This document shows, piece after piece, positions 1 through 59,601 of a stretch of 59,601 nt of DNA. The notes under the pieces were generated by a model that saw only the letters and a program-made list of their open reading frames with translations, did not search any database and was not told where the DNA came from. Position 1 is the first letter of the stretch. Each line of letters begins with the position of its first letter. The stretch spans positions 1-59,601 of the forward strand of contig PWTK01000058.1 in NCBI GenBank assembly GCA_003563895.1, given 5' to 3'. The position numbers and the translations under genes are program-made. Source of the stretch: Syntrophomonadaceae bacterium (GTDB taxonomy: Bacteria; Bacillota; Dethiobacteria; DTU022; UBA8154).

Positions 1-35
1 ATGGGATAACAATACGGGAAAAGGAGGGCTGCTCA

Positions 36-656
36 GTGGGGATGAAAAGCAGTAAAAGTGTAACAGAGCAAACCAAAAAACGGTATGACCGAATTTCTGC
101 AATATACGACCTGCTGGACAAGATTACGGTACCTCACCGGCTGCGTGAAAAAGCTGTAAGTTTAGCACGGGGTAGCGTCTTGGAAGTTGGGGTGGGAACC
201 GGTATAAACCTGCCCCTCTATTCACAGGACAGCACTTTAACAGGGATAGACTTGAGTTCCAAAATGCTCCAAAAAGCCAGAGCTCGCGCCCAAGACTTGA
301 ATATACAGGTCAATCTGCTGCAAATGGACCTCCAGCAATTGGATTTTCCCGACAATAATTTTGATACTGTATTAGCCACATGCGTCTTTTGTTCTGTCCC
401 CGATCCTGTTTTAGGGCTCCAGGAGGTCCGCCGTGTTTGTAAGAGAGACGGGCAAGTTGTCCTGTTGGAACACATGCGCAGCGAAATCCCCCTGTTGGGC
501 TTGTTTATGGATATTTTAAATCCCCTTGTTGTTAGGACCATCGGCAACAACATTAATCGACGGACTGTAGATAATATCAAAAAAGCCGGCCTCAATATCA
601 AACGGGTGGAAAACCTTAAAGCAGACATTTACAAACTGATCGTTGCCTCTCCATAA
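36..656 (+). CDS. class I SAM-dependent methyltransferase (UbiE/Methyltransf_11-like)
   Basis: 206-aa ORF with SAM-binding motif I VLEVGVGTGINL. GGAGG lies about 7 nt upstream of GTG-36. Confidence 0.8.
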   Translation: MGMKSSKSVTEQTKKRYDRISAIYDLLDKITVPHRLREKAVSLARGSVLEVGVGTGINLPLYSQDSTLTGIDLSSKMLQKARARAQDLNIQVNLLQMDLQQLDFPDNNFDTVLATCVFCSVPDPVLGLQEVRRVCKRDGQVVLLEHMRSEIPLLGLFMDILNPLVVRTIGNNINRRTVDNIKKAGLNIKRVENLKADIYKLIVASP

Positions 657-972
657 TGGTGGGTGCTACAGGATGATAAAATGTAATGAAACTATCTCTT
701 ACAACCCCTAAGTTCCCATTCCCTGACAAGAAGGCGCGCTGCATACGTTAAACACAGTGGACACTTAGGAGCTTGAAATATTTAACTGTGGATACGGAAA
801 AATATAGCGGCACCTCTTACCGGGCGGCGAACTGGCTCTACCTTGGGGAAAACCGCCGGCAGGGGCGGGATGAACCGTTACAACAAACCAGCGCTTTCCC
901 GTAAGCACGTCTATGTTTACCCCTTGATCAGGGACTATCTGACCTGCCTTTTGGGCGAGCGGGGTGAAGAAA

Positions 973-1350
973 ATGGGTAAACCCAGCCGCCGGCCCCAGA
1001 GGGAAGCCCGCAAAAAAGATGGGTAAAAAAGGGAAAATGCGCAAAAAGAGCTGCGGAAAAAGCAGCAGGAACAAGGACTTGAAGCCTTCAGGGAACCATC
1101 CTTTCCCAACCGCAAAAGCGAGCTTGAAACGCCCGAGCAGGAACAAAAGCAGCGGCAGGAAACAATTGAAGAGACGCTCAAGACCTATCGCACACTGCTG
1201 CCCAATATCCTAAAAAAGCTGGAAACAATTGATGACCTCCGGAACCCTAAAAAAAGCAAGCACAAGCTGGCGGTACTGCTGTTTTTCGGCATCCTGGCCT
1301 TCGTTTTCCAGCTCGAGTCAAGGCGCGAGGCTAACCGGCAGATGACCACA
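973..1350 (+). pseudogene. N-terminal remnant of a DDE (IS4-like) transposase, interrupted and truncated
   Basis: Frame 1 reads MGKPSRRPQREARKKDG*KRENAQKELRKK...TYRTLLPNILKKLETIDDLRNPKKSKHKLAVLLFFGILAFVFQLESRREANRQMT. There is an in-frame TAA at 1024-1026. The DLRNP-K-KHKL-LLFFGIL...SRREANR pattern resembles transposase N-termini as I recall them. No catalytic domain follows. Confidence 0.4.
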
Positions 1351-1384
1351 TCGCAAAAAAATTTTAAAAATATTGAAAAAACTA

Positions 1385-1413
1385 TTGAAAAAGATTTCGA
1401 CCTGTGCTATTAT
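1385..1413 (+). promoter_or_regulatory. near-consensus sigma-A promoter with extended -10
   Basis: TTGAAA (1385-1390), 17-nt spacer, TGc-TATTAT (1405-1413), with an AT-rich UP-like tract upstream. Confidence 0.5.
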
Positions 1414-1419
1414 ATAGGT

Positions 1420-1597
1420 GCAAGGCCAGGTTCCGAGAAGCTGAAAGGTTAACCGCTTTACAGGGTTCTTAAGAACCGGTCAGGGCCAAAGTGAATCCGC
1501 TTGAGGATTGCTGAAGAACGGCCGCAGGTGACCGGGGAAAAGAGGCCTGAGGTAAACCGGAAGGTTTGTTGGAGCCTGGTTTTTTATGTTTTTTTTT
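1420..1597 (+). ncRNA. candidate orphan structured small RNA (~165-175 nt), class unknown (6S-like is one hypothesis)
   Basis: It sits downstream of the strong promoter and has no RBS or ORF. The 5' CCAGGUUCCG (1426-1435) pairs with the 3' CGGAA (1558-1562) and CCUGG (1575-1579). Internal hairpins are GGUUCUUAAGAACC (1464-1477), AAUCC/GGAUU and GGUCA/UGACC. It ends in U-tracts at 1580-1597. The next gene (ald) is convergent. Confidence 0.4.
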
Positions 1598-1688
1598 GGC
1601 CCAGCGTGGACCGCTTTGAAATCATCGCGTGTAAAAGGGGCATTCATCACATTGATCTACTGGAAACCGTATCTCATTCCTTCTTTTC

Positions 1689-2834
1689 TCAAATGATATT
1701 CCTGTTGCTGTTATATTCTGCAAGCACGATGCCCGGCAAGGAAGTCTCGCATTCCATGTTGAAGGCCTCCGCCACCCCCGTGCAGTAAATTTTGCCGCCC
1801 ATCAGGTTGAGCCCTTTTACCAGTGCCGGGTCACTTTCCAGCGATTTAAATACGCCGAGTTCGGCCAGGCGTACCACGTACGGCAGGGTTGCATTGCACA
1901 GGGCAAAGGTCGAAGTAGCCGGCACGGCGCCGGGCATGTTAGACACGCAGTAGTGTATGACCCCTTCTTCTAGGAAAACGGGATCATCGTGGGTGGTTTC
2001 CCTGCTGGTTTCCACACATCCGCCCTGGTCTACTGAAACATCGACCAGCACCGAGCCATCCGGCATTAATTTGAGCATTTCCCGGTTAATCAGGACGGGG
2101 GTGCGCCCACCGGGAATCAGAACCGCCCCGATCAGCAAATCCGCTCTTTCCAGGGCGCCCGCCAGGTTATAGGGATTTGAAATGAGCGTCTTGACCTTCG
2201 ATCCGAACAGGTCGTCCAGGTAGCGCAGGCGGTCGGAATCGATATCCAGGATGGTGACCGAAGCCCCCAGCCCAACCGCTATCTTCAAAGCGTTCATGCC
2301 GACGACGCCGGCGCCGATAATGACGATCTCTGCAGACCTCACACCGGGGACGCCGGATACCATGACGCCCCGGCCCCCATAAGGGCTCTGCAGGTAATGG
2401 GCGCCGCATATCACCGCCATCCGTCCCGCCACCTCGCTCATCGGGGTCAGGAGCGGCAGACGGCCGTTAAATTGCACCGTTTCGTAACCGAAGGCGGTGA
2501 TTTTTTTGTCAAGCAGGTTCCGGGTTAACTCCTCATCGGCGGCCAGGTGCAGGTAGGTAAAGAGGAGCTGGTCTTCCCGCAGGTAGTCGAGCTCCTTTCC
2601 CAGCGGCTCCTTCACTTTCAAGATGAAATCCGCTCTCTCGAACACTTCCCGGGAAGAGCCGAGCAGTTCCGCACCGGCGCTCCTGTATTCCTGGTCGGAA
2701 ATGAGGCTGCCTTCTCCTGCGCCTTTTTCGATGAGTACCTTGTGGCCCTTGGCGCTCAACTCCGCCACCCCTGCGGGGATGATGGCCACTCTTCTTTCCT
2801 GGGTCATAATTTCCCGGGTTACGCCTATGATCAC
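1689..2834 (-). CDS. ald: alanine dehydrogenase
   Basis: N-terminus (V)IIGVTREIMTQERRVAIIPAGV..., NAD Rossmann motif VIIGAGVVGMNA, about 381 aa. The likely start is GTG-2834 behind AGAGGTG; the ORF track extends to 2843. Confidence 0.9.
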   Translation of the reverse strand: MIIGVTREIMTQERRVAIIPAGVAELSAKGHKVLIEKGAGEGSLISDQEYRSAGAELLGSSREVFERADFILKVKEPLGKELDYLREDQLLFTYLHLAADEELTRNLLDKKITAFGYETVQFNGRLPLLTPMSEVAGRMAVICGAHYLQSPYGGRGVMVSGVPGVRSAEIVIIGAGVVGMNALKIAVGLGASVTILDIDSDRLRYLDDLFGSKVKTLISNPYNLAGALERADLLIGAVLIPGGRTPVLINREMLKLMPDGSVLVDVSVDQGGCVETSRETTHDDPVFLEEGVIHYCVSNMPGAVPATSTFALCNATLPYVVRLAELGVFKSLESDPALVKGLNLMGGKIYCTGVAEAFNMECETSLPGIVLAEYNSNRNII

Positions 2835-2929
2835 TGTTGTCACCTCTTCAAATTTTGTCCCTACGCTATGTTATCTTATTTCTTCAAAAATTTCCATACC
2901 CAATTTGCTTCTCTGGATAAGTTTTAAAA

Positions 2930-2987
2930 TTGACATAATGCAGAAAATCCGTTACTATGAAATTGTAAATGCAACTCACTTGCATCT
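2930..2987 (+). promoter_or_regulatory. znu operon promoter plus candidate Zur operator palindrome
   Basis: TTGACA (2930-2935), 17 nt, TACTAT (2953-2958). It is followed directly by the inverted repeat AAATGCAA-ctcac-TTGCATCT (2967-2987). A Fur-family repressor is encoded at the end of the operon. Confidence 0.45.
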
Positions 2988-3075
2988 ATGGGCGTTTGAG
3001 GCCGGGTGCGCGCGGGGAAGTTTTTTTCCCTGCCTGGGCGGGTTCTCGGGGGCAAACGCCGAGGAGGTTTGTTGA

Positions 3076-4089
3076 ATGCGAAAGAAGAAACGCTTCCTCT
3101 TGTGGCTCGCTGTGGCGGTTTTTCTTTTCATGCCGCCCGGAGGGTGCTCCCCCTCCGCCGGTCCCGGTCCGGAAGCGGAAACCGAAGGGAGAGAAAGGGT
3201 CGAGGAAAAACGGGTGCAGGCGGTCACCACCATCTTCCCCCTGGGCGACATCCTGCAGCAGATCGGGGGAGAGAAAGCGGAGGTTACGGTGCTGCTGCCC
3301 CAGGGTTCGAGCCCCCATACCTTCGAGCCCACCGTAGACCAGGCCCGGGCGGTTTCCGAGGCGGAACTGATCGTGTTCGTCGGCGGAGGGCTGGACGACT
3401 GGGCCGTGAAAATGGATGCCCCTTCCCCCCGAGAAACGCGCGTTATCGAACTCATGGAAGAACTGGAAGAGTTCTTGATGGATTACCGGGCCGTGGAACT
3501 GGAAGGGGAAGAGGGGGAGCATGACCGGCATGCGCATGAGGAAACAGAGGGCGCCGACCATCACCACCACGGGCCCCACGACCCCCACGTCTGGATGGAC
3601 CCCCTGCTGGTGAGGGACGGGATTGCGCCGCTTCTCACCGCAGAGCTTAAACGCATCCTCCCCGAAGCGGGGGATTATTTTGAAGAAAACCTGCAGGAAT
3701 TCAAAGAGGAGCTGACAGCGCTCCACCGTGAAATAAAAAATGAGGTGGAGGGCTTTGCACAAACCCGTTTTATCTCCTACCACTCCGCCTGGGGCTATTT
3801 TGCCGCGCGCTACGGGCTGGAGGAAATCGCCTCTATCGAAGAGTTCCCGGGCAAAGAGCCGTCGGCCAGGTGGCTGGCAGCGCTGGTCGACCTGGCGGAA
3901 GAGCACCAAATCGATGTCATCTTTGCCGAGCCCCAGTTGAGCAAAAGGGCGGCAGAGGTGATTTCCGAAGAAATAAACGGGGAAGTGCTGGTGCTGGACC
4001 CCCTGGGAGGAGAAGGGCTTGAAGGCCGCGACAGCTACCTTGAGCTCCTCCGCTACAACACCGCCATTTTCCGAAAAGCGCTGAAGTGA
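3076..4089 (+). CDS. znuA: zinc/metal ABC transporter substrate-binding lipoprotein (ZnuA/TroA family) with His-rich loop
   Basis: Signal peptide with lipobox (FMPPGGCS). His-rich insert HDRHAHEETEGADHHHHGPHDPHVWMDP. GAGGAGG RBS. Confidence 0.85.
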   Translation: MRKKKRFLLWLAVAVFLFMPPGGCSPSAGPGPEAETEGRERVEEKRVQAVTTIFPLGDILQQIGGEKAEVTVLLPQGSSPHTFEPTVDQARAVSEAELIVFVGGGLDDWAVKMDAPSPRETRVIELMEELEEFLMDYRAVELEGEEGEHDRHAHEETEGADHHHHGPHDPHVWMDPLLVRDGIAPLLTAELKRILPEAGDYFEENLQEFKEELTALHREIKNEVEGFAQTRFISYHSAWGYFAARYGLEEIASIEEFPGKEPSARWLAALVDLAEEHQIDVIFAEPQLSKRAAEVISEEINGEVLVLDPLGGEGLEGRDSYLELLRYNTAIFRKALK

Positions 4090-4217
4090 TACGCGGCCGC
4101 TCCACCGGGGAAGGTGGCCGTTCGCCTTTACACAGCACAAAGGCATATATTCCCCGGAACGCCGGTGTGCGATTTCACCGGGAAACGGCCTGCCTGACAG
4201 GCAAAGGGGGGAAAGTT

Positions 4218-4976
4218 TTGACGCGTCAACCCGTCGTTTATACACAGGAATTGGAGATGATCCTGGGAAACAGCCGCGTGCTGGAAAACATCAGCATGGA
4301 GGTTTTCCCGGGAGACATGGTGGGCATCATCGGTCCCAACGGGGCGGGGAAAACGACCCTTTTGCGGCTGCTTTTGGGGCTAATCCGCCCGACGGCGGGA
4401 ACGGTGCTGGTGTTCGGCACCCGCCCGGAAAAGCTGGGCAAAACCATGGATGAGGTCGGGTACATGCCCCAGCACCCGACCTTTACCGATCATTTCCCCC
4501 TTTCCGCGGAAGACGTGGTGCTGATGGGAACCTATACCGCAAGCACCATGGGGCGGCGCCTTCCCGCGGAGGCCAGGCAGCGCGCCGCCCTCAGCCTGGA
4601 GAGGGTGGGGCTGCTCGACCGGCGCGGCACGCCCTTCCACGAGCTCTCCGGCGGGCAGCGCCAGAGGGCTTTTCTGGCCCGGGCGCTCTGCAAGGAGCCC
4701 CGGCTGCTGCTGCTGGACGAGCCTAATGCCGGCCTGGACCTTCCCACCCAGTCCCGTTTTTTTGCCCTGCTGCAGGAGCTGCGCCTCGAAAAAGGTATCA
4801 CGGTGTTGCTGGTCTCCCATGACCTGGCGGTGGTGGCCCGTTATGCCTCCAGGCTCATCTGCATCAACCGCACCATGCACGTCCACGGCAGCCCCGCCGA
4901 TGTGCTGAACAGCCCGCAACTGGAAGAAGCCTACCGCTGCGAGTTCGACGTGCTGCTGAACATGAAAAGGGGGTAA
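4218..4976 (+). CDS. znuC: zinc/metal ABC transporter ATP-binding protein
   Basis: Walker A GPNGAGKTT, signature LSGGQRQR, Walker B LLLLDEP. The probable start is TTG-4218 behind GGGGGGAAAG; the ORF track extends to 4086. Confidence 0.85.
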   Translation: MTRQPVVYTQELEMILGNSRVLENISMEVFPGDMVGIIGPNGAGKTTLLRLLLGLIRPTAGTVLVFGTRPEKLGKTMDEVGYMPQHPTFTDHFPLSAEDVVLMGTYTASTMGRRLPAEARQRAALSLERVGLLDRRGTPFHELSGGQRQRAFLARALCKEPRLLLLDEPNAGLDLPTQSRFFALLQELRLEKGITVLLVSHDLAVVARYASRLICINRTMHVHGSPADVLNSPQLEEAYRCEFDVLLNMKRG

Positions 4977-4981
4977 CCCTG

Positions 4982-5848
4982 TTGGAGATTTTCTCTTACG
5001 GTTTCATGCAGCGGGCTTTTCTGGCGGTGGCCATGGCGGGCCTGCTCTGTTCGACCCTCTCCTTTTTTGTGGTGCTGAACAGGCTCTCTTTCATGGGGGC
5101 GGGCATTTCCCACGCCATCCTGGGCGGGATAGCGATAGGGGTCCTGCTGGACATCAACCCCCTCTACACGGCGGGTATTTTTGCCGTCTTTATTGCCCTG
5201 GCCATCGGGACCCTCACCCGAAACGGCCGCATGCACCCGGATACCGTAATCGGCGTTTTTTTCGCTTCGGGAATGGCGCTGGGCGTTTTTCTCATCAGCC
5301 TCCAGGAAGGATACCACCCGGAGCTGTTCAGCCTCCTGTTCGGCAACGTGCTGGCCGTAACCGCCCAGGACCTCTGGTTCCTCGGCGGTCTGAAGGTGCT
5401 GGTGCTTGTCTTCGTCATCATTTTCTTTAAAGAGCTTCTGGCCATTTCCTTCGACGAGGAGCTGGCCAGAGCCAACGGCCTCCCCGTGTCCGTTCTCTAC
5501 ATGGGGATGCTGGTATCCCTGGCGCTGACCGTGGTGGTTTCCGTGCTCGTCCTGGGCGTGGTGCTGGCGGCCGCCCTCCTGGTCATCCCGGCGGCCACAG
5601 GGCACAGGCTGTGCACCAATTACCGCTCCATGCTTTTTTTGTCGCTGGGCGTGGGGCTGGGCAGCGGTTTTCTCGGCCTGGGCGTCTCCTACCGCCTGGA
5701 TGTCCCTTCAGGCGCGGCCATCGTGCTCTGCGCAGCGCTGTTTTTCTTCCTGTCCCAGTCCGGCAGGTCCATCCTGGGCGCCCTTGGCAGCCCGAAAGGA
5801 GGCCGGGAGGCGCCCCCGGGAGGTGAAAGAAATGGCCATGAACACTGA
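4982..5848 (+). CDS. znuB: zinc/metal ABC transporter permease (ABC-3 family)
   Basis: 288-aa polytopic membrane ORF directly after znuC. TTG start behind AAAGGGGG. Confidence 0.85.
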   Translation: MEIFSYGFMQRAFLAVAMAGLLCSTLSFFVVLNRLSFMGAGISHAILGGIAIGVLLDINPLYTAGIFAVFIALAIGTLTRNGRMHPDTVIGVFFASGMALGVFLISLQEGYHPELFSLLFGNVLAVTAQDLWFLGGLKVLVLVFVIIFFKELLAISFDEELARANGLPVSVLYMGMLVSLALTVVVSVLVLGVVLAAALLVIPAATGHRLCTNYRSMLFLSLGVGLGSGFLGLGVSYRLDVPSGAAIVLCAALFFFLSQSGRSILGALGSPKGGREAPPGGERNGHEH

Positions 5849-6257
5849 AGACATTCTGCGGCAGGCGGGGCTGAAAAGAACCCCCGGAAGGGTAGCCCTC
5901 GTTGAGCTGCTGCTTGAAGCCAGGAGCCCCCTCACCCTGCAGGAGATCACCGCGCGCCTTTCGGGGGTGAAATTAAATGAAACCAGCATATACCGCTCCC
6001 TGGATGCCTTTATTAAAGCGGGCATCGTCCACAGGCTGGAAACGGGCGAGCGGATCTGGCGCTTCGCGCTGTGCGCCTGCAGCAACCAGGGGCACTGCCA
6101 TCCCCACTTTATCTGCGAAGCGTGCGGCAAGGCGGAGTGCCTGAATGAAATAATAATCCCGCACTTCAGGGAACCCCGGCCGGGATACGTGGTGGAAAAA
6201 CAGGAGCTGTATTTCAAGGGGCTCTGTGCCCGATGCGCCGCGCCCGCAGGCCGCTGA
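5832..6257 (+). CDS. zur: Fur-family transcriptional repressor, probable Zur
   Basis: Sequence MAMNTEDILRQAGLKRTPGRVALVELL..., with a CxxC pair (CEACGKAEC ... CARC). It is the last gene of the znu operon. ATG-5832 sits behind GGTGAAAG and overlaps the znuB end by 17 nt. Confidence 0.8.
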   Translation: MAMNTEDILRQAGLKRTPGRVALVELLLEARSPLTLQEITARLSGVKLNETSIYRSLDAFIKAGIVHRLETGERIWRFALCACSNQGHCHPHFICEACGKAECLNEIIIPHFREPRPGYVVEKQELYFKGLCARCAAPAGR

Positions 6258-6361
6258 CCGTCCTTGCGCACACTCGCCGAAGGGATCCCCTCAGCTCAGG
6301 CTGATCCCCGCCTCTTGTGTGCCGGAGCCAGGGGGATGCCTGCAAGCGCTGCGCCGGCCGG

Positions 6362-6500
6362 GCAGTGCTGAAGTATGAAAAATGCCTACAACCTTTTTAT
6401 TTCAGGACTTTGTTAGCATCTAAAGCGCGAAAAATTGTTTCGCTGCAATCCCTGTAAGCCTTGATATGCCTGTATTTTAAAAGTCATGCGTCAGCACTGC
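6362..6500 (+). mobile_element. 139-bp MITE, copy 1 (terminal inverted repeats GCAGTGCTGAAGTATGA / TCATGCGTCAGCACTGC)
   Basis: 136/139 nt identical to the reverse complement of 48623-48761. The 17-bp terminal inverted repeats match at 15/17 positions. It has no ORF and is flanked by CGGCCG-like direct repeats. Confidence 0.65.
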
Positions 6501-6571
6501 CGGCCGCGGTTCGGGCCGCCGGAGCCTGGAACCGCCGGGCGGGCGGAGGCCGAAAGGCTCGGAGCGGCCGC

Positions 6572-6916
6572 CTACACGATGAGCAGAATGGCGATGAGCA
6601 CCAGCACGGCCGCGATGAGGATGCGGACGGTGGGGACCTCCCCGAACCAGATCAGGGAAAACACGGCGATATTGATAAAGTTAGCCACCCATAGGTAGAT
6701 GTTCATGTGCCAGATACTTTCTACCTCGCGGTAGCCGGTGTTAAAAATGTAATTGATCCCGAAATTGGCCAGGAAAAATGCGGGGATCATGATCAGCGTG
6801 TAGAGCAGGATCGCCCTGGGGTATGGGGGGATATTTTTTATTTGGTAATAATTCACGTTTGTCAAAATGGCGAAGGCCGGAATAAAAAAGAGGATGTACT
6901 TAAGCATCGCGAGCAT
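6572..6916 (-). CDS. small integral membrane protein (about 4 TM helices), function unknown
   Basis: The 114-aa hydrophobic ORF MLAMLKYILFFIPAFAIL... sits directly downstream of, and slightly overlapping, the YkgJ-like gene. The longer 173-aa ORF version has an implausible Cys/Arg-rich N-terminus. Confidence 0.5.
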   Translation of the reverse strand: MLAMLKYILFFIPAFAILTNVNYYQIKNIPPYPRAILLYTLIMIPAFFLANFGINYIFNTGYREVESIWHMNIYLWVANFINIAVFSLIWFGEVPTVRILIAAVLVLIAILLIV

Positions 6917-7625
6917 CAAGCAGGCACCCGCCTTTCCCGTCGACCGTTTCCTTTTTCCCGCGCAGGAAAGTGAAAAAGCGGTTTTCCTGCAGATCATACA
7001 GCACGGCCCGATAGGACTCCTTTTTTCGCTCCAGCAGGGAACAGAGAAAAGCCCGCGGTTCTTCCCCGCCGTCGGCCAGGCACCACAGGGCAAAGGGCGC
7101 TTGAAAAAGGGCCCACTCCGGGCTCAGCTGCAGGGCAATGAAATTATGCGTGTCCCCATAGTAGAGGAGAGAATAGGCCCGGTTGAAGGACTCCTCTTCC
7201 ATGTGAGCCGGCTCGACCTCTCCGCACGGGGCCGCGGTGGTGCCAAACGCCCGGCAGATGAGGGGGCGGGCCGGGTATATCCGGCAGTGCCTGGAAGGCG
7301 CATCGATCTCGAGGAAAGGGCACAGCAGTTTGACTTCGTCTTCCTGCAGCCGACCCACCCTGTTTCGCATCAGCTCTTCGATATGCCGCTCGGGCCAGGT
7401 TTCCTGCAGGTAAAGCGTAACATAGGTGAACTCGGTGTAGGACATGAGGATGGAGCCGGTACAGCAGCGGTAGCAGGAAGGGTCGCAGCGGTAGGGATCG
7501 CCGCCCCGCAGGAGATATTTCACCTCGGCCATTCCCTCCCGGGCGAACCTGTTGAGCGGTTCCGGGCGCCGGAAGATCTCCTGCAGGGCAGAAAAATCAA
7601 ACGGTATTTTTTTCATCAAACCCAT
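6900..7625 (-). CDS. YkgJ-family cysteine-cluster protein (UPF0153, putative Fe-S/zinc-binding)
   Basis: CDPSCYRCC ... LLCPFLEIDAPSRHCRIYPARPLICRAFG matches the CxxxCxxCC ... CPFL ... C.IY..RP..CR.F pattern. Confidence 0.7.
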   Translation of the reverse strand: MGLMKKIPFDFSALQEIFRRPEPLNRFAREGMAEVKYLLRGGDPYRCDPSCYRCCTGSILMSYTEFTYVTLYLQETWPERHIEELMRNRVGRLQEDEVKLLCPFLEIDAPSRHCRIYPARPLICRAFGTTAAPCGEVEPAHMEEESFNRAYSLLYYGDTHNFIALQLSPEWALFQAPFALWCLADGGEEPRAFLCSLLERKKESYRAVLYDLQENRFFTFLRGKKETVDGKGGCLLDARDA

Positions 7626-7980
7626 CCTCTCTTCACTTTAATCAGCTCCCGTCACACACGTAAAGATTTCGATAAAGAGGGGCTTTTTGCCTTTTTCCGG
7701 GCAGAAATCTTTGAGGCGGGAGGATTTCGCCGCAGCACGATGAAGAGAGGGAAAGGCGTGACCTGAAGCATCCTTTTTCGCTCCTCCCTTGTTTTTTCTG
7801 ATTATTTTTAGTAGAATGTCCTTAGAAAAAACCTCTTTTCCCATGAAAACGTATCCGCTTTCCATCCGCAGATGCCGCCTCTGCGGCGCGCTTTTTCTTG
7901 TTTTCCGGCAGGCTGCGTGCCCCGCCGGCATGCGCCGAAAGGCGCCATCTTTCCACTCTGAGCTCGAGGAGAATCCTTCC

Positions 7981-9930
7981 ATGGCCAGGACCAACGAGGG
8001 AAAAACCCTTAAAGGGGATCTGAAGGAAAAAATCGGTATCCTGCAGAGGGTGATCCCCTTCAATATTTTAAGCCAGAAAGAGCACCAGGAACTGGCCGAG
8101 CAATGCTATTTCAAAGAATTCCCCAAGGACACCTATATCTTTAGACAAAGCGAGCCTTCCCAGGGGATGATTTTTATCATCGTCTCCGGGAAAACACGCG
8201 TCACCGTTTCCCAGGAAGAAGGGGTGGAAACCACCGCCGGTTACCGCAACCCGTACGATTTCTTCGGCGTAACCGCCCTTTTGACCGATGAAGAGTACCC
8301 CGTATCGGTGGTGGCCGAAGAAGATCTGAAATGCCTGCTGGTGCCCCACGAGAGGCTGGAAAATATCATGAACAATAATGCAGAGTTCGCCTCGTATTTC
8401 ACCTACGAGCTCAGCAGGCGCCTGAGAGAGGTTTACCGAAGCTTCATGGAAGAAACCCGGGAAGGGTTCTATACGGGGGCCCACCTCCTGCGCAAGAGGG
8501 TCTCCGAGATCATGAGTTCGCCGCCGGTCATCTGCGGGTACATGGACTCGGTGGAAAGGGTCGCCCAGGTGATGGCCCAAAACGACGTCTCCTCCGTGAT
8601 CGTCACGGCCCCCAACGGCACCCCCCTGGGGATCATCACCGAAAAGGACCTGGTCAGCAAGGTGCTGGCCGAAGAGGGCCCGGCAAGCCTGGATATGAAA
8701 GCGCACGAGATCATGAGCGAAAACATCATCAGCATTTCCGGGGAGGATTTTTCATACCAGGCCCTCCTCCTGATGATCAAGCACAGCATCAAACATGTCA
8801 TCGTATCCAGCAACGGGTCGCTGGTCGGCATCCTGACCATGCGCGACCTGATGAGGACCAGGCAGTCCGGGGCGCTGAGCATTGTCAACAAAATTGAATC
8901 CCAGGAAAGCCTGGAGGAACTGCGCAGGGCCGTCGATGATATCGATAAGGTGCTGCAGGCGCTGGTCATGGAAAGGGCTTACGCTTCCGAGATCTGCCCG
9001 CTCATCACGGAATTCTACGACCGCCTCACCCGCAGGATCGTCTCCATGGCCGAAAGGGATATGGTTGCCGAAGGTTACGGGGAGCCTCCCGTGGCCTACA
9101 GCTGGATCAACATGGGCAGCAGCGGCCGCATGGAGCAGTACTCCAGGACCGACCAGGACAACGGGATCATTTTTGAGGATATGCCCGACAGAAGAACCCT
9201 TAAAAAAGTGCGGGAATATTTCCTGGTACTGGGGGAAAAGGTGGTGGACGGCCTGGAGAAATGCGGCTTTGAGCGCTGTGATGGGCTGGTAATGGCCAAC
9301 AATTCCCAGTGGTGCCGCTCCCTGTCCGAATGGAAAGAAGTGGTGGCCCAATGGATCGACGAGCTGGATCCCGAAAACATCCGTAAAATGACCATCTTTC
9401 TCGACTTCAGGCATATCTGGGGCTACTCCCCTCTCACCCAAAATCTCAAGGAGTATGTGACGGACCGGTTTCAAAATGCAAACACCGCCCTGCTGTTCCT
9501 GGGAGAAGATGCGCTGCGCTACCGGGCGCCCTTGAATATTTTCCGCCAGATTGTGACCGAAAAATCGGGGGAGCACAAGAACCAGGTGAACCTCAAAGGG
9601 GCCGCCTGCGTCCATATCGTAGACTGCATCCGGCTGTTCTGCCTGCGCGAGGGGATCAAAGAAACATCAACCTTCAAGAGAATGGCCGAAATCAAAAAGC
9701 GCGGGGTTTTAGCGGAAGACGAAGTGGAATTTGCAGAGACCGCCTTTGAAACCCTGATGATGTTTCGCATCAGGGAAGCGGTGGAAAAAATGAGCCAGGG
9801 GGAAACGCCGAACAACTACATGAACCCCTATGCCCTGAGCAAAAAAGAGCAGGCCCTCTTGAGAGAGTCATTTGTCGTGGTGAACCGGCTTCAAAACCTC
9901 ACCTCCAAGCATTTCCGCTTGTACGGTTAA
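7981..9930 (+). CDS. cyclic-nucleotide-binding / tandem CBS / DUF294 nucleotidyltransferase signal-transduction protein (paralog 1)
   Basis: N-terminal cNMP-binding fold, two CBS repeats (IMSSPPVIC...VSSVIV / IMSENIISI...), pol-beta-type NTase motif MGSSGRMEQYSRTDQDNG, and a DUF294_C-like tail. ATG-7981 sits behind GAGGAG. Confidence 0.85.
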   Translation: MARTNEGKTLKGDLKEKIGILQRVIPFNILSQKEHQELAEQCYFKEFPKDTYIFRQSEPSQGMIFIIVSGKTRVTVSQEEGVETTAGYRNPYDFFGVTALLTDEEYPVSVVAEEDLKCLLVPHERLENIMNNNAEFASYFTYELSRRLREVYRSFMEETREGFYTGAHLLRKRVSEIMSSPPVICGYMDSVERVAQVMAQNDVSSVIVTAPNGTPLGIITEKDLVSKVLAEEGPASLDMKAHEIMSENIISISGEDFSYQALLLMIKHSIKHVIVSSNGSLVGILTMRDLMRTRQSGALSIVNKIESQESLEELRRAVDDIDKVLQALVMERAYASEICPLITEFYDRLTRRIVSMAERDMVAEGYGEPPVAYSWINMGSSGRMEQYSRTDQDNGIIFEDMPDRRTLKKVREYFLVLGEKVVDGLEKCGFERCDGLVMANNSQWCRSLSEWKEVVAQWIDELDPENIRKMTIFLDFRHIWGYSPLTQNLKEYVTDRFQNANTALLFLGEDALRYRAPLNIFRQIVTEKSGEHKNQVNLKGAACVHIVDCIRLFCLREGIKETSTFKRMAEIKKRGVLAEDEVEFAETAFETLMMFRIREAVEKMSQGETPNNYMNPYALSKKEQALLRESFVVVNRLQNLTSKHFRLYG

Positions 9931-9975
9931 CAACGAAAAAGAGGTCGGTGCCATTATGTTAAAGGAGACACGGCG

Positions 9976-10803
9976 ATGGAAACAAGGTACTATTTTGAAT
10001 TTGATTGTTTTACGTTAAACAGGAAGGCCCGACTCCATTACCCGCTGAACCGCCGCATCACCGATACCTTTAAAAACATCATCTACCGGTCCAACTCTCA
10101 TGCGCTGCTGGGCCCGGAAGGGCTCGCCATCGAAAAGCTGGGTCAGAAAATAAAGAATGTTGAATCAAAAATCGACTGGGACCAAAACCTGCAAAACACC
10201 ACCTATGTGGTTTTCGACTGTGAAACAACAGGGCTCCAGCCCTTTAAGGGAGACCGCATCATTTCTATCGGCGGGATAAAAATAGAAAATGAGAAGATCA
10301 GCCCTGCGGAAACATTCGAAGTCCTTGTAAACCCCGAGCGGCCCATTCCGAGAACGGCCAGGGACATCACCGGCATCAGCGATGAGATGGTGGCCGATGC
10401 AATGAATGTTTACGAGGCACTGCTGAAATTTTTTGATTTTGCCGGAAGCAGCATCCTGGTGGCCCATAATGCCGCCTTCGACCTGACGTTTTTGAATATC
10501 GCCCTCTGCAGGCTGGCGCCCCTGCGGGTTCCCCACCCGGTGATCGACACCTATATCCTGGCGCGGAGCATTTTCCCCGATATGTTCGAGTATTCCCTGG
10601 AAAGGCTGTGTAAAAAGCTCGACATCCCCATAAAAGGAAGACACACGGCCATTGGGGACGCCCGCGTAACCGCCGAGCTTTACCTGGATCTCCTGGAAAG
10701 GCTGGGCAGCAAGCGCATCCACACCCTGCAGCAGTTGAGGGGGTACATGGAATGGTATAAAAACAACGAAAAGCTGCACAAACCGCTATCGGGCGGGTTA
10801 TAA
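9976..10803 (+). CDS. DnaQ-like 3'-5' exonuclease (DEDDh, DNA pol III epsilon family) with N-terminal extension
   Basis: Exo I VVFDCETTGL, Exo II VAHNAAFDLTFL, Exo III HTAIGDARVTAELY. It lies immediately downstream of the DUF294 gene. Confidence 0.85.
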   Translation: METRYYFEFDCFTLNRKARLHYPLNRRITDTFKNIIYRSNSHALLGPEGLAIEKLGQKIKNVESKIDWDQNLQNTTYVVFDCETTGLQPFKGDRIISIGGIKIENEKISPAETFEVLVNPERPIPRTARDITGISDEMVADAMNVYEALLKFFDFAGSSILVAHNAAFDLTFLNIALCRLAPLRVPHPVIDTYILARSIFPDMFEYSLERLCKKLDIPIKGRHTAIGDARVTAELYLDLLERLGSKRIHTLQQLRGYMEWYKNNEKLHKPLSGGL

Positions 10804-11072
10804 AGGGGGAATAACTGCTCCCGGCAGGAATCACCTGGAAACGCGGGAAAAGGGGGGGAGCTGGGAAAAGCAATTTGATCTCCAAGGAAAAGGCAAAAGT
10901 GGCGGAGGCGGGCGGTGAGGACAGGAGAGGACGGACGGTGAGGCAGGAAGGGGGCCTTTAAGGATTTGCATCCAGGAGGTGTGCCTGGCCTGGACAAGCC
11001 AGTGCCATAAACGTTGAATGTCTAAACGCCCCCTTTTAAATGGAGAAACCACCAGCTCTCACGCTCTCACGA

Positions 11073-11125
11073 GATCGCTTGAAAAAGTTTTGCCAAATTT
11101 GCGCAGAGCTTGAGATTTAAGGGCC
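11073..11125. repeat. R4 repeat, copy A (~53 nt)
   Basis: GATCGCTTGAAAAAGTTTTGCCAAATTTGCGCAGAGCTTGAGATTTAAGGGCC is about 80% identical to 23583-23634. Weaker similarity extends about 40 nt to the left. Confidence 0.5.
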
Positions 11126-11156
11126 AAAAAAGGAGGGGCGATGGAACCGTCCCCTG
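11125..11156 (-). terminator. intrinsic terminator of DUF294 paralog 2
   Basis: The minus strand reads AGGGGACGGUUCCAUCGCCCCU followed by CCUUUUUUGG, starting 7 nt after the stop codon. Confidence 0.55.
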
Positions 11157-11162
11157 GGGCTG

Positions 11163-13103
11163 CTAGGGAAGATACGGCCGGAAGAGGTTGGAGGTGGTGG
11201 TCTGGAGCCGCCTCACCATGATCAGGGCGTCTCTTAACAGCAGCTGTTCGCGGCTGGAGAGCTCGTCAGGGTTGATATAATTGTCCGGGCGCTCTCCTCT
11301 TTTCATTTTTTCCAGGGAATCCCTGATGCGTAACATCATGATGGATTCGTAAGCGGCAATCAACAGCTCCACGTCTTCCTGTTTCAGCGCCTCTCTTTTG
11401 CCCAGCCCCTCCAGCCTTTCAAAGGTGTTGGTGACCAGCAGCCCTTCGCTCAGGGCCAGCACGCGCGTGCAGTCCACCATGTGCACGGAAGCGGAAGATT
11501 TCAGGTTGAGCTGATCGCGGTGTTCTCCGCTGCGTTCCGTCTGGATGCGGCGGAAAATGTTGAGGGGTATTTTTTTGGTAAGGTTGTCTTCCACCAGAAA
11601 GCGCAGCATCGGCAGATTGTTGCGAAAGCTGCGGATGACGAAGTTGCGCAGCAGATAATAGAGGCTCTGCCGTCCGTAGATATAGCGGAAGTCCAAAAAG
11701 ATGGTCATCAGGCGCACATTTTCCGGTTTGGCGTCGAGCAGCCAGCCGTCGATGGCCGCCCGCCATTCTTTGTTGGAGCGGGTCCACGCCTTGTTGTTGG
11801 CCATCACGCCCCCCTTGCAGCGCTCAAAGCCGAAGGTCTCCAGGCCGTTCACAATCTTTTCGCCCAGCGTGAGGAAGTAGTCTTCCACGCTTTTCTCTTT
11901 GGCCGGGGGCACATTTTCATAAATGATGCCGTTGTCCTGGTCGGTGCGGGTGAACTGCTCTTTCCTGCCGCTGCTGCCCATGGAAATAAAGCAAAAACCG
12001 GCAGGAGGCGGGCCGTGCCCTTCCTGGACCATTTCCATTTCGCTGAGCTCAATGACGCGGCGGGTGATCCGGTCGTAAAATTCTGTGATCAGCGCATTGA
12101 TTTCCCTGGCCGAGGCCCTCTCCACCAGGAGCGCCTGCAGCACCCGGGCAATCTCGGGCCTTAAGGTGGCCAGGTCGTGGATATCGCTCGCCGATTCCAC
12201 GCGGTCGATGATGGCCAGGGAACCGGTGCGCCTGGAGTTGACCAGGTCTCTCATGCTCACAATGCCGACCAGGCGGCCGCCGTCTTCGGTAACCGGCAGG
12301 TGCTTGCAGCCGTTTCGGGCCATCAGCAGAAAGGCCTGGAAAGCGAACTCGCCGGGCCTGATGGTTATCGGGTTGGCGGTCATTATTTTTTCAGCGGTGC
12401 GGGTGATGCTCTCTTCTATGTTCGGCTCCCGGAGCACCCTGGCTACGAGGTCGCCCTCAGTCACGATGCCCAACACCCTGGCGCCGTCACTGCCGTTCCC
12501 TTCGGTGATGATCACCGAACTCACGTCATGGCGGTACATGAGCTCCGCCATCTGCTGCACCCCGTTGTCGGGACGGCACGTGACCACGCCGGTATTCATG
12601 ATGTTTGAGACGACCCTCCGAAAGACGTCTTCTTCCGCCCCTTCTTCCTCCCGAAGCTCGAATTTTTGGTAGAGGATGCGCATGCGGTCGGCCAGCAGCT
12701 GCGCGAAATAAGCGGCGAATTCGCTGCTCTGCTCGAACATCTCCTCGATATCTTCCCTCTTTATCTCCAGGCAGGTCGTAGGGGTAAGCGCTACGGCATT
12801 GCCGGGGTACCCCTCTTCCTCCGAAAAGAGCACCGTCTCGCCAAAAAAGCTCAGGTTGTTCCGGTAGCCGGCAACGGTTTTCTTCCCCCTGGCGTTACCC
12901 ACAGAGAGCTCCACTTTTCCGCGGGCCACCAGGTAGAGCCGGCCGCTGGATTTCTCCCCCTGCCTGCAGATATAGCTTCCCTCGGGGTAATCCCGGTGTT
13001 CGGCGCGGGAAGCAATTTCGTTGAGGGAATCTTCATCCAGGTAGTTGAAGGGTTCAATGAGCCCCAGCAGGTCGGCTTTTTCCTCCGTCGTCGTCAGATC
13101 CAT
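11163..13103 (-). CDS. cyclic-nucleotide-binding / tandem CBS / DUF294 nucleotidyltransferase signal-transduction protein (paralog 2)
   Basis: 646 aa with the same architecture as 7981-9930. NTase motif MGSSGRKEQFTRTDQDNG. ITEFYDRITRR is shared with paralog 1. Confidence 0.85.
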   Translation of the reverse strand: MDLTTTEEKADLLGLIEPFNYLDEDSLNEIASRAEHRDYPEGSYICRQGEKSSGRLYLVARGKVELSVGNARGKKTVAGYRNNLSFFGETVLFSEEEGYPGNAVALTPTTCLEIKREDIEEMFEQSSEFAAYFAQLLADRMRILYQKFELREEEGAEEDVFRRVVSNIMNTGVVTCRPDNGVQQMAELMYRHDVSSVIITEGNGSDGARVLGIVTEGDLVARVLREPNIEESITRTAEKIMTANPITIRPGEFAFQAFLLMARNGCKHLPVTEDGGRLVGIVSMRDLVNSRRTGSLAIIDRVESASDIHDLATLRPEIARVLQALLVERASAREINALITEFYDRITRRVIELSEMEMVQEGHGPPPAGFCFISMGSSGRKEQFTRTDQDNGIIYENVPPAKEKSVEDYFLTLGEKIVNGLETFGFERCKGGVMANNKAWTRSNKEWRAAIDGWLLDAKPENVRLMTIFLDFRYIYGRQSLYYLLRNFVIRSFRNNLPMLRFLVEDNLTKKIPLNIFRRIQTERSGEHRDQLNLKSSASVHMVDCTRVLALSEGLLVTNTFERLEGLGKREALKQEDVELLIAAYESIMMLRIRDSLEKMKRGERPDNYINPDELSSREQLLLRDALIMVRRLQTTTSNLFRPYLP

Positions 13104-13115
13104 CGTTTCACCTCC

Positions 13116-14408
13116 TCACAGCTTCAACATGACGAGCCCGGTGGCCAGTTTGGGGTAAAAAAAGGTGGATTTTTGCGGCATGCGGAATCCGCCGCGGGCC
13201 AGGTCCATGATTTTATCCAGGTGGGGCGTGTTGACATAAAACACATACCGGGCCCGGCCGCGATCCACCTCTTCTTTTGCTTCCCACTCGTCCCTCAGGT
13301 AATAGATACCCGCTTCGTCCCTCCGCTGCTCATACCCCAGTTGAAATATATGGGAAAGAACCAGCTCTTGCAGAACCAGCACGTCCAGCCGGGAAGGGAG
13401 TTCCACCTCTTTCCAGGCCTCCTCCCGGAGGGTGAGAATATATAGCTTTTTAGAAGGCGCATAAAGACCAAAGGAAACGCGGCTGCCCTCAGAGCCCTTC
13501 AAGTGACCCCGCAGGGTGGAAAGCAGTTCCTCTTCGCTCCGGGGTTCGGGAAATTCCTGAAGCAGAAAATAGCGCCCGAGCTGCTCCAGCAATTCTGGGG
13601 CTTCGACCCCGCTGCAGGCGATGAGCCGGTGCGTCGGCAGGGCGAGCAGGCCCTCGTCATACACATTGACCAGCGCCATCAGCGTCACGCCGTACCGCTC
13701 TGGGTCCGCCCCCTCCCTCATTTTCTCCAGGTAAAACTCCAGCGCAGTTTCGTAGCGGTGGTGCCCGTCGGCAATAAAAATGGTTCTATCCTGAAAAAAC
13801 CGGGTGACTTCTTCCACAAAATCCCTGTCGGCTACCGCCCAGATACGGTGCCGCTGGTTTTCTTCGTCCACAAAATCGATGTCCGGGGCGGCCTTTTTAA
13901 AGGACTCGCCATATTTTTCCACCATCAGCTCCCTGTCCCGGTAGAGGCCGAAAATGGGGCTGATGTTCGCTTCGCAGTGGCGCAGCATTTCCAATCGATC
14001 GGCCTTGGGTTTGCTCATGGTCTCCTCATGGGGGATGACCTCTCCTTTTTCAAAGGGAGAGAGGCCGACACCGCAGTAAATGCCTCTGCGCACATAATTC
14101 CTTCCTTCAAACTGAAAGGCCAGTTCATAGAGATAGACGGCGGGTTTTTCTTCGCAAAACAACACCCCTTTTTGCAGCCATTCCCGGAGCGTGCGCGCGG
14201 CTCGCGTATACTTGTTTTGCCCGGGTCTGTCCTCCTGGAAAGAGGCGGGATATTCCAGCCTGATCACGTTATACCTGCTTTTTTTGTACAGCTCCTCCTG
14301 TTTTTGCGGTGTAATCACGTCGTAAGGCGGGGTAATGAGTTTTGCATAATCGGCGCCGGCAGCGACTTCGGAAAAACGCATTCCCCTGATCGGACACACT
14401 CTCGCCAT
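13116..14408 (-). CDS. DUF1015 family protein (COG4198), function unknown
   Basis: 430 aa. The N-terminal IRGMRF...ITPPYDVI and FIADGHHRYETAL motifs are typical of DUF1015. Confidence 0.7.
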   Translation of the reverse strand: MARVCPIRGMRFSEVAAGADYAKLITPPYDVITPQKQEELYKKSRYNVIRLEYPASFQEDRPGQNKYTRAARTLREWLQKGVLFCEEKPAVYLYELAFQFEGRNYVRRGIYCGVGLSPFEKGEVIPHEETMSKPKADRLEMLRHCEANISPIFGLYRDRELMVEKYGESFKKAAPDIDFVDEENQRHRIWAVADRDFVEEVTRFFQDRTIFIADGHHRYETALEFYLEKMREGADPERYGVTLMALVNVYDEGLLALPTHRLIACSGVEAPELLEQLGRYFLLQEFPEPRSEEELLSTLRGHLKGSEGSRVSFGLYAPSKKLYILTLREEAWKEVELPSRLDVLVLQELVLSHIFQLGYEQRRDEAGIYYLRDEWEAKEEVDRGRARYVFYVNTPHLDKIMDLARGGFRMPQKSTFFYPKLATGLVMLKL

Positions 14409-14446
14409 TGTTTTCCCTACCTCCGTCTCAATTCAGTGGCAGAACA

Positions 14447-15499
14447 TTACGGCAGCGACTTCCAGTAATCTTTGTGCATATCCTTGATGGCGTGGAGAAT
14501 TTCTTTGCCCCGCCCCCCTTTTGAAGCACGCGCATCCTCTATGATCGGAAGGTCCCAGTGGGAGACGACATTCAGCACGTTGAAAATGATATCGGCCTGA
14601 TCGTGGACGTTGTAGCCGCCTTCCAGGAAAAAGATCATCTTCCCGTCGGCATACCTGTCGGCGCCATCAGCCAGCATCCGGGCCATGCGGGCATAAAACT
14701 GCTTGGAGAGATTCATGGAAGCCAGCGAGTCGCCCATGTATGCGTCCTGGCCGGCCGAGATGAGCAGCATTTCCGGTTGATATTCGTCCATGATGGGCAG
14801 GACGAGTTTCTGAAAAAGGGCCTCGTAATCCTCGTCCCCGCTTCCTGCCGGCATGGGAGCATTTACCGTGTACCCCCGCCCCTCTCCTCTTCCTATCTCA
14901 CCCAATCTCCCCGTGCCGGGGTAGGCCGGGCTCTGGTGCACGGAAAAAAACAGCACGCCGGGATCTTCTTCAAAAACGTGCTGGGTGCTGTTCCCGTGGT
15001 GCACGTCCCAATCCACGATCATGATCCGCTTTTTGCCGTAATCGTTTTGAAGCACCCTCGCCGCGATGGCGATGTTGTTGAAAAGGCAGAATCCCATGGC
15101 CCTGTCCGGCTCGGCGTGGTGGCCCGGCGGCCTGATCAGGGCAAAAACCCGGTCGAGTTCACCGGCCATGACCTTGTTCACCGCGTCGAGACAGCCCTGC
15201 ACGGCTAACCTGGCCACCTCGTAGGAGTCGGGGGTGATGTAGGTATCCATGTCCAGCTGGCGAACCCCTCTTTCGCAGGCCGCCTTCACACTCTGGATAT
15301 ATTTTTCCTTGTGGACCAGGGCAATGGTCTCTTCTGATGCCTTTTCTGTGGGGGTGATCAGCTCCAGACGATCCAGGACTTTTTCCTTTTCCAGTTTGTC
15401 CATGACCGCTTCCAGGCGTTCCTTGCACTCCGGGTGAAAATTGTTCGTGTGGAGCAAAAAGTCGTCGTGATAAACAATGCCTGTCTTAACCTCTTTCAT
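14447..15499 (-). CDS. histone deacetylase-family protein (AcuC-like lysine/acetoin deacetylase)
   Basis: RPPGHHA, DWDVHHGNSTQ and GGY motifs, about 350 aa. ATG-15499 sits behind GGAGGG; the ORF track extends to 15676. Confidence 0.85.
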   Translation of the reverse strand: MKEVKTGIVYHDDFLLHTNNFHPECKERLEAVMDKLEKEKVLDRLELITPTEKASEETIALVHKEKYIQSVKAACERGVRQLDMDTYITPDSYEVARLAVQGCLDAVNKVMAGELDRVFALIRPPGHHAEPDRAMGFCLFNNIAIAARVLQNDYGKKRIMIVDWDVHHGNSTQHVFEEDPGVLFFSVHQSPAYPGTGRLGEIGRGEGRGYTVNAPMPAGSGDEDYEALFQKLVLPIMDEYQPEMLLISAGQDAYMGDSLASMNLSKQFYARMARMLADGADRYADGKMIFFLEGGYNVHDQADIIFNVLNVVSHWDLPIIEDARASKGGRGKEILHAIKDMHKDYWKSLP

Positions 15500-15539
15500 G
15501 GGGGACCCTCCTTTTGCTCGGGAAAAATGATGGAACTTT

Positions 15540-15971
15540 TCAACTCTCGATGTTCTCCTGGACCTTTTCCAACAAAATCTTCCAAAGAAAGGGGTTCTGC
15601 TTGCGCAGCACCACGGGCTTGCCCTTTTCATTGACAAAAGCGTGCGTCGTCTCTCCTTCGGCCAGCGCCCTGCCATCGTAAACGCGGATCAGCTCGTAGT
15701 AAAAACCCAGTCGGACCTGTTCCAGCATGTTCAAGCGCGTCACTACGCGCAGCTCTTCATCATAGCGGGCCGGATAGCGGTACTTGCAGTAGGCTTCGGT
15801 GACAGGCAGAAAAATGCTGTTCTGTTCCAGGTCTTTGTAGGTCATCCCCAGGTCCCGCAGGAATTCCGTGCGCCCTATCTCAAACCAGACGAAGTAATTG
15901 GCATAATAGGCAACGCCCATCTGGTCGGTATCCTTGTAAAGCACTCTGATGGTGGTTTCGTTATGTTTCAT
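15540..15971 (-). CDS. acyl-CoA thioesterase (YbgC/4HBT hotdog family)
   Basis: IRVLYKDTDQMGVAYYANYFVWFEIGRTEFLR is the typical 4HBT catalytic-Asp N-terminus. 143 aa. Confidence 0.85.
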   Translation of the reverse strand: MKHNETTIRVLYKDTDQMGVAYYANYFVWFEIGRTEFLRDLGMTYKDLEQNSIFLPVTEAYCKYRYPARYDEELRVVTRLNMLEQVRLGFYYELIRVYDGRALAEGETTHAFVNEKGKPVVLRKQNPFLWKILLEKVQENIES

Positions 15972-16079
15972 CCGGCGCCCTCCTTCCCCTCCTTCGCTCC
16001 TTCGGCTTCGCCCGCCCCCGAACGCCGCTTCTGCTGCCGACTGCTAAGGGGCACCTGCTCAGGCCCGCGAACCCCCTCG

Positions 16080-17825
16080 CTACACCGTGGCCCGGCCGTG
16101 GTAGATGAGCCCCCTCGACGTATCAACGGTAATCAGCTGGCCGCTCGATAGCGTGGTGGTGGCCTGTTCAACGCCCACCACCACCGGAATGCCCAGGTTC
16201 AGGCCTACAATGGCCGCGTGAGAGGTGAGCCCACCGGCTTCGGTGATGATGGCGGAAGCCCTTTCCATGGCAGGCAGGCAGTTTTTGTCGGTAAAGGGGG
16301 CTACCAGTATTTTTCCGTCTTCCATACCTTCTATTTCCCCCGGATGCCTCGCCACGTGAACGCAGCCGGTGACCGCTTTTCTGCCCAGGCCGGCACCCTG
16401 CAGAATAATTTCCCCCACGGTGTCAATGCGCATGAAATTGGTGGTTCCCGGAACGCCGACAGGCACACCGGCCGTCAGGATGACCAGGTCGCCGTTAAAA
16501 ATCAGCCCGGCATCCAGGGCCGTTTTGACCGCGATGTTAAAGATCTCGTCCGAATCCGATGAGGGAGGACAGAGCAGGGGGTACACCCCCCAGGTCAGGT
16601 TCAGCGCGGCGGCTATTTTTTCGTTGGGTGTGACCGCGATGATGGGCGCCTTGGGCCGGTACTTGGAAACCATCCTGGCAGTGTGCCCCGACTGGGTGGC
16701 GGAAATGATGGCCCTGGCCTCCAGCTCCTGGGCAGCCCGGCATGTCGCGTTGCTGATGGCATCGGTGACCGATTTGCGGGAAACAGGTTCGTAGTGCTGC
16801 AGGATTCGCTGGTAGTCGAGCTCTTCTTCAATCCGCGAAGCGATACGGGCCATGGTGCTGACCGCCTCCACCGGGTAGGAGCCCGAGGCGGTTTCGCCGG
16901 AAAGCATCAGGGCATCTGTCCCGTCAAAAATGGCATTGGCCACATCGTTTGCCTCGGCACGGGTGGGCCGGGGGTTTCTCATCATGGAATCGAGCATCTG
17001 GGTCGCCGTAATGACCGGTTTGCCGGCCCGGTTGCAAAGTTTGATCAGCCTCTTTTGTACCAGGGGGACGTCTTCGGCGGGGATGTCCACGCCGAGATCC
17101 CCGCGGGCGATCATCACGCCGTCGGCCACCTCCAAGATATCGTCAATGTTTTTCATCCCTTCGGAAGTTTCGATCTTGGCGAGGACTTTGACCCCTGCAG
17201 CCTCTTTTTCCAGCAGCCGTCGGACGACCAGCAGGTCCTCCACCCCCCGCACAAAAGAAACGGCGATGAAATCCACGCCCTGTTCCAGGGCCAGCTCGAT
17301 ATCCTTCCGATCGTCGTCGGACAGCGGGGGGAGCTTCAAGGGGACACCGGGCAAAATGACGCTTTTATGCGCCAAAAGTTTCCCGCCGTGAACCACGGCC
17401 GTTTGAACCTCGGCCTCGCCCACCGCCTCCACCTTCAGCTCGATAAGCCCGTCGTCGATCAGCAGCCTGTCGCCCGGCTTCACATCGCCGGGAAGGTCCC
17501 GGTAGTTCACCCCGGCCCGGTGCTGATCCCCCAGCACCTTATCCGTGGTCAGCACAAAGCGGGCTCCCTCCTGCAGCTCCACCTCTTCCCGGCAGAGCTC
17601 TCCCAGGCGGATCTCCGCTCCCCGGGTGTCTATCAAAATGCCGATCTTCCGCCCGGCCTCCTCTTCTGCAAGGCGCAGGAGGGAAATGCGCCGGCGGTGT
17701 TCCGCCTGGGTGCCGTGCGAAAAGTTTAAGCGGGCCACATCCATGCCCTCTTGAATGAACTGCTTCATGATTTCCGCGCTCTCCGACGCGGGGCCGATGG
17801 TACAAACGATCTTTGTCCGCCTCAA
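16080..17825 (-). CDS. pyk: pyruvate kinase with C-terminal PEP-utilizer mobile domain
   Basis: MRRTKIVCTIGPAS..., MIARGDLGVDIP, and a C-terminal TSHAAIVGLNLGIPVVVG swivel domain. 581 aa. Confidence 0.95.
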   Translation of the reverse strand: MRRTKIVCTIGPASESAEIMKQFIQEGMDVARLNFSHGTQAEHRRRISLLRLAEEEAGRKIGILIDTRGAEIRLGELCREEVELQEGARFVLTTDKVLGDQHRAGVNYRDLPGDVKPGDRLLIDDGLIELKVEAVGEAEVQTAVVHGGKLLAHKSVILPGVPLKLPPLSDDDRKDIELALEQGVDFIAVSFVRGVEDLLVVRRLLEKEAAGVKVLAKIETSEGMKNIDDILEVADGVMIARGDLGVDIPAEDVPLVQKRLIKLCNRAGKPVITATQMLDSMMRNPRPTRAEANDVANAIFDGTDALMLSGETASGSYPVEAVSTMARIASRIEEELDYQRILQHYEPVSRKSVTDAISNATCRAAQELEARAIISATQSGHTARMVSKYRPKAPIIAVTPNEKIAAALNLTWGVYPLLCPPSSDSDEIFNIAVKTALDAGLIFNGDLVILTAGVPVGVPGTTNFMRIDTVGEIILQGAGLGRKAVTGCVHVARHPGEIEGMEDGKILVAPFTDKNCLPAMERASAIITEAGGLTSHAAIVGLNLGIPVVVGVEQATTTLSSGQLITVDTSRGLIYHGRATV

Positions 17826-17949
17826 ATCGGCTCAGACCTCCTCCCAGCCTGGACAGGTCTCCTGTCAATAAAATCTCGCGGCGGCGAAATAAAGCGCTGT
17901 TGAAGCACGGGGAATCCGCCAAACCGGCGAGGTGGCCTCACCGGGAAGG

Positions 17950-18037
17950 CTACCCTGAAAATGCAACTCCGCCGCCATGAATTTCCTGTTTGAAAGGGAA
18001 CCTTTTCGTCCTTCAGATGGTGAAGCGAAGCTTCATG
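17950..18037 (-). repeat. R1 element, singleton copy a
   Basis: The plus strand reads CTACCCTGAAAAT-core-TTTTCGTCCTTCAGATGGT-GAAGCGAAGCTTC-ATG. It lies between the dnaE stop and the pyk start, in the same orientation relative to its genes as copies b and c. Confidence 0.7.
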
Positions 18038-18042
18038 ACGGT

Positions 18043-18172
18043 CTCTTTTAAATTTAAGTGTTGATACTATTTGGAATTTAGGTGCTGTGTCCTCGAACAA
18101 GAAAATGGAAAACGAAATGAGATAAGCAATAAAGGGTATTTAAAGCTATCAACATTGCTTTTTAAAAGAGCC
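18043..18172. repeat. R2 element copy 1: 130-bp AT-rich MITE-like element with ~24-bp imperfect terminal inverted repeats
   Basis: About 92% identical to 33711-33842. The ends CTCTTTTAAATTTAAGTGTTGATA and TATCAACATTGCTTTTTAAAAGAG are inverted repeats. Confidence 0.6.
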
Positions 18173-18205
18173 ACCGGGAAGGGCCTCTGCCCCGCCGGGC
18201 GGGCG

Positions 18206-21200
18206 TCAGATGGCTTCCAGCTGCTGGATTTTTAAGCACTCAGGGCCTAAAAGCCTTTCCAGGCGGTGAAAAAGCTCCTCCTCTTCCCGCACCCAGCATT
18301 CCTGCCCGCAAAGAAGCAGCCGGCCGTAATCCTCAAAATACAGGTAGACGGGGATACCCCCGGGGTATGCGGCAAGCGTATCTTTCAAGGCAACCATTTC
18401 TCCCATCGGCCTGTCCCCGGAAACCCGGACAAAGACCTGCTTGGGTTCCTGGGGGAGGAAGGTTACCTCGCGGGCGATCACTTTCACGTCTTCCTCTTCC
18501 TTGAAATCGGTTTCCCCTTTGATGAGCACCACCCGGTCCTCTTCCATTTCGCCCTGGTGATTTTCAAACAGATCGCTGAAGATCACCGCCTCCACTTCAC
18601 CGGTTAAATCTTCCACCTTCAAGAAGGCCATGGGTCGGCCCTTTTTGCTGTAAATAACCCGCTGGGAACTGATGAGGCCGGCGACGGACGCCTCGCGGCG
18701 GTCCCCGATCTCCTTGAGCTCGCCGATGGGCACCACTCCCGACAGGTTCTCCAGGATCAGGCGGTACTGGTCCAGGGGGTGTCCGGAGATGTACAAGCCC
18801 ACCGTGGCCTTTTCCAGGGAAAGCTTTTCCCTGGCCGAAAACTCGGGAATGGGGGGCAGTTCGTCCTCCAGGCTGTGCTGTCCCGCCTCTTCTCCCAGCA
18901 GGGAAAGCATGGAGATCTGGCCGTTCAGCTTTTCCTTCTGGGACTGCTGGCCGGCGGACATGGCCTTCTCCATGAGGTTGAGATACTGGGCACGGCTTCC
19001 GCCCATGGAGTCGAAGGCACCGCTTTTGATCAGGCTTTCCAGGGCTTTGCGGTTGCAGGCCCGCAGGTCGACCTTATTGCAAAAATCGTGCAGGCTTTGG
19101 AAGCGGCCCTCCTTCTCCCTCGTTTCAATAATGGCTTCAATGGCCCCCCGGCCCACGTTTTTAACAGCCGCCAGTCCAAAGCGGATGCGTTTTTCACCGA
19201 CAACGGTAAAGTGAATATCGCTTTCGTTCACGTCCGGCGGGAGGACCTCGATCCCCACCCGGCGACTGTCCGAGATGTAGAGGGCGACTTTATCGCTGCT
19301 GGACATCACCCCGGTTAAGAGGGCGGCCATGAACTCCACGGGATAGTTGGCCTTAAGGTAGGCGGTTTGGTAAGCAATCATGGCGTAAGCGGCGGCGTGA
19401 GACTTGTTAAACCCGTAGGAGGCAAACTTGAGGATCAGGTCATAGAGCTCTTCCCCCAGCCTCGCGTCGCAGCCCTGGGCCTGCACCCCTTCTACGAAGG
19501 CCTTCCGCTGTTCATCCAGGATTTCCTTTTTCTTTTTGCCGATGGCACGGCGCAGCAGGTCGGCCTGCCCCAGGGAAAAACCGGCCATGCGGGCGGCAAT
19601 CTCCATGATCTGCTCCTGGTATACGATAACCCCGTACGTCTCTTTCAGGATCGGCTCCAGGTCGGAGTGGGGGTAGCGGATCGTCCTTTCCCCGTGCTTG
19701 CTCTCCACGAAGTTGGGGATCTGCTCCATGGGGCCGGGGCGGTAGAGGGCCACCACCGCGATGATGTCTTCAAACTTGGAAGGTTTCAGCTCCCTCAAAA
19801 CCGAGCGCATTCCGCTGCTTTCCAGCTGAAACACCCCGGCCGTTTCTCCCCGCGACAGCAGCGCGAAGGTGGCCGGGTCGTCCAGCGGCACCGCATTCAC
19901 ATCCAGCGGCTCTTGCCCTTCGCGGGCAAGGTTGGCCAACCGGGCGGCTTCGCCCATTATGGTGAGGGTGCGCAAACCCAAAAAGTCCATCTTTAAAAGG
20001 CCCAGCTCTTCCAGGACGCCCATGGGAAACTGGGTGACCACCGCCCCGTCCGTTGATTTTTGCAGGGGCACGTGCTCCACCAGGGGATCGCCGGCGATCA
20101 CCACGCCCGCAGCATGGGTGGAGGCGTGGCGCGGAAGCCCTTCCACCTTCCTGGAGGTTTCCAGCAGCCGGCGGTACCGCTCTTCTTTATGGAAGAGCTC
20201 CTTCAGCTCGCGGTTAAGCGCCAGCGCTTTGTCGATGGTCATGGACGGATCGAAGGGGATCATCTTGGCCAGGCGGTCCGCCTCGCCGTATGAAAAATTC
20301 AAGGCCCGACCCACGTCCCTGACAGCCAGGCGGGCCGCCATGGTGCCGAAGGTGATGATCTGGGCCACCCTGTCTTCCCCGTATTTTTCCACTACGTAGC
20401 GGATGACTTCATCCCGCCGCTCGTAGCAAAAATCGATGTCGATGTCGGGCATGGAAACGCGCTCGGGGTTGAGAAAGCGCTCGAAAAGGAGCCCGTAGCG
20501 CAAAGGGTCGATGTTGGTGATGAGCAGGGCATAAGCCACCAGGCTACCGGCAGCCGAACCCCGGCCCGGCCCCACCAGGATGTCCTGCTCGTGGGCAAAG
20601 CGGACGAAATCCCACACGATGAGAAAATAGCCGGCGTAGCCCATCTCGTTGATGACCTGCAGCTCGTACTCCAGGCGCTCTTCGATTTCCGGGGTCACCG
20701 CATCGTAGCGCTTCTTCAGGCCCTCGTAACAGAGCGCCTTCAGGTACTCTTCGGCGCTGCCGAATTCCGGGGGAATCTCGTAGGGCGGCAGCAGCATCTG
20801 GTTAAACTCCAGCTCCAGCTCGCATGACTCAGCAATCTTCAGGGTATTGCCCAAGGCCTCTTCCGGGAAGTCGGCGAAGAGTTCCCCCATCTCGGAGGCG
20901 TCCTTGAAATAAAACTCTTCGCTCTCAAATTTCAGCCGGTTTTCCTCCTCGACGTTTTTTCCCGTCTGGATGCAGAGCAGCACATCGTGGGCTTCGGCAT
21001 CTTCGCGTTCGATGTAGTGGACATCGTTGGTGGCCACCAGGGGGATGCCCGTCTCCCGGTGCAGCTCCAGCAGCCCGCGGTTGATCTCTTTCTGCTCGGG
21101 TAGGCCGTGGTCCTGAAGTTCCAGGTAAAAGCCGTTTTCCCCGAAAACGCCGCGGTACCAGAGGGCGTTTTCCCTGGCTCGTTCGTAGGCGCCTTCCAGC

Positions 21201-21649
21201 AAAAGCTCCGGGATTTCCCCGGCCTTGCAGGCGCTGAGAGCCACCAGCCCGTCGCTGTAGGTTTCCAAAAGCTCCTTGTCCAGCCGCGGCTTGTAATAAA
21301 AGCCTTCCAGGTAGCCCCGCGCAACCAGTTTCATCAAGTTTTGATAACCGGTTTTGTTGCGGGCCAGCAGCACCAGGTGATGGCCGGATTCATCGCGGCC
21401 CTGCTCTTTTCGGAAGCGGCTGCGGGGGGCTACATATACCTCGCAGCCGATGATGGGCTTGATACCTTTTTCCACGGCAGCTTTATAAAAATCAACCACC
21501 CCGAACATGGCGCCGTGATCGGTGATGGCCACCGCCGGCATGCCCTGGCGGCTGGCTTTTTCCACAATTTTTTTTATGCGGGCGGCGCCGTCCAGCAGGC
21601 TGAATTCCGTATGCACATGAAGGTGTACAAACAAGTTCCTGCCCCCCAT
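18206..21649 (-). CDS. dnaE: DNA polymerase III alpha subunit
   Basis: PHP domain FVHLHVHTEFSLLDGA, then the pol III alpha core, OB fold and C-terminal domain. The start is ambiguous: ATG-21649 or an in-frame TTG 5 codons later. The ORF track extends to 21694. Confidence 0.95.
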   Translation of the reverse strand: MGGRNLFVHLHVHTEFSLLDGAARIKKIVEKASRQGMPAVAITDHGAMFGVVDFYKAAVEKGIKPIIGCEVYVAPRSRFRKEQGRDESGHHLVLLARNKTGYQNLMKLVARGYLEGFYYKPRLDKELLETYSDGLVALSACKAGEIPELLLEGAYERARENALWYRGVFGENGFYLELQDHGLPEQKEINRGLLELHRETGIPLVATNDVHYIEREDAEAHDVLLCIQTGKNVEEENRLKFESEEFYFKDASEMGELFADFPEEALGNTLKIAESCELELEFNQMLLPPYEIPPEFGSAEEYLKALCYEGLKKRYDAVTPEIEERLEYELQVINEMGYAGYFLIVWDFVRFAHEQDILVGPGRGSAAGSLVAYALLITNIDPLRYGLLFERFLNPERVSMPDIDIDFCYERRDEVIRYVVEKYGEDRVAQIITFGTMAARLAVRDVGRALNFSYGEADRLAKMIPFDPSMTIDKALALNRELKELFHKEERYRRLLETSRKVEGLPRHASTHAAGVVIAGDPLVEHVPLQKSTDGAVVTQFPMGVLEELGLLKMDFLGLRTLTIMGEAARLANLAREGQEPLDVNAVPLDDPATFALLSRGETAGVFQLESSGMRSVLRELKPSKFEDIIAVVALYRPGPMEQIPNFVESKHGERTIRYPHSDLEPILKETYGVIVYQEQIMEIAARMAGFSLGQADLLRRAIGKKKKEILDEQRKAFVEGVQAQGCDARLGEELYDLILKFASYGFNKSHAAAYAMIAYQTAYLKANYPVEFMAALLTGVMSSSDKVALYISDSRRVGIEVLPPDVNESDIHFTVVGEKRIRFGLAAVKNVGRGAIEAIIETREKEGRFQSLHDFCNKVDLRACNRKALESLIKSGAFDSMGGSRAQYLNLMEKAMSAGQQSQKEKLNGQISMLSLLGEEAGQHSLEDELPPIPEFSAREKLSLEKATVGLYISGHPLDQYRLILENLSGVVPIGELKEIGDRREASVAGLISSQRVIYSKKGRPMAFLKVEDLTGEVEAVIFSDLFENHQGEMEEDRVVLIKGETDFKEEEDVKVIAREVTFLPQEPKQVFVRVSGDRPMGEMVALKDTLAAYPGGIPVYLYFEDYGRLLLCGQECWVREEEELFHRLERLLGPECLKIQQLEAI

Positions 21650-21991
21650 TACACAAAATCTTGACCAGGGATAACTTCGACTTTGCCAGGACAAAACCCT
21701 TTGACCAATTCAAAAAAGGTCCCCCGCAGCGCGCGTGCCTCGGGAGAGGGGCCAAGGAAATCGGTTCGCTGCCGGCGCGCCGCTAAAGGCGGAAGGTGCG
21801 GCAGGCCTGCCGCCAAAAGGGGGAACGGGGAGGCGTTCCCACCACCGCCGCGCGCCGGTTTAGGCGCCTGCCGTCCGCCGGACAACGGGGAAATTGTGGT
21901 GCTGCTGCGCCCCTTCGGCCGCTTTCCCTTTTATTTTTTTTACGTTATAATGTGGATGATACACCATTCACACGGCTGGCGGGGGTAAGGC

Positions 21992-23149
21992 ATGGACGAG
22001 CGTTTCAATTCGCATCTAAAACTGGTGTTATTCGCAGCCCTTCTGCTGCTGGGCATCTGGCTGCTGAAACTGATCTTTCCGGTCATCACGCTCATTATTA
22101 TCGCCCTGCTCATCGTCTACCTCATCGGGCCCCTGGTGACGATCCTGGAGACGAAACTGCGCATCCATCAGCCCGTGGGCGCAGCGCTGGTATTCGCTCT
22201 CTTCCTGCTGCTCATCTTTCTCATCTTCTATCTCATCCCGCCCATGATCTTCCGCGAAACACAGGAGCTGGCGGGATATATTGCCACGGATTTCCGGCAC
22301 CACCTGATCCTTTTTTTCCGCCAGCTGGAAAGCCTGGAATTCCTGGAGGAAGTGGAAATAATCCAGGACCTGGAAATCGCTGCGACCCTGAAGAGCACCA
22401 TCATCGGCTTCATCGAGCAGATCCCCACCTACCTGAGGGGCTGGCTGGCCGAGGTATCGACCTACCGCATCCCCTTTCTCCGTGAGATTTGGTCCCTGCT
22501 GGGGCTGCTGTTTTTAATTTTTTTCCTGCTGCTGGACATCAACAACGTGAAATCCACCTTCGTAAACGTGTTTCCCCGTCGCTACCGTCAGGAGGTGCTC
22601 CATGTCATCAGCATCACGGATGCCAAGGTCGGGGCCTATCTTCGGGGAAACGTGGTGCGCTGTACCATCGTCGGTGTTTTTACCTGGCTCGGCCTTTATT
22701 TGATGGGGATGCCCTTCGCCTTTACCCTCGGCGTCATTGCCGGGTTGTTAAACGTCATCCACAACATCGGGCCTTTCCTGGCTTCGCTGCCGGCGATCCT
22801 GATCAGCTTCACCCCCGGCACCCCCCACCCCTTACTGGTTATCGCCCTCTACCTGGTCATTCAAACCGTCGACCCTTTCATCCTGACCCCGGTCCTCCTG
22901 GGGAAAGCGGTAGATCTGCGCCCCATCACGATCATCATCGCCGTTCTCGTCGGGGCAAGCCTCATGGGGTTGCTGGGGATCATTTTGTCCATCCCGGTCA
23001 CGGCCATATTGAAAGTGATCCTGCACCACTATTACATCAAACGAATAGGCATCGAGGTCATGGAGGAAGGGACCTGGGAGGTGTCCGAGGCGCTGGAGGA
23101 AGAGCGCCCTGCAACCGGCGGAGCCGGCAGGGAACCGGGCAAGCAATAA
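21992..23149 (+). CDS. AI-2E family transporter (PerM/UPF0118)
   Basis: 385-aa polytopic membrane protein with a conserved C-terminal half (LLNVIHNIGPFLASLP...LTPVLLGKAVDL). Confidence 0.85.
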   Translation: MDERFNSHLKLVLFAALLLLGIWLLKLIFPVITLIIIALLIVYLIGPLVTILETKLRIHQPVGAALVFALFLLLIFLIFYLIPPMIFRETQELAGYIATDFRHHLILFFRQLESLEFLEEVEIIQDLEIAATLKSTIIGFIEQIPTYLRGWLAEVSTYRIPFLREIWSLLGLLFLIFFLLLDINNVKSTFVNVFPRRYRQEVLHVISITDAKVGAYLRGNVVRCTIVGVFTWLGLYLMGMPFAFTLGVIAGLLNVIHNIGPFLASLPAILISFTPGTPHPLLVIALYLVIQTVDPFILTPVLLGKAVDLRPITIIIAVLVGASLMGLLGIILSIPVTAILKVILHHYYIKRIGIEVMEEGTWEVSEALEEERPATGGAGREPGKQ

Positions 23150-23582
23150 CCGTCTGCACGGCTTCCCATCCAGGCCCTCTGAAACCTCATTACGGCGATG
23201 TGCTGCTTGACGAGAAGCCTGCCACGCATGAGATATTCCTTCGTTTCTGCCTTATCGAAAACGCAAGAAAGTGCATTTATGCTCGGTCCTTAATTGATAA
23301 GGTTCATCAGATTGGTAACAGTTTTGTTTCATCACATCGGTAACACATTGATTAAATACGGGCATCCTGCAAGTCAGCAAGCTGTTCAAGTTTAATAAGG
23401 CAAAATCGTATTTGGTGGAGTGCAAGCCAGGGTCATATAGAGGTGCCAATGTATGGTTTTTAATGCTTCTTAAGGTGCTGCCGAAGTGATGTACTTCAAA
23501 ACCCCAACCGAGACAAGCCAGAACCATAAAAATTGATTTTTAGAAGACCCTTTCCAAACCCGGAAAACATCGTTATTCAAGC

Positions 23583-23634
23583 GATCGTATGAAAAAGTTT
23601 TGCCATTTTGCAAAGAAATTAAGACTTAAGGGCC
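23583..23634. repeat. R4 repeat, copy B
   Basis: GATCGTATGAAAAAGTTTTGCCATTTTGCAAAGAAATTAAGACTTAAGGGCC lies inside a low-GC 560-bp intergenic island. Confidence 0.5.
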
Positions 23635-24008
23635 TGAGTGCTCTAAAACATAATTACGGTGCCGTTTTTTTTACACGAGGAGCCTCACATTTTGCCTGAA
23701 ACTCATTGTTTCTAACATATCACATTCGGAACAATATTTGTGTTAGGAAGCACTAAGGCTTAATCTCCCCGCGTATTTGGCAAAACGCGTTCAAGCGAAC
23801 CCGAGGAATCCGTCTTTTTCTGCGTTTGGATGGGGCATTTTGACATTCCGCCTTTTATGGCCCCGGACTGTCCGGGTCAGGGGATGCCGGTGCTCCGCAC
23901 GGCGGTAGGGGCTCCGGCTCTTTTCTCCTCTCCCGCAGAAGTGCCCTCTGCCGACAGCGTGCCTCGCCCGACCTCCCTGCTCGGTTGTGCCCCTCCGGCC
24001 GGGTTTTT

Positions 24009-24476
24009 CTACTCCACGCCCGGAAACCCCTGTTGGCGGAGGGCCTCGTAAAGCGTCAAGGCCACCGAATTGGAAAGGTTGAGCGAGCGCGGTATTCCCT
24101 TCACCATGGGAATGCGCAGGCACTGCCCCGCCCCGGCCCACCGCCGGAGGAGCTCCGCGGGTAGGCCTTTTGTTTCACTGCCGTAAACCAGGAAGTCCCC
24201 CGGGGAGAAGGAGATTTCCGTATAGAGCCTGCCGGCCCGGGTGGTGAAAAAATAAAAATTGTGCCCCCGGTGCATGGCCCGGAGGGCTTCGAAGTTGGGG
24301 TAGTGGTAATAGGTCAGGTACGGCCAGTAATCCAGGCCGGCCCGCCGCAGGAAGCGGTCTTCCAGGGAAAAGCCCAGGCTGCCGACCAGGTGAAGGGTGG
24401 ACCCGGTCATGACGCAGGTCCGGGAAATATTCCCGGTGTTCTGGGGGATCTCCGGCTCTACCAGCACTACGTTCAT
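24009..24476 (-). CDS. trmL: tRNA (cytidine/uridine-2'-O)-methyltransferase TrmL (SpoU/TrmH family)
   Basis: MNVVLVEPEIPQNTGNISRTC... and a C-terminal IPM..GIPRSLNLSNSVA knot motif. 155 aa. Confidence 0.85.
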   Translation of the reverse strand: MNVVLVEPEIPQNTGNISRTCVMTGSTLHLVGSLGFSLEDRFLRRAGLDYWPYLTYYHYPNFEALRAMHRGHNFYFFTTRAGRLYTEISFSPGDFLVYGSETKGLPAELLRRWAGAGQCLRIPMVKGIPRSLNLSNSVALTLYEALRQQGFPGVE

Positions 24477-25231
24477 TCTTCAACCTCCCGCTGCACCGCG
24501 TAAAAAATGTTTCTATCTTCTTCAGCGGCCTCCCAGAGGGTATACGGGCTGAAGCAGCCCCTCAGCCTCCACCCCGTGCGGGAAAGGATCCTTTCCACAT
24601 CTTTCCTCGAGTAGGAACGCTCCCGGTGTTTTTCTTGAATTTTGCGGTAAAGGCCGTTTTCCTGTCGGGCAAAAGCGGTCAGCTTGATCTCCCACACCCT
24701 GGTGATTTTATCATAGCTGCTGTCCCAGATGAGCGTCAAGCCTTCCTCTTCCACCACGGTTGTTTCGACACCCTCGCCGGCCGGGAGCTTTTCCACCTCG
24801 TTGAGGTGAAAAATGAAGAACCCGCCGGGGCGGACCGCTGCGCCGATGCTGTTGAAAGCTTTTTCCAGGTCCTCCTCGTCCAGCAGGTAGTTCAGGCCGT
24901 CCAGGAAAAGGAGGGCCAAGTCTGCCAGGCAAGGGAGCTGCAGCGACCTCATGTCCTGCCGATAATACTCGACCCCCAGCCCTTCCCGCGCGGCTTTTTC
25001 CCGCGCCACTTCCAGCATCTCCGCGGCGATGTCCACCCCGCACACCCGGTAGTCCCGCCGGGCCCAGGGGAGGGTGGAGCTGCCGGTCCCGCAGGCCAGG
25101 TCTACCAGGAGCCGCGGCTTCAGCCCAAAATGGCTCATGATCTCTTCCATGTAATCGGCCCACGCTTCGTAATCCACCCCCGACAGCAGGTAATCGTAAA
25201 CCTGGGCCAGTCCCCGGTAGGGCTTATCCAT
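24473..25231 (-). CDS. class I SAM-dependent methyltransferase
   Basis: Motif I LVDLACGTGSST. 252 aa. Its stop overlaps the trmL start by 4 nt. Confidence 0.8.
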   Translation of the reverse strand: MDKPYRGLAQVYDYLLSGVDYEAWADYMEEIMSHFGLKPRLLVDLACGTGSSTLPWARRDYRVCGVDIAAEMLEVAREKAAREGLGVEYYRQDMRSLQLPCLADLALLFLDGLNYLLDEEDLEKAFNSIGAAVRPGGFFIFHLNEVEKLPAGEGVETTVVEEEGLTLIWDSSYDKITRVWEIKLTAFARQENGLYRKIQEKHRERSYSRKDVERILSRTGWRLRGCFSPYTLWEAAEEDRNIFYAVQREVEE

Positions 25232-25256
25232 GCCGCAAAACCACCCCTTCCACGTT

Positions 25257-25940
25257 TTATTCCAATACCTGGTGTTCCTTCTCCAAATAACTGCAGCAGG
25301 GAGAAAGGGGGCATTCCCTGCAGAGCGGTCCCCGGGCCCGGCAAACCCGGCGCCCGTGGGCGATCAGACGGTGGTGGGTCTCGGTCCAAAGCTCTCGGGG
25401 GATGAGCCGGCAGAGGTCTTCCTCCACCTTAAAAACATCCCGGTTCTCGGTGAGGCCCAGCCGAAAGGACACCCTTCTCACGTGCGTGTCCACGGCAAAG
25501 GCGGGAATGCCAAAGGCGGTGCTCAGCAACACATTGGCTGTTTTGCGCCCCACCCCGGGCAGCTCCACCAGTTCCTCCCGCGTCGATGGGACTGCGCCGC
25601 CGTGTTCTTCCAGCAGGATGCGCGAGGCCTCCCGCAGCTGCCGGCTTTTCTGTCTGAACAGTCCGCATCCCGCGAGCATTTTTTCCAGGGCTTCCGGCTC
25701 CAGGGCCAGCAGCCCTTGCGGAGTCTTTACGGTTTCAAAAAGGCGCGCCGTGACCCTATTCACCTGCTTATCGGTGGTTTGGGCGGAGAGGAGTACGGCC
25801 ACCAGCAGCTGGAAAGGGGTGCGGTAATTGAGGGCCGTCCCCGCCGCGGGATAGCTCCTCTTCAGGGCAGAGAGTATTTCAGACACGCGCTGCCCTGCCG
25901 GAGGGCCCTGCAGTTTCTTTTCTTCCATCGTTCGCGACAC
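25257..25940 (-). CDS. nth: endonuclease III (DNA-(apurinic/apyrimidinic site) lyase)
   Basis: HhH-GPD motif LPGVGRKTANVVL and a C-terminal 4Fe-4S cluster loop CRARGPLCRECPLSPCC. Confidence 0.9.
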   Translation of the reverse strand: MSRTMEEKKLQGPPAGQRVSEILSALKRSYPAAGTALNYRTPFQLLVAVLLSAQTTDKQVNRVTARLFETVKTPQGLLALEPEALEKMLAGCGLFRQKSRQLREASRILLEEHGGAVPSTREELVELPGVGRKTANVLLSTAFGIPAFAVDTHVRRVSFRLGLTENRDVFKVEEDLCRLIPRELWTETHHRLIAHGRRVCRARGPLCRECPLSPCCSYLEKEHQVLE

Positions 25941-26241
25941 CTGCTTCCCTTCAGAACCTTTTCAACTTGAGGGTTGCCCCTTGGCTCACACGCCGTGCTG
26001 CTTTCCACTCTTGCCCCGCCCAGGCCCCGGCGGCGGGTGGGGTTGCGGCGAGTTTTTGGCAGATCCCGGGGGTTTGGGAGTTGCCGCAACAACCCGCTCG
26101 CTCGCCCATAAAGTTCGCGCGTTGCTTGACGCGGCCGGCTTGAAAGCCCCACGCGCCTTTTGTTTGGAGAACCTCCCGACGCAGGTCGCACGCCGACGGC
26201 CCGTGCGGCAAACTGCCGGTTTTCTGCCCGGGCCCGGGGGC

Positions 26242-27423
26242 TCAGATCACACCTTTATCCTTCAGCTCCTCTATTTCGACCCCACTCCGGCCGAGCTCCT
26301 GCAGCAGGGCGGCGGTATCCTCGCCCAGGGCGGGAGGGTGTTTGCGGTAGCGTGCCGGCGTAGAAGAAAGCTTGCAGGGAAAGCCGATCTGCTTCATGAA
26401 GCCGCCATTTTTCAGCGGTGCATCAAGAAACGTTTCCCGCTCCTGCACCTGCGGGTGATCGGCTACCTCATCCAGCTCCAGCACGGGCTCCACACAGGAA
26501 TCTTCCTCGCCGGAGAAGAGCTCCACCCATTCCTGCAGCGTGCGCTTTTTGAAGAGCTCCGCCAGCTCTTTTTTTACCTCTTCCTGGGTTTCTCGCGGCG
26601 CGTTCTGCTTGTCGACCAGGTGCGGCTTCTTCACGATGCGGCAAAAGCTCTGCCAGAATTTCGGTTCCAGGGCTCCCAGGCTGATGCAGCGGCCGTCCCC
26701 GGTTTCGTAGATATTGTAACAGGCCAGGTGCCCGGAAAGGATCCCTTCACCCCTCCTGGGGATCCCGCCGCCGGCGGAAAGCTGCGCCACCTGCAGGGGC
26801 AGAAAGGCCAGGCTCCCCTCCATCATGGAGATATCGAGAAACTGGCCGCGGCCCGTTTTTTCCCTGGCCTGCAGGGCCAGCAAAATTGCCACCAGCCCCC
26901 AGAGAGAACCGCCGGCGACGTCGGCCAGCTGCACGGCAGGCATGACCGGCGGGCTTTTACGGGAGGCGCTCAGGGAAAGTACCCCCGCCAGCCCGATGTA
27001 GTTGATATCATGGCCCGCCCGATGGCGAAAAGGGCCCTGCTGGCCGTAACCGGAGATGGCGCAGTAAATGAGCCGGGGGTTAATGGCTGCCAGGTCTTTA
27101 TAGCCGAGCCCGAGGGAGTCCATGACGTCCGGGCGGAAGCTCTCCACCAGGACATCAGAGCCCTCAGCCAGCTGTCGGAAAATCGCCACCCCTTCCGGGG
27201 TTTTGAGATTTAAGGAGAGGCTTTTCTTGTTGCGGTTGAGCTGCCAGAAGTAGGCGCTGTCCTCATCGATCATCGGCCCCATCTTCCGGACATAGTCCCC
27301 TTCAAAAGGCGACTCCACTTTGATCACTTCTGCGCCGTGGTCGGCCAGCACAAGGGTGCAGTAAGGGCCGGGCAGCAGCCGGCCCAGGTCGAGCACCCTC
27401 AACCCGTCTAAAGCTCCCTGCAT
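26242..27423 (-). CDS. family III CoA-transferase (CaiB/BaiF/Frc family)
   Basis: LDGLRVLDLGRLLPGPYCTLVLADHGAEVIKVE N-terminus. 393 aa. Confidence 0.85.
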   Translation of the reverse strand: MQGALDGLRVLDLGRLLPGPYCTLVLADHGAEVIKVESPFEGDYVRKMGPMIDEDSAYFWQLNRNKKSLSLNLKTPEGVAIFRQLAEGSDVLVESFRPDVMDSLGLGYKDLAAINPRLIYCAISGYGQQGPFRHRAGHDINYIGLAGVLSLSASRKSPPVMPAVQLADVAGGSLWGLVAILLALQAREKTGRGQFLDISMMEGSLAFLPLQVAQLSAGGGIPRRGEGILSGHLACYNIYETGDGRCISLGALEPKFWQSFCRIVKKPHLVDKQNAPRETQEEVKKELAELFKKRTLQEWVELFSGEEDSCVEPVLELDEVADHPQVQERETFLDAPLKNGGFMKQIGFPCKLSSTPARYRKHPPALGEDTAALLQELGRSGVEIEELKDKGVI

Positions 27424-27751
27424 GGTATCCTTCCTCCTTCTTTGGTTTGGTGCCGCCTGAAAAGCCTTCGGCAGGATCTTTCCGGATAAGGTAGGATTCT
27501 CTCCCGGCGGACCAAATTCCTCCCGCAGCCTGCGCCGGCAGGCCCGGGGGTCCCGCAGGCGTCCGCGTTAATTAATGGAACTGGTAGTAACTGTTGATAT
27601 GGAAGTACATTTCAAGCCCTCTCGGCTATCTCTTAGCCTTGAATCTTTTTCCGGGCTTGTATGCTTACTAAAAACACCACCCTTAAATTGACAATCGGAC
27701 CGGAGTAAGCAGCCGCGTCCTTGTTTGCCCATTTCCCGGCCTTGCGCCGCT

Positions 27752-27793
27752 TTTAAAAAACAAAGGATGCCGCCCCTTTGGAGGAAGCATCCT
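27752..27793 (-). terminator. intrinsic terminator downstream of the Sdh/Frd-like operon and R1 copy b
   Basis: The minus strand reads AGGAUGC-16 nt-GCAUCCU followed by UUGUUUUUU. Confidence 0.55.
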
Positions 27794-27989
27794 CTTGTAT
27801 CGTTCGGTTGAAGTCCCGCCTCTTTCGGGAAGGCCGCCCCCGGCAGCCGTCAGGGCGCGGATGTTTTCCGTTGAACCGGCTAATCTTCACGGGCCCTGCA
27901 AATCTGGCAAGAGATTTTTACAGAGAATGAACTCTGCCAATGCCCCTGGCCTGTCCGGAATCCAGGGGAAGCCGGTTTTGCTCCAGGCC

Positions 27990-28078
27990 CTACCCTGAAA
28001 ATGCAACTCCACCGCTATGAGTTTCCTGTTTGAAAGGGAACATTTTCGTCCTCCTGATGGTGAGGCGAAGCTTCATGG
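27990..28078 (-). repeat. R1 element, singleton copy b
   Basis: The plus strand reads CTACCCTGAAAAT-core-TTTTCGTCCTCCTGATGGT-GAGGCGAAGCTTC-ATGG. It lies between the stop of the flavoprotein gene (28165) and the terminator at 27752-27793. Confidence 0.7.
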
Positions 28079-28164
28079 ATGTCTCTTTTAGGGATGTGAG
28101 GAGGCGGGATCCATACCCGCGGGTTTTTTGCAACGCCTGCGGACGCTGCTGAGCAAACGGCCGA

Positions 28165-29787
28165 TTACTCGACTGCAGTCTCCAGCACTTCCCGGTGCGT
28201 ATAGCGCGGCAGCAGCATGGGAGAGACTCTGCCGGCGGTATCAACGCCGTTTTCCTCCAGTTCCCGGTGGTGCGCGTCGATGTGGTCCAGGGTGAGTTTT
28301 TTCACTTCAACCCCTTTGCTCTTCTCCGCGGCGTGCAGGCCGGCACGGCGCCCAAAGACCAGGATATCGAGCAGGGAATTGCCCATCAGGCGGTTGCGGC
28401 CGTGGATGCCTCCGGCATTTTCTCCGGCCACGTAGAGGTTTTCTATGTTGGATTGGCCGTGTTCATCGATGAGCAGGCCGCCGTTCTGGTAGTGCAGGGT
28501 GGGGTAAATGAGCATGGGCTCTTTGCGGATGTCCACCCCGAACCGGCTGAACTGGCGCAGCATGGCGGGGAGCATTCTCTCGATGGCCCCTTCGCCATGG
28601 ATCAGTTCGATCAGCGGGGAATCCAGCCAGACCCCGACCATCCCCGTCGGGGTGGTAATGCCTTTTTTGCGCCCGACGCATTCCCTGATGATGGCGGCAG
28701 AGGCCACGTCCCTCGTCTCCAGGTGGTAGGTAAACTGTTCTCCGTCAATGTTCAAGAAGGTCGCGCCGCGGCCCCTGACCGCTTCGGTTACCAGGAGGCC
28801 CAGTATCTGGGGCGGATAGGCTGCCCCGGTGGGGTGGTACTGGATGGTGTCCATGAAAGCCAGCTTTGCCCCCGCCCTGTAACCCATGACCAGACCGTCT
28901 GCGGTGGCACCGTAATGGTTGGTGGTGGGGAAGTTCTGGTAATGGAGCCTTCCTGCCCCACCCATGGCCAGAATCACCGTTTTCGCCCGGGCAACGAGGT
29001 ACTCTTCCGTTTCCAGGTTGTAGAGCACCGCACCCCCGGCCTTGCCTTCCTCATCGAGGATAAGCTCCACGGCGGAACAAAACTCGATCACGTCGACGCC
29101 CCTGTTAATGGCTTCGTCCCTCAAGGTTCTCATGATCTCAGCGCCCGTGTAGTCCCTGGCGGCGTGCATCCTTTTTCTGGAGGTCCCCCCGCCGTGCGCG
29201 GTGACCATGGTGCCGTTGCCTTCCTTGTCAAACATGGTGCCCATCTCTTCCAGCCACTTGATCACCATGGGCGCATCATTCACGAGGGCGCGGACGAGTT
29301 CAGGGATGTTGGTGAAGTGTCCGCCTCCCATGACATCGACGTAGTGAATGGGGGGCGAGTCGTGGGGCTTGTCTGCGGCCTGGATACCGCCCTGGGCCAT
29401 CATGGTATTGGCATCGCCAAAGCGCAGCTTCGTAACCAGCAGCACCTCTGCTCCCTGTTCTTTGGCCATCAGCGCCGCTGCTGCCCCGGCGCCTCCTCCG
29501 CCGATCACCAGCACGTCCACATCATAAGCCACTTCTTCCAGGTTCAGCTCTACGCCTTCCAGCCTGCTGCGCGCCTCCAGGAGATCGGCCAACTCCTGGG
29601 GGGCGTTTTCCCCCTTGTTGACACCTATTTTCAGCGGACGGAAGCCCTCTTCGATAAAATCGGGGTGGTAATTTTTTAACACCTCGGTGCGCTCTTCGGG
29701 GGTCATCCGGGGAAAGTCAACCCCCACTCGCTGAGGCCTGGTTTCTTCCACCTTCTTGATCAGTTCCTTCATCTCCGGTGTATACAT
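28165..29787 (-). CDS. FAD-binding flavoprotein of the succinate dehydrogenase/fumarate reductase family, with ~95-aa N-terminal extension
   Basis: DVLVIGGGGAGAAAA dinucleotide fold. The Sdh/Frd-type FAD and capping domain region includes RGATFLN and GENAGGIHGRNRLMGNSL. 540 aa. Confidence 0.75.
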   Translation of the reverse strand: MYTPEMKELIKKVEETRPQRVGVDFPRMTPEERTEVLKNYHPDFIEEGFRPLKIGVNKGENAPQELADLLEARSRLEGVELNLEEVAYDVDVLVIGGGGAGAAAALMAKEQGAEVLLVTKLRFGDANTMMAQGGIQAADKPHDSPPIHYVDVMGGGHFTNIPELVRALVNDAPMVIKWLEEMGTMFDKEGNGTMVTAHGGGTSRKRMHAARDYTGAEIMRTLRDEAINRGVDVIEFCSAVELILDEEGKAGGAVLYNLETEEYLVARAKTVILAMGGAGRLHYQNFPTTNHYGATADGLVMGYRAGAKLAFMDTIQYHPTGAAYPPQILGLLVTEAVRGRGATFLNIDGEQFTYHLETRDVASAAIIRECVGRKKGITTPTGMVGVWLDSPLIELIHGEGAIERMLPAMLRQFSRFGVDIRKEPMLIYPTLHYQNGGLLIDEHGQSNIENLYVAGENAGGIHGRNRLMGNSLLDILVFGRRAGLHAAEKSKGVEVKKLTLDHIDAHHRELEENGVDTAGRVSPMLLPRYTHREVLETAVE

Positions 29788-29871
29788 ATGATTACCCTGG
29801 CTGCTTCAACCAGGACGTCAACCTCCTTCCTTGGGACGTATTTACCCGTTCCACTGCGGTGTGGGCCCTTT

Positions 29872-30552
29872 TTATTTCTCGATCTCACGGCTGTTATAGA
29901 GCTCTTTCAGCTCATCGGTTGCTTTTTTCATCAACTCATCAAGATCGGCATCGTATTTTTTTGCCTTTATTTCTTCTACCCTTTCCTGCAGGTGCGGAGC
30001 CGGGGGAAGCACGTGCTTCCCGTAGAGTCGGCGGGCCAGGATGCCTACATGATACTGAACGATGTGCGCCGGACACCTGGATGCGCAGAGCCCGCACATG
30101 ATGCAGTCAAAAGATTCGCTGGCGCACCGCTCCAAATCTCCCCGCTGGGCATAGGCGACGTACTGCATGACGTTCAGATCTTGGGGACAGACATTTGTGC
30201 AAGAGTTGCACCCGATGCAGCGGTATATTTCAGGATAATAGGTCGCAAGGGATGATGCGGAAGGGGTTAGCTCGTCAACATCGTATTCGGCTTTGACCGC
30301 CGGAAAGAAAGGGATCTGGGCCAGATACATGTTGTGTTCCACCTTCGTCTGGCAGGCCAAACCCACGTACAGTTCATAATCTCCTGCGATACGGTAAACC
30401 GTTCCGCAGGCTCCGCAAAAACCCGCCCGGCAGCCGCAGCCTCTCTTTAGCTGGTAGCCGGCAAATTCCATGGCATCCATGATGGTTAGGGATTCGGGAA
30501 CTGAATACTTTTTACCCATCAGGTAAATGTCAACCATTTCTACCTGGGCCAT
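29872..30552 (-). CDS. succinate dehydrogenase/fumarate reductase-type iron-sulfur subunit
   Basis: 2Fe-2S motif CGCRAGFCGACG plus CIGCNSCTNVCP and CIMCGLCASRCP. ATG-30552 sits behind GAGGAGG; the ORF track extends to 30696. Confidence 0.75.
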   Translation of the reverse strand: MAQVEMVDIYLMGKKYSVPESLTIMDAMEFAGYQLKRGCGCRAGFCGACGTVYRIAGDYELYVGLACQTKVEHNMYLAQIPFFPAVKAEYDVDELTPSASSLATYYPEIYRCIGCNSCTNVCPQDLNVMQYVAYAQRGDLERCASESFDCIMCGLCASRCPAHIVQYHVGILARRLYGKHVLPPAPHLQERVEEIKAKKYDADLDELMKKATDELKELYNSREIEK

Positions 30553-30670
30553 TTCATCTACCTCCTCATTACCTTCAATGCGTGCTGGGTAGGGTAAAAT
30601 CCGGGCAGGGAGCGGGAACCGCGCCCGCTCCCTTCCGAACTTTCTCACTGGGTATTTCTTGGGCTCCGAT

Positions 30671-32005
30671 TTAATCCTCCGGCGGCAGGAGGACAATGCC
30701 CTTTTCCATCATTATTTTGGCCTGGTCCTGGGCACGCTTGATCTGCTTTTCAGCCAGGTTGAATATTTCGTCCCTGCTCAAAACGCGGCGGGCAACGCCT
30801 TCTTCGATGGCCTTCATAGCCGTGGCGGTGGCCACCCTGGGGAACACTTCCCAGTTGTCCATGGTGGGCAGGATCTCTTCGGGGTTGATGTCCTTTTCAG
30901 AGGCGCAGGCGGCCAGTTCTTCGGCCGCTGCGAGGCACATGGAATCGGTGATGGTGGAAGCATACACATCGAGCACCCCGCGGAAGATGGAGGGGAAGCC
31001 CAGGGAGTTGTTCACCTGGTTGGGGAAGTCAGAGCGGCCCGTGGAAACGATGACGGCCCCGGCGTCCTTGGCTTCCCACGGCCAGATCTCGGGGATGGGG
31101 TTGGCGCAGGCGAACACAATGGCATCTTTGGCCATGCTCTCGACCCACTCTTTTTTAATGGTATCCGGGCCGGGCTTGGAAAGCCCGATGACGATGTCCG
31201 CCCCTTCCATGGCCTCGGCGATACCGCCGGTGCGCTGTTCTTTGTTGCTGATCTGGCAAAGTTTAATCTTGTCGGCATATTCCTTCGGAATGTCGTCCCT
31301 TCCCTTGTGGAGGATGCCCTTGCTGTCGGTAATGATGATGTTTTCGGCAGGGATGCCTGCCGCCAGGAGCACCCTGACGGTGGCAATGTTGGCCGCACCC
31401 GCCCCGATTAGGCTTATCCTGGCCTTGTTTTGATCTTTGCCCACGTATTTCAAGGCGTTGATCAAACCGGCATAGGTCACACAGGCCGTGCCCTGCTGGT
31501 CATCGTGCCAGACAGGGATATGGCATTCTTCCCGCAGGCGGTCCAGGATGTAAAAGCACTTGGGCTGGGCGATGTCTTCCAGGTTCACCCCGCCAAAGGT
31601 GGGCTGCAGCATTTTGACGGTATTGATCAGCTCATCCGGGTCCTTGGTGTCCAGGCAGATGGGAAACGCATCGACCCCGCCCAGGTACTTGAAGAGCAGC
31701 GCCTTGCCTTCCATCACCGGCATGGAGGCTTCCGGGCCGATATCCCCCAGGCCCAGCACCCGGGTGCCGTCGGAAACGACAGCGACAAAATTGGCCTTGT
31801 TGGTATGGTTGTAAACCTCTTCCTTGTTCTCAAAAATGGCACGGCACGGCGCAGCAACGCCCGGCGTATACCAGATGGCAAAATCGTCATAGTTCCGCAC
31901 GGCTGATTTCAGGGAAACCTCCACCTTCCCCTTGTAAAAGGGATGCAGTTTCATCGCATCCTCGGCCGGCTTCTTCGCCTTCGCTAACAGTTCATCTTTG
32001 TCCAA
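30671..32005 (-). CDS. NAD(P)-dependent malic enzyme (oxaloacetate-decarboxylating malate dehydrogenase)
   Basis: LHPFYKGKVEV..., AIWYTPGVAAPC, and NAD fold LIGAGAANIA. 444 aa. Confidence 0.85.
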   Translation of the reverse strand: MDKDELLAKAKKPAEDAMKLHPFYKGKVEVSLKSAVRNYDDFAIWYTPGVAAPCRAIFENKEEVYNHTNKANFVAVVSDGTRVLGLGDIGPEASMPVMEGKALLFKYLGGVDAFPICLDTKDPDELINTVKMLQPTFGGVNLEDIAQPKCFYILDRLREECHIPVWHDDQQGTACVTYAGLINALKYVGKDQNKARISLIGAGAANIATVRVLLAAGIPAENIIITDSKGILHKGRDDIPKEYADKIKLCQISNKEQRTGGIAEAMEGADIVIGLSKPGPDTIKKEWVESMAKDAIVFACANPIPEIWPWEAKDAGAVIVSTGRSDFPNQVNNSLGFPSIFRGVLDVYASTITDSMCLAAAEELAACASEKDINPEEILPTMDNWEVFPRVATATAMKAIEEGVARRVLSRDEIFNLAEKQIKRAQDQAKIMMEKGIVLLPPED

Positions 32006-32187
32006 AAGGATCCACTCCCTTCAAAATTAAAATGTGGTTTGCCCCCCAAAAAACCTTTTTGGCACAGCTGTATTTAACAAAGAGGTGCGGGGACGAATCT
32101 GAGTTCAAATTGCCTGAAATAAGCTTTTTGGGATTGAATCAGTCGTACTTTAATCCTCATTGGTTCCCCGGGCTTTTCCGCCCGGGC

Positions 32188-32763
32188 TTAGTCGAGGGCG
32201 TACTGCTTGCGCCCTTCCTCGTAGAGGTCGTTGCCATGGGCGACATTGACCACCGTCGCGGGAAAGTCTTCCACGACCAGGCGGCGGATCGCCTCCGGCC
32301 CCAGCTCTTCGTAAGCGACAATCTCAGCCTCTTTAATGACTTTTGCCAGCAGGGCTCCCGCTCCACCGATGGCGGCCAGGTACACTGCCTTGTAGTCCTG
32401 AAAGGCTTTGCGGGTCGCTTCGTTGCGGGCCCCCTTCCCGATAACGCCCTTCACCCCGTATTCCAGGACGGCAGGAGTGTAGGAATCCATGCGTCCGCTG
32501 GTGGTCGGCCCCGCTGAACCGATCACTTCTCCCGGCTTGGCCGGTGCGGGCCCCACGTAATAGATCAGCTGCCCCTTTAAATCGACGGGCCACTCTTCTC
32601 CTTTTTCCAGCAGCTCCACCAACCTCTTATGTGCGGCATCCCTGGCGGTATATATGACCCCGGAAATCAGCACGTTGTCTCCGGCTTTTAAATTCATCAC
32701 GTCTTCGTCTGTCAAGGGAGGGGCAATCCGTTTCGGTTCCACAAAAAACAACCTCCTTTCCAT
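32188..32763 (-). CDS. fumB: class I (Fe-S) fumarate hydratase, beta subunit / C-terminal domain
   Basis: 191 aa with GVIYTARDAAHKRL, GPTTSGRMD and IGKGARN motifs of Fe-S hydro-lyase beta subunits. Confidence 0.8.
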   Translation of the reverse strand: MERRLFFVEPKRIAPPLTDEDVMNLKAGDNVLISGVIYTARDAAHKRLVELLEKGEEWPVDLKGQLIYYVGPAPAKPGEVIGSAGPTTSGRMDSYTPAVLEYGVKGVIGKGARNEATRKAFQDYKAVYLAAIGGAGALLAKVIKEAEIVAYEELGPEAIRRLVVEDFPATVVNVAHGNDLYEEGRKQYALD

Positions 32764-32778
32764 GTTAAAATGGTTAAG

Positions 32779-33621
32779 TCAAATTACTTTCTCCGCATGG
32801 CGGCTGGCATGGCAGTTTATGTTGACTGCTGCGGGCATGCTGGCGATGTGGCAGGGGTATGTTTCAATATTAACGCCCAGTGCGGTGCTTCTGCCGCCAA
32901 AGCCCTGCGGGCCGATGCCCAGTTTGTTTATTTTTTCCAGCATTTCTTTTTCCAGGTCGGCATAGAAGGGGTTGGGGTTCGGCTGATCCAGGGGGCGCAT
33001 CAGCGCTTTCTTCGCCAGGTAAGCCACCTTTTCAAAGGTGCCGCCAAAACCCACGCCAACAACAATCGGCGGGCAGGGGTTGGGACCGGCCCTGCTGACC
33101 GTATCCACTACAAAATCCACCAGGCCCTTCACACCCTGGGCGGGGGTAAGCATCTTCAGCGCGCTCATGTTTTCAGCGCCTCCGCCCTTGGGGGCGAGTA
33201 TTATTTTTATTTTATCTCCCGGCATCACCTCAGTGTGCACAACCGCCGGCGTATTGTCGCCGGTGTTCACCCGCTCCAACGGGTCCTTAACGATAGATTT
33301 GCGCAGGTAACCCTCGTCGTAGCCCCTTCTGACGCCCTCGTTGATGGCTTCGTTAAAGTCTCCGCCGACCAGGCGCACCTCTTGTCCAAGTTCCACAAAA
33401 AGGACGGCGGTGCCGGTATCCTGGCAGATCGCCACTTCTTCATCACGGGCAATGCGGACGTTTTCCAGCAGTTGGTTCATAACCTCTTTGCCGACGGGAG
33501 ATTCTTCCTGTTCCAGGCCCTGCTTTAAAGCATCATCGACATCATCTCCCAAGAAATAATTGGCTTCCTTGCTCAGATCGGCCACGGCATCTGCAATCAA
33601 CTTCACATCCACCTCACGCAT
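32779..33621 (-). CDS. fumA: class I (Fe-S) fumarate hydratase, alpha subunit / N-terminal domain
   Basis: 280 aa with ICQDTGTAV, PPIVVGVGFGGT and CHAS motifs of the tartrate/fumarate hydro-lyase alpha family. Confidence 0.8.
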   Translation of the reverse strand: MREVDVKLIADAVADLSKEANYFLGDDVDDALKQGLEQEESPVGKEVMNQLLENVRIARDEEVAICQDTGTAVLFVELGQEVRLVGGDFNEAINEGVRRGYDEGYLRKSIVKDPLERVNTGDNTPAVVHTEVMPGDKIKIILAPKGGGAENMSALKMLTPAQGVKGLVDFVVDTVSRAGPNPCPPIVVGVGFGGTFEKVAYLAKKALMRPLDQPNPNPFYADLEKEMLEKINKLGIGPQGFGGRSTALGVNIETYPCHIASMPAAVNINCHASRHAEKVI

Positions 33622-33710
33622 CTTATCCCTCCTCCTTGGTTAATGGATTATTCAGGAAGCAATGCCAGGCATATTCAAAAGTATGGGAATTAACAGTCAA
33701 TTTCAAAAAG

Positions 33711-33842
33711 CTCTTTTAAATTTAAGTGTTGATATTGTTTGGAATTTAGGTGCTGTGTCCTCGAACAAGAAAATGGAAAACGATATGAGGTAAGCAATAA
33801 AGGATATTTAAAGCTATCAACAATGCTGGTAAAAAAAGAGCC
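33711..33842. repeat. R2 element copy 2
   Basis: About 92% identical to 18043-18172, in the same orientation on the plus strand. It is not accompanied by R1 here. Confidence 0.6.
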
Positions 33843-34377
33843 TTTTAAAAAGAAACCCTGTCCCAATGCTGTTCCTTCAATATCATCGCATTGCTCAGCC
33901 GGACCAGGGCAAAACCAAGAGAACCTTGCCGCCCGGCACGGTGGAAGCGGCCCGGTATTTTTTTCTCTGTTCCGGCTTTGTTCCGACCTTCCTTTTATTA
34001 ATTAATTTGATTTAAAATAAAAAAATCCTGCCGCAAAACGCAAAAAAACGAAAAATACTGTTATAAAATTTACATCTATTCTAATATTTAAATGGTTTCT
34101 TGGTCGCCCAGGGCTTTCCCCTCACCATGGACGGCGCCGGGAAGTATCCGAACGCAGAAGTGCGGCGGTTTTTTCATTTGGGCATTCCCTTCACCTGGGC
34201 GAGGGAACTGCGCAGGGAGGCGGCGGCATGGCTTTTCCGGTCACGAGGTGGCGGCATGGCTTTTCCGGTCACCTGGATTTTTTTCTTCACCGCAGACCGG
34301 TTTGGGTGCAGAAAAACAATGTGCCTGTTTTATGGGATAGGGCTGTTTTTTCCCTTTGGCCGTTGGGGACGGCCGGT

Positions 34378-35817
34378 TCATGTCTTTTTCAGGCGCTCTT
34401 GCAGCAGTTTCGAAACCATCTGCGGGTTCGCCTTCCCCCCCGTATGCTTCATTACCTGCCCCACGAGAAAGGAAAGGGACTTTTTGTTCCCGGAAAGGAA
34501 GTCCTTTGCGGCGCCCTGGTGTTCCTGCAGGACCTTTTCCGCGATGGAGGCCAGCTCTTTTTCGTCGCTGAGCTGGGCCAGGCCCTTCCGCCGCACAATC
34601 TCCCCGGGGGATTCGCCGCCGTCAAAAGACTCCTTCAAAACTTCTTTGGCCATGCGGGTGCTGATGGCGCCGTCTTCCACCAGCCGCAAGAGCTCTGCCA
34701 GCCGGAAGGCCGTAAAGGGCATGGGGTCTTCTTTGTCCCACTCCTTGACGAGGCTCTGCACGTCGCTCGTCAGCCAGTTGGCAACCAGGCGCGGCCGGTT
34801 AAAATGGCCAACCGCTTCTTCGTAAAAATCGGCCAGCCCGCGGCTGGCGGTGATGACTTCCGCCTGGGAAGGGGGGATCTCGTATTCCCTGGCCAGGCGA
34901 AGGCCGCGCTCGGTGGGAAGTTCGGGGAGGCTTTCCCCAATCTCCTTCAACCGGCTGCCCTCGATGATCAGCGGGGGAAGGTCGGGTTCGGGAAAGTAGC
35001 GGTAATCGTGCTCTTCCTCCTTGCCCCTCATTTCCAGGGTAATGCCCCTGCTTTCATCGTAACGCCTGGTTTCACTGGAGATGCTGCCGCTTTCCCGGAG
35101 AACGGATTTTTGCCGAATCGCTTCGTATTCAAGGCCCTTCTGGACGGACCGGAAAGAGTTCATATTTTTGAGCTCCACCTTGCTCCCCAGCGCCTTCTCG
35201 CCTCCGGGGCGCAGGGAAATGTTGGCATCGCAGCGCAGGCTTCCCTCTTCCATCTTGCAGTCGGAGACGCCGGTGTAGAGGAGGGTCCTGCGGAGCAACT
35301 CCAAAAACAGCCTGGCCTCCTCGGGGGAGCGCAGGTCGGGGGCCGTCACGATCTCTACCAGGGGGACACCGCTGCGGTTGTAATCGACCAGGGAAGCCGC
35401 GCCGTCTTCGCCGTGGAGCAGCTTCCCGGCATCCTCCTCGATGTGCAGCCGCTCAATTTGAACGCGTCGGATCAGGCGGCTTTCGCTGTAGAGGTCCAGG
35501 TGGCCGTTTCTGGCCAGCGGAAAGTCGTACTGGGAGATCTGGTAGGCCTTGGGGAGATCGGGGTAAAAGTAGTTCTTGCGGTCGAACTTGCTGTAGGGCG
35601 GCACCTCGCAGTTCAGGGCCAGCGCCGCCCTGAGGGAGAGCTCGATGACCTTCCCGTTTAACACCGGCAGAGATCCGGGCAGTCCCAGGCAGACGGGGCA
35701 GACGTTGGAATTGGGCGCCTCACCAAACCGGTTGGGGCACGCGCAGAAGATCTTGCTCTTTGTTTGCAGTTCCAGGTGCACTTCAAGCCCGATGACGGTC
35801 TCGAATTCAGCAGCCAT
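34378..35817 (-). CDS. gatB: Asp-tRNA(Asn)/Glu-tRNA(Gln) amidotransferase subunit B
   Basis: FETVIGLEVHLELQTKSKIFC... and a C-terminal GatB/YqeY domain. 479 aa. Confidence 0.95.
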   Translation of the reverse strand: MAAEFETVIGLEVHLELQTKSKIFCACPNRFGEAPNSNVCPVCLGLPGSLPVLNGKVIELSLRAALALNCEVPPYSKFDRKNYFYPDLPKAYQISQYDFPLARNGHLDLYSESRLIRRVQIERLHIEEDAGKLLHGEDGAASLVDYNRSGVPLVEIVTAPDLRSPEEARLFLELLRRTLLYTGVSDCKMEEGSLRCDANISLRPGGEKALGSKVELKNMNSFRSVQKGLEYEAIRQKSVLRESGSISSETRRYDESRGITLEMRGKEEEHDYRYFPEPDLPPLIIEGSRLKEIGESLPELPTERGLRLAREYEIPPSQAEVITASRGLADFYEEAVGHFNRPRLVANWLTSDVQSLVKEWDKEDPMPFTAFRLAELLRLVEDGAISTRMAKEVLKESFDGGESPGEIVRRKGLAQLSDEKELASIAEKVLQEHQGAAKDFLSGNKKSLSFLVGQVMKHTGGKANPQMVSKLLQERLKKT

Positions 35818-37305
35818 TTATGCGTCCTCCCTCTCGAGAGCGGTCCTGATGTCCGGCCGCACGCCTTTCATGCCCAGCTCTTCCTCCAGGGCGCAGCAGA
35901 GCTGGAACATCCTGCCCTCGTCAAAATGCCGCCCGATCAGCTGCAGCCCAACGGGAAGGCCATTTGCCAGGCCGCAGGGGATAGATATGGCCGGCACACC
36001 GGCCAGGTTGGCCAGGGTCGTAAAAATGTCGTTCAGGTACATGGTGAGGGGATCGTCCACCTTTTCCCCCAGTTTAAAAGCCGAGGTCGGCGAGGTGGGG
36101 GTAACGACAAAATCATACTTCTCGAAAATTCTCTCCAGCTGTTGTTTCACCGCGGTGCGCACCCTGGATGCCTGAAGGTAATACGCGTCGTAGTAGCCCG
36201 CGCTCAACGCATAGGTGCCCAGCATAATGCGCCGCTTCACTTCCGGGCCGAAGGCTTCGGTCCTGTTCTTGAAATAGAGCTCGAGCAGATCCTGCTCGCC
36301 GCCGCTCCTGAACCCGTACTGCACGCCGTCATACCGGGCCAGGTTGGAAGAGGCCTCGGCAGGACAGATTATGTAATACGCCGGCAGGGCATAGTTGTAA
36401 ACGGGCATCGAAATTTCTTCTACTTCCACCCCCAGCCGGCCCAGCTTTCCCACGCCTTCCAAAAAGACCTCTTTATAGTACTGCTCTATCCCCAGGCCCA
36501 GCTGTTCCGAGGGAAAAGCCACCCGGAAGCCCTTCACCTCTTTTCCGAGATAAGAGCTGTAGTGCTCTTTCTGCCGATCCGCTGAGGTGGAATCCCGCGG
36601 ATCGCATCCGGCAATTACATCCAGGACCGCCGCGCAGTCGCGCACGTCCCTGGTCAGCGGCCCGACCTGGTCCAGGGAGGAAGCGAAGGCGATGAGGCCG
36701 TAACGGGAAACGAGGCCGTAGGTGGGTTTGAGGCCAACCACCCCGCACAGCGACGCCGGCTGCCGGACGGAACCTCCCGTATCGGAACCGATGGCAAAAA
36801 ACACCTCACCGGCCGCCACCAGGGCGGCGGAGCCGCCGCTGGAACCGCCGGGCACCCTCTCAATGTCCCACGGGTTCAGCGTGGGCTTGAAATACGAGTT
36901 TTCCGTGGAAGAGCCCATGGCGAATTCGTCCATATTGCTCTTCCCAATCATGATGGCGTGCGCCCCCTTCAACAGGTCCACCACGTGGGCGTCGTAGGGC
37001 GGGCGGTAATCGGCAAGCATTTTTGAGCCGCAGGTGGTCGGCAGATCGCGCGTGCACAAATTGTCCTTCAGGGCCATGGGAATGCCGGCCAGCGGGGAAA
37101 GCTGCCGGCCGTTATCGAGGAGCTTCTGGATTTTTTCCGCTTCTCGAAAGAGCTCCCTTTCCTCACGCAAGCTGATAAAGCCGTTGATGGTGCTTTCCAC
37201 CAGAGCCATGCGGTCGAGGGAAGCAGCAACCAGCTCCGCAGCGGACGCTTCTTTTTTTTGCAGCGCCCGGCCGGCCTCGCAGGCGGTCAGTTGATAGAGC
37301 TCCAT
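35818..37305 (-). CDS. gatA: Asp-tRNA(Asn)/Glu-tRNA(Gln) amidotransferase subunit A
   Basis: Amidase signature GGSSGGSAALVAAG. 495 aa. Contiguous with gatB. Confidence 0.95.
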   Translation of the reverse strand: MELYQLTACEAGRALQKKEASAAELVAASLDRMALVESTINGFISLREERELFREAEKIQKLLDNGRQLSPLAGIPMALKDNLCTRDLPTTCGSKMLADYRPPYDAHVVDLLKGAHAIMIGKSNMDEFAMGSSTENSYFKPTLNPWDIERVPGGSSGGSAALVAAGEVFFAIGSDTGGSVRQPASLCGVVGLKPTYGLVSRYGLIAFASSLDQVGPLTRDVRDCAAVLDVIAGCDPRDSTSADRQKEHYSSYLGKEVKGFRVAFPSEQLGLGIEQYYKEVFLEGVGKLGRLGVEVEEISMPVYNYALPAYYIICPAEASSNLARYDGVQYGFRSGGEQDLLELYFKNRTEAFGPEVKRRIMLGTYALSAGYYDAYYLQASRVRTAVKQQLERIFEKYDFVVTPTSPTSAFKLGEKVDDPLTMYLNDIFTTLANLAGVPAISIPCGLANGLPVGLQLIGRHFDEGRMFQLCCALEEELGMKGVRPDIRTALEREDA

Positions 37306-37331
37306 CAGGGTTCTAACCTCCGTTCCGGTTT

Positions 37332-37625
37332 TTATTCCAGCACAGGGGGGACCTTGAAAAAGCCGTTTTCCCCCTCGGGTGCCTCCTCCAGGACTTCTTT
37401 TAAGAATTCCGGCGGGCTTTTCCGGGCTTCATCCTTCCTTAATGCGCCCCCGGACGGCTGGACGTAAGGCGTTTCCTGGATGCTCCCCAGGTCCAGCTCG
37501 TTCATGCGGTGGATGTAGTCGAGAATGTGATTGAACTGCTCCGTGTAGAGATCTTTTTCTTCCTCCGAGAGGTTGAGCCGGGCCAGCTTCGCCACATGCT
37601 CCACTTCTTTCTTGCTGACTTTCAT
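37332..37625 (-). CDS. gatC: Asp-tRNA(Asn)/Glu-tRNA(Gln) amidotransferase subunit C
   Basis: 97 aa. MKVSKKEVEHVAKLARLNLSEEE is the typical GatC N-terminus. Confidence 0.9.
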   Translation of the reverse strand: MKVSKKEVEHVAKLARLNLSEEEKDLYTEQFNHILDYIHRMNELDLGSIQETPYVQPSGGALRKDEARKSPPEFLKEVLEEAPEGENGFFKVPPVLE

Positions 37626-37724
37626 TTATTTGCCCTCCCTTTAAAAGAAGGATAGATTGTGTTTATGTCGAATAGGTCGTTTGAGAAGATAATGAAACGG
37701 GCACCGTTGAGGAGGAGATTCGTT

Positions 37725-37988
37725 ATGGCTGTGCTTCATAACCTCATGGAAGAAACCGTGCTGCAAGCCGTGAATGAGCTCATGGGCAAACAGAACATCT
37801 GCCAGTGCGAGCAGTGCCGCCTGGACGTCGCGGCCATCGCCCTGAACAACCTGCCCCCCCGCTATGTGGTCACCCCGGGGGGCGCTTCTCATTCACGGGC
37901 CGATCTGCTGGAAGTGCAAAAGTACGTGGACGTGATGGGCGCCATCGCCAAGGCCATCAGGCTGGTAAAGGAACACCCCCGGCACTAG
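37725..37988 (+). CDS. comFB: ComFB-family protein (late competence development protein ComFB domain)
   Basis: NLMEETVLQAVNELMGKQNICQCEQCRLDVAAIALNNLPPRYVVT with the CxCxxC motif. ATG-37725 sits behind GAGGAGGAG; the ORF track extends to 37659. Confidence 0.75.
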   Translation: MAVLHNLMEETVLQAVNELMGKQNICQCEQCRLDVAAIALNNLPPRYVVTPGGASHSRADLLEVQKYVDVMGAIAKAIRLVKEHPRH

Positions 37989-38232
37989 AGCGACAACCGC
38001 CCGCCTTTTCCCTGCCCGCTTCAAACAAGTTCTACGTGACACGGCTTGGGCACCGCCTGCCGTTCAGAAGAGCACGCTCATCAAGCCGCCAGCGAAGCCG
38101 GGCGCCGTAACCAGCTGTCCTTGAAAAAATCTTTGCTCCCTGCAGCATGAAACAAGTGCGACGGGAAATACTGCTTTTTTCTTGTTAAAAACCCGGCCCT
38201 GTAAGAGGGGGCAGAGGTTTTTTTGTGTTTTT

Positions 38233-40407
<2,175 letters not shown>

Positions 40408-40779
40408 TTAAGTCTCGGGAACTGAACAAAAGGAACGATGCGGCGCCCGGTACTCCAGGCACACGCAAAAGCAGGCCAGGCCGGACTGCAGCCGGTCGCC
40501 CGACCCCTTCGAAGCCGCCCTTCAAGGATCCGAGGCGTTCTATCGTTCAGGCAAATCCCGCGGCATCAGCTGACGTTAAAACAGACAGGCAATTGAATGA
40601 CGCCGTTTGAACCCGGGACAAGAATCAACTAGCGCCGTGTCAAGGAAATTTATTCTGGTTTTGCTTGCGGTCAAGATTTTGCCAAAAAGCTCAAAGCAGC
40701 TTATATGGCTTATATGATTATAATTACCAACAGCGGGATATGGTTCGCAGCCAGCGCCCTGGTTTCCCCCAGCCGAAAA

Positions 40780-41199
40780 TCAGGCGCTGGAGGTTTTCGA
40801 TTCCATGGCGTTGCGGATCCATTCCACGATCTCGTCCGTGGGAATGCCCGGAGTGAAGAGGGCCTGGGCATACCCTTTTTCCTTCAGCTCTTCCATGTCT
40901 TCCTCGGGGATGATGCCCCCTCCGATCAGCAGGATATCACCGGCGTTGTTCTCTTCCAGCAGCTCTTTTACGCGGGGAAACAGGGTCATATGGGCCCCTG
41001 ACAAGATGCTGAGCCCCAAGACATCCACATCCTCCTGTATGGCAGCTTCCACCACCTGTTCAGGGGTCTGGTGCAGGCCGGTATAAACGACCTCCATGCC
41101 GGCGTCCCGCAAAGCCCGTGCGACAACTTTGGCGCCCCTGTCATGGCCGTCCAGCCCGGGTTTGGCTACCAGCACGCGGATCTTTCGCTCTTTGCTCAT
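40780..41199 (-). CDS. B12-binding small subunit of a split acyl-CoA mutase (methylmalonyl-CoA mutase family; probably isobutyryl-CoA mutase IcmB-like)
   Basis: 139 aa with [25 protein letters not shown], the DxHxxG cobalamin-binding motif. Confidence 0.85.
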
Positions 41200-41220
41200 G
41201 AATTTTCCTCCTCCCCCCTG

Positions 41221-42888
<1,668 letters not shown>

Positions 42889-42963
42889 ACTCTCTCAACT
42901 CGGCCTGCATCACGGCAGGCCGAGCCCTCACCTCCTTTCAAAAATATTTAAATATTTAACGCC

Positions 42964-43923
42964 TTATTCAGGGAATTCGTGGTTGTCCAAGTTGACCCGC
43001 TCCAGTACTTTTTCAGCGCCTGAAATGGGATCCAGATCCCGCTGGCTTATTTTCTCGATGGTCTTTTCAAACAGGGTGGTCCCGCTGATCTTCTCCCAAA
43101 GCCTGCTCTTGATGATATGCTCCATGTAGTCCACGATCTCTCTTTTTACCCGTTCTCTCCGGATTGCAGCCAGTCGGTCTCCTTCTTCCAGGAACTGCCG
43201 GTGCTTTTTCAACTCTTCCCACAGCTCTTCTATTCCCTCGCTGGTAAGGGAAATGGTGGAAATGATGGGCGGACGCCACTCTTTTTTCTTGTTGTCCAGG
43301 TCGAGCATGAGGTTGATTTCGGTCCTGGTGCGGTCGGCGTTGGGCAGGTCCGACTTGTTCACGACAAAAATGTTGGCGATCTCCATGATCCCCGCCTTTA
43401 TCGTTTGAACGCTGTCGCCGCTGGCCGGGGTCAGCACGACCACCGTGGTGTCCGCGTTTTTGACCACGTCCACCTCCGACTGCCCCACTCCGACCGTTTC
43501 AATGATGACTATGTCCTTTCCAAAAGCATCCAGCAGCTGTACCGCGTCTTTGGTCGCCCGGGAGAGGCCTCCCAGGCTTCCCCGAGTCCCCATGCTGCGG
43601 ATGAACACATCCTTGTCCTCGGTGTGCTCCTGCATTCGAATACGGTCTCCCAAAATGGCCCCTCCTGTAAAAGGGCTTGTCGGGTCAATGGCGACTATCC
43701 CTACGGTCAGCCCTTCCCGGCGGATAACGCTTACCAGCTTGTCCACGAGAGAGCTTTTCCCCGAGCCGGGAGAGCCCGTAAAGCCGATGATATACGCCTT
43801 CCCTGTGTGGGTATAAACCCCTTTCAGTATTTCGTTTTTGCTGGAATCTTCATTTTCCACCAACGAGATTGCCCTGGCCAGAGCTCTGCGGTCTCCTTTG
43901 ATGAGCCCTTCTACAATATTCAA
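42964..43923 (-). CDS. meaB: MeaB/ArgK-type G-protein chaperone of B12-dependent acyl-CoA mutases
   Basis: P-loop GSPGSGKSSL, VETVGVGQSE and NKSD motifs. 319 aa. Immediately upstream of the mutase genes. Confidence 0.9.
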   Translation of the reverse strand: MNIVEGLIKGDRRALARAISLVENEDSSKNEILKGVYTHTGKAYIIGFTGSPGSGKSSLVDKLVSVIRREGLTVGIVAIDPTSPFTGGAILGDRIRMQEHTEDKDVFIRSMGTRGSLGGLSRATKDAVQLLDAFGKDIVIIETVGVGQSEVDVVKNADTTVVVLTPASGDSVQTIKAGIMEIANIFVVNKSDLPNADRTRTEINLMLDLDNKKKEWRPPIISTISLTSEGIEELWEELKKHRQFLEEGDRLAAIRRERVKREIVDYMEHIIKSRLWEKISGTTLFEKTIEKISQRDLDPISGAEKVLERVNLDNHEFPE

Positions 43924-44015
43924 TTTGACTCCTCACCACCTAACTTCACTTCTATGATACTCCGGTCCTCCTCCAGCACTGCGGAGATCCGCTCCCAGGA
44001 CTCCTCCGCCTGACT

Positions 44016-44573
44016 TTAGAACTCGATCCCTTTCTGCGCTTTGACGCCCGACATATAATGGTGCTTGACTTCCTTAACTTCGCTGACCAGGTCGGCCATT
44101 TCCAAAAATTCGGGAGGGGCGTCCCTTCCGGTTAGGATTAATGTCACCTCGGGTCTCTTGTTTTTGACCAGGTCCAGGACATCCCTGAACGAAACGAGAT
44201 TGAAGCTGACCGCGACATTAATTTCATCCAGGACGACGAGGTCGCAATCTCCCTCCAGGGCGGCCTTCCTGGCCCTGGCCAGCCCCTCCGCAGCGAGGCG
44301 GAGGTCCTCCTCGCCGGGATTGTCCGGGTCGACAAATTTCCCCGTGCCGGCTTTGATCACCTCAAAATCCGGCAGATACGAGGCTGCCTTGGCTTCTCCG
44401 TAATCCCTGCCCTTCATGAAATTGATCACCAGCACTTTGAATCCATGGCCTGCAGCCCGAAAAGCCTGCCCCAGGGCGGCGGTCGTTTTGCCTTTACCGT
44501 CCCCCGTATAGACCATGATCAGCCCTCTTTTTTCCTTCACCGCTCGATCCCACCCCTGGTACATTTTTTTCAT
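44016..44573 (-). CDS. cobO: cob(I)yrinic acid a,c-diamide / cob(I)alamin adenosyltransferase (CobA/CobO/BtuR type)
   Basis: VYTGDGKGKTTAALGQAFRAAGHG and LVVLDEINVA motifs. The start is ambiguous: ATG-44573, or ATG about 20 codons later behind AAGAGGG. Confidence 0.85.
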   Translation of the reverse strand: MKKMYQGWDRAVKEKRGLIMVYTGDGKGKTTAALGQAFRAAGHGFKVLVINFMKGRDYGEAKAASYLPDFEVIKAGTGKFVDPDNPGEEDLRLAAEGLARARKAALEGDCDLVVLDEINVAVSFNLVSFRDVLDLVKNKRPEVTLILTGRDAPPEFLEMADLVSEVKEVKHHYMSGVKAQKGIEF

Positions 44574-44576
44574 GAA

Positions 44577-44725
44577 TATCAACTAAACTCAGGGAATTCT
44601 TGTTGAATGGGCCCCCAAATACAGCTTTTTAGCAGATCAAGACCTTTTTGTAAGTGTAACCTTTTAAAACCTCTTTTTTTGCGACGCTTCTTTCATTGTC
44701 ATCCTGAGCAAACCCGATAGTCTGA
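44577..44725. repeat. R3 intergenic repeat, copy 1 (~149 bp)
   Basis: About 90% identical to 46165-46312. It begins TATCAACTAAACTCAGGGAATTCTTGTTGA and ends CATCCTGAGCAAACCCGATAGTCTGA. It abuts the cobO start. Confidence 0.65.
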
Positions 44726-44987
44726 TTTTTTTTTACGCATCTGCTGCAGCGGCCCGTTTTCAGGCAGAACACCCCTGCTGCGGCAGCTGGAGAGGAATGA
44801 AAATATCCCGGCGCTTACCAGGCGCACCTTTCAGGCATCAGCCCGGCTTTCGTGCCAGTTCGTTAAAACTTTTCCCCGCCTCTTGCCTATATCATAACTC
44901 ATAAACCGGTCATTTAGCAATATCGCTCACTGCTCAACCGGGAAGGCCGCCGCAAGGCGGGCCCTCCCGGTTGGTCCACGCCTTCCC

Positions 44988-46127
44988 CTATCGGAGCAGG
45001 TAGCGGGAGATAACCAGCCGCTGAATTTCGTTTGTCCCTTCATATATCTGGGTAATTTTGGCGTCCCTCATAAACCGCTCCACGGGGTATTCCCGGCTGT
45101 AGCCGTAGCCACCGAAAATCTGCACCGCATCGACGGTAACTTCCATGGCGATATCCCCCGCGTAGAGCTTGGACATGGCCGATTCCTTGGCAAAAGGCTT
45201 GCCCTCGCTCTCCAGGACTGCCGCCTGGTAGGTTAAGAGTCGGGCCGCTTCAATTTTGGTCGCCATGTCGGCCAGCATGAAGGAAACTGCCTGGAATTCG
45301 GCGATGGGCCGGCCGAATTGGTGGCGGTTTTTGGCGTAATCGGCCGCCTGCTCAAGCGCGCCCTGGGCGATGCCGACGGCCTGGGCGGCGATGCCGTTGC
45401 GCCCCCCGTCCAGTGTACTCATGGCCACTTTGAAGCCATCTCCTTCGCCCCCCAGCATGTTTTCCTTGGGTACCCGGCAGTCGTCAAAGATGAGTTCGCT
45501 GGTGTCAGAAGAGCGAATGCCCAGCTTTTTCTCCTTCTTGCCGAAAGTAAAGCCCGGCGTGCCCTTTTCCACGATAAAGGCGTTGATGCCCTTGGCCTTT
45601 TTTTCTTTGTCGGTCATGGCAAACACCACGTAGATCTCTGCAGCATCGGCGTTGGTAATCCAGACCTTGGTGCCGTTGAGCACGTAGTGGTCCCCGTCAA
45701 GCACCGCGGTGGTCTTCAGGCCGGCGGCGTCCGAGCCCGCTTCGGGTTCGGTCAGCCCGTAGGCGCCCAGCTTTTCCCCCCTGGCCAGGGGAGCAAGGTA
45801 TTTTTGTTTTTGTTCCTCCGTGCCGTACTTGAAAATGGGCCAGCTGCAAAGGGATACGTGGGCCGAAAGGGTGACCCCCGCCGAAGCGTCAACCCGGGAC
45901 AGCTCTTCCACCGCGATGACGTAGCTCAGGTAGTCCCCGCCGGCGCCGCCGTATTCTTCCGGCCAGGGGATACCCGTCAGCTCCATCTCTGCCATTTTAT
46001 CAAATATTTCCCGGTCGAACTCTTCTCTTTCGTCCCTTTCAGACGCTCCAGGCATGATTTCCTGCTCGGTAAAGTCCCGGATCGATTTGCGCATCATTTC
46101 ATGTTCTGCGGAGAGTGTAAAATCCAT
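44988..46127 (-). CDS. acyl-CoA dehydrogenase (short-chain/butyryl-CoA dehydrogenase-like), paralog 1
   Basis: 379 aa with [12 protein letters not shown]-terminal [14 protein letters not shown], and catalytic Glu in [27 protein letters not shown]. Confidence 0.9.
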
Positions 46128-46164
46128 TAACTGACATCCTCCCTCTCGAAATTATTTACATGAT

Positions 46165-46312
46165 TATCAACTTAACTCAGGGAATTCTTGTTGAGTGGCC
46201 CCCAAAATACAGCTTTTTAGCAGATCAAAGCCTTTTTGTAAGTGTGACCTTTTAAAACCTCTTTTTTGCAGGGCTTTTTTCATTGTCATCCTGAGCAAAC
46301 CCGATAGTCTGA
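46165..46312. repeat. R3 intergenic repeat, copy 2 (~148 bp)
   Basis: See copy 1. It lies between ACAD paralog 2 (stop 46344) and ACAD paralog 1 (start 46127). Confidence 0.65.
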
Positions 46313-46343
46313 ATTATTTATTGGAAAAAGTTTTTGTTCTTTA

Positions 46344-47483
46344 TCACTTCAAAATTTCCCTGGCGACAACGATTCTCTGGATCTGGTTGGTGCCCTCATA
46401 GATCTGGGTAACCTTGGCGTCCCTCATAAAGCGCTCCACGGGATATTCCCGGCTGTAGCCGTAGCCACCGTAAATCTGCACCGCTTCAATGCCGGCCTTC
46501 ATGGCCAGGTCGGTGGCAAAGTACTTGGCCATGGAGGCCTCTCTGGTGCAGGGGAGGTCCCGGTCTTTGTGGAATGCCGCACGATAGACCAGAAGGCGCG
46601 CCGCTTCCAGTTCCGTAGCCAGGTCGGCCAGCTTGAACTGGATGGCCTGGAAGTTGGCGATGGGCTGGTTGAACTGCTGCCTGGTTTTGGCATACTCCAG
46701 GGACGCATCGACAGCGGCCTGGGCAATGCCGAGCCCCTGGGCGGCGATCCCGATGCGGCCTCCGTCCAGCAGGGACATGGCGATCTTGAACCCGCCTCCT
46801 TCTTCGCCCAGCAGGTTTTCGGCGGGCACACGGCATTCGTCGAAAATGAGCTCACAGGTCGAGGAAGCGATAAGACCCATTTTTTTCTCCTTGGGGCCGA
46901 TGGTTAAACCCGGCGTATCCTTATCCACCAGGAAAGCGGTGATCCCGCGGGTCTTTTTTTCGGGGTCCATGGTGGCAAAAACCACGTAGACGTCCGCTTC
47001 CCCCGCGCTGGTAATCCAAACCTTGTTTCCGTCGAGAACATAGTGATCGCCGTCACGCCTGGCCCGGGTGCGCAGTGCCCCCGCATCGGAACCGGCCTCC
47101 GGCTCTGACAGGGCGAAGGCACCCAGCATTTCCCCCGCCGCCAGGCGGGTCACATACCGTTCCTTTTGTTCCTGGGAGCCGTGGTACAGGATGGAATAGA
47201 TGCCCAGCGAGGTGTGGACGGCCAGGATAACCCCGGTGGAAGCGCAGGCCCTCGATACTTCTTCCAGGCAGAAAATGTAGCTCATAAAGTCCGCGCCGGC
47301 CCCGCCCCATTCCTCGGGAATGGGGATCCCCATGTGGCCTTCGCGGCCGAGCTTCTGCAGGTTTTCCCGCGGGAACTCCCCCGATTTATCCAGCTCGTCT
47401 GCCCTGGGGGCGATCTCGTTATCGGCAAACTCCCTGAAAACTTGTTTCATCATCCTGTGTTCATCAGAAAGAGTGAAATCCAT
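46344..47483 (-). CDS. acyl-CoA dehydrogenase (short-chain/butyryl-CoA dehydrogenase-like), paralog 2
   Basis: 379 aa, collinear with paralog 1 at roughly 55% amino-acid identity by eye. FALSEPEAGSD and YEGTNQIQRIV motifs. Confidence 0.9.
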   Translation of the reverse strand: MDFTLSDEHRMMKQVFREFADNEIAPRADELDKSGEFPRENLQKLGREGHMGIPIPEEWGGAGADFMSYIFCLEEVSRACASTGVILAVHTSLGIYSILYHGSQEQKERYVTRLAAGEMLGAFALSEPEAGSDAGALRTRARRDGDHYVLDGNKVWITSAGEADVYVVFATMDPEKKTRGITAFLVDKDTPGLTIGPKEKKMGLIASSTCELIFDECRVPAENLLGEEGGGFKIAMSLLDGGRIGIAAQGLGIAQAAVDASLEYAKTRQQFNQPIANFQAIQFKLADLATELEAARLLVYRAAFHKDRDLPCTREASMAKYFATDLAMKAGIEAVQIYGGYGYSREYPVERFMRDAKVTQIYEGTNQIQRIVVAREILK

Positions 47484-47582
47484 TCAGTCAATCACCTCTA
47501 TCCATAATATGTTCCGGGTTCCCGGCAGGTGCCGGCTTCAGAAGAGGGTAACGATGCGGACATCCGCCACCCGAAAGCGCCA

Positions 47583-48437
47583 TCATCCGCTGTAATCGTA
47601 AAAACCCCTGCCGCTCTTGCGGCCGAGCCAGCCCGCAGCTACGTACTTCCTCAGCAGGGGGCACGGGCGGTACTTGTCATCGCCGAAGCCTTCGTGAAGT
47701 ACTTCCATAACGGAAAGACAGGTATCCAGACCGATTAAATCGGCCAGGGTCAGGGGGCCCATGGGATGGTTCATGCCGAGCCTCATGACCTCATCTATGG
47801 CCTCCGGACGGGCCACCCCTTCCATCAAACAATAGACGGCCTCGTTGATCATGGGCATCAAGATGCGGTTCGAAACAAAGCCGGGGAAATCTTCCACCTC
47901 CACCGGGACCTTGTCCAGCTTCCTGGCCAGATCTTCCACAACCTGGTAGGTGTCGTCGGAGGTGGCCAGTCCGCGAATGATCTCGACCAGCTTCATCACG
48001 GGCACCGGGTTCATGAAATGCATGCCGATGACTTTTTCCGGACGATTGGTCACCGCTGCAATGTCCGTGAGGGGAAGGGACGAGGTGTTGCTGGCCAGGA
48101 TGGTGTGGGATGGAGTCATCTCATCCAGCGATCGGAAGAGCGATTCCTTGATATCCATTCTCTCCACCACTGCCTCGATCACGATATCGGCGTCCTTGCC
48201 ATCCTCCAGCTCCAGGGTGGGCTGGATCCGGTCCTCCACCGCCTTTTTTTCCTCTTCACTCAGGCGACCCTTATCCACGCCGCGCTGAAGATTTTTGCTG
48301 ATGGCCTTCATCCCTCTTTCCAGAAAGGAGTCCTCGATATCCCTCATCACCACGGGATACCCCGCCTGGGCACAAACCTGGGCGATCCCGTTCCCCATCT
48401 GACCTGCACCGAGCACCATTATCTTCTTGATTTCCAT
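47583..48437 (-). CDS. hbd: 3-hydroxybutyryl-CoA dehydrogenase
   Basis: [22 protein letters not shown] fold and the 3HCDH C-terminal domain. ATG-48437 sits behind GGAAGGAGG; the ORF track extends to 48518. Confidence 0.9.
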
Positions 48438-48622
48438 GATGTAAAAAAACCTCCTTCCAGCTTCCCGGTCGGCAGCACCGCCGGGTGTAAAATCTTGGCC
48501 CACAACAGGTTTGTTCACTAATGAATTTTTTGCCCCGAAGAGGGTTTTTAAAAATACACTGGCAGATCACGCACATCTGTTTAGTGCGCAGGTGTATCAG
48601 GTGTATTCAAGAGACGTTGCCT

Positions 48623-48761
48623 GCAGTGCTGACGCATGACTTATAAAATACAGGCATATCAAGGCTTACAGGGATTGCAGCGAAACAATTTTTCGCGCTT
48701 TAGATGCTAACAAAGTTCTGAAATAAAAAGGTTGTAGACATTTTTCATACTTCAGCACTGC
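48623..48761 (-). mobile_element. 139-bp MITE, copy 2 (inverted relative to copy 1), with 7-bp target-site duplication GTTGCCT
   Basis: GTTGCCT directly flanks both terminal inverted repeats (48616-48622 and 48762-48768). 136/139 nt identical to copy 1. Confidence 0.7.
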
Positions 48762-48784
48762 GTTGCCTGGCCGGACCTTCCCCA

Positions 48785-49969
48785 TTAAGGCAGGGCTTTC
48801 ACGATGGTGGCCTCTCCCTGGGCGGCACCGCTGCAAATTGCGGCCAGCCCATAGGTGCCTTCGCGCCGCCTCAGCTCGGAAATAAGGGTCATCAAAATAC
48901 GCCCGCCGCTGGCGCCGATGGGGTGACCGATGGCCACCGCACCGCCGTTCACATTCACTTTTTCTTCCGGCCAGTTGCCCAGCTTCAGGCAGGTCAAAAC
49001 GACGGCGGCGAAGGCTTCGTTCACCTCGATCAAGTCCATGTCGTCGACGGTGAACCCCGTCTTTTGAAAGGCGTGTTCGGCAGCATAATAGGGGACGGTG
49101 GAGATGTATTTCGGATCGCGTGAAGCCACTCCCTGGCCGACGATGACTGCCAGCGGCTTGACCCCCAGCTCTTCCGCTTTTTTCCTCGACATCAACACCA
49201 GGGCTGACGCCCCGTCATTCACCGGCGGTGCATTGCCTGCCGTGATGGAGCCGTCTTTTTGGAAAGCGGGAGGCAGCTTGGCCAGTTTTTCTATGGAGGT
49301 GTCTTCCCGGGGGGCTTCATCCCGGTCAAAAATAATCGGGTCGCCCTTTTTTTGGGGGATGCTTACCGGCATGATCTCTTCCTTCAGCCGCCCCTCATTA
49401 TGGGCCTTGACCGTCAGTTGGTGGGACCGGTATGCCCAGCGGTCCATTTCTTCGCGGGTAATCCCAAACTCGGTCCGGGCGACTTCGCCGTGCACCCCCA
49501 TATGCACATCATAGGTCGGACACCACAGCCCGTCCTTGACCATGGAGTCCTCCATCCTGGCATGCCCCATGCGGTAGCCTGCTCTGCCTTCGGGCACCAG
49601 GTAAGGGCAGAGGCTCATGTTTTCCATGCCCCCGGCCACCACGATTTCAGCCTCACCGGCACGAATCAGCACATCCGCGATGTTGACAGCCCTCAGGCTT
49701 GATGCACAAACCTTGTTCAGGGTGTCAGAGGGGACTTCGTAGGGAAGGCCCGCCTTTTCTGTAGCCTGTCGTGAAGGAATCTGGCCTGTCCCCGCGGGAA
49801 CCACCATGCCCATGTAAACGTAGTCCACCATATCTCCATCTATCCCCGCTCTTTTCAACGCTTCCTTGATGACCAGTGCCCCCAATTCAACCGCTGGAAT
49901 CCTGCTCAAAGCCCCCAGCATCCGCCCATAAGGTGTCCGGGCATAGCCGACAACAACCGTTTCTTCCAT
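48785..49969 (-). CDS. acetyl-CoA C-acetyltransferase (thiolase II)
   Basis: VVVGYARTPYG, active-site region NKVCASSLRAV, and C-terminal NGGAVAIGHPIGASG / CSGAAQG. ATG-49969 sits behind AAAGGAGG. Confidence 0.9.
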   Translation of the reverse strand: MEETVVVGYARTPYGRMLGALSRIPAVELGALVIKEALKRAGIDGDMVDYVYMGMVVPAGTGQIPSRQATEKAGLPYEVPSDTLNKVCASSLRAVNIADVLIRAGEAEIVVAGGMENMSLCPYLVPEGRAGYRMGHARMEDSMVKDGLWCPTYDVHMGVHGEVARTEFGITREEMDRWAYRSHQLTVKAHNEGRLKEEIMPVSIPQKKGDPIIFDRDEAPREDTSIEKLAKLPPAFQKDGSITAGNAPPVNDGASALVLMSRKKAEELGVKPLAVIVGQGVASRDPKYISTVPYYAAEHAFQKTGFTVDDMDLIEVNEAFAAVVLTCLKLGNWPEEKVNVNGGAVAIGHPIGASGGRILMTLISELRRREGTYGLAAICSGAAQGEATIVKALP

Positions 49970-50276
49970 ACCAGCGCCTCCTTTAGCCATATTTTACAAA
50001 ATCACAAAAAAAGCGAAAAAGCAAAAAACAAGCCCCGCTATCGCAGCCTGAACTTTTTTGACAACCCTTATCACCGGCAGCATCTTACCCGGTTAAGGCA
50101 CCCAGGTCATTTGCCTGAAAACAAGCGGGAAAGTGAATGTTGTCACTTTGTTGCAGCCCATGATAGTCAAAAGTCAAAGAAAAGACTCGAAGGGTGGAAG
50201 AGAGGAATTATTATGGATTGAATTATTACCATTATTAGATTATTTCTATATTGCCGGGCAAAACCCTTCCTCCGGC

Positions 50277-50310
50277 GATAAATAAAAATGCCCCGGGGAC
50301 AGCCCGGGGC
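50277..50310 (-). terminator. intrinsic terminator downstream of ACAD paralog 3 and the R1 array
   Basis: The minus strand reads GCCCCGGG-CUGUC-CCCGGGGC followed by AUUUUUAUUUAU. Confidence 0.6.
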
Positions 50311-50450
50311 AAAGGGAAAATACCGTGTGACAGAAAGGCAGCGAACATTTTGAAGAAAGCTATCAAAAGGGGGCATCAAGACGCCTTGCGGCGGAATGAC
50401 GCGGCAGCGAAAAGGCCGCTCAGGCCGCCTCCTTGTCCTTCCTTTCAATG

Positions 50451-50743
50451 CTACTTTGAAAATAAAACAATGGCGCACGAAAGTTCGCTGCCAAACGGCA
50501 ACCTAATTTTCATCCTTCTGATGGTGCCGCCACCGCAGAGGGCGGCATGGCTGTCTACTTTGAAAATAGAACATGTCGCTCAAAGGTCCGTCGCCCAAAA
50601 GTAATCGATTTTCATCCTTCTGATGATGCCCCCGTTGTGCGGGGGCATGGGGGTCTACCCTGAAAATGCAACTCCGCCGCTATGAATTTCCTTTTTGAAA
50701 AGGAACATTTTCGTCCTTCTGATGGTAAAGCGAAGCTTCATGG
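50451..50743 (-). repeat. R1 tandem array c (3 units: 50451-50552, 50553-50652, 50653-50743)
   Basis: Each unit on the plus strand is (G)TCTAC-YYTGAAAAT / 35-42-nt core / ATTTTCRTCCTTCTGATGRT / hairpin / CATGG. The hairpin stems are GCCGCC/GGCGGC, GCCCCCG/CGGGGGC and AAGC/GCTT. The array lies between the ACAD3 stop (50759) and the terminator. Confidence 0.8.
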
Positions 50744-50758
50744 ATGTTTCTGCCGGAT

Positions 50759-51922
50759 TTACGTCCTCAGGAGTTCCCTGGCAATAATCAGGCGGCGGAT
50801 CTCCGAGGTGCCGGCCCCAATCTCCCAGAGCTTGGCATCCCGCAAATGCCTCTGGATGGGGTATTCCAGCGAATAACCGTAGCCACCGAAGATCTGCACG
50901 CCGTCCAGGCAAACCTGGGTGCAGGATTCAGAAGCGTTCAAAATGGCGGCGGCGGCTATCTTGTCCAGGTCGGTGCCTTTTCCTCCGCGCTTATCGGTAA
51001 GGCCGTCCACATACCAGGCCGCGTAGTAGGTCAGCCACTTGGCCCGTTCATAGTGGCAGTACATATCGGCCAGCTTCTGCTGGATAATCTGGAATTCACC
51101 AATGGGCCTGCCAAATTGGTACCTTTCCCTGGCATATTTTACGCTGAGATCCATGGCTGCCCGCATGGTGCCCAGGGCACAGGCGGAAAGGACGATCCTT
51201 TCCGTGCAGAGCCCCGAGGTCAAAACATGGACGCCCTTGTTTTCTTCTCCAACCATCTGGCTCGCCGGGACCCTCATGTCGTTAAAGGCTAGCTCGCCTG
51301 TGGGTGATCCCCGCATGCCGAACTTGTCGATCTTGTTGCAGCTGTACCCCGGGGTGTCCGTCTCCACAACAAAGGCGCTGATCCCCCTGGATCCTTTTTC
51401 GGGATCGGTTTTGGCATAAAACAACAGGAGCTGCCCCACCGGCGCATTGGTGATAAAAGTTTTGCTGCCGTTAACCACGTATTCGTCCCCGTCTTTGACC
51501 GCCGTCGTCCGCATGGCCATGGCGTCGGAACCCGCATCGGGCTCCGTGATGCCCAGGCAGCCGATCATATCGCCGCTCACGAGCTTGGGGAGGTATTTAT
51601 CTTTTATCTCCTTCGAAGCATTGCTCTGGATGTTGTCCGCACAGAGGATGAGGTGCGCCCCCCAGGTCATGGACAGGGCTGAAGAGACCCGGCCCAGGTT
51701 TTCAGCCACGAGGCAGGCCTCGGTGTAACCCAGTCCCGCACCTTCGTATTCCTCGTCGATGGTGATGCCGTTCAGGTCCAGCTTGGCCGTTTCTTTGAAA
51801 AACCCCTCCGGAAACTTGTCCTCCTCGTCGACTTCCTGCATCTTCGGCTCGAGCCAATTAACGGCCCACTTGTACGTCGTTTCGGCCAGCATCTCCTGTT
51901 CCTGGTTGAACTTGAAATCCAT
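50759..51922 (-). CDS. acyl-CoA dehydrogenase, paralog 3 (more divergent)
   Basis: 387 aa with GITEPDAGSD and a C-terminal IGAGTSEIRRLIIAREL. Confidence 0.9.
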   Translation of the reverse strand: MDFKFNQEQEMLAETTYKWAVNWLEPKMQEVDEEDKFPEGFFKETAKLDLNGITIDEEYEGAGLGYTEACLVAENLGRVSSALSMTWGAHLILCADNIQSNASKEIKDKYLPKLVSGDMIGCLGITEPDAGSDAMAMRTTAVKDGDEYVVNGSKTFITNAPVGQLLLFYAKTDPEKGSRGISAFVVETDTPGYSCNKIDKFGMRGSPTGELAFNDMRVPASQMVGEENKGVHVLTSGLCTERIVLSACALGTMRAAMDLSVKYARERYQFGRPIGEFQIIQQKLADMYCHYERAKWLTYYAAWYVDGLTDKRGGKGTDLDKIAAAAILNASESCTQVCLDGVQIFGGYGYSLEYPIQRHLRDAKLWEIGAGTSEIRRLIIARELLRT

Positions 51923-52227
51923 GTCGCATCTTGCTCCTTTCGCCCAAGGATAGCTAACGTGTTACTGTTCGAGGGCAACATATGGTTGATTCCACTGCAA
52001 AAAAGCACTTTTTCATCCGTTGCATCATGAAAGAAAGTAAAGTAAAAGCTTTGACTTACGGTCGGAAAATAGATGCTGATATCAAACATGGTGCATTTAT
52101 AACTGCTCAGCAATTATTTTTTTATGCAACACGCCGCAAAGTAGGGGGACGGTTCTTTCGCTTTCCCATTTGGTCCTGCGCTTTGCTCCGGAAGCGCCAG
52201 AACCGTGCCTACAGCTTTGCTTACGAG

Positions 52228-52307
52228 TAGCCCTGAGCAGTAACGTGCATTTTTATCCCTATTATCCCCATGGCACCCCCGTATTGCGGGGCCGTGGGGG
52301 TCTACCC
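52228..52307 (-). repeat. degenerate/short R1-like unit
   Basis: TAGCCCTGAGCAG...TTTTTATCCCTATTATCCCCATGGCACCCCCGTATTGCGGGGCCGTGGGGGTCTACCC retains the hairpin plus the GGGGGTCTACCC junction seen at 50641-50660. Confidence 0.45.
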
Positions 52308-52407
52308 AGCAATCGAGCTTTTGCAGGAGAATCATGGTTTCATGATCTACAAGGCCAACGAAAAAAACACAAGAGCGGGGGGGCCTCTTCAGGCACCCCC
52401 CGTCTCA

Positions 52408-54102
52408 CTAAGCTTCGACTTCGTCGTGGAGGCTAAAGTCATCCAAGGCTTGGTCGCGAAGAATGTACTTCTGGATTTTACCGCTGGCCGTCATGGGATA
52501 CTCGTCCACAAACTTGATATATTTGGGGATCTTGTGACGGGCGATTTGTCCCTTACAGAATTCCTGGAACTCTTCCGTTGTCGCTTCCTGGCCCTGCTTG
52601 AGGATGATGTAGGCGGCAACCTCCTCCCCGTACTTGCGGCTGGGAACCCCGAGCACCTGCACATCGTAGACCTTGGGGTTGGTGTAGAGGAATTCTTCGA
52701 TCTCCCTCGGGTAAATGTTTTCCCCGCCGCGGATGATCATGTCCTTCAGGCGCCCCGTCACGCGGACGAAGTCCTCTTCGTCCATGTCTCCCAGGTCGCC
52801 GGAGCGCAGGAACCCGTCCTCGTAGAAAGCCTCCTCGCTCGCCTCCGGCATTTTGTAATAGCCCTTCATGTTCAGGTACCCCCGGCAGCAGATCTCACCC
52901 ACCGTGCCCCTGGGCACCTCTTTACCGGTTTCGGGGTCGCGGATCTCCACTTCCACGTGGGGCAGCGGACGGCCCACGGTGGAAGTGCGGCGCTCCAGGG
53001 TGTCCGTCGGGCGGGTCTTGGTCATCACGGGGGATGTCTCCGTCAAGCCGTAAGAGATGGTGATCTCGGGCGCCAATTTTTCATTCACCCGCTTCATAAG
53101 CTCCATGGGGCAGGTAGACCCGGCCATGATCCCGGTGCGCATGTGGGGGAAGCTGTAGCTTTCGAAGTCGGGGTGCTCCAGCTCGCCCAAAAACATGGTG
53201 GGGACCCCCTGGCAGGCGGTGGCATCGCCCTTGTCCAGCGTCTCCAGCACCCACTTGGGGTCATAATACATGACCGGCAGCATGGTAGCGCCGTGGGTCA
53301 CACAGGTGGTAATGCTCATGGTCAGGCCGAAGCAGTGGAAAAACGGCACGGGAATGGCCAGCCGTTCGGCATCGGTATAGTGTTGGGCTTCTCCCACGTA
53401 CCAGGCGTTGTTGACGACGTTGTGGTGCGACAGCATGACCCCCTTGGGGAAGCCGGTGGTGCCGGAGGTGTACTGCATGTTGAAGACGTCGTGCGGCCCG
53501 CAAGCCTTCTGGTACTTGGCCAGCTCTTCGTCGGAGACGTCTTTGCCGAACTCCAGGAACTCGTCCCAGGTAAACATGCCGGGAAATTTCTTGTCCCCGG
53601 CGAAAACGACGTTTTTCAGGAAGGGGAGCTTTTCGGAGTTGAGTTTTCCGGGCTCGGCATCTTTCAGCTCGGGAACGACATTGTATAAGTTTTCAATGTA
53701 GTTGTTGCCCTTGAATTCCTCGATCAGCACCAGGGTATTCGTGTCGGACTGTTTCAGGAGGTATTCCAGCTCGTGGGCCCGGTAGTTGGTGTTCACCGTC
53801 ACCAGGATACCGCCCATTTTAACGGTTCCGCCGTAGGTGAAAATCCAGGCGGGGATATTGGTGCCCCACATGGAGACCTTGCCTTCTTTTTGAACCCCCA
53901 GCTTGATAAGGCTCTTGGCGACCTGGTTGCAGGTGTCGCGGAACTCAATGTAGGTCCAGCTTCCCTCGATAGGGGTGACGTAGCGGATCGCTTCCTTGTC
54001 GCCGTACTCCTCCGCGCGCATGTCGATCAAATCGCCGAAGGTGACTTCGAAAAAATCGCCGTGAGTGGGTTTTTGCTGCTTTCCTACCAAAAATTCGGCC
54101 AT
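52408..54102 (-). CDS. AMP-dependent acyl-CoA synthetase/ligase (fatty-acid--CoA ligase family)
   Basis: AMP-binding signature MQYTSGTTGFPKGVMLSH, then GYGLTETS and a C-terminal GKIQK. 564 aa. Confidence 0.9.
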   Translation of the reverse strand: MAEFLVGKQQKPTHGDFFEVTFGDLIDMRAEEYGDKEAIRYVTPIEGSWTYIEFRDTCNQVAKSLIKLGVQKEGKVSMWGTNIPAWIFTYGGTVKMGGILVTVNTNYRAHELEYLLKQSDTNTLVLIEEFKGNNYIENLYNVVPELKDAEPGKLNSEKLPFLKNVVFAGDKKFPGMFTWDEFLEFGKDVSDEELAKYQKACGPHDVFNMQYTSGTTGFPKGVMLSHHNVVNNAWYVGEAQHYTDAERLAIPVPFFHCFGLTMSITTCVTHGATMLPVMYYDPKWVLETLDKGDATACQGVPTMFLGELEHPDFESYSFPHMRTGIMAGSTCPMELMKRVNEKLAPEITISYGLTETSPVMTKTRPTDTLERRTSTVGRPLPHVEVEIRDPETGKEVPRGTVGEICCRGYLNMKGYYKMPEASEEAFYEDGFLRSGDLGDMDEEDFVRVTGRLKDMIIRGGENIYPREIEEFLYTNPKVYDVQVLGVPSRKYGEEVAAYIILKQGQEATTEEFQEFCKGQIARHKIPKYIKFVDEYPMTASGKIQKYILRDQALDDFSLHDEVEA

Positions 54103-54837
54103 ACATGTCCCTCCTTAGAATTCATTGTTGACCCGCAAATAATCCAATAAAATGTGTCTTTCCCAATAAATGAAGTGCATGCCGCGTGCCCTGTCGGGCA
54201 ATCGCTTCAACAAACCCTCCTTTTCAGAAAGGGCCGGGGGCGGGGCCCCGGCCCTTTCCATTAACCCCTTCGGATTTCGACCTGTGGTGTATGAGGTGTT
54301 TGAACCGGTGTTTTCCTTTTTCTCACCCTCTTTCTTGTCACAAAAAAAGATAAATGCCTGGAACGCGATGATTTTAAACATTTCCCAACAAAACCAATAT
54401 AGCAAATGTTGCATGTTTTTTAAATATTTTTAACGCATAAACGCAGAAGCCCTCTGCACGAAAGGCATCACATTGCCCGTTTTGGCGCACGGCCGCGCCG
54501 ATGTCCCTTTGAAGAAAAATGGCCGCTGAAAAAAGAATGCCGGGTGCAATAGATGGCGCGTCGGGTCCTGAAGGCTCATGCAAGGTTCCCTGTGGTTTTC
54601 CCTGTTTCTGTCACAAGCGCTTAAATCCAGGGAGATTAGATTCAATGGTGCAGGCTGCAGCTCGTCTCAATCACTGGAATGGCACAGGTTTTGTTTTCCT
54701 GGACAAAGCTGGAGAAGGCAGAATCCCGCAGCAAATACTGCGCCGCTGAGACCGCATAAAAAGATCAACACTTCATTTAATCCATCGTCTTAATATGAAA
54801 CAGGCTCTAACAAAAACCGCCCCATGCAGCCCCGCGT

Positions 54838-55278
54838 TTAACCATCGTTCGGCTTGGGCTGCCTGAAAAGGCGGTAGTGAAGTTCTGTCAGTGCAAGCAT
54901 GGTTGCCATGGGGATGCCCAGTCCTGCAATAGGCCCCCAGAGGAGATCGCGGGAAAGGTCAAGCCCGGCCCTGTACAGCAAAAGATTGATGCCTATTCCT
55001 ACCAGAAAATAGGGGATATACAGCCTCCGTTTTTTCATGTACTTTTGCCAATGCTGCTTTTCGTCTTCCGAGGCGAAACGGAATCGCCGGATCTTGCCCT
55101 TCTCCTTGACATCCAGCGTTACTTTCTCTTCTTCTCCTGTAAGCTCTTTGCGCTCTTCAGGGGGAAGCGGCTCTATCTGATAGCTTGCCAGCTCTTCGGG
55201 ACCTTTTTCTTTTTTGACTTTTTCTTTGTCCTTTTTTTGTTTTTGGGGTTTCTTCTTGCCGCCCAAACAATTCACCAC
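54838..55278 (-). CDS. hypothetical protein: Lys/Glu-rich N-terminal region plus two C-terminal TM helices
   Basis: 146-aa ORF GGKKKPQKQKKDKEKVKKEKGPEE...YIPYFLVGIGINLLLY...GPIAGLGIPMATMLAL. I recognise no family. Confidence 0.45.
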   Translation of the reverse strand: MVNCLGGKKKPQKQKKDKEKVKKEKGPEELASYQIEPLPPEERKELTGEEEKVTLDVKEKGKIRRFRFASEDEKQHWQKYMKKRRLYIPYFLVGIGINLLLYRAGLDLSRDLLWGPIAGLGIPMATMLALTELHYRLFRQPKPNDG

Positions 55279-55650
55279 TTTCCGTAGGGTTTATGTAAGC
55301 TGGCGCGAGGTTGAGTTTTACGAACAACTGCCCGTTTCAAAGGAGCGTTTCGTATGATATTCTACGCCCATTCAAAAAATCCTTCCGAATCTCCATAAAA
55401 TCACGGGAAATTTTCTAAATATATATAATACTTTCAAGCACAAAGCCAGAAAAACCACAATCTTTTACGAAGCACCGCTTCGAAAAAGCGCTTGAGGGGA
55501 CACCCCCTCTCCGCAGCCGACCACCTCCGAAAACCCGGCGCAATATTGTGCCAGGCCCGCCGACGGCGGGATAATTGGGGTGTGGATCCGGGCTGCATCA
55601 TCCTTTCCTTTCAGTCAAGAGCAGGAACAGGAAGCCCCGTTTTGTTTTTG

Positions 55651-56931
55651 TTACACACCCCGGCTTAGAGCCCGGTGGGCGATGTCACGGCGGTAGTGCA
55701 TGTCCTCAAAAGAAATCCGTTCCGCCAGGGAGTAAGCTTTTTGGACGGCCTTTTGCAGCGACGGATCCCAGGCGGTTGCCCCCAACACCCTGCCGCCGCT
55801 GGTGATGACCTTTCCGTTCCGTAAGGCGGTGCCGGCGTGGAAAATCACCGCTTTTTCCTCTCCCGAAACCTGATCCAACCCGTGGATTTCCTTGCCTTTT
55901 TCGTAGCTGCCCGGGTACCCCCCCGACGCCAAAACCACACAGACAGCGGCATCCCCGGACCACCGCGGTTGAGAGATCGCGCCCAGGTTGCCCCGGGCTG
56001 CTTCGTACAGAAGGGGGAAGAGGTCCGTTTCCAGCCGCGGGAGAAGCACCTGTGCTTCGGGGTCGCCGAAGCGGACATTGAACTCCAGCACCTGGGGGCC
56101 TTCCTCCGTTACCATCAGCCCCCCGTATATGATGCCCCGGTAGTCGATCTCCTCCATTCGTAATGCATCAAGCAGCGGATCCAGGATGGCCCGGCAGACC
56201 TGCTCCTGGAGAGGGGGAGTCAGGATGGGCGCCGGGGAATAGCAGCCCATGCCGCCGGTATTGGGCCCGCGGTCTCCATCATAAACGGGTTTGTGGTCCT
56301 GCGCCGAGGGAAAAAGCAGATAAGAAGACCCGTCGGTCAGCGCAAAAACCGAAACCTCCTCACCCTGGATGCACTCCTCGATCACAATCATATTGCCGGC
56401 GCTGCCAAAAATTCTTTCTTCCATGCTGGCCTTTACAGCGCCGGCGGCCTGGAAATAGTCTTCGGCCACGGTGACCCCCTTGCCGGCGGCCAGGCCGTCC
56501 GCTTTAACCACCAGGGGATACGAGGCGTTTCGCAGGTATTCGTAAGCCTCCTGCGGGCTCTCGAACACTTCAAAGCCGGGGGTGGGAAGCCCATGGCGGT
56601 GCATTAATTCCTTGGCCCAGGCCTTGCTTCCTTCCAGCCGCGCCCCGAGCTTCCCGGGGCCAAAAATGAGCTGGCCTTTTTCCTGGAAAACATCCACAAT
56701 GCCTTCCATCAGGGGGGCTTCCGGCCCGACAACCGTGAGATGCAGCTCCTTCTCCCGTGCAAATTCCTGCAGCTTTTCGATATCCTCGCCCTCTATCGGC
56801 ACGCATTCCGCAACAGCCGCTATGCCGGCATTTCCCGGCGCACAGTATATTTTTTCGACTTCCGCACTTTGGGACAACTTCCAGGCCAGGGCGTGTTCTC
56901 TTCCCCCACCTCCGACAATCAAGACGCGCAA
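55651..56931 (-). CDS. purD: phosphoribosylamine--glycine ligase
   Basis: MRVLIVGGGGREHALAWKL and an ATP-grasp domain. TTG start behind GAGGAGG. 426 aa. Confidence 0.95.
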   Translation of the reverse strand: MRVLIVGGGGREHALAWKLSQSAEVEKIYCAPGNAGIAAVAECVPIEGEDIEKLQEFAREKELHLTVVGPEAPLMEGIVDVFQEKGQLIFGPGKLGARLEGSKAWAKELMHRHGLPTPGFEVFESPQEAYEYLRNASYPLVVKADGLAAGKGVTVAEDYFQAAGAVKASMEERIFGSAGNMIVIEECIQGEEVSVFALTDGSSYLLFPSAQDHKPVYDGDRGPNTGGMGCYSPAPILTPPLQEQVCRAILDPLLDALRMEEIDYRGIIYGGLMVTEEGPQVLEFNVRFGDPEAQVLLPRLETDLFPLLYEAARGNLGAISQPRWSGDAAVCVVLASGGYPGSYEKGKEIHGLDQVSGEEKAVIFHAGTALRNGKVITSGGRVLGATAWDPSLQKAVQKAYSLAERISFEDMHYRRDIAHRALSRGV

Positions 56932-56987
56932 CGCAAAAACCTCCTCACCGATTGCAGTTGTGCCGGCGATCCCGGCAGCCGCGGCTT

Positions 56988-58538
56988 TTAGTGTTTAAAA
57001 TATCTTCTGCCGGTAAAGAGCATGGAGATATTATAATTCTCGCACAGCTCTATCGATTCCTCGTCGCGGTTTGATCCTCCCGGCTGAACAATAGCGGTTA
57101 CTCCCTGCGCAGCGGCCAGCTCCACGGCGTCCTTGAACGGAAAAAAGGCGTCGGAAGCCATCACGCTTCCCCTGGCATTTTCCCCGGCCTGCTCGAGAGC
57201 GATACGGGTGGCACCCACCCTGCTCATCTGGCCGGCACCGATGCCCAGGGTCTGCTGCCTTTTGCTGATGACGATGGCGTTGGAATTCACACTTTTTACC
57301 ACCCTCAGGGAAAAGAGCAGATCCTTCATCTCCATTTCGGTGGGTTTCCTGCCGGTAACCAGCTTCCAGTTGGCGGGATCGTAATCCTCCTTCAAGCTTT
57401 CCTGGACCAGCAGGCCACCGCCGATCTTTTTGAAATCGAGCTCTTTTTCGGCCGAACCCGCTTCCTCCAGGCCTATTTCCAGCAGGCGCAGATCCTTCCG
57501 GAAAGAGAGAATATCGAGGGCAGGAGGCGAAAAAGCGGGAGCAGCAATGGCTTCCAGAAATATTCGGTTCAACAACCTGGCCGTTTCTTCATCTACCTGG
57601 CGATTGAGGGCTACAATACCCCCAAATATGGATACGGGGTCTGCATCATGAGCCTTTCGGTAGGCTTCAAAAAGCTGAAGATCCGACCCCACGCCGCACG
57701 GGTTGGCATGCTTCATCGCAACCGCCGTCGGATCCGAAAATTCTTTTACCAGCTCCCAGGCCGCGTGCAGGTCATTAAGATTGTTAAAGGAAAGTTCTTT
57801 CCCCCTCAGTTTCCGAGCCGCCGCCACAGCCGAAGGTTTGGGAAGAGGTTCGCGGTAAAAGGCGGCTTTCTGGTGCGGGTTTTCCCCGTAGCGGAGTTCC
57901 TGCGCCTTGGTATAAGGCAGCGTCAAGTTGGTGGGGAAAAGATCTTTTTCCTCCCCGTCCTGCTGATGCAAATAATTGCTGATGATGCTGTCGTAATAAG
58001 CCGTATGAGAAAAGGCCTCGGCGGAGAGTTTATAGCGCATCGAGGGGGAGGGTTCGCCCCCGCGCAACTCTTCGATTATCGCGCTGTAACGGTCCGGATT
58101 GACCACCACGATTACGTTATGGTAATTCTTGGCGGCCGCCCTCACCATCGCCGGGCCGCCGATATCAATGTTTTCATACGCCTCCTCCAGGGTCGTGCTC
58201 TCTTTTGAAATCACGTCGGCGAACGGATAGAGGTTGACCGCAACCAGATCGATCGCTTCGATGCCGTGTTCCCGCATCTGCTCCTGGTGCAGAGAAGAAT
58301 CCCTTTTGCCGAGTATGGCACCGTGGACCCGGGGGTGGAGGGTTTTTACCCGGCCTTCCAGTATTTCGGGGAAACCGGTGTAATCCCCGACGTCGCGCAC
58401 TTGTATCCCTTCTTCCCGGAGGACAAGAGCAGTCCCCCCGGTAGAAAGAATCTCCCATCCCATGGTCTCCAGTTCCCGGGCAAAAGAAACAACGCCCGTC
58501 TTGTTTGAAACGCTGATCAAAGCTCTCTTACCTTTCAT
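56988..58538 (-). CDS. purH: bifunctional AICAR transformylase / IMP cyclohydrolase
   Basis: KRALISVSNKTG..., an MGS-like domain and an AICARFT domain ending in FTGRRYFKH. The probable start is ATG-58538; the ORF track extends to 58562. Confidence 0.95.
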   Translation of the reverse strand: MKGKRALISVSNKTGVVSFARELETMGWEILSTGGTALVLREEGIQVRDVGDYTGFPEILEGRVKTLHPRVHGAILGKRDSSLHQEQMREHGIEAIDLVAVNLYPFADVISKESTTLEEAYENIDIGGPAMVRAAAKNYHNVIVVVNPDRYSAIIEELRGGEPSPSMRYKLSAEAFSHTAYYDSIISNYLHQQDGEEKDLFPTNLTLPYTKAQELRYGENPHQKAAFYREPLPKPSAVAAARKLRGKELSFNNLNDLHAAWELVKEFSDPTAVAMKHANPCGVGSDLQLFEAYRKAHDADPVSIFGGIVALNRQVDEETARLLNRIFLEAIAAPAFSPPALDILSFRKDLRLLEIGLEEAGSAEKELDFKKIGGGLLVQESLKEDYDPANWKLVTGRKPTEMEMKDLLFSLRVVKSVNSNAIVISKRQQTLGIGAGQMSRVGATRIALEQAGENARGSVMASDAFFPFKDAVELAAAQGVTAIVQPGGSNRDEESIELCENYNISMLFTGRRYFKH

Positions 58539-59133
58539 CAATGAAGCACCTTCTCCCTTCAATCGAAAGTTTTCCTTCCCGAAATAGCTGCACGGCCCGG
58601 GGATAGAGCCGGTGTTCTACCTCGTGGATGCGTGCGTGCAGCGTCTTTTCTTCATCGTCATCATAAACGGGTACGGCTTCCTGCAGGATGATGGGGCCCG
58701 TGTCCAACCCTTCGTCAACGAAGTGTACCGTGCAGCCGCTCACCTTCACCCCGTATTCCAGGGCCTGCTTGACCCCTTCCAAACCCGGAAAGGAGGGCAA
58801 AAGGGAGGGATGAATGTTCATGATCTTCCACCTGTATGCCCTGACAAAAAGCGGGGACAGCAGCCGCATGAAGCCGGCCAGCAGCACCAGGTCAATTTCC
58901 CGCTCCTGCAGCAGCGATACCACGGCTGTGTCGTACGCCTCGCGGTTTTTGTGTTCCCGCGGACTGACGAAAAGCGCCTCAACACCGTGCTTCCTGGCCC
59001 TTTCCTGGGCATAAGCTTCCTCGTTGTCGCTGATGACCACCCGAACAGATCCGTCAACGGCTCCGCTCTCAGCAGCATTGATAATTGCCTGCAGGTTCGT
59101 CCCGCTGCCCGAAGCGAGCACAGCGATGCGCAT
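58528..59133 (-). CDS. purN: phosphoribosylglycinamide formyltransferase
   Basis: MRIAVLASGSGTNLQAII, NIHPSLLP and HFVDEGLDTGPII. ATG-59133 sits behind GGGAGGGGG. It overlaps the purH start. Confidence 0.9.
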   Translation of the reverse strand: MRIAVLASGSGTNLQAIINAAESGAVDGSVRVVISDNEEAYAQERARKHGVEALFVSPREHKNREAYDTAVVSLLQEREIDLVLLAGFMRLLSPLFVRAYRWKIMNIHPSLLPSFPGLEGVKQALEYGVKVSGCTVHFVDEGLDTGPIILQEAVPVYDDDEEKTLHARIHEVEHRLYPRAVQLFREGKLSIEGRRCFIDER

Positions 59134-59288
59134 CTTTCTACCCCCTCCCGGCTGCATAACACCACTGCTGCAGCCCTATCCGGATTTTTTATGAATTTTT
59201 CTCTTGCCCGGGAACCGTGAGCAGGGATTATGCCGGCAACCGCGGTCGGGGAACGCGCCAAATCTTTTCCCCGCAAGAGACCTCCGTA

Positions 59289-59601
59289 GAAGCTTCACCA
59301 TCAGAAAGATGAAAATGGCCATGCAGTATTTTCAGGGTAGACCCTCATGCCCCCGCATAAGTGGGGCACCTTTGTTAAATAAGAAGGTGAAGAGTCTTGT
59401 TAACTCATGCCCCTGCATAACGGGGGCACCATCAGAAGGAGGAAAATAGGTTGCTATTACCAGCGAACCTTTGTGTGTATTTGTTCTATTTTCAAAGTAG
59501 ACCCCATGCCCCCGCACAACGGGGGCACCATCAGAAAGAGGAAAATCGATTACTGTTTGGCGACGGACCTTTGAGCGACATGTTCTATTTTCAAAGTAGA
59601 C
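59289..59601 (+). repeat. R1 tandem array d (at least 4 units, opposite orientation to arrays a-c, truncated by the window end)
   Basis: There is a short unit at 59289-59342 and a degenerate unit at 59343-59403, followed by two exact 99-nt units at 59404-59502 and 59503-59601. The last two each read hairpin-CACCATCAGAARGAGGAAAAT-core-ATTTTCAAAGTAGAC. Confidence 0.75.

Follow-up and report, generated by a model that had tools for sequence, protein, structure and literature searches.

An uncatalogued family of two-hairpin intergenic repeats, most likely selfish mobile DNA, in Dethiobacteria and Paenibacillus ginsengihumi

Three similar segments of about 100 nt stand head-to-tail beside an acyl-CoA dehydrogenase (ACAD) gene of a Syntrophomonadaceae bacterium (contig PWTK01000058.1), and they raise the question of whether an array of this kind is a regulatory RNA or a set of mobile sequences that happens to lie within a transcript. 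The stretch of DNA analysed, referred to here as the window, is 59,601 nucleotides long. A first-pass annotation of the window proposed a REP/BIME-like mRNA-stabilising element, a processed sRNA array or a hairpin-dependent mobile element. We find that the array belongs to an uncatalogued family of two-hairpin intergenic repeats, which is most likely selfish mobile DNA rather than a dedicated regulatory RNA. On balance it is probable that the three units belong to a family of small, non-autonomous composite DNA modules carried along in the transcript, hairpin repeats that resemble BOX and REP/BIME elements.

Architecture of the array and its units

The three head-to-tail units are real, with boundaries that can be read from the sequence (Table 1), and they have the layout first ascribed to them: (G)TCTAC-YYTGAAAAT, a core, ATTTTC(A/G)TCCTTCTGATG(G/A)T, a hairpin and CATGG. 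The core, between the GAAAAT and ATTTTC parts, is 40-43 nt long in these units. The last unit ends in GTTTCT, 8 nt from the ACAD stop codon (TAA, 50759-50761), and the terminator lies downstream of the array in the sense of the transcript. The placement of the array between stop codon and terminator is therefore as described, and from this geometry it is likely to be co-transcribed as the ACAD 3' UTR.

Table 1. Repeat units in the window and the features that flank the focal array.
Feature	Position	Strand	Details
U1, core type A	50450-50552	+	Model R1 E 1.4e-10; P1 arms TGAAAAT 50457-50463 and ATTTTCA 50506-50512; P3 TGCCGCC...GGCGGCA 50525-50547
U2, core type B	50553-50652	+	P3 TGCCCCCG-TTGTG-CGGGGGCA 50627-50647
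U3, core type C, last of array	50653-50751	+	Weak P3 T(A)AAGC-GAA-GCTTCA 50726-50740
ACAD gene	50759-51922	-	Its 3' UTR would contain the array
Intrinsic terminator closing the ACAD transcript	50289-50311	-	9-bp stem, 8 GC pairs, then TTTTTATTT
U4, solo, type C	17948-18042	+	Between dnaE stop and pyk start; E 1.1e-11
U5, solo, type C	27988-28085	+	E 3.7e-13
U6, type B	59503-59601	-	Orientation opposite to the focal array; window ends inside the U6 array
U7, type B'	59405-59502	-	P3 with one C-A mismatch
U8, truncated	59345-59404	-	Sole remnant is the GGTG-hairpin-CATGAGG module
U9, short terminal unit	59272-59344	-	12-nt core, degenerate GAAGCTTC palindrome; E 2e-11
Degenerate unit, fifth locus	52201-52312 (about)	+	...CACCCCCGTATTGCGGGGCCGTGGGGGTCTACCCAG; 12 bits, E 0.078

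In each module (~74-105 bp) an AT-rich helix (P1, TGAAAAT...ATTTTCA) encloses a variable core. A conserved linker whose last bases are GATGGTG leads to a second hairpin (P3), in which the base is always TG...CA and the stem varies freely; CATRGG and the junction GTCTAY come next. The covariation reported for the 3' hairpin holds: among 47 distinct units, four of the six pairs have changes on both sides, 95.9% of cells are paired (counted per cell), none of 500 shuffles equals any of the observed pairing measures, and in slid registers pairing falls to 34-54%. The stems seen are GCCCCCG, GCYGC, GAAGC, GCCGCC and GACGA, with loops of 3 to about 20 nt, and as a DNA hairpin the P3 of U2 reaches -11.8 kcal/mol (z -4.2). 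The GAAAAT/ATTTTC helix is also kept, with one compensatory variant (TGTAAAT/ATTTACA). As RNA, whole units of ~100 nt have no folding advantage over shuffled sequence (z -1.5 to +0.35), the individual hairpins alone standing out, and RNAalifold recovers only 4 pairs. On the strand on which the units were first described there are 31 G-U pairs and 8 A-C mismatches, many of the G-U pairs being shared by descent.

A purine-rich, Shine-Dalgarno-like CAGAAGGAnGAAAAT had been attributed to every unit. It is present in the window units, with two mismatches at most, but homologous units from other loci do not conserve it and have TCATCT, CCATCT, TTCAAT or ACCGCA in place of TCCTTCT. The purine run is probably a by-product of the linker sequence, and these replacements argue against a Shine-Dalgarno or anti-Shine-Dalgarno function.

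Copies in the window and across the Bacillota

Although at least 12 units at five loci were initially counted, only the number of loci stands; we find about ten units, eight intact, one truncated and one degenerate. A conserved 18-mer occurs eight times in the window where shuffles predict 0.08, and a 14-mer ten times against 0.96 expected; a further motif match at 13785 is inside coding sequence and is due to chance. U5, also present in MAG contig L073, follows a minus-strand FAD-binding oxidoreductase gene, 80 nt beyond its stop. U9 is ~140 nt upstream of the purN start, and the degenerate unit, which matches family D14 with 84% identity over 37 nt, sits between the stop of an acyl-CoA synthetase gene and the ACAD start. 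A 128-nt element with terminal inverted repeats adjoins the 3' end of U4. The density of five loci in 60 kb (about one per 12 kb), together with the breaking of assemblies at the repeat, points to a high copy number.

A covariance model (R1) built solely from units of Paenibacillus and of the metagenome locus L055 recovers all eight intact window units, with E-values of 3.7e-13 to 1.2e-6 and the next match at E 0.05. The family is therefore common to the window lineage, Paenibacillus ginsengihumi and a second Dethiobacteria-like lineage, here called MTKW after the MTKW01 metagenome contigs. These repeat-positive lineages, the window representing soda-lake Dethiobacteria, belong to two different classes of Bacillota, and the family is likewise present in independent assemblies of the window population (L001-L004, L058, L072, L073). 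Units are strictly intergenic. Solo units occupy unrelated intergenic sites (17.9 kb and 28.0 kb in the window, L055 and L058), the MTKW lineage has the same two-unit composite at several separate loci, and linker and junction are near-identical between Paenibacillus and the soda-lake Dethiobacteria. The loci checked in closer relatives lack the family: one relative, 80% identical, has no unit at its pyk orthologue, and there is none in the 21-51 kb examined in others.

The absence of a matching RNA family, as the first-pass annotation had it, is confirmed for Rfam 15, which gives zero window matches at gathering score; at E<=10 positions 50250-50800 yield only chance matches far below threshold (snoRNA and Xist models), and the Paenibacillus and MTKW arrays yield none, the sole match being a T-box elsewhere in L040. 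The units have no blastn match among PLSDB plasmids and no pattern match among IMG/VR phages. A search of 5.8 billion proteins with the translated array, looking for mis-called ORFs, returned one candidate with shared words and none that scored. Literature searches for 11-12-mers taken from the conserved motifs recovered unrelated primers only, topic searches recovered no description of the repeat family, and a survey of GTAG/CGTC REPs makes no mention of Paenibacillus, Dethiobacter, Firmicutes or clostridia.

Array turnover and competing explanations

The array neighbours U1, U2 and U3 are only 64-75% identical to each other, whereas U2 is 94% identical to U6, 9 kb away and in opposite orientation, and U3 shares 88-90% identity with U4 and U5, both solo units. 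Units that are alike across loci and unlike within an array argue for dispersal and not for local duplication. Different subtypes are dispersed in intergenic DNA and stacked head-to-tail at the GTCTAY junction, with arrays starting at (N)CTAY after variable flanks and ending in GTCTAY or GTCTCT. In two near-identical Paenibacillus strains (L009 and L056) with flanks 99-100% identical, one 91-nt type-2 unit is swapped for a 77-nt type-1 unit, with breakpoints within GTCTATC and CATAGGC. Another array has four units in L018 and three in L065, two adjacent L018 units differing by 1 nt where L065 has one, and of the eight SNPs that distinguish the window from L073, two lie in a 103-nt unit. No pair of empty and filled sites was recovered among the loci compared; a 556-bp indel at a unit 3' end (L045 versus L007) proved to be a low-GC gene cassette unrelated to the repeat. 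By our own ORF calls, about nine loci are sense and about ten antisense to their flanking genes. A bias to one replication strand is only suggested, by counts of 14:3 from the sign of local GC skew but 11:6 from coding-strand majority, figures that come from fragments of 5-60 kb and are confounded with transcription direction.

The units could alternatively be a structured RNA element acting in cis or trans, such as a 3'-UTR stabiliser, a processed sRNA array or a protein sponge, with hairpins selected as RNA. The hairpin covariation, the excess of G-U pairs over A-C mismatches on one strand, the site of the focal array between stop codon and terminator, and the linker primary sequence conserved across classes are all in keeping with such an element, as is the hairpin and T run (28104-28120) that follows the solo unit at 27988 on its own strand. 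We nevertheless think this unlikely, given that the orientation of units relative to flanking genes is mixed, both in a single genome and between genomes, that whole units fold so poorly, that one unit type can replace another at the same site, and that the family is missing both from Rfam and from the loci checked in close relatives. The mixed orientation and the lack of a promoter-like site at or beside three window arrays tell particularly against the processed sRNA array of the first-pass annotation. A CsrA-type sponge or anti-Shine-Dalgarno role was rejected on the loss of GGA, and with it the Shine-Dalgarno-like motif, in many Paenibacillus and MTKW units (CATCTGATGG, CCATCTGATGG, TTCAATGATGG).

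Several narrower readings were discarded. CUGAUGG with GAAA and UUC looked suggestive of a hammerhead, C/D-box or kink-turn; on inspection the elements, in the order in which they occur, leave no space for stem I, A9 is a G and there is no 3'-strand GA, and the weak snoRNA matches are chance. Some Paenibacillus units have a Shine-Dalgarno sequence, an ATG and 23 codons with an ATGA overlap at the end, but ATG and frame are lost in most window and MTKW units, and small peptide genes were rejected. TTGAAA resembles a -35 element, with no -10 at the right spacing, and promoter scans in and beside the units of the three window arrays were negative.

Growth, shrinkage and homogenisation of arrays might also come about solely by slippage, unequal crossing-over and inter-locus gene conversion, as in a MIRU-like minisatellite or VNTR that needs no dedicated enzyme. 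The difference between L018 and L065 does look like a simple duplication or deletion, the conserved junction in which the unit-swap breakpoints fall could serve as short homology, and the two SNPs that lie in the 103-nt unit hint at conversion among copies. Such processes cannot seed new loci, yet solo units stand at unrelated sites and one composite recurs at distinct MTKW loci; the divergence among units of the window arrays and the occurrence in two classes also make this explanation improbable. Less probable again, to the point of being remote, are arrays of duplex-DNA binding sites for a host nucleoid, replication or regulatory protein, in which the inverted repeats would be dyad sites and not hairpins. 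Inverted repeats read by a dimer would covary equally well, the linker GATGGTG and the junction CATRGGNGTCTAY are strongly conserved, and the units are found strictly between genes. At least five unrelated 3' stem sequences, however, are more than a sequence-reading dimer would tolerate, the loops vary greatly in length, many copies have G-T wobbles that are meaningless in duplex DNA, and patchy presence among close relatives is not expected.

For the mobile modules that we favour, arrays would grow by insertion of a module, or by junction-mediated recombination, beside an existing one and not by local duplication. A trans-acting enzyme probably recognises the folded single-stranded DNA, an HUH-type enzyme being the leading guess, and the array would ride passively in the 3' UTR of the dehydrogenase mRNA, where its hairpins may incidentally affect mRNA decay. 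The window genes scanned against Pfam are housekeeping or metabolic, with a few small ORFs lacking a match, and include no transposase, recombinase or RAYT; a crude scan of the ~350 kb of loci analysed gave no HUH-Y1 motif. Homologous recombination at the junctions, without transposition, could account for the unit swap between L009 and L056, and a host function, instead of recognition by a transposase, could be the reason for the strong cross-class conservation of linker and junction.

Relation to known repeats and mobile systems

By description there is a close likeness to the BOX elements of Streptococcus pneumoniae, which are composite boxA-boxB(n)-boxC repeats (PMC3049150). Both are small intergenic composites of modules in which the number of tandem internal units varies, and both are strongly base-paired, co-transcribed with their neighbours (likely here, from the geometry), patchy among related species and read as parasitic DNA. 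A distinct unit with a GAAGC hairpin closes four of the five multi-unit arrays whose order is fully read, much as boxC does. Unlike BOX, the units have no terminal inverted repeats that we could see and no known similarity to IS ends, are ~74-105 bp with two hairpins each and a conserved GTCTAY junction, and are hosted by Dethiobacteria and Paenibacillus.

REPs are 20-50 nt long with GTAG 0-2 nt from the stem, BIMEs alternate REPs with inverted REPs, and the RAYTs are TnpA-REP transposases of the Y1 HUH type, with genes flanked by the repeats (PMC8266576). The family shares with REP/BIME a high copy number, palindromes in intergenic DNA whose stems vary while the flanking bases are conserved, mosaic arrays and frequent location in 3' UTRs, and its reverse strand has an RTAG(AC) motif on the 5' side of the GC-rich palindrome. 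This motif is GTAGAC in the window and ATAGAC in Paenibacillus and stands 7-8 nt before the stem, outside the GTAG/CGTC spacing of REPs, and the arrays are head-to-tail direct repeats and not alternating ones, save for a single inverted pair sharing a palindrome, in L064 only.

The ends of IS200/IS605 elements carry similar left and right hairpins, and these elements insert 3' of a fixed tetra- or pentanucleotide, with a strong orientation bias relative to replication. Like PATEs, the modules lack terminal inverted repeats and a visible target duplication, and have subterminal hairpins, a short conserved CTAY marking the left edge and GTCTAY standing ~11 nt past the right-hand hairpin. The possible replication-strand bias is a further candidate trait by GC skew, though weak by coding strand. 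The two hairpins are unlike each other, P1 being an AT-rich 7-bp helix (TGAAAAT/ATTTTCA) and P3 GC-rich (TGC.../...GCA), and the sequence examined contains no cognate IS or TnpA. The early proposal of a REP/BIME-like or hairpin-dependent mobile element survives in its generic form, with covariation, patchy intergenic dispersal, cross-locus unit types and unit exchange all consistent with it. The evidence stops short of strict membership of REP/RAYT or IS200/IS605-PATE: the sequence examined yielded no cognate transposase, 7-8 nt separate the GTAG-like motif from the palindrome, and the two hairpins of a unit are dissimilar. Somewhat unlikely, and offered tentatively, is the bolder possibility of a new single-strand-DNA mobile module that ends in its own target, GTCTAY, so that new copies would preferentially settle next to existing ones and head-to-tail arrays of several subtypes would arise, with a candidate HUH-type driver and horizontal transfer between Bacilli and Dethiobacteria.

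Other systems fit less well. A classical MITE was rejected, the ends CTAYCYTGAAAAT... and ...CATGGNGTCTMT not being inverted copies and no flanking duplication being visible. MIRUs form direct arrays of 40-100 bp in the intergenic DNA of operons, co-oriented with transcription, with small ORFs overlapping neighbouring stop and start codons. Unit size range, tandem intergenic arrays and strain-variable copy number (L018 versus L065) are shared with MIRUs; the mixed orientation, hosts of different phyla and the lack of the ATG made by CATTTTC in U1, U2, U4, U6, U7 and the MTKW units are not. In integron attC sites complementary R'' (RYYYAAC) and R' (GTTRRRY) bracket the folded site; here the junction is GTCTAY and no unit has its complement RTAGAC on the same strand. 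CRISPR arrays, in which unique spacers separate identical short repeats and cas genes usually lie close by, were dismissed since the would-be spacers, the cores, recur elsewhere (as in U2/U6 and U3/U4/U5), the repeat hairpin varies and there are no cas genes. In type III toxin-antitoxin loci (ToxI-like) a terminator and the gene of a toxin endoribonuclease come after a tandem RNA repeat on the same strand; on neither strand is any array here followed by a gene of that kind, and the genes nearby are those for ACAD, thiolase, pyk, dnaE, purN and a CoA-transferase.

Intergenic DNA of at least three lineages of Bacillota is filled with this family, which breaks metagenome assemblies and is missing from Rfam, and a model of it would improve MAG assembly and prevent units from being mistaken for sRNAs or small ORFs. 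The near-identity of linker and junction in Paenibacillus and soda-lake Dethiobacteria, with stems free to vary, points to one conserved recognition machinery, and P. ginsengihumi DSM 21568, a listed culture-collection strain, would make the mechanism testable. With arrays in the 3' UTRs and 5' leaders of central-metabolism genes, the modules may also alter the expression of those genes.

Repeat units in the window and their homologues

The focal array consists of three head-to-tail units of 103, 100 and 99 nt (U1, U2 and U3), and the combination of nhmmer, a covariance model, a hairpin-anchored scan and a direct-repeat scan gives eight intact, one truncated and one degenerate unit in the window, or about ten units at five loci (see table). 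The first-pass annotation had the number of loci right and the number of units, at least 12, too high; the 59.3-59.6 kb array is cut off by the end of the window. Read on the plus strand, each unit comprises (G)TCTAC-YYTGAAAAT, a 40-43 nt core, ATTTTC(A/G)TCCTTCTGATG(G/A)T, a TG...CA hairpin (with a TA start in U3) and TGG(N), followed by the GTCTAC of the next unit. The units are real and well above chance, with a conserved 18-mer present eight times in the window against 0.08 expected and a 5' 14-mer ten times against 0.96.

Repeat units and neighbouring features in the window and, where an L-number is given, in related contigs
Feature	Position	Strand	Context
Solo unit U4, intact	17948-18042	+	dnaE and pyk
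Solo unit U5, intact	27988-28085	+	FAD-binding oxidoreductase and family III CoA-transferase
Focal array, three intact units	50450-50751	+	acyl-CoA dehydrogenase (50759-51922) and thiolase
Degenerate unit	about 52201-52312	+	
59.3 kb array, intact units	59601-59503, 59502-59405, 59344-59272	-	purN downstream of array
59.3 kb array, truncated unit	59404-59345	-	
Intrinsic terminator	50289-50311		beyond focal array
Gene-free spacer	27424-28164		around U5
Terminator	27761-27780	-	same spacer
Hairpin and T run	28104-28120	+	same spacer
128-nt AT-rich repeat	18043-18170, 33711-33838		
Repeated segment	44563-44732, 46151-46319		
28-nt tandem duplication	34217-34272		
About 200-nt Paenibacillus repeat	L010 1160-1385, L018 6900-7056, L029 7100-7324; also L046, L047, L050, L051		before arrays
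556-bp insertion	L045 248-803		
Inverted unit doublet	L064 600-775		
Unit compared with window 27988-28090	L073 4698-4800		
Units preceding purN	L002 1-90, L003 1-30		

Copies also occur outside the window, where the first-pass annotation had proposed to search. With one genome searched per species, an exact-pattern scan gave for the most part single matches that are evidently chance, the exception being Paenibacillus ginsengihumi DSM 21568 with eight loci; its tandem units are 73-77 nt long and have in common GTCTATCTTGAAAAT, ATTTTCATCCTTCTGATGGTG, a TGCYGC...GCRGCA hairpin and CATGGGC. A metagenome scan added the Ga0207865 contigs of a close Paenibacillus relative, a 47%-GC organism on MTKW01 metagenome contigs whose NrdD is closest to Dethiobacteria-type proteins (the MTKW lineage), a lone unit in Ga0334722 (locus L055) and another contig of the window lineage (L058). 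A covariance model (R1) trained on the Paenibacillus and L055 units only detects all eight intact window units at E values of 3.7e-13 to 1.2e-6, with the next match at 0.05; the window, Paenibacillus and L055 units are therefore homologous and not merely alike in motif. R1 also recognises a second Paenibacillus subtype, distinguished by a longer first helix, by the linker ACCGCAGGTG and by a TGACGA...TCGTCA stem followed by TAGGC.

The pyruvate kinase encoded in the window has 67% identity to proteins of Dethiobacter and to others carrying the name Dethiobacteria. Identical purN, acyl-CoA dehydrogenase and oxidoreductase proteins occur on short contigs (SRR490155, JGI 3300000362 and the metagenome-assembled genome GCA_003567515.1), several of which terminate in the repeat, the usual sign of a high-copy element. 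The window and a 5.2-kb metagenome-assembled contig (L073) agree at 99.85% identity, and the contig has the 28.0 kb unit in place; two of its eight differences fall inside this 103-nt unit, a divergence of 1.9% against about 0.1% elsewhere, and the excess may stem from gene conversion between copies or from a mixed consensus in assembly. Upstream of purN, two contigs of one metagenome (L002 and L003) have different units, one of core subtype C and the other of subtype A, before the same type-B unit, a difference that is either a genuine polymorphism or due to the assembly crossing over from one repeat copy to another.

Paired helices and unit boundaries

The AT-rich helix TGAAAAT/ATTTTCA (P1) surrounds the core, and P3 is the 3' hairpin. 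In a model-based alignment of 47 distinct units, which is fitted to the structure and favours pairing somewhat, 95.9% of cells are standard pairs. P3 is 94.4% paired with four of six pairs changing on both sides, none of 500 shuffles reaches any observed pairing measure, and a shift of the partner by 1-3 columns lowers pairing to 34-54%, bearing out the covariation of variable stems claimed in the first-pass annotation. The independent P3 stems are GCCCCCG, GCYGC, GAAGC, GCCGCC and GACGA; P1 is 96.8% paired and nearly invariant, and its single clear compensatory variant, TGTAAAT/ATTTACA, comes from the MTKW lineage. Folded as DNA, P3 gives -11.8, -8.8, -6.1 and -1.6 kcal/mol and P1 -5.6 to -7.3 kcal/mol. 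As RNA, whole ~100-nt units show no stability gain over shuffles on either strand, and RNAalifold retains just four P3 pairs. On the strand read here G-U pairs outnumber A-C mismatches 31 to 8, the former mostly from a few variants shared by descent and the latter singletons, which weakly favours this strand as the one that folds.

First units start at (N)CTAY, and the flanks before them are unrelated (GG|CTAC, CC|CTAC, TG|CTAC, TT|CTAT, CA|CTAT) or, at five loci of the MTKW lineage, at GTAACTACC; internal junctions read CATGGGN-GTCTAY, and arrays end in GTCTAT(TT), GTCTAC or GTCTCT(TT). The array ends inspected lack terminal inverted repeats, and no target duplication is visible. Of the five multi-unit arrays with a fully read unit order, four carry the GAAGC hairpin on the last unit (50.5 kb, 59.3 kb, L054 and L057, the exception being L048). 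The strand on which the units are read here tends to be the C-rich one, 14:3 by local GC skew but only 11:6 by coding-strand majority, a bias that is suggestive only.

Gene context and neighbouring repeats

At all five window loci the flanking genes are on the minus strand. The focal array begins 8 nt beyond the TAA of the acyl-CoA dehydrogenase and, because it lies between this stop codon and a strong intrinsic terminator in transcript sense, would be in a 3' UTR; we infer that it is transcribed there, as the reverse complement of the strand read here. No promoter-like sites were found in or beside units at the three window loci scanned. The spacer around U5, between two minus-strand genes, is unusually long (740 nt) and contains a minus-strand terminator and, just past the unit, a plus-strand hairpin with a T run; it has no match in Rfam.

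Other repeats are found nearby. A separate 128-nt AT-rich repeat, whose two copies are 92% identical, has imperfect terminal inverted repeats of about 24 nt (CTCTTTTAAATTTAAGTGTTGATA ... TATCAACATTGCTTTTTAAAAGAG) and looks like a classical MITE; one copy adjoins the 3' end of U4. A segment of 117-170 nt, 84-91% identical between copies and including TTCATTGTCATCCTGAGCAAACCCGATAGTCTGA, is found downstream of a tandem pair of acyl-CoA dehydrogenase paralogues; repeats of the GTCATCCTGAGCG...AAGACTCTTCACTACGTTCA type occur beside arrays in MTKW contigs L048 and L054 too, and AAGACTCTTCAC is present in the truncated unit. The 28-nt tandem duplication (GAGGCGGCGGCATGGCTTTTCCGGTCAC twice, in perfect register and 96% identical) lies in the spacer that follows gatB and has only a 12-nt string (GGCGGCATGGCT) in common with U1, probably by chance. 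Ahead of many Paenibacillus arrays stands another conserved repeat, about 200 nt long and with abundant short palindromes (TTGTGCAACAA, GTTGCACTTT.TACAAC, TTGTTGTACAAAATACAACA), an arrangement that suggests larger mosaics of several repeat families. On a Paenibacillus-like contig (L045) a low-GC insertion with a small reverse-strand ORF is placed exactly after the GTCTATTT end of a unit, and is missing from L007 and L066, whose flanks are 99.5% identical.

Mobile DNA or dedicated RNA

Mobile DNA is a better reading of the units than a dedicated RNA because of their orientation, array composition, turnover, patchiness and motif drift. By our own ORF calls at non-redundant loci, the unit is sense to flanking genes at roughly nine and antisense at ten, with both orientations seen within the window lineage and within Paenibacillus. 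U1, U2 and U3 are 64-75% identical to one another, whereas U2 is 94% identical to U6, a unit of the 59.3 kb array 9 kb off in the opposite orientation, and U3 is 88-90% identical to U4 and U5; arrays thus appear to be assembled from dispersed subtypes and not by local duplication. P. ginsengihumi locus L009 and its metagenomic relative L056 match at 99-100% in both flanks but differ in their third unit, which is of type 2 and 91 nt long in one and of type 1 and 77 nt long in the other, the change being confined between GTCTATC and CATAGGC; unit number also varies, with four in L018 and three in L065. No element is present in the 120-nt dnaE-pyk spacer of an organism with a pyk 80% identical, nor any copy in 21 kb searched of a Dethiobacter-like genome or 51 kb from relatives of the MTKW organism (NrdD 78-84% identical). 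The sRNA or anti-Shine-Dalgarno role considered in the first-pass annotation is not supported, given the mixed orientation and the replacement of the Shine-Dalgarno-like run (plus strand TCCTTCT) with TCATCT, CCATCT, TTCAAT or ACCGCA in homologous units, across which conservation is limited to GATGGTG (or GGTG), the TG...CA base of the hairpin, CATRGG and GTCTAY. Its other suggestion, a REP/BIME-like or mobile hairpin element, fares better by dispersal, turnover and patchiness, although two of the defining REP/BIME features are absent.

If each module ends with, or inserts beside, GTCTAY, new modules would settle beside existing ones. The dynamics of the arrays have a real alternative explanation in homologous recombination through the conserved junction of roughly 20 nt, which, however, cannot give rise to new loci. 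The unit hairpin about 11 nt from the 3' end and the fixed short 5'-boundary sequence recall single-strand (HUH) elements, although the two hairpins of one unit are dissimilar; no mobilising enzyme was found for the units.

In behaviour the closest known elements are pneumococcal BOX elements, which are composite, highly base-paired and co-transcribed, with variable tandem internal modules and a patchy distribution among relatives that has been read as parasitic (PMC3049150). The units are likewise composite, base-paired and patchy, with tandem modules variable in number and, by inference, co-transcribed. REP/BIME elements are defined by a 20-50 nt palindrome right after GTAG, alternating orientation and an associated RAYT (PMC8266576); the units share the variable-stem palindrome and 3'-UTR habit, but neither a palindrome directly after GTAG nor alternating orientation. 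The only REPIN-like doublet seen is in L064, where two inverted units have a GC-rich palindrome in common (...GATGGTGCCCCCGTTTTGTGGGGGCGCCATCAGGAGGATGAAAAC...). The units also lack at least one defining feature of each of the following: IS200/IS605 PATEs, classical MITEs, MIRUs, attC sites, CRISPR arrays and type III antitoxin arrays.

Rfam 15 contains no match to the units, in line with the first-pass annotation, which could assign them to no RNA family; PLSDB and IMG/VR have none either, and the searchable literature yielded no description of this two-hairpin repeat family. We place it as a new member of the already known class of small composite interspersed repeats. Its spread is wide enough to make it relevant to annotation, and its recognition machinery and mechanism are testable in a listed culture-collection strain, P. 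ginsengihumi DSM 21568.
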